NCBI GenBank assembly: GCA_050246755.1
Contig: JBFWVL010000001.1
Coordinates: forward strand, 1,849,266 to 1,913,265
Length of the DNA: 64,000 bases
Origin: Bacteriovoracia bacterium
GTDB lineage: Bacteria > Bdellovibrionota > UBA1018 > CAIPTA01
Reading direction: 5' to 3'
Notes under the pieces: generated by a model
What the model saw: only the letters and a program-made list of their open reading frames with translations
Databases searched by the model: none
What the model was told of the DNA's origin: nothing
Translations under genes and position numbers: made by a program
Shown here: one piece after another, positions 1-64,000 of the stretch
Numbering within the stretch: position 1 is the first letter of the stretch
Layout: each line of letters starts with the position of its first letter

Positions 1-184
1 GGGTCTTAGGCTCGTCGATATTGGGCCGGAAGTAGGAGCTCACGCGGTGCTGGAGGCTCTTGGCTTTGCCGATATAGAGAATCTTCGAATCCTTATCGAG
101 CATGCGGTATACGCCGGGGCCTTCGGTGGTATTCCGGGCTTTGTCCTGAAGGACGATTAGGCGTTGCTCGTAGGCGCTGCTCAT
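1..184 (-). CDS. uvrC: Excinuclease ABC subunit C, N-terminal GIY-YIG part (runs off window start)
   Basis: Manual translation from ATG at 184: [52 protein letters not shown]; PGVY..YIGKAK.L..RV.SYF is the UvrC signature. Confidence 0.9.
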
Positions 185-329
185 GAAATCAAACACTCCT
201 AAGTCTGACGGATTCTCTCTTGGAGATTCTACAGCCTAACTGCCCCAAATTCTCGGCAAGCTTTAACGCGCCGCGCACTAGCCCGCAAAGCGCTCTCGCT
301 GTATAGTGCTTTTCACACACAGGAGCTCT

Positions 330-764
330 ATGCCAGTCGGTGAAGAAATTATTTGTTTTTGCTCGTCCTGCAAACTCGATTTGCGCCACGTGATCGTTGC
401 GCACAAATCGGGAAATTCCGGGCCGATCTCGAAAGTACGCTGCAATACCTGCAAGAAAATCCACGCGTACCGCAATAATCCGGCGCATACGGCCTCCGCT
501 TCCACCCGCACCCGCAAAGAATCCTCCCCTAGGGAAAAAGTTCAGGTAATTCCCATTGAAGTAGAATGGCGCGAGCAATTGCGCTCCAACGAAAATAAGC
601 CTTCGGTAAAGTACGCGCCCACGGGAGAGTTCAAGGTGGGGGACGTGATCGATCATCCCACCTTCGGCTGCGGGATCGTGCGCTCCATGAAAGACGCGAA
701 TAAATTTGAAGTGCTTTTCCAGCGTGACGTAAAAACGCTGGTGCACAAACTGAAAGAGGACTGA
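330..764 (+). CDS. Zn-ribbon protein with C-terminal Tudor-like domain
   Basis: AGGAG RBS at 321-325 before ATG 330; CSSC...CNTC pairs; C-terminal FKVGDVIDHPTFGCGIV resembles the PcrA/UvrD C-terminal domain. Confidence 0.7.
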   Translation: MPVGEEIICFCSSCKLDLRHVIVAHKSGNSGPISKVRCNTCKKIHAYRNNPAHTASASTRTRKESSPREKVQVIPIEVEWREQLRSNENKPSVKYAPTGEFKVGDVIDHPTFGCGIVRSMKDANKFEVLFQRDVKTLVHKLKED

Positions 765-765
765 T

Positions 766-1956
766 ATGTCGGAAATTATCACCGAGACTCAGAAGCCAGG
801 AACCGTAACGTATCCCACCTATACGGTGCCGGATCATATCTTGAACCGCTTTCCGAAAGCTCCCCGCTCGATCTGGGCCGGGGCCGCCGAGAAGGACTGG
901 AATAACTGGATCTGGCAGCAGCAACAACGCGTACGCAACCTCGAGGGCCTCGAGAAGGTGATCAAAGTTACCGACGATGAGCGTAAGGCCTACGAAGGAT
1001 CCGTGGAGATGTTCAATATGAGCATCACTCCTTACTATGCTTCGCTGATGGATCCTGATAATCCGAATTGCCCAATCCGTTTGCAAGCCGTGCCGAAATT
1101 AGGCGAGCTGCATATTTCTCCCGAAGATTTGGAAGATCCCCTGGCCGAGGAGCGCGATATGCCGGTGCCCGGGCTCACGCACCGCTATCCCGACCGTGTA
1201 CTGTTCTACACCACCCACAACTGCGCGATGTACTGCCGCTTTTGCACGAGGAAGCGCAAGGTTTCCGATCCGGGCTCGGCCGCGCAGACCAAGCAGCTCG
1301 ACGGCGCGCTCGAGTATATCCGTAATCACAAAGAGATCCGCGACGTGGTGATCTCCGGGGGCGACCCGCTCTCGAACTCCGACGAGCGCCTCGATTATAT
1401 CTTGAGCTCGCTCCGCGCGATGCCTCATATCGAGATGTTCCGCATGGGAACGCGTAACCTCGTTACGCTCCCCCAGCGCATCACCGACGATTTCATCTAT
1501 ATGCTACGCAAGCACCACCCGGTGTACGTGAATACCCACTTCAACCACCCCAAGGAGTGCACCCGCGAAGCCTACGATGCTTGCCGCCGTCTGGCGGACG
1601 CCGGGGTTCCGATTTCCAATCAGGCCGTATTGCTCAAGGGCGTGAACGACGATCCGAAGATCTTCAAAGAGCTGAACCACAAGCTCCTGATGATGCGTGT
1701 TCGTCCTTACTATATTTATCAGTGCGATCTTTCGCAGGGGATTTCCCACTTCCGCACTCCGATCGAGAAGGGCCTTGAGATCATTGAGAACCTCCGTGGC
1801 TGGACTTCTGGTCTCGCGGTTCCTCACCTCGTGATCGATGCTCCGGGCGGCGGCGGAAAAATCCCGATCATGCCCCAGTACTTGCTGAAAAAAGAAGGCA
1901 AGAAGGTAACGCTGAGAAACTTCCGTAAGGAAGAATTCACCTATATCGAGCCGTAG
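766..1956 (+). CDS. kamA: KamA-family radical SAM enzyme (lysine 2,3-aminomutase-like)
   Basis: HRYPDRV, CAMYCRFCTR, SGGDPL, HFNHPKE and PLP-lysine motif GGGGKIP. Confidence 0.9.
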   Translation: MSEIITETQKPGTVTYPTYTVPDHILNRFPKAPRSIWAGAAEKDWNNWIWQQQQRVRNLEGLEKVIKVTDDERKAYEGSVEMFNMSITPYYASLMDPDNPNCPIRLQAVPKLGELHISPEDLEDPLAEERDMPVPGLTHRYPDRVLFYTTHNCAMYCRFCTRKRKVSDPGSAAQTKQLDGALEYIRNHKEIRDVVISGGDPLSNSDERLDYILSSLRAMPHIEMFRMGTRNLVTLPQRITDDFIYMLRKHHPVYVNTHFNHPKECTREAYDACRRLADAGVPISNQAVLLKGVNDDPKIFKELNHKLLMMRVRPYYIYQCDLSQGISHFRTPIEKGLEIIENLRGWTSGLAVPHLVIDAPGGGGKIPIMPQYLLKKEGKKVTLRNFRKEEFTYIEP

Positions 1957-1989
1957 GCTTGTTACTTCCGCTGCGGAAGGAATGGCGCG

Positions 1990-3258
1990 TTATTCCGCAG
2001 AGCGATGGCTTTTTTCTAATGGCTCGTGGCCCGGTTTCGCTTTTCTCTTCTTCGCGGGCGCGGGACTTTTCTTTTTTTCCACGATGGGAATGATGCCCTT
2101 GGCGGGCGGGCCGATCAGTTCCGGGACAGGCGGAAAATAATTCGGCGCTTCCGGCGTGCGCAGCTTCAGCAGCATCTTGCTCGCGCAGCTGCTACAGCTA
2201 TTGAATTCCCCCACGTAGTGAAAGATCTTCCGGAAGGGCTCGATGTCTTTTGCGAACTCATCGAAGCGTTCGGTGCCGCGGTAGGCGGTTTCGCACTCGT
2301 ATTTATTCGTGGCCGCATTCGCCTTTTCCACCCGAACCTCGTGAAGGTCGGTGCCGCCGAAGATATAAAGCTCTCCGCCTTTTTCGTGTTTCTTTTTCGT
2401 GGCCTCTTCCTCTTCCTCGTTTTTCTCTTCTTTTTCCTTCTTCGCCTCTTGGGCCATGAGCAAGGTATAGTCGAGGTTGAAGGTGCGGGTCTTGAACTTC
2501 CCTTTCTCGTCGCGCTCGGGAACCCAGAACTCGATGGAGCGGTCGAAGCCCGTGGCATCACTTCCGCAGTCGATGGCCTTGATGCCGAGCGTATTTTCTC
2601 TCAATATCTGCTGCATCTCTTCCACCTGGGAATCGCAGTGCGCCAGCACGTTGCCCACGATATTTACGCTCGCCACCACGAGGCCGCTCACGAACAGCTT
2701 TCCCACGTAGCCGAAGTTTGATTCGAGGAGGGCGGTGGGAGAGCGGAACATGAACTCGAATTTGCTCTCGATGCAGGTGAGCTGCAGGGCTTCGGCCTGG
2801 GCCAAAGGAGGCGCGAGCCAGGACGGGAACAGGCGAAGTGCGGTTTTCTTTTTCAGTCGGCCATCGATTCGCTGCAGGGTTTCCAGGAGCGTGGCGCGTT
2901 CGCCGAAAAATATTTTTTCGCCGTTTAGGATCACTTCGCCTTTTCCGGCATTGGCGAAGTCGGCGGTGATTCCGTCCACGGTGATCACGAGCTCCGCATC
3001 ATTGAAGCGCCGCTTAATCTCCGGCATTTTTTCGGAGAGTTTGGGTAGGCGGAGGAGGGAGGCTTTATCGATCCGGGAAAATAGGCGCGTCGATTCAATC
3101 CATTCCCGCACGGTCTGGTTTTTCCGTGCTTCGGCCACGAATCCAGTTATTTTCTCGCGCACCTCGGCGCGAATCGGTGCTTTCGTGGGCACGGCCGCCA
3201 GGCCCGCGAGGGGGCTCGCGAAAAGAAGGATCAGGCTAAGTTGGACGAACGGCTTCAT
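1990..3258 (-). CDS. Exported hypothetical protein
   Basis: 422-aa ORF with N-terminal signal peptide, K/E-rich tract and basic C-terminus. Confidence 0.75.
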   Translation of the reverse strand: MKPFVQLSLILLFASPLAGLAAVPTKAPIRAEVREKITGFVAEARKNQTVREWIESTRLFSRIDKASLLRLPKLSEKMPEIKRRFNDAELVITVDGITADFANAGKGEVILNGEKIFFGERATLLETLQRIDGRLKKKTALRLFPSWLAPPLAQAEALQLTCIESKFEFMFRSPTALLESNFGYVGKLFVSGLVVASVNIVGNVLAHCDSQVEEMQQILRENTLGIKAIDCGSDATGFDRSIEFWVPERDEKGKFKTRTFNLDYTLLMAQEAKKEKEEKNEEEEEATKKKHEKGGELYIFGGTDLHEVRVEKANAATNKYECETAYRGTERFDEFAKDIEPFRKIFHYVGEFNSCSSCASKMLLKLRTPEAPNYFPPVPELIGPPAKGIIPIVEKKKSPAPAKKRKAKPGHEPLEKSHRSAE

Positions 3259-3269
3259 GGCTATTAAAC

Positions 3270-3297
3270 GTTTCGGTCTCGCCGTGAGAATTCTTCA
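3270..3297 (-). promoter_or_regulatory. Possible sigma-28 (FliA)-type promoter
   Basis: TGAAG-N15-ACCGAAAC upstream of ATG 3258. Confidence 0.35.
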
Positions 3298-3367
3298 GTG
3301 AAATTAGGGAAAAACCTCGGGAAAACAGAAGCTTGACCAATATTCCGGGGCGTTCTACACCAACCCT

Positions 3368-4450
3368 ATGGCGCAGCAATGGCAAAACGATATCCGGGAA
3401 GCGGTAACCACGCTGGCCGATCCCCGCCTAACTGGCTATGCCTTCCTTTCCCGGCTGGGAAGTTTCATTCCAGCAATAGAAGCCCAGTTCCGCACTCTGG
3501 TTTCTCCCTATTACCTTTCGCTCATCCACCGCGCCGATCCCCACGATCCGATCGCGCGCATGGCCTTTCCCAGCTCCGCGGAAGCCTCCACGATCGGCTT
3601 GCGCGATCCGATCGGCGATCTCGATCAGAAAGCCGCCCCCCGTCTCACGCACCGCTACCGCGATCGCGCGCTCCTGCACGTGACCAATCTTTGCCCGATG
3701 TATTGCCGGTTTTGCTTCCGTAAAAATCTCATGAACGAAAGGGAGGAAGAGCTCTACGCCGGAGATTTCGACCAGGCCTTCGCTTACCTTGCCGTGCATC
3801 CGGAAGTGGAAGAGCTGATCTTGACGGGCGGCGACCCTTGGATGCTCTCGAACGAAAAGCTTTCGGCGCTCGTGGAGCGCGTGGCGGAAGAACTGCCGTC
3901 GATCCAGCGCCTGCGCTTCCATACCCGGATGCCCGTTACCTTGCCTTCGCGCGTGAACGAAGGCCTGCTTGGCGCCATCGTGCGGCCGAATAATTTCCGC
4001 ACTTTTGTGGTTACGCATTTTAACCATCCCCGCGAACTCACGCCGGAAGCCAAGAGGGCCACCGATGACTTGGCCGACCGGGGGATCATTCTCCTGAATC
4101 AGGCCGTGCTCCTGCGCGGAGTGAACGACAGCGCGGAAACCCTGCGCACGCTCTTCGTGGGCCTCGGCAATAGGGGGATTCTGCCATACTACCTGCACCA
4201 CTGCGATTTGGTGGCGGGCGCCGAGCATTTCCGTTTGCCGCTAAAAGAAGGCCGCGCTCTCGTGGCGGAATTGCGCGGGAAGCTGCCGGGGTATTTATTA
4301 CCGGAATACGTGCTCGATCTGCCAGGTGGGCTGGGGAAAATTCCCGTGGGGCAAAGCTTCGTGGAAAGCGAAAATAACGGGGAATACCTATTGCGCGGGC
4401 GGGAAGGCGAGCGGATCCCCTATCGCGACGTGGAAACTATTTTGCACTAG
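3368..4450 (+). CDS. Second KamA/EpmB-family radical SAM enzyme
   Basis: HRYRDRA, CPMYCRFCFRK, TGGDPW, HFNHPRE, GGLGKIP. Confidence 0.88.
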   Translation: MAQQWQNDIREAVTTLADPRLTGYAFLSRLGSFIPAIEAQFRTLVSPYYLSLIHRADPHDPIARMAFPSSAEASTIGLRDPIGDLDQKAAPRLTHRYRDRALLHVTNLCPMYCRFCFRKNLMNEREEELYAGDFDQAFAYLAVHPEVEELILTGGDPWMLSNEKLSALVERVAEELPSIQRLRFHTRMPVTLPSRVNEGLLGAIVRPNNFRTFVVTHFNHPRELTPEAKRATDDLADRGIILLNQAVLLRGVNDSAETLRTLFVGLGNRGILPYYLHHCDLVAGAEHFRLPLKEGRALVAELRGKLPGYLLPEYVLDLPGGLGKIPVGQSFVESENNGEYLLRGREGERIPYRDVETILH

Positions 4451-4638
4451 CGCTTTTCATTCGTCCGTTTCGAGTCTTTCAAGATCTTCACCACTTCAAA
4501 TTGTTTTCCCGAAAAGTAGTTCCGGTATGCACGATTCCGCCCACGGCGATTTTCGTAATGCCGGTTTCTCGGCCAAAGCCAGCAGGCGAGGGAAAACATG
4601 CCCTATCCCTAGCTGAATTTCGCTAGCCTTTTACCGGG

Positions 4639-4666
4639 TGGAGAAAAGGCCGGATCCTGCCGATAC
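4639..4666 (+). promoter_or_regulatory. Possible sigma-28-type promoter
   Basis: TGGAG-N15-GCCGATAC upstream of ATG 4695. Confidence 0.35.
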
Positions 4667-4694
4667 GAAAGTAGGTTTAGCAGAGGATTAGTTC

Positions 4695-5396
4695 ATGAAA
4701 TCTCTTTCACTACTGAGCGCGGTATTCTTCGGCCTGCCTTTACTGGCACACGCCGCTAACCTGCAAGAGCGCGGCACCTGGAAGGGCCCGAGCAAAACGG
4801 TGGAAGTGAAGGCGAATTCCATTCGCTTCAACGGGCAGGAATATACATTCGGAAAAGAAGAGCTGAAGAAAGCCTATTCCGCGGTGGCCTGGGACGTGAT
4901 CCTCTGCAAGGCCGATATCAGGCAGGCGTTCAGAACGAAAACCGGTGAAGTGGTGCTCCTGAACGTTACGCGTTCCAAGACTTCGCTGTCCGACGGGGTA
5001 TTTTGCCGGCTCAGCGAGGACGCGAGCCAGTTCAAGCAAGTGCACGAGTTCCAGCAAATCGTGTTGAAGGAAGAGGCTGGTAATTTAGCGATCAAGGTAA
5101 CGGACGTGAAAGACGGGAAGCAAAGGCCCGACATTACGCTCGCCGATCTGCAAGACCCTCAGCTCCTGGAAAAAAATGCCAAGCTCCGTAAGTTCATCCA
5201 AAAGGGTGATCAGGTGGACGGCCGGATAGTTTCTACCGGCAGCGTAAAAGAATTCGAGCTCTCCAGCTTCCAAGCGAAAAGGCAGGTTTCTCCCACAGTG
5301 GGGGACGAAGAAAAGCGCGAGGAAGCTTCGGAAAAATTCGTGCCGGCCATGGCCGAAAGCCAGGGCGAGGAAGAAATTCAGGTGGAGCTGAAATAA
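4695..5396 (+). CDS. Exported hypothetical protein
   Basis: GAGGA RBS; signal peptide ending AHA; 233 aa. Confidence 0.75.
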   Translation: MKSLSLLSAVFFGLPLLAHAANLQERGTWKGPSKTVEVKANSIRFNGQEYTFGKEELKKAYSAVAWDVILCKADIRQAFRTKTGEVVLLNVTRSKTSLSDGVFCRLSEDASQFKQVHEFQQIVLKEEAGNLAIKVTDVKDGKQRPDITLADLQDPQLLEKNAKLRKFIQKGDQVDGRIVSTGSVKEFELSSFQAKRQVSPTVGDEEKREEASEKFVPAMAESQGEEEIQVELK

Positions 5397-5397
5397 C

Positions 5398-7470
5398 TCA
5401 GCCCGTGGCCTTCGATTCCAAAATCTGCAATTCCAGCTGTTTAAGCGCACGCACGCGATCGCGCAGCGCGGCCGCTTCCTCGAACTCGTGCTCTTTCGCG
5501 GCCAGCTGCATCGCCTTGTGGAACTTTTCGATGGCGGCCCGAACATCCTTGATGGACTTGAGCCCCTTCATATCGTAGGCCTCCACGTCGCCCATGGCTT
5601 TTTCGGCGGGAGAAAGGCTCGTGCCTTCGGCCGCGAGCTGGCCTTCCCACTGGCGGATTCCGCGGATAACGGTTTTGGGCACGATGCCGTGCTCGAGGTT
5701 ATAGGCGCGCTGCTTCTCACGGCGGCGATCGGTTTCGCCCACGGCCTGCTCGATGCTTTTTGTCATCTTATCGGCGTAAAGAATCACGCGGCCTTCGGCG
5801 TTCCGGGCGGCGCGGCCGATGGTTTGAATCAAGGATCTGGCGGATCTCAGGAAGCCTTCTTTATCCGCGTCGAGGATGGCCACCAGCGAAACCTCGGGCA
5901 AATCCAAGCCTTCGCGGAGCAAGTTGATTCCGATCAAAACGTCGAAGATCCCCATGCGCAAATCACGCAGGATCTCGATCCTTTCGAGGGTATCGATATC
6001 GGAGTGGAGGTACTTCACGCGGATTCCCTTGGAGAGCAGGAAGGTGGTGAGATCCTCGGAGGATTTTTTCGTGAGCGTGGTCACGAGCACGCGGGTTTTC
6101 AGCTCCGGCGCCACGTTTACTTTCTTTTTGATTTCCTCGAGAAGATCGTCCACTTGGGTGCGTGCCGGTTTGATCGTGATTTCGGGATCGAGCAATCCAG
6201 TGGGGCGGATGATCTGTTCCACGATCTCGCCGCCGGTCTGGTTGAGTTCATAGTCGGCGGGCGTGGCGCTCACGTAGAGCAGCGAAGAGGCTTTCGCGTC
6301 GATGATACTGGTTACTTCCTCGAATTTCAACGGCCGGTTATCGAGGGCGGAGGGCAAACGGAAGCCGTATTCCACGAGGCTAGATTTACGCGCGCGGTCC
6401 CCTTTGTACATGGCACCTAGCTGGGGGGTGGTCACGTGGCTTTCGTCGAGCACCATGATGAAGTCTTTCGGGAAATAATCGAGGAGGGTCGTAGGCGCTT
6501 CGCCCTCGGCACGGCCGTCGAGGTGGCGAGAATAGTTCTCGATTCCTTTGCACACGCCGATCTCTTCCATCATTTCCACGTCGTAAAGCGTGCGCTGCTC
6601 GAGGCGTTTCGCCTCCAGAGTTTTTCCGATCGAGGTGAGCTGTTCGAGGCGATCGCGCAGCTCGGTAAGAATATTGTGAATCGCCCGTTTGCGCGTGGTG
6701 GCTTCGGTAACGTAGTGCGTGGCGGGATAAATCGCCGTGAATTTCACTTTACGCAGCGGCAGGCCGCGAAGGGGATCTACCTCGGTGATAGACTCGATGA
6801 AATCGCCGAAGAACTCCACGCGCAGCGCTTTCTCTTCTTCGTAGGCCGGGAAAATCTCCACCACATCGCCCCGCACGCGGAAGGTTCCGCGGTGGAAATC
6901 CACGTCGTTGCGCTGGTATTGGATCTCGATCAGGCGCTTGAGTAAATCATTGCGCTTGATCTCGGTGCCTTCCACGATCTGCACGATGAGGTTTTTATAG
7001 AGCTCGGGGGAGCCGAGGCCGTAGAGGAAAGAAACCGAAGCCACCACGATCACGTCGTTGCGGGTAAGCAGGGCGTGGGTGGCGGCGTGGCGCATGCGAT
7101 CGATCTCTTCGTTGATCTGCGCGTCTTTCTCGATATAGGTGTCGGTATGGGCCACATAGGCTTCTGGCTGATAAAAATCGTAGTAGGAAACGAAATACTC
7201 CACCGCGTTTTCCGGGAAGAATTCTTTGAACTCTTCGTAGAGCTGGGCGGCGAGGGTTTTATTGGGCGCCACGATGAGGGTGGGCTTGCCGATGCGCTGG
7301 ATCACGTTGGCCAGCGTAAAAGTTTTCCCCGAGCCCGTTACGCCGAGCAGGACGTTATGCTTCTTGCCGTGTAAAATATTATTCGTGAGCTCGTCGATCG
7401 CGCGCGGCTGATCGCCCTTGGGCTCGAAGAGCGAAGCTAATTTGAAGGGCGATTTTGGGAGCAGCTTCAT
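5398..7470 (-). CDS. uvrB: Excinuclease ABC subunit B
   Basis: [47 protein letters not shown] and C-terminal UVR coiled coil. Confidence 0.97.
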
Positions 7471-7536
7471 CGAAAATTTTCTTTCTTAGTTACGGATCGA
7501 GGCGGAAATGAAACGGGCTCCTGGTCTCCTGTTTTC

Positions 7537-7571
7537 AACGGCCAACCGAAAACCGCCAACAGCCAACTGGA
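7537..7571. repeat. Degenerate 7-bp tandem repeat (5 units)
   Basis: aacggcc aaccgaa aaccgcc aacagcc aactgga. Confidence 0.6.
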
Positions 7572-7604
7572 TTTCCCCCTCCAACCCCCTTTATACTACA
7601 ACCA

Positions 7605-8483
7605 ATGAGTATACTCGAAGCGGTGAGCGCTCTTTATGAAGCACAGCCCTATCCTCCGGTAGGCCGCTTTCGTTCCCTATTTCAGGGCGTGCGTAAAAAG
7701 GATCTTCCTTTACTCAACTATAAGGAAGGCTATGCGGCATCTTATGGCGGCCTCGAGGGGGCCGTGGACCGCCCTCGCATCCTCGTGGCCGGCTGCGGTA
7801 CCTTCGAGCCCGTGGTGGTGGCGCTGGCCAATCCTGATGCCGATATCCTCGCCGTGGACCTTTCCGCGCGTTCTCTGCGCGATTTGCAGTGGCAGCTGCG
7901 CTGGCGCGGGCTCGCGAAGCGGGTGCAGGTGCTTCAGGGCGACCTCGAGAAAATTTCCGGCACCTTCGACTACGTGATCGCCACCGGCGTGATCCACCAC
8001 CTCGAAGATCCGCTGCGGGGCCTGCAGAGTTTGGTGGCCAAATCTTCGGAGCGCGCCGTGTTTCGCTTCATGATCTATAGCCGCTGGGGAAGGGCGCTAC
8101 TATACCAAACCAAGGCACTCGCCGAGGCGCTGGGGATCAAGGATCCGAAAAAACTCCGCAAAATGATCGCGGCGCTTCCGGCCAACCATCCGTATAAAAT
8201 CTATTTTCACTTGTATTCCGACGCCCGCACGGATGCCGGACTAAGCGACGGATACCTGCATCCCTGCGACCGTGCCTTCACCGCGCTGGAGCTGGAAAAG
8301 CTTTTGGGCGATGCCGGCCTGCGCGCCACTAAATTTTTGCAAAGGCCCGAAGGGATGCCGGAAGCGGCCACGCAGCTGAGCGCCAGGGCGGCCGGGCTTA
8401 CCGACTGGAAAAAGATGGCATTGCTCGAAGCCTACGGCGCGCTCGAAGAAAATTTTCTGTTTTTTGCGGGGAGGGGAGCGTGA
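7605..8483 (+). CDS. Class I SAM-dependent methyltransferase
   Basis: ILVAGCGT motif I, AVDLS, FDYVIATGVIHHL. Confidence 0.85.
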   Translation: MSILEAVSALYEAQPYPPVGRFRSLFQGVRKKDLPLLNYKEGYAASYGGLEGAVDRPRILVAGCGTFEPVVVALANPDADILAVDLSARSLRDLQWQLRWRGLAKRVQVLQGDLEKISGTFDYVIATGVIHHLEDPLRGLQSLVAKSSERAVFRFMIYSRWGRALLYQTKALAEALGIKDPKKLRKMIAALPANHPYKIYFHLYSDARTDAGLSDGYLHPCDRAFTALELEKLLGDAGLRATKFLQRPEGMPEAATQLSARAAGLTDWKKMALLEAYGALEENFLFFAGRGA

Positions 8484-8965
8484 GCCAAATCGAAACCTGG
8501 TTGCCCACCGTGGTGAGCAAAGAGCTGCGCTCGATTCCTTCCTGGGCCGCCAATCAAGGCGCCAAAAGGCTTGAAGCCGCCGCCGCTTTGCTGGGAGTCG
8601 AAGAATCGAAAAAGGTAGCGCGCAAGGCTGGAGCTTACGAGCTCACCGATTCTTTGGCCCACGAGCTTAGATTACAAGGGGTAGAAATTTCGGCGCGAGG
8701 CGAGATTCCCGCGCTTTCTCCCGCGAACTGGTTATGTTCCTCGGCCTTGCACCCGCTTCCGCTTACGGAGTGGCGCCATCGCTGGGAGAGCGAAGGCGTA
8801 CGCCTCGAGGGAATCGTATTGAGCTCTGCGCGGCGCAAAGCTTTTTTAAATTTTCTGTCCGCCGTATCCTGCACGGAAGTAAAGGACGTGTGGGCTCTGC
8901 TCGAGATCGCCGATCACTTTTTTCAGGCCGATAACTTCGAGCTGGTGGTCAGCCGCAGTTTCTAG
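8480..8965 (+). CDS. Hypothetical protein, coupled to the methyltransferase
   Basis: GTGA overlap with upstream stop; GGAGG upstream. Confidence 0.6.
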   Translation: MSQIETWLPTVVSKELRSIPSWAANQGAKRLEAAAALLGVEESKKVARKAGAYELTDSLAHELRLQGVEISARGEIPALSPANWLCSSALHPLPLTEWRHRWESEGVRLEGIVLSSARRKAFLNFLSAVSCTEVKDVWALLEIADHFFQADNFELVVSRSF

Positions 8966-8969
8966 TTTT

Positions 8970-11141
8970 TTAACGGCCGCAATCCTTCAGTTTTCGTTCC
9001 ACTAATCTTTTAATGTGGGCCTCAGGGTCCTGGGAGAGCCGTTCGAGCGCCGGGCGCGCCGCGGGTTCCACGGAGCAAAATTTACTAACAACGCTCATGG
9101 CAGAGAATCGTATGTCGCCTACGGGGCTAGCGAGGCTCTTTAGGATTTCCGGCCGGGTTTGAGGCCGTGGTGCCTCATCCTTCATTGCGAAAAGCTCGAG
9201 CACGCTAGCCTTTACCTCGGGGCTTCCTTTGCGCAGAATTCCCAATAGAACGCTCTCCACCTCTTCCGAGAGCGGGCGTGGATTCTCCTGAGTGAAATAG
9301 AGTACCGCTGCTCCCCGCACGTCCTCGCTAGGATGGTTGAGCTGCTCGGCGAACATTTTTTGCAGGTCGGAGCCGATGGTCCAGCCGGCTTCCCAGAGAG
9401 TCCACATGGCGCGCGTCACCACTTCGGGGTCGCGGTCTTTGAACAGCGCGAAAAGAGCATTTCGCCCAGCCGGCGAGGAGATCTGCCGAGGGCCTACGAC
9501 GGAGTAGATGTCGCCGGGAACGTTAGGATTGCGCACGAGCGCCAAAAGCGCGTTTTCCGCCTTCGGCGTAAACGAGCTGCTGTTTTTTATCCCGTCGAGG
9601 GCAAAGCCGAAGGCGATATCGTCCTCTTTCAGGATGCTGGCGATGAGTGCCAAGTGTACCGCTTCGAGCGTGGAGCCGCCTTCCGAGAAGGCGTAGAGCG
9701 CGGCGATGCGGAGGTCGTTGTCTTTGCTTTGGGTATAATCCAGCATTTTTCTCTGGGTGTCTTCAGAAAGAGGAGCCAGTTTCCCGAGGGTGACGATCGC
9801 GGCCGCGCGCAGCTTGACCGGCACGTCCGGCTTTTGCAGGTCGTTGATGAGGGTTTCTTCCACGCCCGGGCCGCGTGCCTGCAAGCACCCGATGCCTTCC
9901 AGGGTGTTTTCCGTCCAGCGCTCCCGCGGCAGCTCGTCTTTGCTGAGCTCGAGGTGCACTTCGGCGGAGCAGATGGAATCTTTTTGCTCGAGGGTGAGGT
10001 TGTTGCGGAAGAAACCGCCTACCAGCGCTTTCGAGCGCTCACGGTAGGCGCGATCGCTGAGCCAGCCCACTTCGCGGCTGAAGTTCAGGATCTCCGCCTG
10101 CTGGCTCAGGATACCGGGCGTCGGTTTATCCACCAGGCGGAGAAGCCTCTCTTTGGCACCCTTGTTCTGCTGGATGTCTTCTAGGTAAGAGGCCTCCGCT
10201 TCCGGCCAGCGGTTATTGAAGCTTTTATCCGCTTGGCGAAAGTATTCCATAATGTTCGGAACGTAGGCGAGAGCGTAACGATCGTCGCTAAGCACTTGGT
10301 TGATCCAAGTCAGCTTTTCCACGATGCGGCGGTTGCTTCCTAGCACGCAGGCAGGATTATTGATTTTTTGCGCACTTGGCAGGGCTTGGGCAAAGCTCGT
10401 TACCTTGAGTGCATCGGCCAAGCGAGTATTGAGAGATTTCGAATCCCATTGCCCGAGGTAAGAATCGTAGTTCGGCACGGCCGAGAGATATTTTTCGAGG
10501 AAAGGACGCACCGTAGTGCCGGCGGGACCGATGGAATCGAAGCCGTAAAGCTTGGTATTGGCGCCGGGGAAGGCCATCCGCATCCGCTGGAGATTGCTTG
10601 AGCCGATCGAGGAATAGCGGGCCGCGGCCACCTGCTCGGCTTGCTGCCGCGAGAATCCGTCCGCCATGAGCACGCGCACGTATTCTTCCGGCCCGCGTGA
10701 ATCCAGCTTTTTCCCGGCCAGCGTATTGCAACCCATCAGAAACACTTCTTTTGGTTTCTCGAAGATGCCGGGGCAGGTATTGGAGCAGGAAGTATTCTCG
10801 AGGGTGGCGAGAGGAAGGCGGAGGCCGGATTTTCCGAAGAAGGTTCCAGCGAAGTGGCCGGATATGAGCAGAACGTCGCACTGTACTTTGCTCTCGCAGG
10901 CTTTCTTCAGCCAGTCGCCGTTATCTTTGCTGGTGAGCTCTATGAAATTGAAGCCCTTGAGCCTGCTTTCGAATACGTCCTTTTCGTCGTCGGAATTCAG
11001 CGTAACGGTACATACCGTTTTCCGGTTCTTATCGAGCTCCTTCACGTCTTCCTGAAAGGAAGCGAGCCGGCGTTCCGGCAGGGCGTGGGAGCAGGCGGCC
11101 AGGAACAAAAGCAACGGCAGCAGAAAGAGAAAGTTTTTCAT
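8970..11141 (-). CDS. Lipoprotein with alpha/beta N-terminal domain and C-terminal HEAT-like repeats
   Basis: Lipobox LAAC; repeated units such as VKLRAAAIVTLG, DLRIAALYAF, DVRGAAVLYF. Confidence 0.8.
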   Translation of the reverse strand: MKNFLFLLPLLLFLAACSHALPERRLASFQEDVKELDKNRKTVCTVTLNSDDEKDVFESRLKGFNFIELTSKDNGDWLKKACESKVQCDVLLISGHFAGTFFGKSGLRLPLATLENTSCSNTCPGIFEKPKEVFLMGCNTLAGKKLDSRGPEEYVRVLMADGFSRQQAEQVAAARYSSIGSSNLQRMRMAFPGANTKLYGFDSIGPAGTTVRPFLEKYLSAVPNYDSYLGQWDSKSLNTRLADALKVTSFAQALPSAQKINNPACVLGSNRRIVEKLTWINQVLSDDRYALAYVPNIMEYFRQADKSFNNRWPEAEASYLEDIQQNKGAKERLLRLVDKPTPGILSQQAEILNFSREVGWLSDRAYRERSKALVGGFFRNNLTLEQKDSICSAEVHLELSKDELPRERWTENTLEGIGCLQARGPGVEETLINDLQKPDVPVKLRAAAIVTLGKLAPLSEDTQRKMLDYTQSKDNDLRIAALYAFSEGGSTLEAVHLALIASILKEDDIAFGFALDGIKNSSSFTPKAENALLALVRNPNVPGDIYSVVGPRQISSPAGRNALFALFKDRDPEVVTRAMWTLWEAGWTIGSDLQKMFAEQLNHPSEDVRGAAVLYFTQENPRPLSEEVESVLLGILRKGSPEVKASVLELFAMKDEAPRPQTRPEILKSLASPVGDIRFSAMSVVSKFCSVEPAARPALERLSQDPEAHIKRLVERKLKDCGR

Positions 11142-11147
11142 GAAACT

Positions 11148-11175
11148 TTTTCGGAATAGTGAAGGGGGAACTTTA
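11148..11175 (-). promoter_or_regulatory. Sigma-28-type promoter
   Basis: TAAAG-N15-TCCGAAAA ending 6 nt before ATG 11141. Confidence 0.45.
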
Positions 11176-11255
11176 CCTGGTTACACGCCCCCGCGTTTTC
11201 CTCTCTCGAGCATCGCGCTAGACTGCCCGCGCGCTCGGCTGTTACCATTTTACTA

Positions 11256-11465
11256 ATGATCACTCTCCATCGCTTGAACGGCAAAGAGTTCACGCTCAAC
11301 GCCGACGTGGTTAAATTGGTGGAAGCCACGCCTGACACCTTGATTACGCTCGTAACCAACGACGAAAAATTCATGGTGAAAGAGAGCGTTTCCGAAGTGG
11401 TCGAGAAAGTTATCGAATACAAGCGGAAGTGGCTCTGGACTCCCCTCGAGAATAGGAAAACGTAA
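11256..11465 (+). CDS. flbD: Flagellar FlbD/SwrD family protein
   Basis: MITLHRLNGKEFTLNADVV..VEATPDTLITL..KESVSEV; directly upstream of motA. Confidence 0.9.
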   Translation: MITLHRLNGKEFTLNADVVKLVEATPDTLITLVTNDEKFMVKESVSEVVEKVIEYKRKWLWTPLENRKT

Positions 11466-12238
11466 TGGATATATTAAGCATAGCGGGATTTATCCTCGGC
11501 ATCGTGGCCGTAGTGGGCGGGGCGATGCTCGAGCATTTGCCTCCTTCCGCCATTTACGCTCCCACCGCCTTCATCATCGTGATGGGGGGCGCCACCGGCG
11601 CCATCCTCGTGAGCTACCCGATGGCCGACATCAAGCGCGCCATGACCGAAGGGATGAAGCTCGTATTCAAGAACGTCGATACCGACTACCGCCCGCTGAT
11701 CGAAGAGATCACGAAGGTGGCCACGGTAGCCCGTAAAGAAGGCGTGCTCGCGATCGAAGGCATGCGCAACAATATCCAGGACGAAAAATTCAAGAAGGCG
11801 CTGAAATACGTGATCGACGGCTTCGAGCCCAAGACCGTAACCGAGATTCTGGAGGCCGAGTCTTTCTTCGAATTCGAGGAGACCGAGGTGGCCGGTAAGC
11901 TCCTCGAGGGCTTCGGTGGGTATACCCCCACGGTAGGTATCATCGGGGCCGTACTTGGTCTCATTCACGTAATGAGAAATCTTTCCAATCCGGACGCGAT
12001 CGGTCCCGGTATCGCCGTAGCCTTCGTGGCCACGGTATACGGGGTAGGTTTCGCCAACCTGTGGTTCATGCCCATGGGAACGAAGGTGAAACGCAAGGCC
12101 TCGATCATGCAAATGCGGAACGAGTTGATCAAAGTGGGCGTGCAGGGAATCCAAGAAGGATTGAACCCCCACTTCCTCAAGGAAAAGCTCGAAGTATTCC
12201 TCGACCATAAATACCGCTCGCACGGGGACGCTCACTAG
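11465..12238 (+). CDS. motA: Flagellar stator protein MotA
   Basis: ARKEGVLAIE, PTVGIIGAVLGLI, AVAFVATVYGV. Confidence 0.93.
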   Translation: MDILSIAGFILGIVAVVGGAMLEHLPPSAIYAPTAFIIVMGGATGAILVSYPMADIKRAMTEGMKLVFKNVDTDYRPLIEEITKVATVARKEGVLAIEGMRNNIQDEKFKKALKYVIDGFEPKTVTEILEAESFFEFEETEVAGKLLEGFGGYTPTVGIIGAVLGLIHVMRNLSNPDAIGPGIAVAFVATVYGVGFANLWFMPMGTKVKRKASIMQMRNELIKVGVQGIQEGLNPHFLKEKLEVFLDHKYRSHGDAH

Positions 12239-13008
12239 TGAAGAAGAAACACCCGGAGCACGTGAACCTAGAGCGCTGGCTGGTAAGCTACGCGGATTTC
12301 ATCACGCTCTTGTTCGCCTTCTTCGTGGTGATGTATTCGATCGCCAACCAAGATAAGGCCAAGATCAAGCAGATCACCGAAGCCATCGAGCGCACCTTCC
12401 GGGGCCCATCCACGATGCTCGACGCCGGCCAGGGAAATCAGGTGAACGTGTTTAGTAACCCAGCCAGCGACTACGGCCAGGTGCTGGATACCACGATCGG
12501 CCGCTCCAACGTGACTCCGGAATTCACTCCCGAGCTCCAGAAGATCGCGGAGCGGGTGGAGGAAAGCCTTTCCTACCAGCTCACCACTACCGATTTAAAA
12601 GATACCGTGCGGATTATCCACGACGATCGAGGGCTAGTGATCCGTTTCTCGGCCTCGAAACTTTTCCGCCCGCTCAGCGACGTGGTGGAAAAACCTTATT
12701 TGCCCGTCATCGATAAGATCGCCAATATCGTGCAGACGAGCGATCGCGTGATCCGCGTGGAAGGGCATACCGACAACGTGCCTCTGCCAAAAAACGACCG
12801 TTTCGAGACGAACTGGGAGCTTTCCACGGCGCGCGCAATCTGGATCGTGCGTTACCTGCGCGCGAAATTTAATATCCCGATCGGCCGTCTCTCGGCCGCG
12901 GGTTTTGCCGATGGGCAGCCGGTGGTGAAGAACGATACCGAAGACGGGCGCGCCACCAACCGCCGGATCGAGATCGTGGTCACGAACCAGCAATACAAGG
13001 GAAAGTGA
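12238..13008 (+). CDS. motB: Flagellar stator protein MotB
   Basis: WLVSYADFITLLFAFF; OmpA-like EGHTDN..NWELSTARA..NRRIEI. Confidence 0.93.
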   Translation: MKKKHPEHVNLERWLVSYADFITLLFAFFVVMYSIANQDKAKIKQITEAIERTFRGPSTMLDAGQGNQVNVFSNPASDYGQVLDTTIGRSNVTPEFTPELQKIAERVEESLSYQLTTTDLKDTVRIIHDDRGLVIRFSASKLFRPLSDVVEKPYLPVIDKIANIVQTSDRVIRVEGHTDNVPLPKNDRFETNWELSTARAIWIVRYLRAKFNIPIGRLSAAGFADGQPVVKNDTEDGRATNRRIEIVVTNQQYKGK

Positions 13009-15033
13009 TTATTCCGAGCGCAGGGCTTCTACCACCTGCAGCCGCTCGGCTTTGATGGCGGGAAATAGCCCGCTGGCGATCCCCACGCAGAGAATCGCGA
13101 TACCGGAAATTCCCAAAGCGCCCCAGTTAATGATCCATTCGAATTGCACTTTGGGCACGAGCTTTGTGGCCGCCCAGAGGCCCGTTTCGTAGATCGCGAA
13201 GCCCGCGACCAAGCCCACGATTCCCGCGAGCGCGCATACCACCAAGGACTCGAGCAGGAATTGGGTGCGGATCGTGCGCGGCGTGGCCCCGAGGGCTTTG
13301 CGCAGGCCGATCTCGCGGAATCGCTCCGAAACCGACACGAGCATCATATTGGCGATTCCGATTCCGCCCACCGCGAGGCAAACCAGCGCGATCGCGGTGA
13401 GCAGGATCGAGAAGAGGCTCAGGAAGCGATTCATTTGGTTCACGAGAAGGCTATCGGAATCCACGCGGAATCTTCCTGACTTTCCATACTTTGCCTCGAA
13501 GAAAGCCCGGATTGCGCGCGAAGTCTGCTCGATATCGCCGTCTCTTTTTATTTCTATCAGGGCTTGGTGCAGAAGGGAGCTCCAATAGTCACTGGCAATT
13601 TGGAAGTAGGTAAAGGGAAGAAAGATTTGGGTATTAGGCTTCATCCACTCTTTGTTCGATTGCATGGGCTTAAGGACTCCGATTACCTTGCAGGTATTGG
13701 CGCCTTTACGAAAAGTAAAATTCAGCATTGAGCCCACGGGCTTGGTATCGGTGAAAAGCTTCTGCGCGATATCGAAGCCAATGATGCAAACGGGGCTACG
13801 ATTCTCGATATGGTGGGGGTTGAAATCTTTCCCCGCCGCGAAGGTGCGGTTCAGGAGGGCGATGCCGTGCTCGTTCACACCCATAATGCGGACGTCGGCC
13901 TCCACCTTCCGGCCGCCGAAACTGGCCGCTCCGTCCCAGGAGGAAAGCATGGGAGACATTCTGGCGATTTGCGGGAAGATACGGGGCATGGGCTTTAGAT
14001 CCACACGCCAATCGAAATAGCGGAACACATTTGGAACCAAATCGGCCGCGCGCGATTCCCAGTTCGGGGAGCCGTAAAAGGAAAGGGTGTTCACCCCGAG
14101 ATCGGCGTAGGAATCGAGAATCTTCCTCTTCGTGAACTGGCCGAGGGTGATCATCGAGAATACGGCCCCGATCCCGATCGTGATTCCGAGCATGGTGAGG
14201 AAGGTACGGATGCGATTCCGGCGCAAATTCTCGATCGCCGAGGGGAAAAGCTTGCTCGCGATAGCGAGGGTGGCCGCGAAGGGGGTGCGTGAGCTGGCGC
14301 GGGTGACGATTTTTCGCGAAGGTGCCCCCGCCGTCACGGGTTCCGCCCTGCGGATTTGGCCCGTGATTTTGCCGTCGCGAATTTTGTAAACGGTAGAGCA
14401 TTTCTCCGCCACGCCCGGGTCGTGCGTGATCAGCACGATGGTTTTTCCTTCCCGATTTAGGCCAGCCAGCAGATCCATGATTTGTTCCGAAGACCGGGAA
14501 TCCAGGTTTCCGGTAGGCTCATCGGCAAAAATGATATCGGGGTCGTTCATCAGGGCCCGCGCGATCGCCACGCGCTGCTGCTGGCCCCCGGAAAGCTGGT
14601 TGGGCAGATGATCGAGCCTATCCTCGAGGCCCACCTTCGCGGCGAGCGCCCGCGCCCGCGTTTCCGGATCGCGATAGAGGGGCGGTTCCTCGCAAGGGTA
14701 GAGGGTGGGCAGCAAGATATTGTCGAGCACGTTGGCCCGGGGAAGGAGGTGGAACTGCTGAAACACGAAACCGATTTTCCGGCTGCGCAGGAAGGCAAGC
14801 TCGGTTTCGGAGAAATGGGAGACGTCGAGCCCGTCGATTTCCATTTTTCCTTGCTGCACGTGCAGCAGGCAGCCCATTAGGTAGAGCAGAGTGGACTTTC
14901 CTGAGCCGGAAGGCCCCTGAATGGCCACGAAATCGCCCCGCGCCACCGCGAGCTCCACCCCGTCGAGCACTTTCACGCTCTGGGTGCCCAGCATATAGGC
15001 GAAAGAGATATTTTTTAGCGAAAGGAGCGCCAT
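13009..15033 (-). CDS. macB: MacB-type ABC transporter (ATPase-permease fusion)
   Basis: [31 protein letters not shown]; LTMLGITIG and [28 protein letters not shown]. Confidence 0.9.
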
Positions 15034-15034
15034 C

Positions 15035-15913
15035 CTAGTCCTTGAGGAGCGAAGCGAAATCCACCTGCTTCACGCGGTCGCCCTCTTTCAGGCCGCTCTT
15101 GATCTCGAAAGCTTCTTCGTTTTGTAGACCGATCTCGATCACCCTCTTTTCGCCGTTGGCCATCGTCACGAAATATTTCGCGTCTTCCCGGCTCACGTAT
15201 TCTTGAGGAAGGGTAAGTACGTTTTCCGCGCGGTGGGCGATGATGTCCACCACCACCGTCATGCCGGGGCTGAGCTGCTTATCGGCGTCCAGGATCTCCA
15301 GGCGCACCGGAAATTCCACCTTCGATCCTCCGCCCCAGCCGCTGCTATTGTCTTCCTGCTTGGCCGCGAGGGAAAGTTCCCGAATCACGCCCTTATACGT
15401 CCGCGTAATCACCGCGGCCGCCCGTATCACCACTTCCTGGCCCGGAGATATTTTTACCCAGTCGATTTCGGGGGCGGAAGCCGTCACGAAGAGCTTCGAA
15501 AGGTCATCCACCCGCAAAATAAATTCCGCTACCACTCCGTCGTGCGCCAGCTGGCCCTCGCTGCGCCCGACCTGCACGACGATGCCGGGAAAGGGCGCGC
15601 GCAGAGGAAAAGAATTTTCGGAAGACTGCAGCGATTGGGTCATCGTTACGAGGGGGTCGCCGGCCGAGACGGTATCGCCTACTTTTACGAAAAGCTTCTT
15701 CACGTAGCCCGTGAACGGCGCGGTAACCACCGTGGAGCGGTTAGGCACGATATTGCCGGCGATCGTGATTTTTTGCTCGAGCGTCTCTTTTTTTACGGTA
15801 CCCAGGCTCGTATCTTCTTGCCCGGGGGACAGGGCTTTCCAGGCAAAAAATCCGCCCGCGAGGATCGCGATCACCGCGGCGGCCACGAGACTACTTTTTC
15901 CTGAGAGCTTCAT
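15035..15913 (-). CDS. Efflux periplasmic adaptor (MacA-like)
   Basis: N-terminal TM helix, lipoyl-like halves (VKVGDTVSAGDPL, LRAPFPGIV); lies between tolC-like and macB. Confidence 0.85.
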   Translation of the reverse strand: MKLSGKSSLVAAAVIAILAGGFFAWKALSPGQEDTSLGTVKKETLEQKITIAGNIVPNRSTVVTAPFTGYVKKLFVKVGDTVSAGDPLVTMTQSLQSSENSFPLRAPFPGIVVQVGRSEGQLAHDGVVAEFILRVDDLSKLFVTASAPEIDWVKISPGQEVVIRAAAVITRTYKGVIRELSLAAKQEDNSSGWGGGSKVEFPVRLEILDADKQLSPGMTVVVDIIAHRAENVLTLPQEYVSREDAKYFVTMANGEKRVIEIGLQNEEAFEIKSGLKEGDRVKQVDFASLLKD

Positions 15914-17174
15914 AGAGCGTTCCTTGGTGGTAAAGATAAGAATAGATTCCCTGTTGCAGATCGTAGAGCGAGCCGTAGTAACTGAGCCTGGCGCTGGATA
16001 CCGATTCGAGCCCGGCGATATAGTCGAGGTAAGCCACTTTCCCCTGACGGTAGTCTTCCGTGAGGTTGGCCAAATTGCGGTTTTCCAGCTGGAGTAATTC
16101 TTGGCTGAGCTCGTTGTTCTTCTTTTTCTCTCTCAGGTCGAGCATGAGATTCGCGAGCTCCTCGCGTAGCTCCAGCAAACGGACGCTGGTCTCGTTTTCC
16201 TGGATCAGGGATCTTTCGGTGGCAATGGCGGCGTCGCGGGAGCGGGTGCCCCAGTCGAGCAAGTTGAACTTTAGGTTCAGCAGCGCATTCCACTCCACGC
16301 GATCGTTATCGGAAAAGCTGCGCGTATTCCGGCCCAGGTAGCTAGAGCTGCGGTAAAAGGCTCCTGAGGTTAAGTTCAGCTCTGGCCAAATTTTCCGGTG
16401 CACGAGATCGGCTTCGAGCTCGCTGATCTGATTTTGCAGAACGGAGATCCGGTACTCCCGGTGGTCCGTGATGGCGGGCGCCTGATCGGGAATATTGACC
16501 GCAGGCACCTTCTCGCCCACCGGCAAAAAATCCACCTGGGTTCCGAGGTCCACGCCGAGTATGGTACGTAATTTTTCTTTGGCTTTCGCCACCGCGTTCT
16601 GGGCGCTCACGATTTGGATTTCGGTGCGGCTTAGCTGCGCCTTGAAGCGGAGGTAGTCGCGCTGGGTTTTCCAGCCTTGGCGGTAGCCGGAAGAAATCAA
16701 ATTGAACTGCTTGCGCAGGATGGCAGCCTGCGCTTCCTGCACTTCCAGATTTTTAGCGGTTTGGGAAAAGCGCAGGAATTCCTGGGCCACATCACGGCAG
16801 AGCCGGTCTCTTTCCAGCAAAAATTTTTCGCTCGCCTGGTTTTCTCGGAGTCGGGAAATTTTATACTGCGTGAAATTACGCCCGTTGTCGTAAAGGTTTT
16901 CGGTGAGATCCAGGGAAAATTCACTCGCCCAGGGATTTGGGTTGGTGAGCGGGATATCGCGGCGAATCCCGTGGGTGGTATTGAGATCGAGGGAAGGAAA
17001 GAACGCGGACAGCACGTTTTGGCGGGTATACCGGGAAATATTATTTTCGCGGGCAAAGGTATCGAGGCGCGGGGAATGTTCCACCGCGTAGAGGGCCGCC
17101 TGCTCGAGGGTAAGCCTCGTGGGGGCGGCTTGGGCCACTAATCCGGAAAAGAGAATCAGCGTCCAGGGGCTCAT
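15891..17174 (-). CDS. TolC-family outer membrane efflux protein
   Basis: Signal peptide, LTLEQAA start, two helical repeats with FPSLDL and WPELNL; ATG 17174 preferred over TTG 17195. Confidence 0.85.
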   Translation of the reverse strand: MSPWTLILFSGLVAQAAPTRLTLEQAALYAVEHSPRLDTFARENNISRYTRQNVLSAFFPSLDLNTTHGIRRDIPLTNPNPWASEFSLDLTENLYDNGRNFTQYKISRLRENQASEKFLLERDRLCRDVAQEFLRFSQTAKNLEVQEAQAAILRKQFNLISSGYRQGWKTQRDYLRFKAQLSRTEIQIVSAQNAVAKAKEKLRTILGVDLGTQVDFLPVGEKVPAVNIPDQAPAITDHREYRISVLQNQISELEADLVHRKIWPELNLTSGAFYRSSSYLGRNTRSFSDNDRVEWNALLNLKFNLLDWGTRSRDAAIATERSLIQENETSVRLLELREELANLMLDLREKKKNNELSQELLQLENRNLANLTEDYRQGKVAYLDYIAGLESVSSARLSYYGSLYDLQQGIYSYLYHQGTLYEALRKK

Positions 17175-17184
17175 GGCAACCCTA

Positions 17185-18477
17185 TCAACCCGCAAAGGGG
17201 TTTCTTACTTCCAGGGTTTGCCGGCGATCGGGCCCTACGGAGAGGAGTACCGTTTTTACTTCCATCTCTTGCTCGATGAATTTCAGGTAGTCTTGCAGCG
17301 CGGCCGGAACTTTATTCAGGTCCGTAAGCTCGGTGATGGTTTCGTTCCAGGCTTTCAGGGTTTTATAGACCGGCTTTCCGTGCTCGAGCGTGGCGAGATC
17401 GCCGGGTACGGTCTTGAACATTTTTCCTTTGTATTCGTAGCCTACGCAAACCTGCAATTCTTTGAGCCCCGACAAAACATCGAGCTTCGTGATCGCGAGG
17501 CCCGTGAAGCCGTTGATATTGCGCGAATGGCGGAGGGCTACGAGATCGAGCCAGCCACAGCGGCGCTTGCGCCCGGTGGTGGCGCCAAATTCCGCGCCCA
17601 CGCGCTGGAGGGTTTCGCCCACTTCGTTCAGCTGTTCGGTGGGGAAGGGGCCGGCCCCTACGCGGGTGGAATAAGCCTTCACGATCGCGATCACTTCCTG
17701 CACCGCACTGGGGGGAACTCCCGCACCGGTGCATACTCCGCCGCTCGTAGTATTGGAGCTCGTCACGAAGGGATAGGTACCTTGGTCGATATCGAGGAGC
17801 GCGCCTTGCGCTCCCTCGAAGAGGATTTTTTTCTTCGTGGCGATCGCTTCGTGCACGAGCAAATTCGCGTCGGCCACGTGAGCCTGGATTTTTTCACCTA
17901 GGGCCAGGTACTTTTCGGTGAGCTCGCTCGCGTCGAATTTGGCATGGCCGTAGTGTTTTTCGAACAATACGTTTTTTTCCACCAGGGACTCTTCGATGCG
18001 CGCCTTGAGGTAGGAAGCGTTCGAAAGATCACCCACGCGAATTCCGAGGCGGGAAGTTTTGTCGGAGTAGGCGGGGCCGATGCCGCGGCCGGTGGTTCCG
18101 ATACTGGTTCCGTCACGGCTCTTCTCGCGCAATTGGTCCAGAATTTTATGGTAGGGCATGATCACGTGCGCGCGATCGCTCACCAGCACTTTGGAGGTTT
18201 TTAGGTAGCCCTTATTCTTAAGGCCTTCGAGCTCGGTAAGGAAGATTTCGGGATCCACCACCACGCCGTTGGCGATCACGCAGGTTTTTCCTTCGTGAAG
18301 CGCGGCCGCGGGAATCAGATGAAGAACGACTTTTTTTCCATCCACCACGAGCGTGTGGCCGGCGTTGTTTCCGCCCTGGTAACGGACCACCACTTCGGCG
18401 TGCTTGCCATAAATATCAACTACCTTGCCTTTACCTTCGTCGCCCCACTGGCCGCCGACTACCGCAACGTTGGCCAT
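17185..18477 (-). CDS. purA: Adenylosuccinate synthetase
   Basis: GGQWGDEGKGK, GGNNAGHT, GTYPFVTSS, GATTGRKRRCGW, TKLDVL. Confidence 0.97.
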   Translation of the reverse strand: MANVAVVGGQWGDEGKGKVVDIYGKHAEVVVRYQGGNNAGHTLVVDGKKVVLHLIPAAALHEGKTCVIANGVVVDPEIFLTELEGLKNKGYLKTSKVLVSDRAHVIMPYHKILDQLREKSRDGTSIGTTGRGIGPAYSDKTSRLGIRVGDLSNASYLKARIEESLVEKNVLFEKHYGHAKFDASELTEKYLALGEKIQAHVADANLLVHEAIATKKKILFEGAQGALLDIDQGTYPFVTSSNTTSGGVCTGAGVPPSAVQEVIAIVKAYSTRVGAGPFPTEQLNEVGETLQRVGAEFGATTGRKRRCGWLDLVALRHSRNINGFTGLAITKLDVLSGLKELQVCVGYEYKGKMFKTVPGDLATLEHGKPVYKTLKAWNETITELTDLNKVPAALQDYLKFIEQEMEVKTVLLSVGPDRRQTLEVRNPFAG

Positions 18478-18478
18478 G

Positions 18479-19453
18479 CTATTTATTCACCGCCGTGGGG
18501 GCTTTGCCATCACGATAATATTCAATGAGGTATTTAGCGGCCGCGAGGCCCACCTTATGCTGGGCTTCCTTCGTGGCGGCGCCGATATGGGGAGCGCAGA
18601 TCACTTTCGGGTGCTTCACGAGAGGGTTATCGGCTTCCACCGGTTCCTTCTCGAACACGTCGAGGGCGGCGCCTGCGATGGTGCCGTTGTTCAGGGCTTC
18701 GAGGAGCGCGGCTTCCGAAGCGATTCCGCCGCGGGAAGCATTGATGAAGTAGGATCCCTTCTTCATTTTGCTGAACTGCGCGGCCCCGATCGAATTCTTG
18801 GTGGAATCCATGAGCGGCATGTGGAGCGAGACTACGTCGGCCTGGGCGAAAATTTCGTCCATCGAAGAGGGCCAGCTTTTTACGAACTTATATTCGGGAT
18901 TCGCCGAAAGTTCTTGGCCGCGCGGATCGAATACGATCACGTTCATGCCGAGGGCATGGCAGGCTTTGCCCACGAGATTGCCGATGGCGCCGAAGCCGAG
19001 CAAGCCGATGGTGCGGCCCGAAGCCTCGTTGCCCACGAGATCCTTTTTCTCCCAGAGATTCTGTTTCATGCCGGAAGTGGCACGGGGAATCTCACGCATA
19101 AGACCAAAGAGAAAGCCGAGGGTAAGTTCCGCGACGGCGTTATTGTTCACGCCGGGACAGTTGAGCACGAGCATGTCCTTCTTCGTGGCGGCCGGAACGT
19201 CCACGTTATCCACGCCCGCACCCGCACGCATGATTACTTTCATTTTCGTGGCGGCCTCGATGAGATCCTTGCTCATCTTGGTGGCCGAGCGGATCACGAT
19301 CGCATCGTAGTCCCCGATCATCCCGAGCAAGGCCGTTTTTTCTACCGCCTTATTGAAATTCACTTCGAAGAGCCCGCTCTCTTCGAGCATCTTCACGCCT
19401 TCGGGCGAGAGTCCATCGGTGATCAAAAGCTTGGTTTTTGGCATTCTTTGCAT
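18479..19453 (-). CDS. serA: D-3-phosphoglycerate dehydrogenase-like (no ACT domain)
   Basis: RAGAGVDNVD, GFGAIG, INASRGG, LDVFEKEP, PHIGAAT. Confidence 0.8.
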   Translation of the reverse strand: MQRMPKTKLLITDGLSPEGVKMLEESGLFEVNFNKAVEKTALLGMIGDYDAIVIRSATKMSKDLIEAATKMKVIMRAGAGVDNVDVPAATKKDMLVLNCPGVNNNAVAELTLGFLFGLMREIPRATSGMKQNLWEKKDLVGNEASGRTIGLLGFGAIGNLVGKACHALGMNVIVFDPRGQELSANPEYKFVKSWPSSMDEIFAQADVVSLHMPLMDSTKNSIGAAQFSKMKKGSYFINASRGGIASEAALLEALNNGTIAGAALDVFEKEPVEADNPLVKHPKVICAPHIGAATKEAQHKVGLAAAKYLIEYYRDGKAPTAVNK

Positions 19454-19531
19454 TTCCTAAAGTTGGGGATGTCGAGCGAATGACGATCCGGCCCATCATA
19501 GCTTCAATCCTGAAAATCTGGCAAAAAAGAC

Positions 19532-19562
19532 AAAAAAAAGAGCGGCTGTCTTCAGCCGCTCT
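19532..19562 (-). terminator. Rho-independent terminator
   Basis: Minus strand GAGCGGCTG-loop-CAGCCGCTC followed by a T run. Confidence 0.75.
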
Positions 19563-19584
19563 CCTGCGTCTCAAATCGGGAGAT

Positions 19585-19791
19585 TTAGTGCTTCTTTTTC
19601 GCCAGTTTCATCAGGGCTTTTTGTTCACGCACCTTGTCTAAAATCACGAGAGCTTCGTCGCGAAGGTCGTTTTCGTGCACAAAACGATAGAAGGCTTCCA
19701 TGTCCGCTTGTTGGCGGAAATTTTTAGGAATTCCTCCGGCAGCTAGGGCGGCTTTTCCGGCTTCAGAGTTCATGTCGAGATCTTGTTCCAT
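19585..19791 (-). CDS. Small hypothetical protein
   Basis: AAGGAG RBS; 68 aa; followed by a terminator. Confidence 0.75.
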   Translation of the reverse strand: MEQDLDMNSEAGKAALAAGGIPKNFRQQADMEAFYRFVHENDLRDEALVILDKVREQKALMKLAKKKH

Positions 19792-19838
19792 TGCTATTCT
19801 CCTTCGTTCGGTGACTAAAAATGCGTTTCAGGGCCAGC

Positions 19839-21497
19839 CTAGTTGTGACTTTGTTCTACCATAGCGGGGCTAGTTTCCAATAAGCCGTAGCGATGGAGTT
19901 TGTTGTAGAGCGTTTTAATAGTGATTCCGAGCACTTTGGCCGTCTTCGTTTTATTGCCGTGCTGGTAGGCGAGCATCTGCAGAATATGATTCTTTTCGAG
20001 GTCTTCGAGCGTCATCGCGATCGTATGCTGGCTGGCATTATTTTGCGTACTCGCATTGGTGTTGGAGCTCTGCGACATGCGGATATTGAAAGGCAGGTCT
20101 TCGATGCGGATTTCGCTGCCTTCCACCAAGATTTTTAGCTGCTCGATCGTGTTCTGCAGCTCGCGGATATTTCCGGGCCAGGCATAGTGTTTCATCGCTT
20201 CCATGGCTTTATTTTCCACGGAGAGAATCCGGGTGCTGCCGTAGCGCGAGTTATCGAGGAAGTAACGCACGAGCAGCGCGATGTCTTCGGGGCGTTTTCT
20301 CAAGGGAGGAACGCGGAGGGTGATCGTATTGAGGCGGTAGAATAGATCTTCGCGGAAGCGAGAATTCTTCACTTCCTGCTCCAGATCGCGGTTCGTGGCC
20401 GAGAGCACGCGCACATCCACGCGGATAGGTTGCTTGCCGCCGATACGGTACATTTCGCCTTCCTGCAGGAAGCGCAGGAGCTTGGTTTGGATGCTGAGGC
20501 TCATCTCGCCGATCTCGTCCAAGAAGATGGTTCCGCCGTCGGCGGTTTCGGCCAAGCCGATTTTTTGCGCTACGGCGCCGGTGAAGGATCCTTTTTCGTG
20601 CCCGAAGAGCTCGCTTTCGAGCAAGCTTTCCTGGAGTGCTCCACAGTTGATCGTTACGAAAGGTTTATCCGAGCGATCGCTCTGGCGGTGAATTCTCTGG
20701 GCCACGAGCTCTTTCCCCGTGCCGCTTTCCCCTTGGATCAGCACGCTCACGCGCGTGGGGGCGATTTTGTCCACCATGCTGAGGAGCGAGTGGATGGCGG
20801 AAGACTGGCCGATCATATCGCGGTTACCGGAATTGCGGTTCACGATGGTTTTCAGGGCGCGGTTCTCTTTCTGGAGCAGCTTCTGCTGGTCCATGATGCG
20901 ATCGTTGGCCACGCGCAGTTCCTGCGTTTTTTCTTCCACGATTTTTTTCAATTCTTTATTGAAGCCGCTCACCTTGTTGTAGAGCTGGGCGTTCGAGAGG
21001 GCGAGCGACACTTGGGCGCCGATGCTCTCCATCACGTGCTGATCCTCTTCTTCGAACGCATTGCTCTCGGCGGCTTCCACGTTGAGCACGCCGATCAATC
21101 CTTCTTCCGAGTTCACGATGGGAACGGCGAGGGCGGATTTCGTTTCGATGGGTAGTTTCAGCGAGGTGAAATTTTTATCCTGGGAAACATCATTAGAGAG
21201 GTGCGCGCGCTTCGTGGCCACCACGTGACCAATGATGCCTTCGCCCTTGAGCTGGAATCCGGGAGAAAGAAAATTGGCGTAGGCGCCTTCGTGGGCCTGC
21301 AGCGTAGCGGTGCCGTCAGCGGCTACGGTCCAGAGGCTCATGTAATAATAATTGAAGCGGCTTTGGATTACGCGCAGGGTTTCTTTATAAACGTTGTCGG
21401 CGCTGAGCACGCTTTGTAGGCGGTGGCTCAGTTCGTTGAGCATATGCAGCTGAGCGCGGGATTTGCTTTTAATGGCGCTCTGTTGATTTTCCGTCAT
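19839..21497 (-). CDS. Sigma-54 enhancer-binding protein with N-terminal GAF domain
   Basis: GAF domain, coiled coil, GESGTGKE, ESELFGHEKGSFTGA, FLDEIGE, WPGNIREL, Fis-type HTH. Confidence 0.93.
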   Translation of the reverse strand: MTENQQSAIKSKSRAQLHMLNELSHRLQSVLSADNVYKETLRVIQSRFNYYYMSLWTVAADGTATLQAHEGAYANFLSPGFQLKGEGIIGHVVATKRAHLSNDVSQDKNFTSLKLPIETKSALAVPIVNSEEGLIGVLNVEAAESNAFEEEDQHVMESIGAQVSLALSNAQLYNKVSGFNKELKKIVEEKTQELRVANDRIMDQQKLLQKENRALKTIVNRNSGNRDMIGQSSAIHSLLSMVDKIAPTRVSVLIQGESGTGKELVAQRIHRQSDRSDKPFVTINCGALQESLLESELFGHEKGSFTGAVAQKIGLAETADGGTIFLDEIGEMSLSIQTKLLRFLQEGEMYRIGGKQPIRVDVRVLSATNRDLEQEVKNSRFREDLFYRLNTITLRVPPLRKRPEDIALLVRYFLDNSRYGSTRILSVENKAMEAMKHYAWPGNIRELQNTIEQLKILVEGSEIRIEDLPFNIRMSQSSNTNASTQNNASQHTIAMTLEDLEKNHILQMLAYQHGNKTKTAKVLGITIKTLYNKLHRYGLLETSPAMVEQSHN

Positions 21498-21868
21498 AGG
21501 GTCTTGCTCCTGAGTCCGTACCTGCTAAAAACTTCTACAGGGTTACGGCGCGGTGCATAATATAAAAAATACAGGTAAGGCGCAAGCACAAAGTAGACGG
21601 AGCTACTCCGCTGATTTTATTCAAAAGGCGAAGAGACACCGGTCGCTACTCCAATTAGGTTTGAGTAGGCGAATTGGAATCAAAAAAATCGGCCTCGATT
21701 TTGGGCAATACCCTTACTTATTTTCCGGGTGGTTAGCCTTTTCTATAGATAGAGGGAAAAGCCATTCCTGGGACCGGAAGAAAATATTACGTGGTGGTTT
21801 CTGGGCAAAACCTTGGGGGGCTTATTATTAACTTGCTGAAATTAAAGGAAAATATCGCTAAAATACAG

Positions 21869-21881
21869 TAATTGATTGATT
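21869..21881 (-). promoter_or_regulatory. IHF consensus site
   Basis: AATCAATCAATTA matches WATCAANNNNTTR in an AT-rich intergenic region. Confidence 0.4.
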
Positions 21882-21942
21882 TGGTCTTGTATTATGTTCC
21901 GAATCGGCGTACAACTGTTTCCTGCCTTTACCAGGAGCACCC

Positions 21943-22287
21943 ATGAAACACCTTCTCCTTCTCTCCGCCCTCTCCCTCTTATTCGCCAGCGCCGCTATGG
22001 CCGGAAGCGACGGACCCTGCGCCAGTTTCGCTAAATACGGAGCCATGCGCGCGTTCAAAGCCGAAGGCCACGATCTTTCGGGTGATGCCAAGTACGAGCT
22101 TAGTCATATGAGAACGAAGAACGATAAATCGCTCTACTACGTGACCATTACCGAACCCGTGGACGCGACCGTTCCCGTAGGAAGCAGCAGCAACCAGGAA
22201 AGCACCAGCTACTTCGTGACCGCGCAAGCCCGTGAATCGAGCTGCCGGATCCTCGACGTTTCGAAGACCAGCCTCGCTGATTTTTAA
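21943..22287 (+). CDS. Exported hypothetical protein
   Basis: AGGAG RBS; signal peptide; two Cys near the termini. Confidence 0.75.
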   Translation: MKHLLLLSALSLLFASAAMAGSDGPCASFAKYGAMRAFKAEGHDLSGDAKYELSHMRTKNDKSLYYVTITEPVDATVPVGSSSNQESTSYFVTAQARESSCRILDVSKTSLADF

Positions 22288-22301
22288 GTAAACTGTTTCT
22301 A

Positions 22302-22345
22302 AAATAAAAAACGCGGCCGCCAAAAGCGCGCCGCGTTTTTTATTT
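22302..22345. terminator. Bidirectional rho-independent terminator
   Basis: aaataaaaaacgcgg...ccgcgttttttattt. Confidence 0.8.
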
Positions 22346-22423
22346 GTGCTATTCCCGTCCAATATTCCGCAGTGCCTTGCCTTGCAGCAACCTTGGACCG
22401 TATTGTGAGGGCACGGAGGATTC

Positions 22424-22870
22424 ATGAGATTTCTCATCCTAGCTTTAGCCTTGTTCACGAGCGTGGCTCGCGCGGAGATCGATATCGGCCAGGAAGTGCG
22501 CCAGCAATTCGATCGTATGCGGGCGGTGGTTTCTAAAATGAAGCCCGAGTTCGCAGTGGGCGGCTATCTCAACGGCAAAAGCTTCGGCGATCACGAAGTG
22601 CTCTGGCATCTCGAACCTACCGGCGATGCCGAGGTGATTCGCATCTACCGCGAAAAGAAAAACGGGCAAGCCTTCGATATCACCTTTCACCGCAATGATG
22701 CGATCGTGAGAGGGCGCACTGTGGTCCGCCGTTTCGTGGGCCCTTCTCCTACCGGCTGGCGCAACGATACGGTGGATGCCGATACAGGCGAGTACCTCGG
22801 CAGCCAAGGCCAGGAAGAGCCGTTGATGGATAAGCGAGATCGGGAAATTTTTAAGCGCTGGCTGGAGTGA
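22424..22870 (+). CDS. Exported hypothetical protein
   Basis: GGAGG RBS; signal peptide ending ARA; 148 aa. Confidence 0.75.
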   Translation: MRFLILALALFTSVARAEIDIGQEVRQQFDRMRAVVSKMKPEFAVGGYLNGKSFGDHEVLWHLEPTGDAEVIRIYREKKNGQAFDITFHRNDAIVRGRTVVRRFVGPSPTGWRNDTVDADTGEYLGSQGQEEPLMDKRDREIFKRWLE

Positions 22871-22882
22871 ATTTTCCCAAAT

Positions 22883-22912
22883 AAAAAAGCCGGCATCCCT
22901 GCCGGCTTTTTT
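22883..22912. terminator. Bidirectional terminator between convergent genes
   Basis: aaaaaagccggca-tccc-tgccggctttttt perfect inverted repeat. Confidence 0.85.
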
Positions 22913-22939
22913 GTGCGCTGCTTCTCCGCTGTAGAGTTT

Positions 22940-23061
22940 TTAGTTCGCCGGCCCCCACTTCGCCGCTTGAGCTCGGGCTCCTGCCCTCGCCTCTTGCGAG
23001 CGCTCGCTTCGCTGCGCGTCCCAATCGGCATTCCTGCCGATTGGTCGCAGTTTCCGAGAAA
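22940..23061 (-). repeat. Synonymously diverged duplicate of the tolB 3' end, interrupted by a 77-bp structured insert
   Basis: Minus strand CTC GGA AAC TGC GA[22968-23044]A GCG GCG AAG TGG GGG CCG GCG AAC TAA versus tolB TTC GGC AAC TGC GAA GCG GCG AAA TGG GGA CCG GCT AAT TAA. Confidence 0.9.
22968..23044 (-). mobile_element. Putative miniature multi-hairpin inserted element
   Basis: CCAATCGGCA-GGAA-TGCCGATTGG (10-bp perfect stem), GCGAAGC mini-hairpin, CTC-GCAA-GAG, GGGC-AGGA-GCCC; sits inside the duplicated GA^A codon. Confidence 0.55.
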
Positions 23062-24375
23062 TTAATTAGCCGGTCCCCATTTCGCCGCTTCGCAGTTGCC
23101 GAAGTCGGACGTGATCTGGCGGTGCACGGTATTGTCGATATTCGTGATGTAGAGGTTCTTCTTTCCCTTGCGGTTCGAGGAATACACGATGAAATAACCG
23201 TCCGGAGCAAAATCCGGATCCTCGTTATTGCCCATATTCTTGGTGAGGCGCTCGAGGCCGGTGCCGTCGGTATTCATGATGAAGATATCGAATTTGCCCG
23301 CGTCCCAGCCCGCGAAAGCGAGCTTATTCCCCTGGGGGCTCCAGCTCGGCGTGGCGTTGTAGAAGCCCGCGTAGGTGAGGCGTTGCACGTTGGCGCCGTT
23401 GGACTCCATCTTGTACACCATGGGGCGGCCGGAGCGGTCGGATACGAATGCGAGCCATTTGCCATCGGGGCTCCAGGAAGGATCCACGTCGAGGCCAAAG
23501 CTATTCGTGACCCGCTGGATTACCTTCGAGGCGGGATCCATCAAGAAGATCTCTGGGTTGCCGGGGAAGCTCATAGTGAGCGCGATCTGTTTTCCATTGG
23601 GAGAATAGGCCGCGCCGGAGTTGATGCCCGGCTTATTGGAGAGCATCTCGATCTTGCCGGTAGGCAGGCTATACATGAAGAGGTTGTGGTTGCGCACGTT
23701 TTTTCTGTTTTTGGTGATCGCGGTAAATACGATCTCTTTACCATCGGGGCGCCAGCCGGGGGCCATGGCGTGGGAGAAACGCGACGTTACCTTGATTGGG
23801 TTCTGGCCGTCGTAGTCCATCAGGTAGATTTCTTTTTTTCCGGTGCGGTCCGACACGAAGGCGATCTTCGAGGTGAAGGGGCCTTTTTTGCCGGTGAGGG
23901 CGAAGAGGATATCGTTGGAAACGGTATGCGCCATCTTCCGGATCGAATCGTTGCCGGCTTTGTAGCGCTTGCCGAGCAACTGCTTGCCGGTGGAAATTCC
24001 GTAGAGGTAGAGCTCGAGGCTCACGCCAGAGCTGTCTACGTTGCCGCGTGCCTTGATGAGGAACTCGGAGCCGATGGCGGACCAGTCGGTCATCTTGAAG
24101 GAGCCGAGGGTTACGCCGGCTTTGGTTGGGTCTTCCACGAAAGCGGAGGGGTTAAGGAAATCGAAGAGGCCGGAGAAGGCGAGGTCTTCCATCGTGATCT
24201 CGCGCACGGAGCGGAGCCGGCCTTCGCCGTCGTTCGGGGCCACGATCGTGGGAAAGGCCACGATGGATTTACGCGTGCGGGCATCGCCCACGGCGATCTT
24301 GAGCACGGGCTCGTCGGCGTAGGCCGTGAGGGTGGTTGCCAGGAAGGGTAAAAGCAGTAGGAATAAGATTTTCAT
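23062..24375 (-). CDS. tolB: Tol-Pal beta-propeller protein TolB
   Basis: Signal peptide, N-terminal domain (DLAFSGLF), PD40 repeats (PSWSPDG); follows tolQRA. Confidence 0.93.
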   Translation of the reverse strand: MKILFLLLLPFLATTLTAYADEPVLKIAVGDARTRKSIVAFPTIVAPNDGEGRLRSVREITMEDLAFSGLFDFLNPSAFVEDPTKAGVTLGSFKMTDWSAIGSEFLIKARGNVDSSGVSLELYLYGISTGKQLLGKRYKAGNDSIRKMAHTVSNDILFALTGKKGPFTSKIAFVSDRTGKKEIYLMDYDGQNPIKVTSRFSHAMAPGWRPDGKEIVFTAITKNRKNVRNHNLFMYSLPTGKIEMLSNKPGINSGAAYSPNGKQIALTMSFPGNPEIFLMDPASKVIQRVTNSFGLDVDPSWSPDGKWLAFVSDRSGRPMVYKMESNGANVQRLTYAGFYNATPSWSPQGNKLAFAGWDAGKFDIFIMNTDGTGLERLTKNMGNNEDPDFAPDGYFIVYSSNRKGKKNLYITNIDNTVHRQITSDFGNCEAAKWGPAN

Positions 24376-25172
24376 AGGGGAAACAATACCTCCACACCAG
24401 TATTACGCAATCCTTTCGCTAAGTCCTCCGGGGGAGGCGCGAAGGGACTGCTTTTTTGTACCGAAGTTTTTACGTACTCGTCGAAAACGTCGTTGCCCGA
24501 GCGCTGCAGGAAGGTGACCTGGGTCACCGTGCCGCGGCCGTCAATATAAATGCGCACCACCGCCCGCAGGCCTTTGCCCTGGAGCCATACCGGGAGTCCC
24601 CAGTTGGAACGCAGGCGCTCGGTGATATGGCCGCCGTAGGCGTTGAGGGTCTCGGCCATGTCGCCGGTGGAATTCGTGCCCTTATGCACTTGGTTGCCCG
24701 AGATCGCGTTGCGGTAGGTCTCTTCGAAGCGCTTGAGGTCTTCCTTGCGCTTGTTGAGCTGTTCCTGCTGCTGCTTTTTATTCTCCGCCTGCTTTTTGCT
24801 CTCGTTCTTTTTCACTTGCTCGCGCAGGCGCTCGAGGGCGTTCTTGGCTTCCTTGGCGGAGTCTTTCGGGGGAGTGGGAGCCTTGATCGGCGCGGGTTCC
24901 GGCTCATCGGGCTGGGCTTTTTCTTCGGGGGGAGGCGGGGGATTTTCTTTAACCTTGAGGGTGGTATCGATCGGATCGGGATTTTCCTGCTTCACTTGAC
25001 TGGGCAGGGCCACCATATCGATTTGCACGGCAGGATTGAATACCAGCGCCTTCGAGGGAAATACGAGTTGCCCGAAAAGGAGAAAGAGGAAAAGACCCGC
25101 GTGCAGGGAAAAGGAAATCGTCAGGTAGCGCTTCGCGGTTTTTTTCTGCTCGGACGCTTGCGGTTGCATCAC
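24372..25172 (-). CDS. tolA: TolA/TonB-family energy transducer
   Basis: TM helix with SFSLH motif, Pro-rich and K/E helical linker, TonB_C-like C-terminus (RSGNDVFD, PFAPPP). Confidence 0.8.
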   Translation of the reverse strand: MMQPQASEQKKTAKRYLTISFSLHAGLFLFLLFGQLVFPSKALVFNPAVQIDMVALPSQVKQENPDPIDTTLKVKENPPPPPEEKAQPDEPEPAPIKAPTPPKDSAKEAKNALERLREQVKKNESKKQAENKKQQQEQLNKRKEDLKRFEETYRNAISGNQVHKGTNSTGDMAETLNAYGGHITERLRSNWGLPVWLQGKGLRAVVRIYIDGRGTVTQVTFLQRSGNDVFDEYVKTSVQKSSPFAPPPEDLAKGLRNTGVEVLFPL

Positions 25173-25618
25173 CGTTTCGTATTCGCCGGCTCGGTTACCA
25201 GGCCAATGCGCAGGATGCCGGCGGCCTGGGCTTGCGCCATTGCGGCGGCCACGAGTCCGTAGGAAATTCCTTTGTCGGCCTGGATGAAGATTTCTTTTTT
25301 CTCGCGCTTCTCGAAGATCGCTTTTAGCTTCTCGGAGAGTTGAGCGGCGGGGATCGCGTTGCCGTTGATTTCGGCGTTTCCGCTCTTGTTGATCACGAGC
25401 ACGATCGGCTTTTCTTGCTCGGAAAGCGAGGGAGACTTGGTTTTCGGCAGGTCCACCTGGATGCCTTGCTGCATGAGCGGGGCGCTCACCATGAAGATGA
25501 TGAGCAGCACGAGCATCACGTCCACCATGGGCGTAACGTTGATCTCCGCGAGCATCCCTTCGGCGCCGTGGATATTATCCGTCTGCGCGGTTTTTCTGCC
25601 GCCGCCCATCCCCGCCAC
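25169..25618 (-). CDS. tolR: TolR/ExbD
   Basis: EINVTPMVDVMLVLLIIFMVSAP. Confidence 0.9.
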   Translation of the reverse strand: MAGMGGGRKTAQTDNIHGAEGMLAEINVTPMVDVMLVLLIIFMVSAPLMQQGIQVDLPKTKSPSLSEQEKPIVLVINKSGNAEINGNAIPAAQLSEKLKAIFEKREKKEIFIQADKGISYGLVAAAMAQAQAAGILRIGLVTEPANTKR

Positions 25619-26292
25619 TAGATGGCCCTTTCACGCTGGAGCAAATTGAGCAGGTCCTGGTTGAAAGAATCGAGGGCTTGCGCTTGTCCGCGAATACGCC
25701 CATTGAGCACGTTATAGAAAATAGCGGCGGGAATGGCGGCGGCGAGGCCGATCGCGGTGGCGATGAGGGCCTCGGAAATACCGGGAGCCACGTTCGCAAG
25801 ATTGGCGGAGCCGGTGATGCCGATCGAGCGGAAGGAATTCATGATCCCCCAAACAGTTCCGAAGAGGCCCACGAAGGGCGCGGAGCTGGCGGTGGTGGCG
25901 AGCCAGGAGACGGAGTGCTCGAGGGCCGCGATCTCGGTGGTATTGGCTTTGCGGAGAGCGCGGACCACTACGTCGGCCTTCAGGCCGTCGGTGGGTTTAT
26001 CGTCGCCGAGCTTTCTCAGCTCGCGAATGGCGGCTTGGAAACTTTTGGCCACGGGGCTGAGCGGATAATCCGCGGCGCGGCTAAAGGATTCGGAAAGATT
26101 CCAGCCGCCCCAGAAGCCATGAAGAAATTGGTCGTTTTGCTTTTCCGCCTGGCGGAGCAGCTGGCGTTTAAAAAGAATGATGGCCCAGGAAGAAACGCTC
26201 GCGGTGAGCAGCCCGAGCAGGACGAGTTTTACAACCCAGCCGGCATTCCAAATGAGATCGATCGCGCTAAGGGAAACTTCATGATTTTGCAT
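25618..26292 (-). CDS. tolQ: TolQ/ExbB
   Basis: APFVGLFGTVWGIMNSF, VAPGISEALIATAIGLAAAIPA. Confidence 0.92.
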   Translation of the reverse strand: MQNHEVSLSAIDLIWNAGWVVKLVLLGLLTASVSSWAIILFKRQLLRQAEKQNDQFLHGFWGGWNLSESFSRAADYPLSPVAKSFQAAIRELRKLGDDKPTDGLKADVVVRALRKANTTEIAALEHSVSWLATTASSAPFVGLFGTVWGIMNSFRSIGITGSANLANVAPGISEALIATAIGLAAAIPAAIFYNVLNGRIRGQAQALDSFNQDLLNLLQRERAI

Positions 26293-26391
26293 GCTTTAGA
26301 GAATAGAAGGGGCATCCGCAAAGGTCAATTGGAGAGGGTTTTGACGCAATGGTTTGGCCGACTTAGACTTTTTTCTATCACACGGTAGCGG

Positions 26392-27336
26392 TTAATTTTG
26401 CCTTGCGTACGAGGCCGCCACGTCTTGTTTCCAAGTAAGGTAGGCGCCGCCCACGATCATTACGAGAATACTCGTGAGCCCGAGTCCGGAAAAAGGAGCG
26501 CCGTGCAACCCCGCCAGAAGCTCGGAGCCCTTGCCGATCGGCTTGAACAGGAAGAACGAAGGGCCTTCGGTTTCCCAGAGCGGAAGGCCGGCAATCGGAT
26601 GCAGCATGCAAAGTAAGGAAAGCAGAAAGCCGAGCCCGCGGTGAGAGCGGCCGGATTTTAGGTAGAAAAATCCAAGGGCCAAGTTCACTAAAACTAAGTT
26701 CAGGCAGTCGAGTCCGGTCAGCTGAAATTGCAAATTTTTTACGAAGAGGTAGGCCGCGGTGGTGGCGCAGATCGCGAGGCCCGCGGGCAAGCGGCCGAGC
26801 AGGAATTTTTGAATTTTGTGCCGAAAGATAAATTCCTCGCAGATCACCAGCACCACGAGCGCCGCGAAATCCACGAAGAAAAGAGGGAATACCGGCGTGC
26901 CCAGGGTTGAGGTGATGTAAACCCCGAGAAAGGAAAGCTGGCCGGAGAGCGTGAAGAGGAAAAGGTAGACGAGCACGGCGATCGCGCCGCTCGAGAGACC
27001 GCGCAGGAGCTCACGCTTGGTGATGCGATCGAGCTGCCAAGCTGGCTTCAGCGGGGAATTCCAGAAGGGATCCTGGCGGTAAAGAGCGCGGTCGGCCAGC
27101 CAGGTGGTAACCGAAAGCAGCAGGGCCGCCAAGGCGAACGCGAGCAGCAAGTATTGGGAAGAAATTTCGTTCACCGTATTGCCGAAATCGCTGCCGGTTT
27201 TATCCGTGGCGGAAACTAGATAAGCCACCACGGTATAGAGCAGAGTTTGCGCAACCTGCGTGGCGATTAAATAAAATAATAGAATGAAGAAAATGGGCTT
27301 GAAGGCGAGCAGGCGGGCGAAGAACGAATCGTTCAT
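26392..27336 (-). CDS. CPBP/Abi (CAAX protease-like) membrane protein
   Basis: Multi-TM protein with EEFIFR motif; 4-nt overlap with upstream gene. Confidence 0.7.
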   Translation of the reverse strand: MNDSFFARLLAFKPIFFILLFYLIATQVAQTLLYTVVAYLVSATDKTGSDFGNTVNEISSQYLLLAFALAALLLSVTTWLADRALYRQDPFWNSPLKPAWQLDRITKRELLRGLSSGAIAVLVYLFLFTLSGQLSFLGVYITSTLGTPVFPLFFVDFAALVVLVICEEFIFRHKIQKFLLGRLPAGLAICATTAAYLFVKNLQFQLTGLDCLNLVLVNLALGFFYLKSGRSHRGLGFLLSLLCMLHPIAGLPLWETEGPSFFLFKPIGKGSELLAGLHGAPFSGLGLTSILVMIVGGAYLTWKQDVAASYARQN

Positions 27337-28778
27337 GGCATGATATTCCAGCGCGTGGTGGCGAGGCTGAAGCGCTTGGGATTCGTGACGCTTCCAGGCG
27401 GAAATTTTTGTTTGGCGAGGGCGTCGTCGAGCCGGGTGGTGATTTGCTCGAGGCGGTATTCCAGGCCGATCGAATGATCATTAAACCATTTCGACCAGGG
27501 TTTTTCCCGGGCGGCCGCGATTTTTCGCAGGTAGTTTACTCCGGCGAGCGGGCGGTAGCCGGCGCGCGCGATGCATTCGAGGGCGAGCATGTCCACGGCG
27601 ATATCGTCGGCCACGTCGAGATTCTCGGCGTCGCGGGTGCTCTGGGCGCGGAGGGTGCGGTCCCACACCAATTCCGACTGGGCCTGCAAGCTTTCCGGCC
27701 ATCCTTTCGCGGTGAGGCTAATTGCCGGGCGCTTCAGGCGCGCCTCGAGCACCATCGGGCGCACTAGCAGAAAAGCGAGCTCGGCTTCGTTGGCGGCGAG
27801 ATCAATGGCGCGGGCGCTGAAGGTGAAATAGCCGCCGGGCAGGGAAATATCCTGCCAGGGATGGCGCACTTCAGGCCGGGATTTCAGGCGGAAGACGCGG
27901 AACGCGTTCCAGCGCCGGTTCTTCCAGAAATTTTGGATGGGCTTAGGGCAGCCTTCGAGGGCGCGGAGGCCGGTGGCGCGCATATAAATGAAACCGTCTA
28001 CCTCTTCGTGGGTGAGGGCCGGGAGCTCGAAGTATTTATTCAGCATAAAGCGGCCGAGAATTCCCACGCGCGCGGCGAGATCGATCGCGGGAGCCTTCGG
28101 GGGGCGGAGCTGCAGGGCAAGGCGGTCCCGCTCCGCTTTGCTCTTGGCCTGCTTCACCAAGCTGAATTCTTGGTCGAGGAAAGAAAGGTCGGTTCCGGAC
28201 AATCCCATGGGCGCTTCTTCGGCCGCTTCGGCGGAAGGCAAAAATAAATAAGGCGCGAGCCTGGCCGGGAAGGAAGGCAGGAAGCTGGAGGAAGATTCGT
28301 CGTGCTGGATAAAAGCATTTTCGGTTCCGCGCGAGAGAATGAGGCTTTCGAGAAAATCCAGGGAAGCCATGCTTGGATCGTGGTCGAGCTTCAATTTTTT
28401 CCAGGCTTCCCGCGAATGATAGAGCAGCGCCTGGGATTTTCTGATCACCACGGGGGCGAGGGAATCTTTATCGCCGGGAACCAGCATCATCCGGCTGAAA
28501 ATCCAGCCCGGCTTGGCATAGTCGGCGGCCTTCATATTTTTGGGCGGAACGGGAGTTCCGTAGAGCCAGCGTCCGTAGATTTTCTGCACTTCGAAGGAAG
28601 TCCCGATGGGGAGTGTGGGCCCCCAGGTTTTCGCGAGGGGTAGCCTTTCGGCGTCGAAGGTAGGGGCTTTCCGCAGCTCCGTCCAAGGGCCTCCCACTAA
28701 CGGAGCTTTCCCCTCGGCCAATGCAAAGCTAATGGCGCAGAAATAAAGGGGCGGTAGTAGGCGGAAAAGCACTTTCAT
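27333..28778 (-). CDS. Exported protein with degenerate M48 peptidase-like C-terminal domain
   Basis: Signal peptide from MKVLF; SLPGG, NEAELAFLL, AGYRP motifs but no HExxH. Confidence 0.65.
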   Translation of the reverse strand: MKVLFRLLPPLYFCAISFALAEGKAPLVGGPWTELRKAPTFDAERLPLAKTWGPTLPIGTSFEVQKIYGRWLYGTPVPPKNMKAADYAKPGWIFSRMMLVPGDKDSLAPVVIRKSQALLYHSREAWKKLKLDHDPSMASLDFLESLILSRGTENAFIQHDESSSSFLPSFPARLAPYLFLPSAEAAEEAPMGLSGTDLSFLDQEFSLVKQAKSKAERDRLALQLRPPKAPAIDLAARVGILGRFMLNKYFELPALTHEEVDGFIYMRATGLRALEGCPKPIQNFWKNRRWNAFRVFRLKSRPEVRHPWQDISLPGGYFTFSARAIDLAANEAELAFLLVRPMVLEARLKRPAISLTAKGWPESLQAQSELVWDRTLRAQSTRDAENLDVADDIAVDMLALECIARAGYRPLAGVNYLRKIAAAREKPWSKWFNDHSIGLEYRLEQITTRLDDALAKQKFPPGSVTNPKRFSLATTRWNIMP

Positions 28779-28894
28779 TTCGTTAAGTTTAGGTGCCTTC
28801 CCCTGGGATCGCAAGACTACCAATGGACACTGAAGGGTGTTACGCTTTCTGTAGGTCCTGCGTTTACGCGGGATTGGTGGAGGAATTTAGACCG

Positions 28895-29605
28895 ATGATG
28901 GTCTCCCTAAAACAGGTATCAAAAGCCTATCATCCGAACTCCCTGGTGCTGCGCAACGTGAGTTTCGAGCTCAAAAAGGGCGAATTCTTATTTGTGGTGG
29001 GCGACAGCGGAGCCGGGAAGACTTCGCTTTTGAAATTGATCATGGGCGAAGAGTTCGCTTCTTCGGGCATCGTGGCCTGCGGTGGCGTTAAATATGAAGC
29101 CGGCTCCAGCAAAATGCTCAAATTGCGCCGCCGCATCGGCGTGGTTCACCAAGACTATCGATTACTCAAAGACCGTACCGTTTTTGAAAATGTGGCGATC
29201 CCGCTGTTTTTCGGGCGCGCCGGCACCGGCCAGGAAGCGATGAGCTTCCTCGGGCGCGGGGCCCAGCATCTCGTAGAAAATGCGATCGCGGCCGTGGGGC
29301 TCTCCACCAAAGTTCTCGACGCCACCGTGCGGGAGCTTTCTGGTGGCGAGCAACAGCGCGTGGCGATCGCGCGCGCCATCATCAATTCCCCGGATTTGCT
29401 GATTGCCGACGAGCCCACCGGCAGCCTCGATCATGATCATACCTGGACGGTGATGGATCTTTTCCAGAAGCTGAACATCAAGGGCATGAGCATGCTCGTG
29501 GCCACCCACGATCGCGATATCATCCGCAAAGTGCGCAAGCGTACCCTCCACCTTTCGGGCGGCGGCGTGCGCGTGGACGACCGGGAGGGCGCATGTATTT
29601 TTTAA
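28895..29605 (+). CDS. ftsE: Cell division ATP-binding protein FtsE
   Basis: [38 protein letters not shown]; GGAGG RBS. Confidence 0.88.
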
Positions 29606-30474
29606 ATTCCGCGCTCTCCGGCATGCGCCGGCGCATGGTGGCCTCGGTGCTCACGATCTTCGGCGGCGCCGCTTTGCTCACGGCATCGGCCGCGATCGGC
29701 CTTTGGAGTTATTGGCTGATCGGGCAAGAGAGCCATATCAAGGCCGTGCGCGCGGCCTCCGTTTTCATCGATAGCTCGGACAGCTCCGTGGTGGAGGAAG
29801 TGCTCACGAAGGTGATGCAAGTGAAGGGCGTGGAAACGGCCCGCATCGTTTCCACCCAGGAGTTCAGTTCCTTCCTGAAGGAGCACTTTCCCGATCTGCA
29901 ATCGGCCCTTGCCGATTTGGGCGACGACGTGATCCCCCGCATGCTGGAAGTGGTGTTTCCGGCGGACGGAAATACCTTCGCGCGCCGGGAAAGCGTGGAC
30001 GCTATCGGCCGCATTCTCAATGTGGCGCGCGTAGACGACGGCGCGCTCCGGCTCGGCAAGGCCCTCGCGTCGCTGCAGTGGCTCGGCTACGGTGGAACCG
30101 TGCTGGCGCTCGGCCTCTGGCTAGTGCTCTTCATCGTGTGCCTCGGCCACTACCAAAATATTCTCTATACCGACGCGCAGGAAATTCAGCTCATCCGCTC
30201 CTTTGGGGCCACCAAGGCGGCGATCTTTATGCCCTGGATGATCGAAGCGATCGTGCAGAGCCTGGCCACCGGCGTATTTTGCATACTCGTTCTTTTCGCG
30301 GGCAAAACGTATTTGGCCGAGCTCTATAACCAATTTTTCGGCGCCGTCGGCTACGAGCCCTTTCACATCGATCTGGGCAATTTCATGCTCGCCGCCGGAG
30401 CCATGGCCGGGATGGCCCTCGCCGCCCATCTGCTCGCGGGCCTCGTGGCTTTAGCGCGCGGAAGGATCGTGTGA
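29593..30474 (+). CDS. ftsX: Cell division permease FtsX
   Basis: 4-TM topology, EIQLIRSFGAT; lies between ftsE and envC. Confidence 0.82.
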   Translation: MYFLNSALSGMRRRMVASVLTIFGGAALLTASAAIGLWSYWLIGQESHIKAVRAASVFIDSSDSSVVEEVLTKVMQVKGVETARIVSTQEFSSFLKEHFPDLQSALADLGDDVIPRMLEVVFPADGNTFARRESVDAIGRILNVARVDDGALRLGKALASLQWLGYGGTVLALGLWLVLFIVCLGHYQNILYTDAQEIQLIRSFGATKAAIFMPWMIEAIVQSLATGVFCILVLFAGKTYLAELYNQFFGAVGYEPFHIDLGNFMLAAGAMAGMALAAHLLAGLVALARGRIV

Positions 30475-31668
30475 ATGTGGATCCTCGCTCTTTTCGCGCT
30501 TAGCTCCGCTCACGCGGCGCCGGCTCAGCCCAAAGTGGTGCAAAAGCAGGATCTTCAGCATATTCAGGAAGAAGTGCGCCGGCTGGAGAACAGCATCAAA
30601 TCGGCGCAGGAAACGGCCGCTTCGCTTTCTTCGGAGCTCGGCAAGCTCGAAAAACTTTTGAAGCTCCAGGCCCTCGAGATCCAGCTGTCTTCGCTTGAGC
30701 TCGAAAAACTCGGCGATCACGTGCAGGAAATGACGATGCGCCGGGATAGCCTCCAGCAAAGCATCAATACGCGTAAAGCCCGACTGCGCCATTTGCTCTC
30801 GCTGTTGCCCACGCTGGAAACGCGTTCGCCGATCGCGCGCCTCACCGAATCCGATGGGCCCTACCTCGTGCAGTACAAGGAATTGCTCGGAAAAATTTTG
30901 AAGACCGACCGTGAAGAAATCGTTTCCCTGCGAAAGGTACTGGATGAAGTGCAGTCGCTGAACGAGAAGCTGGCCGACGACCGGGAGCGCCTGGTAGCGC
31001 ATAATGAAGACCTGCGCGAGAAGCAGGAAGTGCTCGAGCTGAACCAGAAGTTAAAAAAAGATCTCCTGCGCAAGACTCGGGCCGAGCAAACGGACCGGTT
31101 GCGGGCGTACCAGTCGGCGAAGGCCGCCGAGAGCGAGCTCGAAACCGTGCTGAGCCGCTTCAATATTGCGGCCGAGCTTAAGAAGCAGCAGGATGAAGCA
31201 TTGGCGATTACGCCCGTTCCGCGGCGGCCGGGCGTGGGATTTGCCGCCCGCAAAGGCGGCCTCGTTCTTCCCGCCGAAGGGGACATCGTTACCAGCTTCG
31301 GGCGGCGCTACGATCCAAAAACGAGTTTGTATACTTTTCACAAAGGCGTAGACATTCAGTCCGGATCGGCGGCGCCGGTGAAGGCCGTTTTTGCCGGAAA
31401 AGTGGTGTTCTCGGGTAAGATCGGCGGCTACGGGCAGCTGCTAATTCTCGACCACGGTGATCAGTACTATAGTCTCGTGGGCCAGCTCGGTGAGAGCCTC
31501 AAACAAGAGGGGGATGAGGCGAAGGAGGGCGAAATGATCGGCCGTTCCTCGCTCGACGGTACCCCCGTCTATTTTGAGATCCGCCAGCGCCATATTGCCG
31601 TGAATCCGGTACCGTGGTTTGTGGCGAAAGAGAAAAGCCGCCACTTGAGCGCGAAACTTCCCGAGTGA
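30475..31668 (+). CDS. envC: Murein hydrolase activator EnvC-like
   Basis: Long coiled coil plus M23 domain (HKGVDI, GYGQLLILDHG) lacking the HxH ligand motif. Confidence 0.85.
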   Translation: MWILALFALSSAHAAPAQPKVVQKQDLQHIQEEVRRLENSIKSAQETAASLSSELGKLEKLLKLQALEIQLSSLELEKLGDHVQEMTMRRDSLQQSINTRKARLRHLLSLLPTLETRSPIARLTESDGPYLVQYKELLGKILKTDREEIVSLRKVLDEVQSLNEKLADDRERLVAHNEDLREKQEVLELNQKLKKDLLRKTRAEQTDRLRAYQSAKAAESELETVLSRFNIAAELKKQQDEALAITPVPRRPGVGFAARKGGLVLPAEGDIVTSFGRRYDPKTSLYTFHKGVDIQSGSAAPVKAVFAGKVVFSGKIGGYGQLLILDHGDQYYSLVGQLGESLKQEGDEAKEGEMIGRSSLDGTPVYFEIRQRHIAVNPVPWFVAKEKSRHLSAKLPE

Positions 31669-31723
31669 TCCAAACTCTGCGAAAATAGTAGGGACCAATT
31701 CCCGTGTTCGCGAAAGGATTCCC

Positions 31724-33067
31724 ATGCGTTCCGCCCATTTGCTATTGTTGTTCTCCTTCGTGTCTTCTTCCGTGCTGGCCGCTGAGGCCGAGAAGAAAGA
31801 CGCCGTTGTTTCGAACGCGAAGTACGACGATATCGCGCTCTTCGGGCGCGTGATCAATTTCATCGAAAAACAATACGTGGATAAGGTGAATACCAAAGAG
31901 CTCGTGTACGGCGCGATCAAAGGAATGCTCGAGACGCTCGATCCCCACTCGAATTTCATGCCGCCCGATATCTATACCCAGCTGAAAACCGACACGGCCG
32001 GAAAATTCGGCGGCCTCGGGATCGAAGTATGGGTGAACAAGGATGGAGTGCTCACCGTGGTCACGCCGATGGAAGGCACGCCCGCTTGGAAAGCCGGGAT
32101 CAAGCCGGGAGACCGCATCCTGCGCATCAATAACGACTCGACCAAGGGCATGAGCATCGTGGAGGCCACCTCGAAAATTCGCGGCGATATCGGTACCTCG
32201 ATCAAGTTCACCGTGCAGCGCGACGGCGTAAGCAAGCCGCTCGAATTCACGATGAAGCGCGTTTCCATCGACGTGAAAAGCGTGAAGTACGAATTGCTCG
32301 CGGGGAACTATGGCTACGTGAAGCTCAATCATTTCCAGGAAAAATCGGCGCAGGAGATGAAGGCCGCGATCAAAAAAATGGAAGCCAAGCAGAAGCTCGC
32401 GGGTCTGATCCTGGATTTGCGCAATAATCCCGGCGGATTGCTCGACGAAGCGGTGGAAAGCGCCAATCTTTTCATCGACGGGGGCGTGATCGTTTCCACT
32501 ATCGGCCGCAATAAAGACGAGAAGGACATGAAATACGCTAAGTCGGGGATTGCGCGCCTCGATTTCCCCATCGTGGCCCTGGTGAACGGCAGCTCGGCTT
32601 CCGCCGCGGAGATTATGGCCGGTGCCCTGAAAGATCATAAGCGCGCCCTTATCGCGGGCCAGCGCACCTTCGGCAAAGGATCGGTGCAGACCGTGATTCC
32701 ACTTGCCGAAGACGTGGGCCTCAAGCTCACGATCGCTCGTTACTATACGCCGAATGGGATTTCCATTCAGGCCAAGGGCATCGAACCCGATATCTACCTC
32801 GACGATATTGATCCCGACACGGTGAAGCGCATCCGTAAGCGCAACAAGACGATGAGTGAGGCTGACCTCAAAAATCATATCGTGGAAGGGAACGGAGATC
32901 GCAATGCTAAGGGCGAGGGTGATAGCGACGAAGAAAAAGCGCAAGAGGCCAAAGATTCCGTACCCCGCCTGCTTGATCCCAAAGAGGATTATCAAGTACA
33001 ACAGGCTCTGAACTACCTAAAGACCATGAATTTCAAGGCTCCCAATACCGGCCCCGTAACGTTATGA
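31724..33067 (+). CDS. ctpA: S41 C-terminal processing peptidase
   Basis: PDZ domain (GGLGI), LDLRNNPGG, SASAAEI, TFGKGSVQ. Confidence 0.92.
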   Translation: MRSAHLLLLFSFVSSSVLAAEAEKKDAVVSNAKYDDIALFGRVINFIEKQYVDKVNTKELVYGAIKGMLETLDPHSNFMPPDIYTQLKTDTAGKFGGLGIEVWVNKDGVLTVVTPMEGTPAWKAGIKPGDRILRINNDSTKGMSIVEATSKIRGDIGTSIKFTVQRDGVSKPLEFTMKRVSIDVKSVKYELLAGNYGYVKLNHFQEKSAQEMKAAIKKMEAKQKLAGLILDLRNNPGGLLDEAVESANLFIDGGVIVSTIGRNKDEKDMKYAKSGIARLDFPIVALVNGSSASAAEIMAGALKDHKRALIAGQRTFGKGSVQTVIPLAEDVGLKLTIARYYTPNGISIQAKGIEPDIYLDDIDPDTVKRIRKRNKTMSEADLKNHIVEGNGDRNAKGEGDSDEEKAQEAKDSVPRLLDPKEDYQVQQALNYLKTMNFKAPNTGPVTL

Positions 33068-34296
33068 ACTTATTCGAAACGCAAGACGATCTTTTCGGCC
33101 GCCCCCAGGAAGGCGAAGAGAAGATCGTGAGCGTTTCGGAGCTGACGGCCGCCGTAAAGGAATTGCTGGAAGAAGGTATCGGTTCGATCTCGGTGCGCGG
33201 GGAAATTTCCAACTGGCGCCCGGCCGCAAGCGGGCATATTTATTTTTCGCTTAAAGATACCGACGCCACGATCGCCTCCGCTTTTTTCCGCGCCGCCGCC
33301 GCCAAGGCCAAGCACCTTAATTTGAAAGACGGCGTGGAAGTGGTGTGCCGGGGAAGAATTTCCGTTTACGCCCCTCGCGGCACCTACCAGATCATCGTGG
33401 AGAGCATCGAACTCGTGGGTGCCGGTAGCCTCCAGGAAAAATTCGAAGCTCTGAAAAGAAAACTTTTTGCCGAAGGCCTCTTCGATGCGGAACGAAAGCG
33501 CGCCTTGCCGCTCCTTCCCTCGCGCATCGTGGTGATCACCAGCCCTACTGGCGCCGCGATCCGCGACGTGCTCTCCGTGCTGAAGCGCCGCTCGGCCGGC
33601 GTGAGCGTGATGATCATCCCGGCTTTGGTACAGGGCGAATGCGCCCCCGCTGAGCTTATTAAGGCATTGCGCACGGCCAACGAATATAAGCTCGGCGACG
33701 TGATTTTGCTCACTCGCGGCGGGGGATCGCTCGAAGACTTGTGGTGCTTCAACGACGAAAATCTCGCGCGCGAAATTTTTAACTCCGCCATTCCGGTGGT
33801 GAGCGCCGTGGGCCACGAAATTGATTTTACGATCGCTGATTTCGTGGCGGACCTTCGCGCCGCCACGCCTTCGGCCGCCGCCGAGCTGCTCGTGCAGGAG
33901 CAAGGCGCGCTCCTCGAGAATCTTCGCGAGGCGGAGCTTCGTCTCGTGCGTGCCGTCCAAAACGAGCTCGAGCAGGCCGGCCTTCGCGTGGCGAACCTTG
34001 CGGCTCGCCTGAAGAATCCCCTCGATCGTATCAATGATTTGCGGCTTCGCTTCGACGATTGGCAGGAACGCCTCGCCTCTGGCATGCAACAGACGATCAC
34101 GCGACAACGCGAGCGTTTGCTTCGCTTTGAGGGGTCGCTCCAGGCGCTTTCCCCTCTCCAAGTATTAGAGCGCGGCTATAGCATCGCGTTTGCCGCCGAC
34201 GGACAGGCGCTGAAGAGCGCCGCGGAGCTGCCCAAGGGCACGAAATTTCAGTTGCGCCTGCACGACGGCACGATCGCCGCGGAAGCGAAGGGCTAA
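33064..34296 (+). CDS. xseA: Exodeoxyribonuclease VII large subunit
   Basis: GEISN..SGHIYFSLKD, TSPTGAAIRD, RGGGSLEDL, GHEIDFT. Confidence 0.95.
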   Translation: MNLFETQDDLFGRPQEGEEKIVSVSELTAAVKELLEEGIGSISVRGEISNWRPAASGHIYFSLKDTDATIASAFFRAAAAKAKHLNLKDGVEVVCRGRISVYAPRGTYQIIVESIELVGAGSLQEKFEALKRKLFAEGLFDAERKRALPLLPSRIVVITSPTGAAIRDVLSVLKRRSAGVSVMIIPALVQGECAPAELIKALRTANEYKLGDVILLTRGGGSLEDLWCFNDENLAREIFNSAIPVVSAVGHEIDFTIADFVADLRAATPSAAAELLVQEQGALLENLREAELRLVRAVQNELEQAGLRVANLAARLKNPLDRINDLRLRFDDWQERLASGMQQTITRQRERLLRFEGSLQALSPLQVLERGYSIAFAADGQALKSAAELPKGTKFQLRLHDGTIAAEAKG

Positions 34297-34308
34297 GGGG
34301 ACAAGGCC

Positions 34309-35979
34309 ATGGAGAGGGTTTGGATCGTAAGCGAGGATTTATACGCCAAGCGCGATGAGTTCCCGCGTTATCCGCAGGCCGAGATCGTGATTCTTCCTTC
34401 GCTGAAGGATTTCCGCGAGCAGCTCGCCGCCGGTGAACGCGCGTTATTGCTTTCCGGCCTCGATAACTTGCGGCGCGCCCACGAGGAATTTCCCGACCGC
34501 CTGACCTCCGCCCTGCTCCCACCCGACGCCAACCCCGATCGCCTCGTGTATTCGATCCGCGCGCTCATCCGCGATGCCAAGCTGGAGCACGATCTCGGCG
34601 CGGCCGATAATGTGTCCTGGAGTGGAGGAGCCGGGGCCTTCGATGATCCCTCAATCGAGCTGCTCGGCGCGAGCATCCTGGAGCTTTCCGCTGCCCGCGA
34701 CATGGAATCGGTGGATCAGGCGGTGAAGAAAGTCTGCGCCGGCATGGCCCCGGTGCTAGAAGCGCGCGTGCTGGCCTATCCCGAAACGGCGAGCGTGCGG
34801 GAAATGAGCCAATACCAGCTGGCAATGCCCGTGCATTTTCAGGGCAGCCTGAAGGCGCATATTTATATCCGTTTCGACGGCGACCCGGAGCAAAGCGCGC
34901 TCGACCGGGTAGGAGAGATTTTACTCAATCTCAGCGACGCCGTGGCTCTTTCGGTGGAGCGGAACCGCATGCTTTCCCGCGCCGAAGAAACGAAAGCAGT
35001 TTGGGAAGCGAGCTTCGACGCGGTGGAAGATCCCGTGGCCATCCTCGACGAAAGCTACCGCGTGCTGCGCGGTAACCGCGCCTACAGCCGCTTCACCGAT
35101 ACGCCGCTCAAGATGCTGCAGGGTAAGAATCCCGGGTTCGTCAGCGTGGCCGAGCTCGCGCAATTTCCCAGTGAAAAATCCAGCGAGTTCGAGGTTTCTC
35201 ACGGAGGCCGACAGTACCGCGCGTTCTTCGATCCCATTCCGCAACCCCTCGGCGCCGGCTGCTACGTGCTGCGCTTTCACGATATTACCGAAGAGCGCAC
35301 CCTTACCGAGAAGATCTTGGCCAAGGAGCAGGTTTCGGAACTCGGGATCCTGGTGGGATCCGTGGCGCACGAGATCAACAATCCCATCGGCGGCATTCTT
35401 GCCATCGGCCAGATTTTGATGAAGGACATTGGCGCGCAAGAACCGCTCTACGGAGATATCGAGAATATCGTGCAGAGCGCGGAACGCTGCCGCAAGATCA
35501 TCCAGACCATGCTTTCTCTCGTGCGCAAGGCCGACGAGGAGAAGAAAGCGCTCGGCATCGCGGACTGCATCCAGAGCGCCCTCGATTTACTCGGCTCGGA
35601 GGCCAAGCGCCTTCAGGTAAGGCTGCGGTTCGCACCCAATTCGGGCACGATGAACCTGCAGGCGGTGGGAAACCGGAATCGCCTGTTGCAGATGTTTTTT
35701 CATCTCCTGCAGCAGTCCCTGCTCGCCATCGCCGAACGCAGAAAGCGCGATCAGTTCGATCCTTACCTCGCCATCGAGCTGATCCCGGGCTACCAGAACC
35801 TCGAAGTGCGCATCGAGGATAACGGTGATCCCATCAAGCACGAATACGAGATCCAAAGCTCGGTGGCTTTCACGGTTTCGAAGATGATTCTAGAGGAGCA
35901 TGAGCTTGGTTATTTTTTCTCGAAGCTCGAGGGCAAGAACCAGCAGCGACTGATTTTTAATCTGCCCGAGCGAAACTAA
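34309..35979 (+). CDS. Histidine-kinase-like protein with degenerate ATPase domain
   Basis: PAS-like segment and H-box VAHEINNP; N-box and G2-box eroded. Confidence 0.8.
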   Translation: MERVWIVSEDLYAKRDEFPRYPQAEIVILPSLKDFREQLAAGERALLLSGLDNLRRAHEEFPDRLTSALLPPDANPDRLVYSIRALIRDAKLEHDLGAADNVSWSGGAGAFDDPSIELLGASILELSAARDMESVDQAVKKVCAGMAPVLEARVLAYPETASVREMSQYQLAMPVHFQGSLKAHIYIRFDGDPEQSALDRVGEILLNLSDAVALSVERNRMLSRAEETKAVWEASFDAVEDPVAILDESYRVLRGNRAYSRFTDTPLKMLQGKNPGFVSVAELAQFPSEKSSEFEVSHGGRQYRAFFDPIPQPLGAGCYVLRFHDITEERTLTEKILAKEQVSELGILVGSVAHEINNPIGGILAIGQILMKDIGAQEPLYGDIENIVQSAERCRKIIQTMLSLVRKADEEKKALGIADCIQSALDLLGSEAKRLQVRLRFAPNSGTMNLQAVGNRNRLLQMFFHLLQQSLLAIAERRKRDQFDPYLAIELIPGYQNLEVRIEDNGDPIKHEYEIQSSVAFTVSKMILEEHELGYFFSKLEGKNQQRLIFNLPERN

Positions 35980-37259
35980 ACTTCCGCCAGATATTTCTTC
36001 GTGAGCACTTTCGCGGCCTCCACGCCGGGCTGATCGAAGGGATTGAGCTCCATGAGGGCGCCCGCTATCGCGGTGGTGCTTTCGCAGAAGAAAAACAAAG
36101 CGCCCACGGCGAATTCGTCGAGGTGGTCCACTTCGATCGTGCAATTGGGTACGCCCTGATTGGTGAGCGCATCGCGGGTGGCGCGGAATTCCGCATCGAA
36201 TAGATGGAGCATGGATTTTCCGCGCAGTTCTTCGAACGACGGTAATCCCGCCACCTTTTCCGGCAGGGTAAGCGGCAAAGTCTCCCGGCTCTCTTTCACG
36301 TGCACGAGGATCACTACCTTATCGCGCGGGCCTTCCATATAAAGCTGCATCTGCGAGTGCTGGTCGGTGGTGCCGATGGCGGGGTAAGGGGTAAAGCCGT
36401 GCCCGCCTTTGCCTAGGCTCTCGGCCCAAAGCTGGCAAAACCAGCGGGAGAAAGCCTGGAGCCGCGAGCTGTAGGGCATGAATATGGTGATGGGGAACTT
36501 GCGGGCGTTTTCTACCAGCGAGCGGGCGAGGCGGGCGCAGGGGTTTTCGTCCCAGGCGTTCTTCTCCCAGACGGCTACGGAGCGCGCACCTTCGAGAAAG
36601 GCGGGAAGCGAAAGGCCCACGAACGCCGCGGGAAAAAGGCCCACGGGCGTGAGCACGGAAAATCTCCCACCCACGGGCGAGGGCACGTCGAGGCAGGCGA
36701 GATTCCAGCGCGAAGCCAGCTCGCGGAGATCGCCTTTGCTGGGATCCGTGCAAAGCACGAAATGCTTTTTCCAGTCATTATCAGGAAGTTTCTTCTGGGC
36801 CCAGGCAAGCGAGACCAGGAACTGGGAGATCGTTTCCGGCGTTTTTCCCGACTTAGAAACCACGTAGAAGAGGGTGGTTTCGGGATCCAGGTTTTGGAGC
36901 ATCCACTGGAACCAAACGGGGTCGTTATTGTCCATGAAATGGAAGTGGGGCGCTTCTCCCATCGGCTTAAGCGCGCGCAGCATCGTCTCGGGGCCGAGGC
37001 TCGAGCCGCCGGTGCCGAGGAGAACGAAGTCTTTGATTTTTTTCCCGGTGCTGCCGTGTTGGCGCTCTCGGGCGAGCTTTTCGATTTCGGAAAAATTCGG
37101 GAAGCAGTCGCTGCCCGGATCGAGGAGCCGGCGGTATCCCGCGAAGTCCGACGAATGCCATTCCTTGAGTTTGCTCTCGATGAGCTTGGCTTTTTCGGTC
37201 CCGATGGGCGCATCGAAGCCGGGAATTTTTGCGTCGATAAGCTGGAGCGATTCTCTCAC
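35976..37259 (-). CDS. pgi: Glucose-6-phosphate isomerase
   Basis: GTGGSSLG, SKSGKTPET, VGGRFSV, QLWAESLGK, DQHSQ, NPFDQPGVE. Confidence 0.93.
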   Translation of the reverse strand: MRESLQLIDAKIPGFDAPIGTEKAKLIESKLKEWHSSDFAGYRRLLDPGSDCFPNFSEIEKLARERQHGSTGKKIKDFVLLGTGGSSLGPETMLRALKPMGEAPHFHFMDNNDPVWFQWMLQNLDPETTLFYVVSKSGKTPETISQFLVSLAWAQKKLPDNDWKKHFVLCTDPSKGDLRELASRWNLACLDVPSPVGGRFSVLTPVGLFPAAFVGLSLPAFLEGARSVAVWEKNAWDENPCARLARSLVENARKFPITIFMPYSSRLQAFSRWFCQLWAESLGKGGHGFTPYPAIGTTDQHSQMQLYMEGPRDKVVILVHVKESRETLPLTLPEKVAGLPSFEELRGKSMLHLFDAEFRATRDALTNQGVPNCTIEVDHLDEFAVGALFFFCESTTAIAGALMELNPFDQPGVEAAKVLTKKYLAEV

Positions 37260-38404
37260 TATAGGTTCCTCGAAATTAAGATGCGCTGCACCTGGCTCGT
37301 GCCTTCCACAATTTGCAGCATTTTGGCTTCGCGCATGTAGCGCTCCACCGTGAATTCTTCCATATACCCATAGCCGCCCAAAACCTGCACGGCATTCACG
37401 GTGATCTGCATGCAGGCCTCCGTGGCTTTCAGCTTGGCCATAGAGGCCTCCAGCACGAACGGTTCGCCGCGGTCTTTCACCATCGCGGCCTTTAGCACGA
37501 GCAGCCGCGAGGCCTCGAGCTCCGTGGCCATGTCGGCGAGCATAAAGGAGATGCCCTGAAAATCCATGAGCGGTTTGCCGAACTGCTCTCGTTCTTTGGC
37601 GTAGGCCACGGCTTTATTGAGGGCGGCCCGGGATATCCCGTTCGCGATGGCCCCCATGGAGATGCGGCCGGAATCGAGCGCCCGCTTGGCCACCACGAAG
37701 CCTTCTCCCTCGGCGCCCACGATATTTTCGGCCGGAATTTCTACGTTATCGAAAATCAATTCTTGGGTAGGCGAAACGCGCATGCCCATTTTCTTTTCGA
37801 TCTTGCCGCCCTTCACGCCGGGAAAATTCTTTTCCACGATGAAGGCGCTGATCCCCTTGGATCCCGCGCCGCCCGTGCGGGCCATCACGAGGAAAGTATC
37901 GGCGGCTATTCCGTGCGTGATGAATTGCTTCACGCCGTTGAGAATATATTTATTTCCTTTTTTCACGGCGGTGCTCCGCAGGCTGGCGGCATCGGAGCCG
38001 GAATTCGCCTCGGTTAGGCAAAATGCCCCGATCGCCGTACCCGCGATCAGGGGAGGAATATACTTTTTCTTCTGAGTGTCCGTGCCAAATTTGTCGATGA
38101 TCGCAAGCGGCAAACCTGTTACGGAAAAGGAAACGGCGTAGCCCGAGGAAACCTGAGAGATCGTCTCGAGCATCAGCGTATATTCCGTGGCACCTAGGCC
38201 AGCGCCGCCGAAATCGGGAGAAAACATAATTCCCAATAGGCCTGCTTGTCCGGCTTTGGGAAAAAGTTCCGGGCGGAAACGCGCCTGTGCTTCGTCTTCT
38301 TCGATGATGGGGGAAATTTCTTTGGCCGCGAACTTAGCGGCGATATCCACAATTTCTCTTTGGGTTTCGCTGAGGGTGAAATCCATTTTGATCTCCGTTG
38401 CCAC
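37259..38404 (-). CDS. Acyl-CoA dehydrogenase
   Basis: CLTEANSGSD, REQFGKP, QVLGGYGY, IVEGTSQVQR. Confidence 0.93.
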   Translation of the reverse strand: MATEIKMDFTLSETQREIVDIAAKFAAKEISPIIEEDEAQARFRPELFPKAGQAGLLGIMFSPDFGGAGLGATEYTLMLETISQVSSGYAVSFSVTGLPLAIIDKFGTDTQKKKYIPPLIAGTAIGAFCLTEANSGSDAASLRSTAVKKGNKYILNGVKQFITHGIAADTFLVMARTGGAGSKGISAFIVEKNFPGVKGGKIEKKMGMRVSPTQELIFDNVEIPAENIVGAEGEGFVVAKRALDSGRISMGAIANGISRAALNKAVAYAKEREQFGKPLMDFQGISFMLADMATELEASRLLVLKAAMVKDRGEPFVLEASMAKLKATEACMQITVNAVQVLGGYGYMEEFTVERYMREAKMLQIVEGTSQVQRILISRNL

Positions 38405-38540
38405 GGTGGGCCAAGACTGACACGAGATCCGTCTCGCACACGTTTCCGTTATAACTTTAACTATTCGAAAAACAAGGTTTATTCGGATTAACCCTTCGTG
38501 TTAAGATTTTTTCGAGTCACTGCAAAAACAGGTAAGTACC

Positions 38541-40280
38541 ATGAAGTTAGAGCTCATCCCCGTTGTCCGGTACTGGGATTACAATTCGAAAGAAATTTTT
38601 TCGCTCCTGGAGAAGTTCCGGGAAAGCGGCGCGGATACTGTTGCCGCTTTCGTGCCCTGGTCTCACCTCGAGACGGATCGTCATCACCTTCTGCAAAAAT
38701 TCGTGAAGCAAGCAAGCGCGAGCGGATTCTCGCTGCGTCTCGGGATTTGCCCGGAGCTCGGGATCGGCTATTCCAATGCCGGAATTCCCGATGATCTCTT
38801 GCGCGATCGTCAGAATCTCGCGCAGGATCGCCTTGGCCATCCTTTCTACGCTTGCGTGCCGCCTAATATTCATCCGCTCGTGAGCCTGCTCGCGCCAAAC
38901 GTGTTCCAGCGCTACGGCCACTTTCTCCTGAAGTTCACCCAGGAAGTCACCGAGGTCCTGAACGAAGGCTTCGCGGGGAATATCGAACTCGTGGTCACCG
39001 ATAGTCTCTTCAAACATTATCGCAATACCGGCCTCGCCGCTTCCGATCACGGCGATTTTTCTCTGCGCCACATGCAATTCGGCGCCGGCTATAAAAAAGA
39101 AGAGTGGACTCCCGCCCTCGCCGAGAGAATTTTCCACTCCCGTGCTTGCGATTTCCTCAACTCGCGCTTCGCCAAATATCCCGGCGTGAAGGTGGTTTCT
39201 CAGAATCTTTTTTCGCGCGATGTCTCGCACGGTCGCCTCCTCGAGGAAATGATCGGCTCGGGCTCCAACCAAACCGAGCTTTTCCGCGCGCTCGTGAAGG
39301 CCCGTTCTTCCTGCTCGGTGGCTTGGCTCGACGATCTCCACCAGCTGCGCGATCGTGAGCGAAATTTCCTCGTTTCCTCCTCACTCGTGACCTTCGGCCA
39401 AACCTGGATCAACGAATACGATTATTTTTCGCTCTCGGCTTCTTTCCGCAAGAAGATCCGCAAGCTCATCCAGGGTTTTTCCACCGATGAAACCGAGCTT
39501 TCCCGCCCCGCGATCTCGATCGTGCAGAATCGCTTCGCGCCGGCCCGTATTTCCTGCCTCCTCCAGGAAAAGCTTGGCGTGGGCCTAAAATTCAAAACCT
39601 CGCTCAACGATATCGACGCCAATGAGCGCAAACGCACCAAGCTCTTTGCGGTGGAAGAGGGCTATCCCCTCGAACTGCGCCAAACGATGGACCTCCTCTC
39701 GATCGCCCGCGACCGCGATTGCACCGTGGTTTTCTTCCGCTCCTCGCTCTGCGAAGCGGGCCTCAAAGAAATCCATAAGCTGAAAACCTTCCGCCTCAAT
39801 CACGGCTGGCTCTTCGAGATCGGGATTTTCCCGAACGGCGGCCACGTGCTCCTGATCGAGGGCCAGGAAGCTTCCCAGCTCTCCATGGACACGCTGGGCG
39901 ACTCGCTCGTATCGGTGGCGCGCATCGAGCCGTTCTGCTCTTTCGACCGCACCGGCAATAGCGTGCACTCTTTTTCCGTGGACTGGCGCCTAAAAGACGA
40001 AACTCCCGAGGAGCGCGCCGCGGGATCGATGAAGACTCTTTTCCTCGTGAACCCCGATACCGAGCAGCGCAAGCTCGCCCTCGAGTTTTCCGGCAAAGTG
40101 CGTCTCCACGGCCTGCAGCAGGGCGAAGGTGCCTCCGCGGAGCAGAGCGAAGGCGCCGAAGGAAAAGTGTTCGAAACGGAACTACCGGCCCTCTCGGTAA
40201 TTCCCCTCAGTATTTTTGTGGCCGCCGAGCCGGCGGTTGCGGAGAAAAGCGAAGATGGAACTCAGGCAGAACTGGCATAA
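38541..40280 (+). CDS. GH35/beta-galactosidase-like protein, catalytic motif apparently lost
   Basis: GADTVAAFVPWSHLE and LRLGICPELG..NAGIP resemble the GH35 N-terminus; no ENE motif found. Confidence 0.6.
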   Translation: MKLELIPVVRYWDYNSKEIFSLLEKFRESGADTVAAFVPWSHLETDRHHLLQKFVKQASASGFSLRLGICPELGIGYSNAGIPDDLLRDRQNLAQDRLGHPFYACVPPNIHPLVSLLAPNVFQRYGHFLLKFTQEVTEVLNEGFAGNIELVVTDSLFKHYRNTGLAASDHGDFSLRHMQFGAGYKKEEWTPALAERIFHSRACDFLNSRFAKYPGVKVVSQNLFSRDVSHGRLLEEMIGSGSNQTELFRALVKARSSCSVAWLDDLHQLRDRERNFLVSSSLVTFGQTWINEYDYFSLSASFRKKIRKLIQGFSTDETELSRPAISIVQNRFAPARISCLLQEKLGVGLKFKTSLNDIDANERKRTKLFAVEEGYPLELRQTMDLLSIARDRDCTVVFFRSSLCEAGLKEIHKLKTFRLNHGWLFEIGIFPNGGHVLLIEGQEASQLSMDTLGDSLVSVARIEPFCSFDRTGNSVHSFSVDWRLKDETPEERAAGSMKTLFLVNPDTEQRKLALEFSGKVRLHGLQQGEGASAEQSEGAEGKVFETELPALSVIPLSIFVAAEPAVAEKSEDGTQAELA

Positions 40281-41115
40281 ATTTCACCGGATCCTCGGTC
40301 CCTTGCCTCCGCGCAAGTCCGGCATGGCGGTATTGCACGCCCACAAGCGCATCGTCGCGGCCGCGCTCGGCCTCGCCGCCGGCTCTCCTTCCTCTTCCGG
40401 GTTTATCGATCAGGGCATGGCCGCCGAAGACCTCGACGGAGCCTGGGAGCTTTTTTCCCATAAGTATAACGTGGCCGGTGCCACCTTCATTGATCACGAG
40501 CAACTCATGACGGCGCTCTCCCAGGTGGCCGCCGTGCGGGCCTCTTCTCCCGCCACCGATCATTTCTACGCCCAGATCACGCGCCTGCGCGAAATGCTCA
40601 AAGTGGAGCGCGGAGAGAAAACTCTGCTCGCCACGCACTACGGTGATCGCCCGGTGGAAAATTTCTGGCCCCGGAAAAATTTCCTGCTCTCCATCTTCCG
40701 TTCCTTCTTCGGCGAGCTTTTTCCCGAGAGAAAGCTTCTCCTCCTCGGCGTGGTAGACGGTCCCCATAATATGGATGCGCTTCTCCTCGAGTTCCAGGGC
40801 CACGAGCTCAAGGGATTCTGCGAGCCCGATTTTTCCACGATTGATTGGAAGGGCAGCGATTTATTCTTGCCGGAAACGGCTTCGCGCTTCGTATCCTGGT
40901 GCGAAAATTACTATATGCTTCCCGCTTACTCCTTGTTCTTAACCCGCAGAGTTTGGGAGGACTGCCGCGAGATGCAGATGCTCCACGGCGAGAAACAAGC
41001 CTGGCGCTATTTGCAGAAAATGCTCTCGGCTCGCGACGTGGAGAAGGAAGTACTCTTCGAGCCTAAGCCCTGGCCAATGAAGGCGCTCGTGCGCTGGCAC
41101 GGGTTCCGGAAATAA
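40255..41115 (+). CDS. Hypothetical protein
   Basis: ATG 40255 with GGAG upstream; overlaps the previous gene; host-like codon usage. Confidence 0.7.
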   Translation: MELRQNWHKFHRILGPLPPRKSGMAVLHAHKRIVAAALGLAAGSPSSSGFIDQGMAAEDLDGAWELFSHKYNVAGATFIDHEQLMTALSQVAAVRASSPATDHFYAQITRLREMLKVERGEKTLLATHYGDRPVENFWPRKNFLLSIFRSFFGELFPERKLLLLGVVDGPHNMDALLLEFQGHELKGFCEPDFSTIDWKGSDLFLPETASRFVSWCENYYMLPAYSLFLTRRVWEDCREMQMLHGEKQAWRYLQKMLSARDVEKEVLFEPKPWPMKALVRWHGFRK

Positions 41116-41272
41116 TCATAGAGCTCCGCTTCTTCTTCCGGCCTACCTGCTGGATATCCATTAGAGCTAAAATGCCCCGGCTCCAGATTCCCAGCACAGT
41201 GTAGAACTGCGTTCTCCGCTAAGAACCCGGCTTTCCTCGTGACCAATTGGGACAAATTTCCAATTTAGAGTC

Positions 41273-41288
41273 TGGCCAGTGTTTTGCA
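41273..41288 (+). promoter_or_regulatory. Sigma-54 (-24/-12) promoter
   Basis: TGGCCAGTGTTTTGCA = TGGC...TTGCA with exact GG-N10-GC spacing, about 40 nt before ATG 41330. Confidence 0.6.
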
Positions 41289-41329
41289 ATGTCTCTTCCG
41301 CATTCAGGAATTTTCACCAAGGAGAAAAA

Positions 41330-41827
41330 ATGATTTTTAAGAAAGCAGTTATCACCCTCGCCCTCGCCGGTTTCGTGGCCTTGCCCGCATTCGCCGCAAA
41401 AAAAACTTTTACCTGTGAGCAAACGACCGATGCCAGCGGCAATATGATCTACCTGCCGGTAAAAAAAGTGGCTAAAGCAAAAGTAAAACACCGCCGCGTA
41501 GCAAAAGCTCCCGTGAAACGCGTGTATCGTGACGAGACCAAAGTGGTGCGCGCCGCTCCCGTGGTGGTGAAACCCGCTCCCGCACCGGTATATGAGCCCG
41601 TATTGCACGAAAAAACCGCCGCCGAAAAACGCGCCGAGTGGCTCCGGGCACATACCCCGAGCGGTCCCATTTACGGGAATACTTCGGGCTGGGCCGGACG
41701 CAGCACGATCTCTTACCTGCATGGCACCGACAATCCATTCGGTAAGCTGGCTTTGAATTCGGATATCGGCCCGAGCGCCAGTGACTATCGGAACACCGCT
41801 ACCGAAAGCAGCGACGAAGGCCTCTAG
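41330..41827 (+). CDS. Exported basic hypothetical protein
   Basis: AAGGAG RBS; signal peptide ending AFA; K/V/P-rich linker. Confidence 0.75.
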   Translation: MIFKKAVITLALAGFVALPAFAAKKTFTCEQTTDASGNMIYLPVKKVAKAKVKHRRVAKAPVKRVYRDETKVVRAAPVVVKPAPAPVYEPVLHEKTAAEKRAEWLRAHTPSGPIYGNTSGWAGRSTISYLHGTDNPFGKLALNSDIGPSASDYRNTATESSDEGL

Positions 41828-41848
41828 GCCAAGTTAGTTCCGGAAAAT

Positions 41849-41884
41849 AAAAAAGCCTGGGCATCATTGCCCGGGCCTTTTTTT
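41849..41884. terminator. Bidirectional terminator
   Basis: aaaaaagcctgggca...tgcccgggccttttttt between convergent genes. Confidence 0.6.
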
Positions 41885-42352
41885 GCGCACGTAGAGCGTC
41901 TTCACCACGGCCGCCACCACTTCGCCGGCTTCGCCGAGAATTTCCACCGGCTTATCGAATACGTATTTTTCCTGGGAATCCGCATGGGCTTTCACGTCGG
42001 CTATTTCCGCTTCCGTAAAACGGAACTTTACGCTCACGCGGCCCAGGCCCGGCTTCTTGAAATCGATTTTCGCGGCCTTGTCCCACACGATATATTCCCG
42101 CCCGAGGTTCTGCAGGAGAATGATCATGAAGAAGGGGTCGGTCATGGCGTAGAGCGAGCCGCCAAACTGGGTGCCCACGTAATTTCTATTATACCAGTGC
42201 AGGCCCATCGAAACGTCGATTTCGCGGAAGTCGGGGGAGATGCGCGTTATGCGGATGCCGGCGAAGAAAAAAGGCGGATAGAGATTGGCGAGGAGGCGCA
42301 GGAGCCAGATTGGGAGAGTACGGCTGTTTTTGCGGAGCAGGTTCGCGGACAT
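41864..42352 (-). CDS. Hotdog-fold thioesterase-like (DUF4442-type) protein
   Basis: NRNYVGTQFGGSLYAMTDPF, VWDKAAKIDFKKPG. Confidence 0.85.
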   Translation of the reverse strand: MSANLLRKNSRTLPIWLLRLLANLYPPFFFAGIRITRISPDFREIDVSMGLHWYNRNYVGTQFGGSLYAMTDPFFMIILLQNLGREYIVWDKAAKIDFKKPGLGRVSVKFRFTEAEIADVKAHADSQEKYVFDKPVEILGEAGEVVAAVVKTLYVRKKRPGQ

Positions 42353-42388
42353 GCCTTTAGCTTATCCGCGAACGCGAGATTGGGAAAG

Positions 42389-42718
42389 TTAGCGGCAGAG
42401 GCGGATGCCGGTTTCGCCGGCCGTGGGGCCGTTTGTTTTCAGGAGGCTCACGAGGCATTCGGCGGGCTCTTTCGAGGTGGCGCCACGGCATAGGGAAACC
42501 GCGTCGTCGATCACGATGGAATCCACATTTTTAAGTACGTGCTCGAAGCAGGCGGCGGGGGCGTCTGATTTGGCGCCTTCGCAGAGCTTCAGGGCATCGT
42601 CTTGGCTCATGAGCACGTCGAGGGTGCCGAGTTTTTGGTAGCAGCGCATGGCGCCCATACCGGCATGAGCCGAGCTAGCTACGAAAAGGGAAAGGGCGAG
42701 GATGAAGAGGGGGCGCAT
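42389..42718 (-). CDS. Small exported Cys-repeat protein
   Basis: AAGGAG RBS; signal peptide; repeats ALKLCEGAKSDAPAACF and AVSLCRGATSKEPAECL. Confidence 0.75.
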   Translation of the reverse strand: MRPLFILALSLFVASSAHAGMGAMRCYQKLGTLDVLMSQDDALKLCEGAKSDAPAACFEHVLKNVDSIVIDDAVSLCRGATSKEPAECLVSLLKTNGPTAGETGIRLCR

Positions 42719-42844
42719 GGAAACTCCTTAGAATTAAAGTGAGGAGGCCGATATAGCACAATGCGTTATTTCGGTAAATTGATTTAGTCGCATTGCGGCA
42801 AATTCCTTGTGTTTTCGGGCCCGAAACGCCATATTGGGCCACCC

Positions 42845-44068
42845 ATGGACATCCAGGAAAACCTCGTCAGCTTGAATCCGGCCATCGCCGCCGCTCCCCT
42901 CGATGAGCGCGCGAAGATTTTCGATATGCCCGCGCAGCCAGCAAAATTGCTCGAGACGCGTAAAGCCATCACGGGTTTCACGATCGGCATGCTCCAGCAG
43001 GAACTCGCTGCCATGGGCAAAGAGAAGTACCGGGCCGAACAGATCTTTTTCTGGCTCTACCGCCGTCGCGTGACTTCCTTCGCCGACATGACGAACCTCT
43101 CCAAGGAAGTCCGCGCTTACCTCGAAGAAAATTTTTATATTCCCAGCGCGCCTTTGGTGAGCAAGCAAATCTCCGCCGAAGACAAAGCCCAAAAATACCT
43201 TTTCCAGCTCGGCGATGCCCGCACCCTCGAGACGGTACTGATGCCGATCAAGGACCGGCTTACCCAGTGCGTTTCTTCGCAGGTGGGCTGCGCCATGGCT
43301 TGCGCTTTTTGCAATACGGGCGATATGGGCCTCATGCGCAACCTGAAGACCCACGAGATCGTAGACCAGATCCTCCAGGTGGCCAGGATGTATCCGCCGG
43401 AAATCACGGCCCAGTACGGCGACCGCATCACGAATATTGTTTATATGGGCATGGGCGAGCCGATGCATAACCTGCAGAACGTGCTCGATTCGATCGACAT
43501 CCTCACGCATCCCCACGGCTTCAATATTTCCCACCGCAAGATCACGGTTTCCACGAGTGGGCTCGTGCCCCAGATGCTCGAGCTCGGGAAGCGGTCGAAG
43601 GTGAATTTGGCCGTTTCGCTCAACGCCACCACCGATGAGCTGCGCGATGAGATCATGCCCGTGAACAAGCGGTATAATATCAAGACGCTGCTCGAGGCCT
43701 GCAAGCAATACGAGCTCGGCCCCGGCCGCCGCATCACTTTCGAGTACGTGATTCTCAAGGGCCTCAACGATTCCCGCTCCGACGCGCAGAGAATCCTGAT
43801 GCTCCTAAAAGGCATTCCGGCGAAGGTGAATTTGATTCCCTATAATCCGCACCCCGCGAGCCCGTTCCAGCGCCCGGAGCTGCCGGAAGTGTACGCTTTC
43901 CAGAAGTACTTGCTCGACCGCAATATGCAAACCAACGTGCGCATCTCGAAGGGCGTGGATATTCTCGGCGCTTGCGGCCAGCTGCGCTCGAAAGAAGCGC
44001 TCAAGAGCAAATACGCCGAAACGCGCGCGCGAAAATCCGCCGCCGGCCAGCCCGAAGCCCGCGCCTAA
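42845..44068 (+). CDS. rlmN: 23S rRNA m2A2503 methyltransferase RlmN
   Basis: CVSSQVGCAMACAFC, MGMGEP, KVNLIPYN, GACGQL. Confidence 0.95.
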   Translation: MDIQENLVSLNPAIAAAPLDERAKIFDMPAQPAKLLETRKAITGFTIGMLQQELAAMGKEKYRAEQIFFWLYRRRVTSFADMTNLSKEVRAYLEENFYIPSAPLVSKQISAEDKAQKYLFQLGDARTLETVLMPIKDRLTQCVSSQVGCAMACAFCNTGDMGLMRNLKTHEIVDQILQVARMYPPEITAQYGDRITNIVYMGMGEPMHNLQNVLDSIDILTHPHGFNISHRKITVSTSGLVPQMLELGKRSKVNLAVSLNATTDELRDEIMPVNKRYNIKTLLEACKQYELGPGRRITFEYVILKGLNDSRSDAQRILMLLKGIPAKVNLIPYNPHPASPFQRPELPEVYAFQKYLLDRNMQTNVRISKGVDILGACGQLRSKEALKSKYAETRARKSAAGQPEARA

Positions 44069-44070
44069 AT

Positions 44071-44757
44071 TTATTTGGATTTCTTGACCGAAGCCGGCAC
44101 GCGCTTCGGCGGCTTCACGAGCGCGGGATCGCCGTAAGCGGGATCCTTCTTCAGCGCGAGCTCACGCTCTTTCATTTCTTTTTGGTCGCGCTGGTATTCT
44201 TCCTCGCGCGCCACCACCACCGCGTGCATGCACTGCATGCGTTCCGGGAAACTAGAGAATTTATCCCGGCAATTATAGGTAGCGAGCGCGGGCACGTTGA
44301 GCTCGAGGCAGGCGATGCGTTCGCTGGTGGTGGTGCCCATTGCGTTGCAAGCATGCACTTGCGCGGCTTCGCGGCCTTCGCGCACGCAACGAAGCTGATC
44401 GTCCTGGCGCGAGCTCACCTTTTTGCATTCTTTCACGAGTTCGGGAGTGGGATAGGAGCGCATGCAGCTGAGCGTATTGTCGACCGACCAGTTTAAGCTT
44501 TTGCAGAGTTTTAAGGTGTCCACGCTGGCGCCGCTTTTTAGGGCCTTCATGCGAATTTCGATCGAGGAATGGAACTCCACCACGGCGCGAATGTATTCAG
44601 AATCCACTTCGAATAGCTCCGCGTGGTTCACGCAATTTTTCGTGAGCTGAGGATCGCGGCCCGTGAGGCGGCCACAGGCATCGGCAATTTTATTGCGTAC
44701 CACGCCGGCTTCCGCGGGAAGCGAGCACACGAGTAGAAGTAGGAGGGCAAACTTCAT
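44071..44757 (-). CDS. Exported Cys-rich repeat protein
   Basis: Signal peptide; repeated paired-Cys helical units; C-terminal RVPASVKK. Confidence 0.75.
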   Translation of the reverse strand: MKFALLLLLVCSLPAEAGVVRNKIADACGRLTGRDPQLTKNCVNHAELFEVDSEYIRAVVEFHSSIEIRMKALKSGASVDTLKLCKSLNWSVDNTLSCMRSYPTPELVKECKKVSSRQDDQLRCVREGREAAQVHACNAMGTTTSERIACLELNVPALATYNCRDKFSSFPERMQCMHAVVVAREEEYQRDQKEMKERELALKKDPAYGDPALVKPPKRVPASVKKSK

Positions 44758-44785
44758 CCGAATCTCCGAGTAACTGGCTCAGATA

Positions 44786-44812
44786 TTATCGGATTTTTAC
44801 CAGGTAACTTGA
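44786..44812 (-). promoter_or_regulatory. Sigma-28-type promoter
   Basis: TCAA-N15-TCCGATAA upstream of ATG 44757. Confidence 0.55.
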
Positions 44813-44834
44813 GAGGGAAATGGCGGGAATTGCC

Positions 44835-45818
44835 TTACAATTGGGGGCGAGTACGACGCTGCGGGGCAGGGGCCTGAGTAAGCAAAATCTTTGAATTCAT
44901 AGAAGAAATTTGGTGTCCGACCTGTTTTTCTAGATTAACGCTTAGCGTTGCACTTAAGTCTTTATCGTGCAGGAAGAAGACGGGTCGAGGGATCCGTCCC
45001 CAGCTCCTCACGGAACCAGGTAAAGCGCCTAGGTAGATAGAATTCTGGTCGAATAGGGCACATTCGGTTTCGAGCGGCCTATGCTCAGCCGTAAAGCGCA
45101 GCACGGCCCCCGCACGCAGCAGGCGCCCAAAGAGCAGACGGCTGCGCAGGCGGCTCATACCGAAGGAATTGCTATAGATCCTTACCTTCACGCCGCGCTT
45201 CATGGCATCGAGCAGGGAGCGGCAGAGGCGAGGGGAAATACGAGCGTCCGTGAGACAAAGAGAAATTTCTTTGCGGGCCCGGCTGGCGTACACGAGGAAG
45301 TCCTTTTCGGCGCCCTTGCCGCCGCGGAAAGAGAATTCTTTGTGACGAACCACGAGCGCCACGCTTTCGGGGTGTCCCTCCCAGCGGTGATCGAAGTAAC
45401 GGGCCGCCGTTTTCGCGGGAGCGCGGGCCAGCGGACATTCCACCGAAAGGCGGCCGGGATCGGGCAGAGCTTCCAACTCCCTGCACTGGCTGCGGTTCCC
45501 GCCGAGTGCGCTTTCGCGGTCGAAGATCCAGAATTCTTCCTCGGTGGAGGAGTCCACGCCAAGCCAGCGGCGGGAACCTTCGCGAACTTGGATCCCGCAG
45601 GCGCGCATCCGCGCCAGGTGGCGGATCGGAAAGAGCGGCTTATGATTGAGGTAAACTTTTACGCTGAGGCCGGATTTGGCCGCGTCGAGCAGGGTCTCAA
45701 ATTGTTCGGGGTCCCAGGAGCGAACGAAGGAGGGGGCGGTGAGCACGAGGATCTCGCGCTTGGCATCCGAAATACTTTGAATTTTACGAGCCATCCTCGG
45801 CTCGTGCAAAAGCTCCAT
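44835..45818 (-). CDS. Phospholipase D-like two-domain protein with degenerate HKD motifs
   Basis: ISDAKREI..AAKSGLSVKV and RARKEI..AMKRGVKVRI; HxK positions replaced (TEEEFWIFD, ETECALFD). Confidence 0.6.
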   Translation of the reverse strand: MELLHEPRMARKIQSISDAKREILVLTAPSFVRSWDPEQFETLLDAAKSGLSVKVYLNHKPLFPIRHLARMRACGIQVREGSRRWLGVDSSTEEEFWIFDRESALGGNRSQCRELEALPDPGRLSVECPLARAPAKTAARYFDHRWEGHPESVALVVRHKEFSFRGGKGAEKDFLVYASRARKEISLCLTDARISPRLCRSLLDAMKRGVKVRIYSNSFGMSRLRSRLLFGRLLRAGAVLRFTAEHRPLETECALFDQNSIYLGALPGSVRSWGRIPRPVFFLHDKDLSATLSVNLEKQVGHQISSMNSKILLTQAPAPQRRTRPQL

Positions 45819-45865
45819 CTTTTAAATTGTTTCAGATTTTTTAGGAAAACCAAAACGGTTTCTTG

Positions 45866-46864
45866 TTAGGCCAGATCGCCCTGAAGCCAGCCGCGGGCCC
45901 GCATTCCCTGTTTCAGCTGCTCTACGGGGTGAATTTTCTGGGTAGACCATTCGGGGCCCACTAGTTCTTCAGGATGGGGCGCGAGGCCATGCGTGCGATG
46001 AATAACAATTTTCTTATCGAGGTGGCGTAAAAAGAGGGCGGCCTTCCCGAAATATTCTTCCATGGAAAGCAGAGTAAACTCCCCGGCTTTATAGCGCCGT
46101 TCGAGCTTAGTTTTCTTAAGAATATGAAGGTGGTGGAGCTTCACGCCGTGCACGCCGATTTCGTTCAGGGTATGGGCGGTTTGGATGATGTCTTCGTCGG
46201 TTTCGCCGGGGGCGCCCAAGATTAGGTGCGCGCTCACGTCGAGCTCGTTTTTATGACCGGCGTTTTTGAGCCTTTGCGAGAACGCGAGGGCGCGCTTCAG
46301 GGCATCGATGGCGCAGGCGGCGTCGTGGCCGCGCTCGAACCAGTCGAGCATTTTATCATTGAGCGACTGCACGCCGAGCTCGAGCTGCACGTCGACGCGA
46401 TCTAGGTAGGTGGCGAGCAATTCCAGGATCTCATCGGGCAAGCAATCGGGGCGGGTGCCCACCGCGAGACGAACCACGTTGGGAAAAGCTACGGCCTGAT
46501 CGTAGCGTTCCTTGAACTCCACGATCTCCTCGTGGGTGGTCGTATAGCTCTGGAAATAGGCCACGAACTTTTCGGCCTTGAAGCGCTTCTTGATGGCGCC
46601 CACGGCGGCGTCCATTTGTAGGCGCACGGGAAGCTCGCGGCGCTGGTTGGCGAAGAAGGAGGCGGAACCGTGCACGTCGCAGAAGGAGCAGCCGCCCCAG
46701 CCTTTACGGGGGCCGAAGGTGCCGTCCCGCGTGGGGCAGGTGGAACCGCCGCTGAGGGTGATCTTATAGGTCTTCACGCCGTAACGGGCGATGAGGCTGT
46801 CACTATAGGTGGTGAAGGGGGCTTGCACAGGGAAGGGAATAGCGGGGCGAGGACGTAAAGTCAA
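45866..46864 (-). CDS. TIGR01212/YhcC-family radical SAM protein
   Basis: TCPTRDG..GGCSFC, YFQSYT, GTRPDC, ELGVQS, GVKLHHLH. Confidence 0.9.
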   Translation of the reverse strand: MTLRPRPAIPFPVQAPFTTYSDSLIARYGVKTYKITLSGGSTCPTRDGTFGPRKGWGGCSFCDVHGSASFFANQRRELPVRLQMDAAVGAIKKRFKAEKFVAYFQSYTTTHEEIVEFKERYDQAVAFPNVVRLAVGTRPDCLPDEILELLATYLDRVDVQLELGVQSLNDKMLDWFERGHDAACAIDALKRALAFSQRLKNAGHKNELDVSAHLILGAPGETDEDIIQTAHTLNEIGVHGVKLHHLHILKKTKLERRYKAGEFTLLSMEEYFGKAALFLRHLDKKIVIHRTHGLAPHPEELVGPEWSTQKIHPVEQLKQGMRARGWLQGDLA

Positions 46865-46875
46865 AAGGCGAGTGG

Positions 46876-47178
46876 CTAACTCACCAGTTTGGCTAGGGCT
46901 ACGGCTACGCCGATGGCTACGGTAACGATGGTGCCGAGCTTGATGGTCATCCGTTGCTCGGACTGGACGATTTTTTGCTCGAGGAGCACTAAGTCTTGCT
47001 TTAGGAGCGCGATGTCCTGACTCAGGAGGAGTGTATCTTGTCTTGAAACAAGCATGTCCTGCTTGGTGGCTAAGTTCATTTCTAAAAACTCGCTTATGAG
47101 TAGTACGTGCGCTTCCGCTTGTTGTCTCGGTACGCCCGCTTCTTCTAAATTTTTAGCATATTTTAGGGAGTTAAACAT
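46876..47178 (-). CDS. DUF1640/CCDC90-like coiled-coil membrane-anchored protein
   Basis: MFNSLKYAKNLEEAGVPRQQAEA head, LATKQD neck, heptads, C-terminal TM; GAGGTG RBS. Confidence 0.8.
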   Translation of the reverse strand: MFNSLKYAKNLEEAGVPRQQAEAHVLLISEFLEMNLATKQDMLVSRQDTLLLSQDIALLKQDLVLLEQKIVQSEQRMTIKLGTIVTVAIGVAVALAKLVS

Positions 47179-47359
47179 CCGGCACCTCTTGTCGAACTGA
47201 GAATGCAAATCGTTTTCCTGCCTGAGTTTTTCAAGTGCGGAAAACAGCAGGACTTTTCTGTTACGGTAGATGATTTTCGGCGATTATCGCGGACTGATTC
47301 CGGACAAAGAATTTGCGGTGGATCTTCTTTCCGCGGGTGGTTTGGCCTAAGCTAGGCCT

Positions 47360-47701
47360 ATGATTCGCGCGACTTTGAAACCATACTGGACTGGAACTGC
47401 CGCCCTGGTGTTGTCTGCCATCGCTTGGGCTGTGCTTATTCATAGTGAACGCACGGGCGAGATCGAAGGCAATGTTGCCTGGGTGAACGGCAATCTTTGG
47501 ACGGCGCTTTTTTTCGCCGTACCGCTTTCTCAGGTGATCACGAAGCTTTTTGCCCGCCTGGCCGGTCCTTCGCGTAACCGTTTGGCGCATGCGACCGTAT
47601 CGGTCACCGCTTTCTTCTTCGCCTTCGGTATCCTAGTGCTGCTTTTATTCGTTTGCTCGGAATCGATGATGCAAGGCTTTAGGGTTTGGTCGCCCGATTA
47701 A
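47360..47701 (+). CDS. Small membrane protein
   Basis: 113 aa with three hydrophobic segments. Confidence 0.5.
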   Translation: MIRATLKPYWTGTAALVLSAIAWAVLIHSERTGEIEGNVAWVNGNLWTALFFAVPLSQVITKLFARLAGPSRNRLAHATVSVTAFFFAFGILVLLLFVCSESMMQGFRVWSPD

Positions 47702-47751
47702 GGGCCGCATGTGGGCTCCCTTTGTGCCTCTTTGCCCTTCTGCCTTTGTCG

Positions 47752-48864
47752 CTAAAACATCGATTTCTTATTCGCGATATTCGTAAGGATCGAGATCGCG
47801 AGCATGCAGGCGATCATGAAGGATCCCCCGTAGCTCATGAAGGGCAGGGGTACGCCCACGATCGGCATGATCCCAGTGGTCATCCCCATATTGATGAATA
47901 CGTGCCAGAAGAAGAGCACGCCTAGCCCATACGCAAACAGCATCCCGAACTTATCGTTGGAGCCGTAAGCGATCTTGAGGGCGTTGGCGAGCAGGATGAA
48001 ATAGAGCACGAGCAAAACGATGAAGCCGATGAAGCCGTGCTCTTCGCTGAATACGGAAAAGATGAAATCCGTATGGTGCTCGGGCAAAAAATTCAGCTGC
48101 GACTGCGTTCCCTTTTTATAGCCCTTGCCGAGGAATTGCCCGCTGCCCACCGCGATCATCGACTGAATCGAGTTATAGCCCGCGCCGCGAGGGTCGCTCT
48201 GGGGATTCACGAAGGTGATGATCCGTTGCTTCTGGTAATCCTTGAGCACGAAGCGGTAAGCGATCGGCACCATGGTCACGATCCCGAGCCCGATGATCAC
48301 GAGCAGGCGGGTACGCACTTTCACGAGCAGGATCATGCTCACGCTCACGGCCATGATGATCATCGCCGTGCCGAGATCGGGCTGGGCCATCACGAGCAGG
48401 GTAGGAATCAGTACGAGCAGGATGGGAATCATCAGGCCTTTGAGGTCGTAGGATTCGCGGAACTGATCATCGTGGAAGTACTTGGCGAGGGTCCAGGCGA
48501 TGGTGATCTTCATGAACTCGGAAGGCTGGATCGTGAACCCGCCCACGCCGAGCCAGCGTCGGGCGCCGAGCACGCTTTTGCCCACGAGCAATACCGCCAC
48601 GAGCAAAAGCAAATTCGCGGCGTAGGCCGCGTAGGCGAAGCGCTCGAGCACGCGGTAGTGCACGAGGTAAGCCACGCCCGAGCAGAATAAACCGATCACG
48701 AACCATATGGCCTGCTGCTTCCAGAACTGCGCTTCCACGCCCTGCGAGGCATACGTGGCGGAGTAAAGGTTGATGATGCCGATCCCGATCAGGCAGAACA
48801 TCACCCACACCGCATTGAGATCGTACTTAGAAGAGCCTACTTCTTCGCTCATTAATGTGGCCAT
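47752..48864 (-). CDS. rodA: Rod shape-determining protein RodA
   Basis: GARRW, QPSEF, QPDLGT, LPEHHTDFIF, LPFMSYGGS. Confidence 0.95.
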   Translation of the reverse strand: MATLMSEEVGSSKYDLNAVWVMFCLIGIGIINLYSATYASQGVEAQFWKQQAIWFVIGLFCSGVAYLVHYRVLERFAYAAYAANLLLLVAVLLVGKSVLGARRWLGVGGFTIQPSEFMKITIAWTLAKYFHDDQFRESYDLKGLMIPILLVLIPTLLVMAQPDLGTAMIIMAVSVSMILLVKVRTRLLVIIGLGIVTMVPIAYRFVLKDYQKQRIITFVNPQSDPRGAGYNSIQSMIAVGSGQFLGKGYKKGTQSQLNFLPEHHTDFIFSVFSEEHGFIGFIVLLVLYFILLANALKIAYGSNDKFGMLFAYGLGVLFFWHVFINMGMTTGIMPIVGVPLPFMSYGGSFMIACMLAISILTNIANKKSMF

Positions 48865-50846
48865 TAATCCTCGTCGTTTCTGGCGGCCGCGGCGGCGGCC
48901 GACTTATGTTTCCAGTAGTCGGTCTTGGCTTGCTTGAGGGCCTCGTCGGAATACTTCTGGGGATCTAGTTTTTGTAAATATTTTTTAATTACGGCCATGG
49001 CGATGGGCGCGGCCGAAGTTCCGTGACAAGAGTGCTCGGCCACCACTGCCACCGCGATCTTGGGGTCGTCCACCGGAGCGTAGGCCACGAACAAGCCGTT
49101 GTTGCGGTACTTGCGCTCCATGTGCATGCAATCTTTATAGACGGTGTCCACCGTGAAACGAACTACCTGGGCGGTACCGGTTTTGCCCGCGGCCTGGATG
49201 CCGGGAATGAAATGGGCGTGAGCGGTGCCGGTATCGTGCTCGAGCACCAGCTGGAGGCCCTTGCGCACGGTTTTGAGATTCTCCTCAGAGAACTTCGCCT
49301 GGTGAATCACTTCCGGCTCGGATTTCTCGATGATGGAGCCGTCTTGGTTCTCGAGGTATTTCATGAGGCGCGGGCGGTAGATCGTGCCTCCGTTCGCTAC
49401 GGTGGCGATCATGTTCGCGAGCTGCAAGGGAGTAGCGGTGAGGGAGCCCTGGCCGATGATCACCGAGAGGGTTTCCCCGGGATACCAGTCGGCGCCCATC
49501 ACGCGCTTTTTCCACGCCACGTCGGGCACGAGGCCAGGAATCTCGCCGGGAAGGGCGATGCCGGTGCGGGCGCCGAGGCCGAGGTTGCGGGCGTAGCGCG
49601 CGAGCACGTCGATCTCCATATGGGTGGCGAGCTTATAGTAGAAAACGTCCACGGAGCGGTAGAGAGACTTCACCACGTCGGTGGGGCCGTGACCCTCTTT
49701 TTTCCAGTCGTGGAAGGGGCGTCCCCCGAACATGAAGGATCCGCCCGCGTTCACCACCGTATTGGGAGTGATCAGGCCTTCCTCGAGGCCGGCGAGCGCG
49801 GAAACGATCTTGAAGGTGGAGCCCGGGCTGTAGTGGTCGAGAATCGATTTATCGCGCAGGGGCTTGTCTTCGTTGGAGGTGAGCTCCCTCCAGTATTCGG
49901 GCCGGATGCCCACCGAAAATTCGGTGGAATCGAAACTCGGCCAGCTGAGCATCGAGAGGACCTCGCCGTTCTTGGGGTCGATCGCCACCAAGGCGCCAGT
50001 TTTGCCGTCTTTGCTGAAGGCTTCGGCGGCGGTTTTCTGCAGGTCTTCGTCCACGGTGAGCACGATGTTTTTTCCCGGAATCGCCAGTTTCGGCGGGATC
50101 TCGCTCACCACGTCGCCGCCACTGCGGTCGCTATGAGTTTTTTTCTTGCGGCCGAAGGCGTCCACTTCGATGTATTCCACGCCGTCGATTCCGCGCAGCG
50201 TATTTTCCCATTGCTGCTCGAGGCCCGACTTTCCGATACTGTCGCCCTGCTGGTAGGGGCGCTCGGTCACGCTCCGGTTCACGCGGGGGAGCTCGTCGGC
50301 ATCGATCTCGGCGATATAGCCGAGAAGATGGGAGCCGATCATGCCATTCACATTGGTGCGGCGGATCCCGGTTTCTACTTCCACGCCGAGCAGGGAGTTT
50401 TTCTCCATCTCGATGAGGGAAACTTCGTCCATCGAAAGATTTTTCTTCACCACCACTGGCTGGAAGCTCGGCTGCTTGCGCGCTTTGGCGAGAGTGTCGA
50501 CGATCGTTTTGCCGTTCATGCGCACGATGCGCGAGAGCTTATCGATCACCGCTTCCTGAATGGCCGGCGGCGCGGCGCGGAAGTACTGGGGCGTGATCGT
50601 TACGTTGAACGTGGGGTGGTTATCGAGGAGGATTTGCTTGTTGCGATCGAACACCATCCCGCGCGGAGCTTCGATCTTGATTTTCTTAAGACGGTTTTCT
50701 TCGGCGAACTGCTTGAACTCTTCGCCCTTGAGGATCTGCAGGTACCAAAGGCGCAGGAATAGAATGGTGGCCACCACCACGAGCACGGCGTAGAGGTATC
50801 GAAACCGGTCCTGAAATGTCTGGAGCTGTTCGTTCTGGCCGATCAC
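48864..50846 (-). CDS. mrdA: Penicillin-binding protein 2
   Basis: APRGMVFDRN, PGSTFK, SVD, KTGTAQ. Confidence 0.95.
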   Translation of the reverse strand: MIGQNEQLQTFQDRFRYLYAVLVVVATILFLRLWYLQILKGEEFKQFAEENRLKKIKIEAPRGMVFDRNKQILLDNHPTFNVTITPQYFRAAPPAIQEAVIDKLSRIVRMNGKTIVDTLAKARKQPSFQPVVVKKNLSMDEVSLIEMEKNSLLGVEVETGIRRTNVNGMIGSHLLGYIAEIDADELPRVNRSVTERPYQQGDSIGKSGLEQQWENTLRGIDGVEYIEVDAFGRKKKTHSDRSGGDVVSEIPPKLAIPGKNIVLTVDEDLQKTAAEAFSKDGKTGALVAIDPKNGEVLSMLSWPSFDSTEFSVGIRPEYWRELTSNEDKPLRDKSILDHYSPGSTFKIVSALAGLEEGLITPNTVVNAGGSFMFGGRPFHDWKKEGHGPTDVVKSLYRSVDVFYYKLATHMEIDVLARYARNLGLGARTGIALPGEIPGLVPDVAWKKRVMGADWYPGETLSVIIGQGSLTATPLQLANMIATVANGGTIYRPRLMKYLENQDGSIIEKSEPEVIHQAKFSEENLKTVRKGLQLVLEHDTGTAHAHFIPGIQAAGKTGTAQVVRFTVDTVYKDCMHMERKYRNNGLFVAYAPVDDPKIAVAVVAEHSCHGTSAAPIAMAVIKKYLQKLDPQKYSDEALKQAKTDYWKHKSAAAAAARNDED

Positions 50847-50850
50847 GAAA

Positions 50851-51402
50851 CTAGAACTCCTCTCCGGTAAGCTGGCGGGCCTCGGAATCGCGGTCCATCT
50901 TCGTCCATTGGTCGAGGCGGCGGATCAATTCGAATACCGGTTTCACGAAGATTCCGAGGGAAAGCAGGAAGGGCAGGAGGTACTCGAGCGAGGAGCGCCA
51001 GGTATTGCCGAGAATGCCGTAGCGCTGGGCGAATAGCAAGAAGGCGATCTTCCACACTAGGCCTCCAGCCACCGCGAGAATCACCGAGGAGAAAGAGGAG
51101 GCCACGAGGAACATTTCCTTCGTGAACACGAGGGCCAGGAAAACGGCGAGGTAGCAGGCCACGAGAATTCCGGCCGGCGCGCCGGAGTGCAGCTCGGCGA
51201 TGCGTCCGATCACGATGATCAAAACCGCGCCCTCCAGGAAGGCGCGGTTCAAGCTGAGATAAATCACGATGAGCAGCAGGAGATCGAGCTCCAGCCAGGC
51301 GAAAAGGGGAAGCTTCAGGAGCACGGACTGCATGGCGGCGCAAACAATGGCTAAGAACGCCACGAGCAGAAAATTGAATACGCGGTAGAGCTCGTGGATC
51401 AT
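50851..51402 (-). CDS. mreD: MreD-like membrane protein
   Basis: Multi-TM, DLLLLIVIY; lies between mreC and mrdA. Confidence 0.7.
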   Translation of the reverse strand: MIHELYRVFNFLLVAFLAIVCAAMQSVLLKLPLFAWLELDLLLLIVIYLSLNRAFLEGAVLIIVIGRIAELHSGAPAGILVACYLAVFLALVFTKEMFLVASSFSSVILAVAGGLVWKIAFLLFAQRYGILGNTWRSSLEYLLPFLLSLGIFVKPVFELIRRLDQWTKMDRDSEARQLTGEEF

Positions 51403-52364
51403 TGGCCCGGAGCTTTCTCTTTTTTCTCTTTTTCTTTCGGCTTGGCTTCAGTCTTATGCTCGGATTTCGCCTCGGTCTTGCCGTCTTTTTTGGCTTCCGG
51501 CTTCACGGCGGGCAATGCCACCTCGAGCGTAGCCTGTTCGAGAGGAACCTTCGGCGGGTCGATCACGGTCACTTCTTCGAGGCGGTTGAAATCCACGCTC
51601 GGCACCACCTCCACCGTCTGGCTGATCCCGAAATTCTTCTTTTTCACGCTCGTTACTTTGCCGATGGTGAGGCCCTTCGGAAATAATCCACCGATGCCGG
51701 AGCTCACGATCAGATCGCCCTCCTGCACGTCGTCGGTGCGGCGTAAGTATTTCATCGAGAGCTGCTGCCCGCCTTGGCCTTCGATCACGCCGCGCACGCG
51801 GTTGCGCTGGAGGATGGCGTCGATGGCGCTCACGGCGTCGAGGAGGGAGAGCACGTCGGAAAAATTCCGGCCCACGCGGATCACGCGGCCCACCACGCCC
51901 TCGAGGGCCACCACCGCCATGCCGGCTTCCACGCCTTCGTTCGCGCCCTTGTTGAGGCGAAGCATGCGGAACTCGGGAGAAACATCCTGGGCAATCACGC
52001 GGGCCACCACTTTGCGCCCGGCCATCGGATTATTAAAATCCACGAGCTGGCGGAGGCGATCGTTCTCCCGCGCCACTTCCTGGAAGGAAGCGAGCTCGTT
52101 GAGCAGCTTACGGTTCTCGAGAGCGAGGGATTTATTATTGTCCTGCGTGTTCCAGAGAAGAAGATAGCTCTGGAGCGCGTCCCACGAGGTATCGATCGAC
52201 CAGCGAATCGCGGATTGAACCGGCGTACTCACGGCTACGGCGGCTTTATCGAACCAATGCAGATCGGCGGAGTTTTTTCCCCCTGCGTTAAGCGCGATTA
52301 CTGGCACGATAACGAGCACCAGCGTGGCCAGATAGTGGCGGTACTCTTTGATAATGTTCCACAT
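51399..52364 (-). CDS. mreC: Rod shape-determining protein MreC
   Basis: ENDRLRQL, GVVGRV, VSSGIGGLFPKG. Confidence 0.93.
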   Translation of the reverse strand: MWNIIKEYRHYLATLVLVIVPVIALNAGGKNSADLHWFDKAAVAVSTPVQSAIRWSIDTSWDALQSYLLLWNTQDNNKSLALENRKLLNELASFQEVARENDRLRQLVDFNNPMAGRKVVARVIAQDVSPEFRMLRLNKGANEGVEAGMAVVALEGVVGRVIRVGRNFSDVLSLLDAVSAIDAILQRNRVRGVIEGQGGQQLSMKYLRRTDDVQEGDLIVSSGIGGLFPKGLTIGKVTSVKKKNFGISQTVEVVPSVDFNRLEEVTVIDPPKVPLEQATLEVALPAVKPEAKKDGKTEAKSEHKTEAKPKEKEKKEKAPGQ

Positions 52365-52419
52365 TAGTGTTAAAGATTTTATCTAGGTAACGCACTGAAT
52401 ACAAAGGAAAAACGGGCAG

Positions 52420-53895
52420 ATGCTTAAATTCATGCGCGCTCATATGGGCCAAAAAGTTTTGTTGATCATCGTGGGAGCAATCGCACTCACCTTCGTTTTC
52501 TTCGGAGTTTTTCCGGAAGCAAGGAATGGAGCCGTTATGGGCGCTTCCGAAGTGGCTTCCGTTAACGGGGAAAAAATCACCTACCAAGATTTCCAGCAGG
52601 CCGTGGCCCGCGACGTGGAGAACTACCGGAACCTCGGCATGGAGCTACCGCCGGAACTCATGGAGAACATCAAATTCAGCACCTTACAGGGTTTGGTGAA
52701 GAATAAGTTGATGCTCGTGGAAGCGAGAAGGTTGGGCATTACCGCCAGCGACCGTGAGGTAAGCGACGAAATCCAGCGCATGCCGTACTTCCAGGATAAG
52801 GATAAGAAGGCTTTTGACGTGGAGCTCTATAAGCGCGTTCTTAGCTCCAATAATCTTTCTCCCGGTCAATTTGAGCAAAACGTTCGTGAGGGTTTAATCA
52901 ACCAACGCATGATGAAGTTCATCGAAGCACGGATCCGTGTAACGCCGGTGGAAGTAGCGCGTGAGTACCAGCTGGCCAACGAACAGCGCAATCTCAGTTT
53001 CGTGCGTTTCGCCCGCGAAGACGCGTACAAAAAAATGAAGGTAGACGCGAAGGAGCTCGACGCTTTCCTCGCCGACAAAGACAAGAGCCTTCAAGTGAAC
53101 ACTTTCTATACCCAAAATAATTCTCGCTACAATAAGCCCGAATCGGTTTGCGCGCGCCACATCCTCCAGCGCGACGAGAACCGCGAGTCGAAAGAGGCCC
53201 CGAAGTCTTTCCTGAAATTGAATCCCACCGCCGCCAACTTTGCGGCGCTCGCGGAGAAAAATTCTCAAGATCCCGGAACCAAAGCTAAGGGCGGGGATTT
53301 GGGCTGCTTCCAAAAGGGCCAGATGGACAAGGCCTTCGAGGAAACCGCTTTCAGCTCTCCCGTGGGCAAGGTTTCCGCGCCGGTACGCTCCAGCTTCGGC
53401 TGGCACTATATCCTAGTGTACAAAAAAGAAGCCCCCGTGCACAAACCGATCGAGACCGTGCGCCGTGAGATCGCCGAAGAAATCCTGAAGAAGCAACGTA
53501 TCGACGAAGTTCGCAAGATCAACCTCGCCGCCGGCGAAGAAGCCGTAAAGCACTGGCCGCCCGCGGGCGAAAAAGTGCAGAGCACCGGGCTCTTCAATAG
53601 CCTCGAGGGCAGCATTCCCCAAATCGGCCGCGCCGATGAAATCATCAAGGCCGCTTTTGATCCCGAAGCCAAGATCCAGAAGGGCCCTCAGCTTTTCGAA
53701 TCGGCCGGCGGCGTGATCGTGGCCGTGGTAAAAGAACGCAAAAGCGCCGAGATGGGCAAGCTGAAGCAGAACGAAGCCCAGCAGGAATCTAGCCTGCGCG
53801 AGCGCAAACTCCGCGCTTTCATGCCGGCCTGGATGGAAGATGTGCAAAAGCGCGTGAAGATTTCCTACAATAAGAAGCTGCTAGAGCAGATGTAA
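52420..53895 (+). CDS. PpiD/SurA-like chaperone with parvulin domain
   Basis: N-terminal TM, VASVNGEKIT, ARHIL, SQDPGT..GGDLG, SSFGWH. Confidence 0.88.
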   Translation: MLKFMRAHMGQKVLLIIVGAIALTFVFFGVFPEARNGAVMGASEVASVNGEKITYQDFQQAVARDVENYRNLGMELPPELMENIKFSTLQGLVKNKLMLVEARRLGITASDREVSDEIQRMPYFQDKDKKAFDVELYKRVLSSNNLSPGQFEQNVREGLINQRMMKFIEARIRVTPVEVAREYQLANEQRNLSFVRFAREDAYKKMKVDAKELDAFLADKDKSLQVNTFYTQNNSRYNKPESVCARHILQRDENRESKEAPKSFLKLNPTAANFAALAEKNSQDPGTKAKGGDLGCFQKGQMDKAFEETAFSSPVGKVSAPVRSSFGWHYILVYKKEAPVHKPIETVRREIAEEILKKQRIDEVRKINLAAGEEAVKHWPPAGEKVQSTGLFNSLEGSIPQIGRADEIIKAAFDPEAKIQKGPQLFESAGGVIVAVVKERKSAEMGKLKQNEAQQESSLRERKLRAFMPAWMEDVQKRVKISYNKKLLEQM

Positions 53896-53916
53896 GTCAC
53901 CCCCTAGCGTGTAGAG

Positions 53917-53945
53917 AAACCCGGCCCACCACGCCGGGTTTTTTT
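53917..53945 (+). terminator. Rho-independent terminator
   Basis: aaacccggc-ccaccac-gccgggttttttt. Confidence 0.8.
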
Positions 53946-53977
53946 ATGTCTAGAATCGGAATAGCCGATAAATAAGG

Positions 53978-55408
53978 GTGAAAATCCGCGCAATTATCCT
54001 CGCGTTTCTCTTGCTGGCGTTTGGCCAAGAGGCAGTTGCGCGCGTGAGCAGCGAAGCGGAAGCCCGCGCACTTTTGGGAATCGGGAATATGGCGGATGAG
54101 CAGGCCGTCAAAACAGCTTACCGCCAAGCCGCCAAGCGCTTTCATCCCGACGCTAACACCTCCGAAGCTTCCGCGGATAAATTCAATCAGATCCAGGAGG
54201 CCTACGATTTTCTCCGCACTAAAAACAAGAGCGCACCGAATCCCGGATTCCGGCAATACGGTTTCGGCGAAGATTTTTCGGGCGCGGGAAGGGAGAAGGC
54301 CCCTAGCGAGGTTTCCAAAGACGATCCCTTCGTGAAACGTTTTGGCCTCGCGATCGAAGCCGAAGGGGGTCTGGGGGAGAAACCCTCCCTCACTAGGGCC
54401 CTGAAAACCAAGCTCGAGGCGCACGTGCAGAAACTCGAGCAGCTCCTGCGCGCGAATAAAACGGCCGCGATCCTCGATTTGCATTTCACCCTCGAAGCCG
54501 TCGCGAGCGACGCCGAAAAGAAAATTTCCCGGGATATTTTCTTCACGATGGTGGGCGAGCATGCGCGCCGCTCTTCCCGCGAAGCGGATGCGCTCCTCAA
54601 GGGGGCTATGGACCGCTTTGGCCTGGAGAGCCTACCCGATTTGTTCACCCTGAAGCGCGAGCTCCGCCTCACCGGCGGAGACTACGGCAAATGGCCGGAA
54701 CTCTACCCCGAAACCACCAAGGCTATCCTCGGGAATCCGGATCTCGGCAAGCTCGACTACGAAACGCACCGCCGCCTCTTGCTCACCCTGATGAGCGATA
54801 AGGATCTCGCGAAGCACCCGCGCTTCTATGACGAGATCGCCCTCAAGAATCCCTACCTGCGGGGAGAACTCGAAAAGAAGAGAATCAAGCTGCTGTTCCT
54901 GCGCGACGGCGCGGCCTTGCCCGAGCGTGAGTTCCAGGCGCAGAGCAAGATTCTTTTGGCCAATTTCGAAAAATTCGGCCCCGAGCTCGACGGCGCCCGC
55001 CTGCGTCTGCTGGGGGAGCTGCTTTCCACGAACCGGAATTTAGAAACCTTCCTTCCGCTCGTGGGCGAGATAAAAAAGATAAAGAATTTTTCCTCTCTGG
55101 ATTTGGTGCAGGCGCTGAACGGCCAGATCTTGAAAGGCGATGCCAAGCAGGCCGCGCTTCGCCGGGCTATGCTCGGAGATTTCCTTTCTTCACTGGCCCT
55201 CCATGCGCCCGAGGTGGCCACGCGGGAGCGCGCTAATTTTGCGGCGGCTTTGAATCGATGGGGAACCAAAGGGTGGGAAGAAGTGCTAGAATTTCTCGAG
55301 GCGCACCTGGATCGCCCCGGCACGGATATGCCCGTATCCGCCGAGTACCGGTTAATGGCCCAGAAATGCTCCGATCTCTACGCAAAAACGGCAAAAAACA
55401 TAAGGTGA
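53978..55408 (+). CDS. J-domain protein with N-terminal signal peptide and helical C-terminus
   Basis: Signal-like leader ending AVA, then LLGI..VKTAYRQAAKRFHPD..KFNQIQEAYDFL. Confidence 0.8.
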   Translation: MKIRAIILAFLLLAFGQEAVARVSSEAEARALLGIGNMADEQAVKTAYRQAAKRFHPDANTSEASADKFNQIQEAYDFLRTKNKSAPNPGFRQYGFGEDFSGAGREKAPSEVSKDDPFVKRFGLAIEAEGGLGEKPSLTRALKTKLEAHVQKLEQLLRANKTAAILDLHFTLEAVASDAEKKISRDIFFTMVGEHARRSSREADALLKGAMDRFGLESLPDLFTLKRELRLTGGDYGKWPELYPETTKAILGNPDLGKLDYETHRRLLLTLMSDKDLAKHPRFYDEIALKNPYLRGELEKKRIKLLFLRDGAALPEREFQAQSKILLANFEKFGPELDGARLRLLGELLSTNRNLETFLPLVGEIKKIKNFSSLDLVQALNGQILKGDAKQAALRRAMLGDFLSSLALHAPEVATRERANFAAALNRWGTKGWEEVLEFLEAHLDRPGTDMPVSAEYRLMAQKCSDLYAKTAKNIR

Positions 55409-55415
55409 GAAAAAT

Positions 55416-55691
55416 ATGAACACGTACTTATTGTTGGGATTACTCGTTTCTTTCGCGGCCCATGCCGGAGCCGGCCAGCCCCCCAAGGAAAACGTAGGCT
55501 GCTATGCCTACGGGCACTCCTTCGCCGCCGGGGAAGACGACTGCGATGGCCGCGTTTGCCAGCCGGACGGCACGTGGAATGGCGTGGTGAAGAGCGGGCT
55601 CTGCGAGTATCCCGAAGAGGAGACGGATGGCCGCGATCCGGCTAGCGTGAAGAAGCCCTCTAAGAAAACCAAAAAAGCCCATAAACACTAG
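55416..55691 (+). CDS. Small exported Cys-containing protein
   Basis: Signal peptide ending AHA; four Cys; RDPASVKK tail. Confidence 0.7.
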   Translation: MNTYLLLGLLVSFAAHAGAGQPPKENVGCYAYGHSFAAGEDDCDGRVCQPDGTWNGVVKSGLCEYPEEETDGRDPASVKKPSKKTKKAHKH

Positions 55692-55826
55692 CTCCTCGTG
55701 CCTTAAAATTTGCAGCGCCGCAAATTTCGGTCGGAAATCGCATATCCTTCCAGCAACCGTACAAAAGATATACGGTGGCAAAAGGAACCCCCGCGCCTAA
55801 GTGCCTAATACTAAAGAGTCCAAAAT

Positions 55827-55842
55827 TGGTCTGGGACCTGCA
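55827..55842 (+). promoter_or_regulatory. Possible sigma-54 promoter
   Basis: TGGTCTGGGACCTGCA with GG-N10-GC spacing, about 30 nt before ATG 55872. Confidence 0.35.
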
Positions 55843-55871
55843 TAAGGGGCCGCGACCGAAACGAGGACTTT

Positions 55872-56144
55872 ATGAAGACGAATAAAACTATGCTCTGGAT
55901 CGCCGCTTCGCTGCTCACCGGTTTCTTTCTCTCGGTGAATGCAAAGGCCGATGTGGCTCACCCCAACGAAGCCTACCACCGCCTCACCGCCGTGGAGCTC
56001 GCTCCCGGAAATGCTCCTGGCCTCAGCGGCGGAGTATACGCTCTCTCGAATTACGAGCCTCGCTATAAAGAGAAGTTGCCTCTGCAACTCACCGGCGCCG
56101 TGGCTAAAGTGAAACGCGCTAAGTATCGCCCCTCGGCTCGCTAA
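55872..56144 (+). CDS. Small exported hypothetical protein
   Basis: GAGGA RBS; signal peptide ending AKA. Confidence 0.7.
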   Translation: MKTNKTMLWIAASLLTGFFLSVNAKADVAHPNEAYHRLTAVELAPGNAPGLSGGVYALSNYEPRYKEKLPLQLTGAVAKVKRAKYRPSAR

Positions 56145-57369
56145 GAATTTCTCTCGCTTTGATCCTGCTCACCTTGCCGTTGGCCAGGCGCGGGGTACTC
56201 TCCAGCTCTCTCCACACGAACGGCCGCATATCCAAGGACAAGGATATGCGAGACCGTTCTTTTATTTTTTCCGCTAGCGCTTCTTTCTCCAAATCACAAT
56301 CCGGCCTGCGGGCATAGACGAGCCCGATCCGCTCCACGCCCTGAATCTGGATTCCAAAGGCTAGGCACTCCGCAATTTCTGGAACTTGCGCGAGGATTTC
56401 TTCGATCATCTGCGGAGCAATTTTCCTGCCCCCGAGATCGATGAGCTCTTTTTTTCGGGAGACGAAAACCAGCTGCCCGCGCTCCCGAGAAAAGATATCG
56501 CCGGTAGAAAGCCACTCCGCACTCGCGATGAATTTCCCTTCTTCGCCGTAGCCCACCGAAAATTGGGCCCCGCTGAGCAGCAGCTCCCCATCTTCGGCCA
56601 ATTTCGGCCGCGCGCCTAGGCTTTGGCCATCCAGCAAAACTGGCCCGGCCATTTCCGTCATGCCGTAGATTTCCCGTAAAAATCCCGGGCAAACTTGGCG
56701 GAAACGACCGCGGTGGTTCTCGTTCAACGGAGCCGTGAGCGAAATCACGTCCAGATTTTTCCCACCAAATTTCTCGTTGCGCAAAATCATCTCGAGCAGA
56801 AAGGGATTCACGCTAAGTAAATCCACGCGAGCTTCTTCCAAGGCCGGGGGCAGCTCATGCGCCGAGTTCGGTAGCGGATGATTCCACCAGAGGATGCGCT
56901 TGCCCGAAAATAGGGGGAGCAAAAGATGAAAGGCGATCCCGGCCATTCCCCAGGCAGGGAGGAGCGAGCACTGGGAAATCGGCGCGCCCAAGCCGGTGGC
57001 CAATTGCTCGGCACTCGCGAGCAAAGAAGCTTCCGAATGAAATACGGCTTTGGGCTGCCCGGTACTGCCGGAGGTAAAGAGCGCCAGCACGGCGCCGGCG
57101 GGCGGCTCCGCGGGAAGCTGGCGCAAAAGAATTGCCAAAGCTTCTTCACTCATTGGCCCGAGGATTACCAGCGGTTCACGAGCGTCCAGTGCCTGCGCGA
57201 AGCAGCTCCAGAGATTCTGGGGAGTGGGGGAGTGGGCCACTAGGTATTTGCCGTGAGAAGCCAAAGTAAAGCTACCCGGCCCGGCTTCGTGCAGCTCCGC
57301 CTCCCTCCATTCGAGAAAGGTGAGGGCGCGCTGCCGGGATTGGATTAGGTCAAGCAAGGGGGCCGGCAT
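56119..57369 (-). CDS. Adenylate-forming (AMP-binding) ligase
   Basis: FTSGSTGQPK, YGMTE, TGD, SRKKELI, NGKV. Confidence 0.85.
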   Translation of the reverse strand: MPAPLLDLIQSRQRALTFLEWREAELHEAGPGSFTLASHGKYLVAHSPTPQNLWSCFAQALDAREPLVILGPMSEEALAILLRQLPAEPPAGAVLALFTSGSTGQPKAVFHSEASLLASAEQLATGLGAPISQCSLLPAWGMAGIAFHLLLPLFSGKRILWWNHPLPNSAHELPPALEEARVDLLSVNPFLLEMILRNEKFGGKNLDVISLTAPLNENHRGRFRQVCPGFLREIYGMTEMAGPVLLDGQSLGARPKLAEDGELLLSGAQFSVGYGEEGKFIASAEWLSTGDIFSRERGQLVFVSRKKELIDLGGRKIAPQMIEEILAQVPEIAECLAFGIQIQGVERIGLVYARRPDCDLEKEALAEKIKERSRISLSLDMRPFVWRELESTPRLANGKVSRIKAREILSEPRGDT

Positions 57370-57598
57370 TTTGGAGTTTGCTCACTAGGGCGGCGATGGA
57401 AGAAACGGTCTGGAAGTTTTTCAGGGAAACCTGGAAGGAAGGTACGTAGATCTTGCATTCCTGCTCGAGAAAAGAAAGCAGGCGCAGCTGGAGCAAGGAG
57501 TCGAGCCAATTGTCGGTAAAGAGATTCGGGGAAATCGCGGGATCTTCGTTCCGGGAAGGATGGGCCTTCTTTAGAAAGGCCGCAATCTGCGCTTCCAT
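57350..57598 (-). CDS. Acyl carrier protein
   Basis: 82 aa; LDSL phosphopantetheine site; NFQTVSSIAALV. Confidence 0.8.
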   Translation of the reverse strand: MEAQIAAFLKKAHPSRNEDPAISPNLFTDNWLDSLLQLRLLSFLEQECKIYVPSFQVSLKNFQTVSSIAALVSKLQNAGPLA

Positions 57599-58945
57599 CT
57601 AATGGCGCCCGTCCTGCGCCACGTAGATGCGGTAGATATACTTTTTCTCGCCGTAGCGGCGGAAGAGATCGGTGAATTCCTCAAGGGGCTTGAAGCTCGA
57701 TTCCTTCGTGAGCTGGTTAAAGGTTTCCACGAAGATGGTGTTTTCGTCGATGTCCACGTGCTGGCCGAGATTGGGCTTCATGTAGTTCGAGAGGCTCTTG
57801 CCGCTCGAGGCTTCGAAAAATTCCACTCCCTTGGCCTTGAGCTTGGTTTTCAGCTCCATGGCCTCGGCGCTCTTGGAAGGATCACCCTTGGATTCGTGCA
57901 CCTCGAGGCCCACCTTGAAGGTACGGCGGGCGAGGATGCGCTCGGCCCAGCGGTTGCCGGGAGAATCCTTGCGGAGGTGTTCGTAGAAGAGGGAATCGTC
58001 GCACTTGATATATTCTTCGACATCGCTCGGCACCTTGAAGGAGCAGTCCGGCGCATCGAGGTATTCCTCAAGCATGCGTTCGTAGGAAACGCTCTTGTGG
58101 TGGAGGTAGACCATCAGAAACATGTGGTAGCGGGAGAGGAGGAAATCCTCAAAAGTATAGATCGCGCGGGAATTGAGCGAGAGATGCGCGGTTTTTTTGT
58201 CGATGTGCACGCCGAGGTTGGTGAGAATCCAATTGGCGTCGAATTTTCCGTAGTTCACGCCGGAGAAATAAGAGTCGCGCTGGAGATAGTCCATGCGGTC
58301 GGCGTCCACTTCGCTGGAGATGATCTGGTGGAGCACTTTGCGGAAACTCACGCCGCGGTCCTGGAAGAAATTGTCTTTTTCTTTGAAGGAAAGGTTCATC
58401 ACGCAGGCGAGGTGCCAGGGCGTGATGCCGAAGGGCGCATAGGCTTTCTCGAGCACGGGCGTGAGCGAGGAATCGAGAATGATTTTCAGGGTATAGTCTT
58501 CGTGGCTCGCCTGGCGCTTCGTGTCTTTGCCTACCACTTCGGCGGGAAGGTTCAAATCCGAAACGGGGGGCATCGCGCTCTCGATGGCGTGGGAGAAGGG
58601 GCCGTGGCCAATATCGTGGAGGAGCATGGCCGCGCGGGTGAGGTAGTAGAAGTGGTGGTAGACTTCCTGGCCCGAGAAGAAGTGGTTGCGGAAAATCGCC
58701 TGGAAGGCGGTGCCGGAGAGATGGCAGGCGCCGATGCTGTGTACGTAGCGGTTATGCACGGCGCAGGGGTAGGCGAACTCGGAGAAGCCGAGTTGCTTGA
58801 TATTGCGCAGCCGCTGGAAGGCCGGCGAATCGATGATCGCCAATTCCCAGGGGTAGAGCTCCACGGGGCCGTGGATCACGTCACGCACTTCGGTAGTTTT
58901 CACGTCGCCCTTGGTGGGGATTTTCTTATTGGAGATGCTCATCAT
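57599..58945 (-). CDS. HD-domain phosphohydrolase (dNTP triphosphohydrolase-like)
   Basis: FQRLRNIKQLG, HNRYVHSIG, LLHDIGHGPFSH, DADRMDYLQRD; ATGA overlap with pduO. Confidence 0.9.
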   Translation of the reverse strand: MMSISNKKIPTKGDVKTTEVRDVIHGPVELYPWELAIIDSPAFQRLRNIKQLGFSEFAYPCAVHNRYVHSIGACHLSGTAFQAIFRNHFFSGQEVYHHFYYLTRAAMLLHDIGHGPFSHAIESAMPPVSDLNLPAEVVGKDTKRQASHEDYTLKIILDSSLTPVLEKAYAPFGITPWHLACVMNLSFKEKDNFFQDRGVSFRKVLHQIISSEVDADRMDYLQRDSYFSGVNYGKFDANWILTNLGVHIDKKTAHLSLNSRAIYTFEDFLLSRYHMFLMVYLHHKSVSYERMLEEYLDAPDCSFKVPSDVEEYIKCDDSLFYEHLRKDSPGNRWAERILARRTFKVGLEVHESKGDPSKSAEAMELKTKLKAKGVEFFEASSGKSLSNYMKPNLGQHVDIDENTIFVETFNQLTKESSFKPLEEFTDLFRRYGEKKYIYRIYVAQDGRH

Positions 58946-59538
58946 AGCCAGGGATCTTCTTTCGCGCCGCCGAGGCGGTTGAGGTGGCGGGCGAGCACGA
59001 AGAGAGCGTCGGCCAGGCGGTTCATGTATTGAATCACGAGCATGGGCACCGTTTCGCCGGTTTCCTGGAGAGCGATGCTTTCCCGCTCGGCGCGGCGGCA
59101 AACCGTGCGCGCCACGTGCACCTGCGCGCCCACGAGGCTGCCTCCCGGAAGGATGAAGGATTTCATGGGCTCGAGTTTTTTCTCCCAGAGATCGATTTGT
59201 TCTTCCATCTCTGTGATCTGCGTTTCATCGATATGCGTGCGATTTTTGCGCGCGCCCTCAAAGGCTTCTTCGCCCTTGGCGGCGCGTTTGGAAGCTTCGG
59301 GGCTGGCGAGCCAGGAACCTAAGGCAAATAGATCGCGCTGCACTTGGAGCAGCCAGTCGATTTCCTTGGCGAAGGTTTTGTCGCCCGCCTCGCGGCAAAG
59401 CGCGATGGCGAGGCCGAGCTGAGAATTCAATTCGTCGAAGGTGCCGTATACCACCACCCGTCCGTTGGACTTGGAAACGCGTTTTCCGCCGAAGAGAGAG
59501 GTTTGCCCTTTGTCACCCGTGCGGGTATAAATTTTCAT
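58942..59538 (-). CDS. pduO: ATP:cob(I)alamin adenosyltransferase, PduO type
   Basis: KIYTRTGDKG, YGTFDELNS, FILPGG, RTVCRRAER. Confidence 0.92.
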   Translation of the reverse strand: MKIYTRTGDKGQTSLFGGKRVSKSNGRVVVYGTFDELNSQLGLAIALCREAGDKTFAKEIDWLLQVQRDLFALGSWLASPEASKRAAKGEEAFEGARKNRTHIDETQITEMEEQIDLWEKKLEPMKSFILPGGSLVGAQVHVARTVCRRAERESIALQETGETVPMLVIQYMNRLADALFVLARHLNRLGGAKEDPWL

Positions 59539-59567
59539 ACTTTGTTTTTACCCTCGAAGCGTCTCGA

Positions 59568-61367
59568 ATGAAAGGTGGCCCCATGCCTAAGAAAGCCATA
59601 GTTTTTACAACCCGCGTCGGAATCTTGCTGACGCTCCTTATTTTCACGCGCTGCGCTCACGGCCCGGCCACCCAGGCTCTTCCAGACCCCGCGAAATACG
59701 ACCAGATCGTGGTGGTGGGCACCAATGATTTCCACGGCTACCTCCGGCCTTTCGAAAGCACCTACGCCGGGCAAAGCGTGGTGAGTGGCGGCGCGGAGTG
59801 GTTTGCCGGCCACGTGCGTATCCTCGAAAAGAAGTATGGCGACCAGCTCGTGCTCCTGGATGCGGGCGATATTTTCCAGGGCACGATGGAATCGAATACC
59901 TTCAAGGGCGCCTCCACTTTGGCGTACTACAATCTTTTGCCTTACCGGGCATCGGCCGTGGGCAACCACGAATTCGATTACGGGGCGCTCACGAAGGGTT
60001 CCAGAGACCGCTTAGGCGCCCTGAAGGCCCGCATGGCCGAGGCGAAGTTCCCCTTCTTGCAGGCGAATATTTTTATCAAGGGAACCAATAAGCTCTGGCG
60101 CGAAAAAAATCTCCAGCCTTCCGTGATCGTGAAGGCGGGCGGGCACAAGGTGGGAATTATCGGGCTCACCACCATCACCACGCCGGCCAAAACTCTACCC
60201 ACGAACGTGGCGAATTTGGATTTCCGCGCCTTGGAGCCGGTAGCTCTCGCGGAAGCGCAAAAGCTGCGCAAGCAAGGGGCCGACCTGGTAATCATCACCA
60301 CCCACGAAGGGGGAGAGCAGCCCGGGGATCCGATCTACGAGCTGCTGCACGCTCTGCCCAAGGGCACCATCGACGCTGTGGTTTCCGGCCACGCCCATAG
60401 CGAGATCCACCAGTTCGTGAACGGCGTGCCGGTGATTCAGTCGAAAACGCGCGGAGTATTTTTCGGCCGCATTGATCTCTTCGTGGACAAAGCTTCGGGC
60501 AAGGTGGAGCCTTCGCTTACCAAAATCTACGATATGCACCCGATCTGCGGAATCTGGTTCGCCCAGATGGACGCTTGCGATGCCAAAATGGCGAAAAACC
60601 TGGTGGACGCGGGAAAAGCCAGGGAAGCCGACTTCGTGCCTTTCCGTAGGGTTGCTTACGAAAACGAAGAGGTGAGCCCTGATCTCACCGTGCGCGCCAC
60701 GCTCGCGCCCTATTTTGAAAAGATCAATGTTCTGCGCAAAGAGGTGCTCGCGGAATCCGCGAAAGATTTCGAAAGGTATCCTTCCGGCGAAACGCAGATG
60801 GGATTTCTTTTCTTGCATGCCTACCGCTGGAAATTCCCGCAGGCCAAAGTGGTTTACCTGAACGGCGGAGGAATCCGCCGTGCTTTTCTCAAGGGGCCCA
60901 TGACCTACGGCGATCTCTTCGAGGTGCATCCCTTCGAGAACTACGCCACGCTCGTGAAGATCAGCGGAAAACAGCTGCGCGCTCTCCTCGAAGTGGCCGT
61001 TTCGGGCGCGCAGGGCATCCCCGCGATTTCCGGCATCAAAGCCACCTACCATAACGAGGATCGCCCCGAATACCTGCGCGACTTAAACCGCGATGGCAAA
61101 AAAGAAACCTGGGAAAGAAACCGTCTAGTTTCCCTCACCTGGGACGACGGCACCCCGGTGAAAGACAGTGATGATTTCTGGCTGGCCACCATCGATTTCC
61201 TCGTGAACGGAGGCGACAACGCCGATGTGGCCTTCGGGGCCTTGCCACCCGAACGGAAAAAATTTACCGATCAGCAGAGCAGGGATGTAGTGGCCGAATA
61301 CCTGCGTGCGCATAAAGGCATCGCCTTGCCCACCCGGGATGAAATGAGGATCCGGGCCCTGCCTTAG
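59568..61367 (+). CDS. Bifunctional metallophosphoesterase / 5'-nucleotidase (probable lipoprotein)
   Basis: NDFHG, DAGD, GNHEFD, GHAH; C-terminal NGGGIR and PFEN. Confidence 0.9.
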   Translation: MKGGPMPKKAIVFTTRVGILLTLLIFTRCAHGPATQALPDPAKYDQIVVVGTNDFHGYLRPFESTYAGQSVVSGGAEWFAGHVRILEKKYGDQLVLLDAGDIFQGTMESNTFKGASTLAYYNLLPYRASAVGNHEFDYGALTKGSRDRLGALKARMAEAKFPFLQANIFIKGTNKLWREKNLQPSVIVKAGGHKVGIIGLTTITTPAKTLPTNVANLDFRALEPVALAEAQKLRKQGADLVIITTHEGGEQPGDPIYELLHALPKGTIDAVVSGHAHSEIHQFVNGVPVIQSKTRGVFFGRIDLFVDKASGKVEPSLTKIYDMHPICGIWFAQMDACDAKMAKNLVDAGKAREADFVPFRRVAYENEEVSPDLTVRATLAPYFEKINVLRKEVLAESAKDFERYPSGETQMGFLFLHAYRWKFPQAKVVYLNGGGIRRAFLKGPMTYGDLFEVHPFENYATLVKISGKQLRALLEVAVSGAQGIPAISGIKATYHNEDRPEYLRDLNRDGKKETWERNRLVSLTWDDGTPVKDSDDFWLATIDFLVNGGDNADVAFGALPPERKKFTDQQSRDVVAEYLRAHKGIALPTRDEMRIRALP

Positions 61368-61401
61368 CTATGGGCCTGCTCTACGCGCTCCCGGCTAGGC
61401 T

Positions 61402-61439
61402 CCGACGAAAGCGTTTCCTTCGGGAATGCTTTCTTTCGG
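61402..61439 (+). other. Intergenic stem-loop with cUUCGg tetraloop
   Basis: ccga-cgaaagcgtttcc-ttcg-ggaatgctttc-tttcgg. Confidence 0.5.
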
Positions 61440-61479
61440 TTGCCTCGCTAGTCCCAATTTTGTGCGTTAAACTTAAGGG

Positions 61480-63708
61480 ATGAAGGCAGCCGACCCGATT
61501 CACCGGCAAATCAAAGACGAATACGAAAAGCAAAATAGGATCCTCTCCTACGAGGAATACCTCGAGTTCGTGCGCCAGGATCCCGCGCGCCAGCTCCGCT
61601 CTTCCGCTCAATACCTCGTGGACATGATGGACCACTTCGGCCGCGACGGCCGCCGCTTCAAATTATTCGACCAAGCCTTCGCCGACACGCGCTTCCGCCT
61701 CATCGGCCAAGAAGCCGTGCAGGAACAAATCTACCAAATCCTCCAGAGCTTCATCCGCGAAGGCATGAACAATAAGCTCATCCTCCTCCACGGCCCTAAT
61801 GGCTCCGCCAAAAGCTCCATCGTCGCCTGCCTCATGCGCGGCCTCGAGGAATTTTCCAATCGCCTCGAAGGCGCCACCTATAATTTCCACTGGGTATTTC
61901 CGGTGGATAGATTCGGTAAAGGTGGCCTGGGTCTCTCCACCGGCGGATCGGGCAAAGAAGATTCCAGCCTCGAGAGCTACGCCAAGCTTCCCGATTCCGA
62001 TATCGCCGCGCGCATCTCCTGCGAGCTCCGCGACCATCCTATTTTTCTCGTGCCGCAAAAGCACCGCGAGGCCCTGATCACCGAGATGAAGCTGCCCGCG
62101 GGCTTCAACGTTTCGGAATATATCCGCAAGGGCGATCTCTCGCAGAAATCCAAAAAGATTTTCGAAGCCTTGCTCCGCTCGTATAAGGGCGATTATAAAA
62201 AGGTTCTCCGCCACGTGCAGGTGGAGCGCTTCTACGTTTCCAAGCGCTACCGCGATGGCGCCGTTACCATCGAACCGCAGATGCACGTGGACGCCGCCGC
62301 CCAGCAGATTACCATGGACCGCTCCGCTTCCATGCTGCCTTCTTCCCTCCAGTTCCTCTCGCTCTTCGATCTCAGCGGGGATCTCGTGGACGGTAACCGC
62401 GGGATCGTGGAATACAACGACATGCTCAAGCGTCCGATCGACGCTTTTAAATATCTGCTCACCACCACCGAAACCGGCACGGTGAGCATCCAGGGCACCA
62501 TTGCCTTCATCGATTCCGTACTGCTCGGCACCTGCAATGAAGCCCAGCTCGACGCCTTCAAGGAATACCCCGATTTTCCCTCCTTCCGCGCCCGCATCGA
62601 GCTCGTGCGTGTGCCTTACCTCCTCGACTACAAAAAAGAGGCCGACATCTACCGCACCCACGTGCGCCGCCTCGCCGGCGATCACCACGTGGCCCCGCAT
62701 ACCCTCGAGAGCATCGCGCTCTGGGCCGTGCTCTGCCGCCTCAAGAAACCCAACGCTTCTCACTATCCTGGCAATTTCGCCTACCTCGTGAACTCGCTCA
62801 CACCCCTCGAGAAGGCCAAGCTCTTCGCCGAATCCTATATTCCTCCGCGCCTCAGCAACGACGAGCGCAAGCTCCTCAAAGCCCACCTCGAGGACGTGCG
62901 CAACGAATACGCCGCCGTGCCTTACTACGAAGGCCGTATCGGGCCCTCGCCGCGCGAGATGAAGATCGTCCTTTTTAACGCCCTCGAGAGAAATCCCAAG
63001 CATATCCTCTCGCCGCTGGGCCTGTTCGCCGAGCTCGAGGATTTCGTGAAGCGCACTAGCGAATACGACTACCTTCGGGAAGACGTAGTGGAAGGCTTTC
63101 ACGACTCGCGCAACTTCATCGCCACCGTGCGCGAGGTTTACCTCGATAACCTCGATTCCGAAGTGCGTTCCTGCCTTGGTGTGCACGACGAAAAACAGTA
63201 CGAAAACTTCCTCCGCCGCTATATCCAGCACATAACCGCCCACCTCAAGCGCGAGAAGGTGCGCAATTCCATGACCGACAAAATGGAAAGCCCCGACCAG
63301 GTGCTGATGAACGAATTCGAAAAAGTAGCGGGTGTGCTCGAAGACAAAGAAGTATTCCGTCAGAACGTGATGACCCAGCTCGGCGTGTTCGCCCTGGAGA
63401 ATCCGGCTGCCTCGAAAGAGAAGGACGGCCTGAATTACGCCGCGGTTTTTCCAGACCTGATGAAGCGTATCCGCGATTTCTACATCGACGAGCATTCGCA
63501 GCTCATGAAGCGCGTCTACGACATGATTACCCTGTTCGAGCAGCGCGCCGGGGGCGCCAAGCACCAAGAGGGCCGCACGCCCACCGTGGAGCAGCTCGAG
63601 GCCGAGAAGATGGCCACCGACATGATCGAGAACATGAAGCGCAAGTACGCCTACAATGACGTGTCGGCGCGTGAGGCGTTCGTCTACTTATTCCAGAAAC
63701 GATACTAA
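61480..63708 (+). CDS. prkA: PrkA-family AAA+ serine protein kinase-like ATPase
   Basis: LHGPNGSAKS Walker A, GNRGIVEYNDMLK, RVPYLL. Confidence 0.85.
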   Translation: MKAADPIHRQIKDEYEKQNRILSYEEYLEFVRQDPARQLRSSAQYLVDMMDHFGRDGRRFKLFDQAFADTRFRLIGQEAVQEQIYQILQSFIREGMNNKLILLHGPNGSAKSSIVACLMRGLEEFSNRLEGATYNFHWVFPVDRFGKGGLGLSTGGSGKEDSSLESYAKLPDSDIAARISCELRDHPIFLVPQKHREALITEMKLPAGFNVSEYIRKGDLSQKSKKIFEALLRSYKGDYKKVLRHVQVERFYVSKRYRDGAVTIEPQMHVDAAAQQITMDRSASMLPSSLQFLSLFDLSGDLVDGNRGIVEYNDMLKRPIDAFKYLLTTTETGTVSIQGTIAFIDSVLLGTCNEAQLDAFKEYPDFPSFRARIELVRVPYLLDYKKEADIYRTHVRRLAGDHHVAPHTLESIALWAVLCRLKKPNASHYPGNFAYLVNSLTPLEKAKLFAESYIPPRLSNDERKLLKAHLEDVRNEYAAVPYYEGRIGPSPREMKIVLFNALERNPKHILSPLGLFAELEDFVKRTSEYDYLREDVVEGFHDSRNFIATVREVYLDNLDSEVRSCLGVHDEKQYENFLRRYIQHITAHLKREKVRNSMTDKMESPDQVLMNEFEKVAGVLEDKEVFRQNVMTQLGVFALENPAASKEKDGLNYAAVFPDLMKRIRDFYIDEHSQLMKRVYDMITLFEQRAGGAKHQEGRTPTVEQLEAEKMATDMIENMKRKYAYNDVSAREAFVYLFQKRY

Positions 63709-63761
63709 CTGGCCTACATGATTGTTGATTTTGAGGGCGGTTGTTTAGGAAGTTGCCGCCC

Positions 63762-64000
63762 TTAGACCAAGTTTTCGTTATGAAAATGCGCGTAGATCAC
63801 GAGATGCGCATAAAGGCGGTCGGCTTGCTTGGTTGTGCACCAGGTTTTGCGGATTAAGCGATTCACATTGGCCCGAAACATCGCGCAGGTATGGTTAAGG
63901 CTAAAGAGCGGATCAAAGACGACCTTCTTTAACTCCCCCTGTCCGGTATTGGCCCCTCGCTTTCCCTTAAACGTCACATGCCGGGCTTTAGGGAAGAACT
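63762..64000 (-). mobile_element. C-terminal part of an IS1-like transposase (runs off window end)
   Basis: Frame open to the window edge; NHTCAMFRANVNRLIRKTWCTTK resembles the IS1 InsB C-terminal R..RL.RKT....K motif; AT-richer codons. Confidence 0.5.

What the first reader, a model, noticed from the sequence alone, without database searches (positions are those of the whole stretch)
22940..23103. tolB 3' end duplicated with only synonymous changes and split by a 77-bp insert: candidate target-restoring mini-element
Seen: tolB ends TTC GGC AAC TGC GAA GCG GCG AAA TGG GGA CCG GCT AAT TAA (23103-23062). Three nt after the stop comes CTC GGA AAC TGC GA, then 77 bp, then A GCG GCG AAG TGG GGG CCG GCG AAC TAA (ends 22940). 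The repeat period is 122 bp. Over the 13 codons GNCEAAKWGPAN* there are five differences, all third-position synonymous, so both copies come from sequence under protein-level selection. The variants are crossed: G/C-ending host-like codons lie on the two outer arms (GGC; AAG, GGG, GCG, AAC) and A/T-ending ones on the two inner arms (AAA, GGA, GCT, AAT; GGA). Inference: this is the attL/attR pattern expected if a ~122-bp unit carrying a foreign tolB end plus a structured core integrated near TGCGA^A and restored the reading frame. No recombinase is encoded nearby, so it would be non-autonomous. Alternatively it is a split-arm guide or decoy aimed at a conserved protein-coding gene.
Basis: partly seen in the sequence, partly recalled or inferred. 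Interest (0 to 1): 0.85.

Follow-up and report, generated by a model that had tools for sequence, protein, structure and literature searches.

The report
tRNA-linked repeat attached to tolB
The split copy of the tolB gene end surrounds a small structured repeat of a family long known next to tRNA and 5S rRNA genes in E. coli, here attached to a protein-coding gene, which hints that the family's repeated gene end comes from how the repeat inserts.

Summary
tolB's last 13 codons recur downstream, split after TGCGA by a 77-nt structured core. Contigs from a second sample and from a ~95%-identical strain in another study carry the same structure, so it is not an assembly chimera.

The core belongs to a family. 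A covariance model built here finds it in 43 of 127 genomes of the class, usually 60-300 nt behind an intact tRNA gene. There it is flanked by GTTCGA (the T-loop) and by a second copy of that tRNA's 3' end. The same model hits exactly three places in E. coli K-12, the rrA/rrB/rrF elements behind 5S rRNA. Canonical copies give sub-threshold Rfam RtT hits.

This family is the "tRNA-linked repeats" (TLR/RtT), first described in 1978 and still without a known function (PMC8144298). In print its hallmark is an 18-19-bp copy of the upstream RNA gene's 3' end.

What seems new is a protein-coding gene as partner, and the family's presence far outside Enterobacterales. Its "foreign tolB end" argument is only weakly supported, and no recombinase was found. 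The mechanism remains inferred.

The parts
23062..24375 (-). tolB, 437 aa, last gene of a tolQ-tolR-tolA-like-tolB run. It ends with the proximal, functional copy of the repeated end (23062-23089 after TGCGA).
   Evidence: Pfam hits TolB_N and PD40 for this ORF, and MotA_ExbB, ExbD and TonB_C for the three ORFs upstream.
23090..23103 (-). Left arm in tolB (TTC GGC AAC TGC GA). The junction lies after GA.
23062..23089 (-). Proximal copy (X') of the last 9 codons plus stop. It is the one read as part of TolB.
23045..23058 (-). Second left arm (a'): CTCGGAAACTGCGA, 12 of 14 like tolB's left arm. CTCGGA also resembles the native sequence after the tolB stop in the closest relative (G003).
22969..23044 (-). 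TLR core with three hairpins: a long A/T-rich stem with a GGAA loop, a short C-rich stem, and GGGC-AGGA-GCCC. The boundaries are uncertain by 1-2 nt because A or GA is shared with the target.
   Evidence: Fold z = -3.5. R1 score 97.8 bits, but this copy is in the model's seed. 81% identity to the tRNA-Met-linked copy at C4:110796-110872. Covariation across the family.
22940..22968 (-). Distal, non-coding copy (X) of the tolB end, AGCGGCGAAGTGGGGGCCGGCGAACTAA. Its GCG, AAC and A-rich flank match what relatives have.
22883..22912 (.). Bidirectional intrinsic terminator (13-bp stem flanked by A and T runs). It is the only terminator after tolB, so the core lies inside the tolB 3' UTR.
   Evidence: inverted repeat I1; terminator-like Rfam fragments.

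Best explanation
What it is. This is a unit of the tRNA-linked-repeat (TLR, Rfam RtT) family that has become attached to tolB. The ~77-nt three-hairpin core sits after ...TGCGA in the distal copy of a duplicated 45-bp segment. That segment holds tolB's last 13 codons, the stop and 6 nt. The proximal copy keeps TolB intact.

How it arose (inferred). The core entered at a GA^A site that resembles the tRNA T-loop site GTTCGA^A. The event was either coupled to a short duplication of the distal target segment bounded by microhomology, or it survived only because of one. I cannot decide between that order of events and integration of a unit that already carried a tolB end.

Age. The event predates the split from a ~95%-identical strain.

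What it does now (inferred). It is transcribed as part of the tolB 3' UTR up to the shared terminator. By analogy with the E. coli rrA/rrB/rrF TLRs, its GGA-loop hairpins may bind CsrA and Hfq.
For: Shown:
- Anatomy of the locus.
- The same architecture occurs with other partner genes in the same genome, tRNA-Met and two units behind tRNA-Asn.
- It recurs across the class. 43 of 127 genomes have a match. 20 of 36 copies lie within 310 nt of an intact co-oriented tRNA, and 15 of 36 have the upstream copy of the repeated end.
- It recurs in Gammaproteobacteria, Bdellovibrionales and Oligoflexia records. 48 matches were found in 80 loci that a motif scan had pre-selected. 22 of 31 copies inspected lie behind a tRNA.
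- Link to E. coli TLRs. R1 scores 52.8 bits on the rrnB 3' region and hits exactly 3 places in K-12, the rrnA, rrnB and rrnD ends. The tyrT/tyrV units have the same order of motifs. The Rfam RtT consensus aligns to canonical copies at 28-32 bits.
- PMC8144298 (passages read) states the family hallmark as an 18-19-bp copy of the upstream gene's 3' end, and that TLRs also follow 5S rRNA.
- The core is structured. 93.6% of cells pair against 65.8% in shuffles, and 16 of 18 pairs show compensatory change (the alignment was fitted to the model).
- A second minimal case exists. In G032, tRNA-Pro has a 103-nt duplicated flank joined at GTCGC microhomology, with the core in the distal T-loop and no inverted 5' strand.
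- A core sits inside an otherwise full-length initiator-type tRNA gene with no duplication (L076). This shows that plain insertion at the site occurs.
- Relatives lack the core at tolB, and G004 lacks it at the orthologous tRNA-Met.
- Possible function. GGA occurs in at least one hairpin loop in 58 of 64 copies, mean 1.53 against 0.41 in shuffles. A CsrA gene is present in this genome. PMC8144298 reports in-vitro CsrA and Hfq binding by RrA/B/F.
Against: - No enzyme is identified. The large serine recombinase (L071) and the tyrosine recombinase-like ORF (L070) found between a tRNA and a core belong to separate islands with their own right-end remnants.
- Y1 transposases show no link with the core. 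They occur in 85 of 127 genomes, yet core-bearing G001, G004, G006 and G032 are listed without any, and G103 is not among the genomes with a match.
- The tolB unit lacks the family's inverted 5' strand (GGATGAGAAC...) and gets no Rfam RtT hit even at E <= 10.
- Before the split from X3 the functional proximal copy had changed more than the non-coding distal copy (GCT, AAT, TTT against none). That fits an imported end better than drift after a local duplication.
- The 205 nt from 22959 to 23163 are identical between the two strains, although they differ by 33 of 701 overall. This may mean recent exchange rather than old vertical descent.
- No RNA data exist. The CsrA link is by analogy only.
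- In G103 most copies are solitary and have no duplicated flank, so the core does not need a repeated gene end.
Confidence: 0.6

Rival explanations
1. A ~122-bp non-autonomous integrative unit (new tolB end + TTT + left-arm mimic + core) recombined site-specifically at TGCGA^A, gave tolB a foreign 3' end and pushed the native end downstream. The two copies are then attL and attR.
For: - Rotating the unit by one arm gives exactly the observed order.
- In tandem arrays behind tRNA-Met and tRNA-Gln, each unit has its own diverged copy of the tRNA end plus terminator (L062, L065), as successive imports would give.
- At G000 tRNA-Met the spacer after the proximal copy has its own terminator, which is not repeated after the distal copy. 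The flank after the distal copy resembles the native flank in G004.
- At tolB the distal copy and its flank carry the states common in relatives (GCG, AAC, A-rich flank), while the proximal copy and a' carry the rarer ones.
- The block that is identical between the window and X3 ends at the core/distal-copy junction.
- A preprint reports raised coverage of the E. coli tyrT-rttR region in exonuclease-resistant DNA under stress (10.1101/2024.07.17.603846, one passage read).
Against: - No recombinase is found nearby or linked to the family.
- Both arms are tailored to each target, so a unit would need a tolB end before it ever met tolB.
- Both copies share the lineage-specific Ala codon.
- Only about four informative differences remain once X3 is taken into account.
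- The left-arm mimic sits 5' of the core and not at the crossover, which no standard attP has.
Confidence: 0.2
2. It is purely an RNA gene. The unit is a 3'-UTR-derived or co-transcribed small RNA, and its repeated end was selected as a processing or stability signal, as proposed for the 5S-linked RrB. No mobility is involved.
For: - Strong covariation in the core and enrichment of GGA loops.
- The core is co-oriented with the upstream gene in all tRNA-linked copies.
- 11 of 27 copies without a nearby tRNA lie within 100 nt behind a co-oriented ORF.
- The discussion passage of PMC8144298 suggests that the repeat guides RNase E cleavage.
- In 10 of 18 tRNA-linked copies an inverted 5' strand can pair with the repeated end (z >= 2.7), and Rfam draws that helix.
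Against: - Copying the last codons of an mRNA has no known processing rationale.
- The repeated end always matches the neighbouring gene, whatever that gene is (nine tRNA species, 5S rRNA, tolB). That points to how the unit is made, not to what it needs.
- The tolB unit has no 5' strand to pair with its end.
- Presence and absence differ among close relatives.
Confidence: 0.15
3. It is an artefact, either an assembly chimera of two strains or a chance repeat.
For: The genome is assembled from a metagenome, and the two copies differ only at synonymous sites, as two strain alleles would.
Against: Contigs from two further runs, one from another study, carry the same structure. The repeat scores z = 10.9. 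The architecture recurs at other loci and in other genomes.
Confidence: 0.02

Closest known systems
tRNA-linked repeats (TLRs) of E. coli, also called RtT RNA (Rfam RF00391), including the rrA/rrB/rrF elements behind 5S rRNA
   Same: - Three-hairpin core. R1 scores 52.8 bits on rrB and finds only rrA, rrB and rrF in K-12.
- The unit ends with a copy of the 3' end of the gene just upstream.
- The junction follows GA and precedes A: GTTCGA^A in tRNAs, GGGA^A in 5S, TGCGA^A in tolB.
- It sits between the gene and a terminator, as rrB sits between T1 and T2.
- GGA occurs in hairpin loops.
   Different: - The partner is a protein-coding gene, so the repeated end is coding sequence (28 nt, 24 identical).
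- The inverted 5' strand (GGATGAGAAC type) is missing.
- There is no Rfam RtT hit.
- The host is a landfill-metagenome genome of a class whose records include one titled Oligoflexia (L129 has the same sequence as L056), far from Enterobacterales.
Integrative elements that restore the 3' end of their target gene, for example islands in tRNA or tmRNA genes (prophage-type insertions into protein genes are recalled, not tested)
   Same: The target gene stays intact through a replacement end, and the old end remains downstream as a direct repeat. The junction lies in the T-loop, a classic crossover place.
   Different: The unit is 120-300 bp with no integrase. The repeat is split by the core, with a left-arm mimic 5' of it. 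The real islands at the same tRNAs (L070, L071, L073) have their own, different right ends.
Miniature derivatives of IS200/IS605 elements (PATEs) and REP/RAYT systems
   Same: Small, hairpin-rich and non-coding, inserted after a short specific sequence. Copies in G103 are dispersed and solitary.
   Different: There is no link with Y1 transposase genes. No pair of matching end hairpins has been shown to be bound by a transposase. Those elements do not duplicate the target's end.

Membership tests
tRNA-linked repeats / RtT | Core homologous to E. coli TLR cores | tested here: met
   Model R1, built from 7 copies including the window's, hits the E. coli rrnB 3' region at 52.8 bits, E = 1.5e-14. 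It hits exactly 3 sites in K-12, all at 5S rRNA operon ends. It hits the tyrT units only weakly, at 13-15 bits.
tRNA-linked repeats / RtT | The 3' end of the unit repeats the last ~18-19 nt of the gene immediately upstream (PMC8144298) | tested here: met
   24 of 28 nt of tolB's end follow the core.
tRNA-linked repeats / RtT | Lies in a tRNA or rRNA operon | tested here: not met
   The upstream gene is tolB. The genome's tRNA list shows no tRNA gene at or near the tolB locus (C1:1,872,204-1,872,368; nearest listed tRNAs are at about 1,630,000).
tRNA-linked repeats / RtT | Reaches the Rfam RF00391 gathering score (45 bits) | tested here: not met
   There is no RtT match in window 22700-23300 at E <= 10. 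Canonical tRNA-linked copies from other genomes reach 28-32 bits.
tRNA-linked repeats / RtT | A 5' strand (GGATGAGAAC type, an inverted copy of the gene end) that pairs with the repeated end | tested here: not met
   Only TTT separates the tolB stop from the left-arm mimic. The strand is present in 10 of 18 tRNA-linked copies (z >= 2.7) and in E. coli tyrT.
tRNA-linked repeats / RtT | The RNA is made, processed and binds Hfq/CsrA (shown for RrA/B/F only) | not testable with these tools
   No RNA run holds the stretch. Indirect points only: GGA loops and a CsrA gene.
Site-specific integrative element | A recombinase encoded in the element or linked to it | tested here: not met
   None lies beside tolB. 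Recombinases found near other copies belong to separate islands.
Site-specific integrative element | Empty sites in relatives | tested here: inconclusive
   28 plus 7 relatives lack the core after tolB, but their downstream DNA is not syntenic. None is closer than about 84% nucleotide identity except X3, which has the unit.
Site-specific integrative element | The replacement end is of foreign origin | tested here: inconclusive
   Derived states lie on the inner arms (about 4 events). Both copies share a lineage-specific Ala codon.
IS200/IS605 miniature element | Co-occurrence with a Y1 transposase | tested here: not met
   PF01797 matches occur in 85 of 127 genomes. Core-bearing G001, G004, G006, G032 and others have none.

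The most novel reading that the evidence does not exclude
TLR/RtT units are not just odd repeats of enterobacterial RNA operons. They would be a widespread class of tiny, protein-less insertion modules that enter at GA^A in T-loop-like sites of highly expressed genes and leave the target working, because its distal segment is duplicated or replaced. The tolB unit would be the first case in which coding sequence is restored. It would show that the family's hallmark repeated end is an insertion footprint and not an RNA-processing signal. The inverted copy of the target, with a GA/GA mismatch at the junction, would point to a folded single-strand intermediate like those of integron attC sites or CTX phage (that comparison is recalled, not tested).
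Probability: 0.3. Interest if true: 0.8.

Novelty: new variant of a known kind. Interest (0 to 1): 0.6.

Why it matters
According to the one research paper on TLRs that I could find (PMC8144298), the family has been in the E. coli sequence since 1978, has no accepted function, and has no stated origin. The rrnB T1-T2 region that holds rrB is widely reused in cloning vectors (recalled).

A copy attached to a protein gene separates two explanations for the repeated gene end. An RNA-processing signal makes no sense for the last 13 codons of tolB. An insertion footprint does.

The data here also widen the family's range: 43 of 127 genomes of a distant class, several gammaproteobacterial orders and Bdellovibrionota-type records. 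They give an anatomy that can be tested: junction after GA, a left-arm mimic, an inverted target copy with a central mismatch, and GGA-loop hairpins.

If the units really move, they would be among the smallest elements that restore their target.

Tried and rejected
Readings considered and rejected:
- Diversity-generating retroelement (template and variable repeat). The differences are not adenine-specific (A/G, A/G, T/G, T/C, C/A), and no reverse transcriptase was seen in the ORFs checked.
- Frameshift or read-through extension of TolB. The insert is 77 nt, so it is not in frame, and the family also occurs behind tRNAs.
- The large serine recombinase as mobiliser. The L071 island has its own right end before the TLR. 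G000's two homologues sit beside the tmRNA gene and tRNA-Arg, where no core was found.
- Y1 transposase link. None was found.
- Intron reading. One core lies inside a full-length initiator-type tRNA gene (L076). I did not test whether that genome has another copy of the tRNA.

Searches that gave nothing or little:
- Rfam at E <= 10 on the window gave only terminator-like fragments.
- The first literature search found nothing relevant. 'tRNA-linked repeat(s)' occurs in only 2 papers of the library. Rudd 1999 and Egan & Landy 1978 are known to me only as citations inside PMC8144298.
- The text fetched for PMC10542128, its version 3 under the title 'CoCoNuTs', has no occurrence of RtT or tyrT as whole words.
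- No RNA holder was listed for the stretch.
- Predicted-complex, protein-structure and protein-atlas tools were not used, because no protein is in question.
- Supplementary files were not opened. Supplementary Figures 1-2 of PMC8144298 (TLR list and conservation) may bear on how far the family's range is already known.
- The empty-site search at tRNA-Met showed that relatives share only the upstream flank.
- The downstream 148-aa ORF has no homologue next to tolB in 8 relatives, so no syntenic empty site for tolB could be aligned.
By my estimate it should include some tens of chance matches. Of the 80 loci passed on, R1 gave 48 matches at E <= 0.001, several loci holding more than one match. 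The Burkholderia rows were not matched.
Full report
OBSERVATION

On the minus strand, tolB (23062-24375, 437 aa; TolB_N and PD40 domains) closes a tolQ-tolR-tolA-like-tolB run. It ends ...TTC GGC AAC TGC GA|A GCG GCG AAA TGG GGA CCG GCT AAT TAA.

Three bases later come CTCGGAAACTGCGA, a 77-nt insert, and AGCGGCGAAGTGGGGGCCGGCGAACTAA. After that come 27 nt and a bidirectional terminator (22883-22912). The repeat finder reports both repeat pairs and a perfect 10-bp hairpin in the insert. The right-hand repeat is 24 of 28 identical, z = 10.9 against shuffles.

The structure is not an assembly artefact. A contig from a second sample spans 22700-23182 without a difference. A contig from another study spans everything with the same layout, at 33 differences in 701 nt. 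The run that is fully identical may be the source of this DNA, so I do not count it.

THE INSERT IS A FAMILY MEMBER

BLAST within the genome found related cores. One lies 70 nt behind tRNA-Met on contig C4. Two lie in a 187-bp tandem unit behind tRNA-Asn on C1. In each, the core is preceded by ...GTTCGA, the first five bases of the T-loop. It is followed by a second copy of the tRNA from the T-loop to CCA and beyond. The tRNA itself is intact.

A covariance model of seven cores (R1) gave these results:
- It finds the core in 43 of 127 genomes of the class, with up to 19 copies per genome.
- Of 36 copies read in detail, 20 lie within 310 nt behind an intact co-oriented tRNA (Pro, Met, Asn, Thr, Leu, Gln, Ala, Ser, Arg).
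- 15 of the 36 have an upstream copy of the 20 nt that follow the core with at most 3 mismatches. Fourteen of those are in a tRNA and one is in tolB.
- Several of the remaining copies have diverged or indel-bearing copies.

A motif scan of all GTDB species followed by R1 shows the same thing elsewhere. The records include Gammaproteobacteria (Aliiglaciecola, Luteimonas, Steroidobacter, Woeseiaceae, Endozoicomonas), Bdellovibrionales, Oligoflexia and 'Deltaproteobacteria'. Of 31 copies inspected, 22 lie behind a tRNA and 15 have the upstream copy.

The three helices of the core are well supported by covariation. 93.6% of cells pair against 65.8% in shuffles, slid controls give 34-52%, and 16 of 18 pairs show compensatory change. 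The caveat is that the alignment was fitted to the model.

ANATOMY OF A CANONICAL UNIT

The order of parts is:
1. The gene up to GA.
2. A new copy of the gene's end, often with a terminator.
3. An inverted, roughly 75-80% copy of the tRNA's last ~29 nt. It reads ...GGATGAGAAC..., which is the complement of GTTC-GA-ATCC with the central two bases not complementary.
4. A tiny loop.
5. A left-arm mimic ending GTTCGA.
6. The core.
7. The old end.

The inverted strand is recognisable in 10 of 18 units (z >= 2.7). Tandem arrays occur behind tRNA-Met and tRNA-Gln, with units that have diverged from each other, terminators included (L062, L065).

Two units are minimal and lack the inverted strand. One is the tolB unit. 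The other is the G032 tRNA-Pro unit, where a 103-nt flank is duplicated with 5 mismatches and the copies join at GTCGC microhomology. At tolB the duplicated segment can be read as 45 bp (GG.AACTGCGA ... TAA ... CTC), bounded by TC.

In one genome the core sits inside an otherwise full-length initiator-type tRNA gene with no duplication (L076). In G103 most copies are solitary, without a tRNA or a duplicated flank. Of 27 copies without a nearby tRNA, 11 lie within 100 nt behind a co-oriented ORF. Among 34 such rows, only tolB, L045 and L046 show a duplicated flank.

IT IS A KNOWN FAMILY

Rfam gave nothing for the window. Canonical copies, however, gave sub-threshold RtT (RF00391) matches of 28-32 bits against a threshold of 45. 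The printed consensus shows the same order of motifs: GGAUGAGAAC, GGUUCGA, hairpins, CCCGAAGG, CGAG, then AUCC...CCACCA.

I fetched the E. coli K-12 tyrT-tyrV locus. One unit follows tyrT and three 178-bp units follow tyrV, each with exactly this anatomy.

R1 scores 52.8 bits on the region between the two terminators behind the rrnB 5S gene. There the unit ends with a copy of the last bases of 5S rRNA, and the junction is GGGA^A. In the whole K-12 chromosome R1 hits only three places, the ends of rrnA, rrnB and rrnD.

PMC8144298 (introduction, two results passages and a discussion passage read) calls these tRNA-linked repeats. It says:
- There are 22 in ten K-12 loci.
- They were first described in 1978.
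- Their hallmark is 18-19 bp identical to the 3' end of the upstream tRNA or rRNA.
- RrA/B/F are transcribed, processed and bind Hfq and CsrA in vitro.
- The word 'mobile' does not occur in the paper.

Only two papers in the searchable library use the term.

WHAT IS DIFFERENT HERE

The partner is a protein-coding gene, and the repeated end is coding sequence. The unit lacks the 5' inverted strand. There is no terminator between the gene and the core, so the core must be part of the tolB 3' UTR.

WHEN AND HOW

tolB loci of 28 genome relatives and 7 metagenome relatives have no core. None of the 12 plus 5 tolB ends that I read has a duplication. Their downstream DNA is not syntenic, so a base-exact empty site cannot be shown.

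The unit is older than the split from strain X3. The remaining differences are GCT/GCG, AAT/AAC, TTT/AAA and GGC/GGA.

Relatives mostly have GCG or GCC, AAC and an A-rich flank. The distal copy therefore looks ancestral, and the proximal copy plus left-arm mimic look derived. That is what an imported end predicts, but it rests on about four events.

Both copies share Ala where all relatives have Pro. The window and X3 are identical from 22959 to 23163, a block that ends at the core/distal-copy junction. At the overall rate I would expect about 10 differences there. This may reflect recent exchange by homologous recombination, or selection.

I therefore commit to 'TLR core inserted at a T-loop-like GA^A site with the target's distal segment duplicated or replaced so that tolB stays whole'. 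I leave the order of events open.

ENZYMES

Nothing links a recombinase to the family. Islands with a large serine recombinase (L071) or a tyrosine recombinase-like ORF (L070; no Pfam hit, its C-terminal H..R..Y motif read by eye) lie between the tRNA and the TLR. They end in their own degenerate copy of the tRNA end. Y1 transposases show no association.

FUNCTION

GGA occurs in at least one predicted hairpin loop in 58 of 64 cores and in at least two in 37 of 64. The mean is 1.53, against 0.41 in shuffles. The genome has a CsrA gene. Together with the E. coli in-vitro data this makes a CsrA-binding 3'-UTR module a reasonable guess, but it is untested.

VERDICT

Noticed in passing
G000 contig C1:212962-213445 (outside the window): tRNA-Asn is followed by two identical 187-bp TLR units. 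Each unit has a 64-nt copy of the tRNA end plus terminator. G007 has the same tRNA-Asn unit, with a ~10-kb segment of metal-efflux-type ORFs between two repeated ends. Those ORFs were judged from their lengths and first residues only, with no family search.
   Followed up: partly
G000 C7:96820-98379 and C6:165651-167195 (outside the window): Two large-serine-recombinase homologues (31-32% identical to the L071 protein) lie directly beside the tmRNA gene and tRNA-Arg(tct). They are probably integrated islands. No TLR core was found there.
   Followed up: partly
G000 C1:133294-133383, minus strand (outside the window): A weak extra core (29 bits) lies 32 nt behind a co-oriented 284-codon ORF, with no duplicated flank.
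   Followed up: partly
window 22959-23163: A 205-nt block is identical between this genome and the ~95% strain X3, while the flanks differ. Seven of 14 positions differ just beyond the distal copy (22920-22933).
   Followed up: partly
window 22687-23031, minus strand: A 114-codon ATG ORF starts in the loop of the first core hairpin, begins Arg/Lys-rich and runs through the terminator. It is probably not a gene. The E. coli tyrT unit is annotated with a small 'protamine-like' ORF, tpr.
   Followed up: no
L076 (G114:C57) 9897-10043: An initiator-type tRNA gene is interrupted in its T-loop by a core, with no duplicate nearby. It is either a dead gene copy or a hint that the core can be removed from RNA.
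   Followed up: no
L046 (G036:C6) about 1448-1620: A core is flanked by a 24-nt duplicated sequence (21 of 24 identical), with no tRNA and no ORF end. The partner is unidentified and could be another RNA gene.
   Followed up: no
window 23062 onward: pal does not follow tolB here. A convergent 148-aa ORF of no known family, with what looks like a signal peptide (read by eye), shares the terminator.
   Followed up: partly
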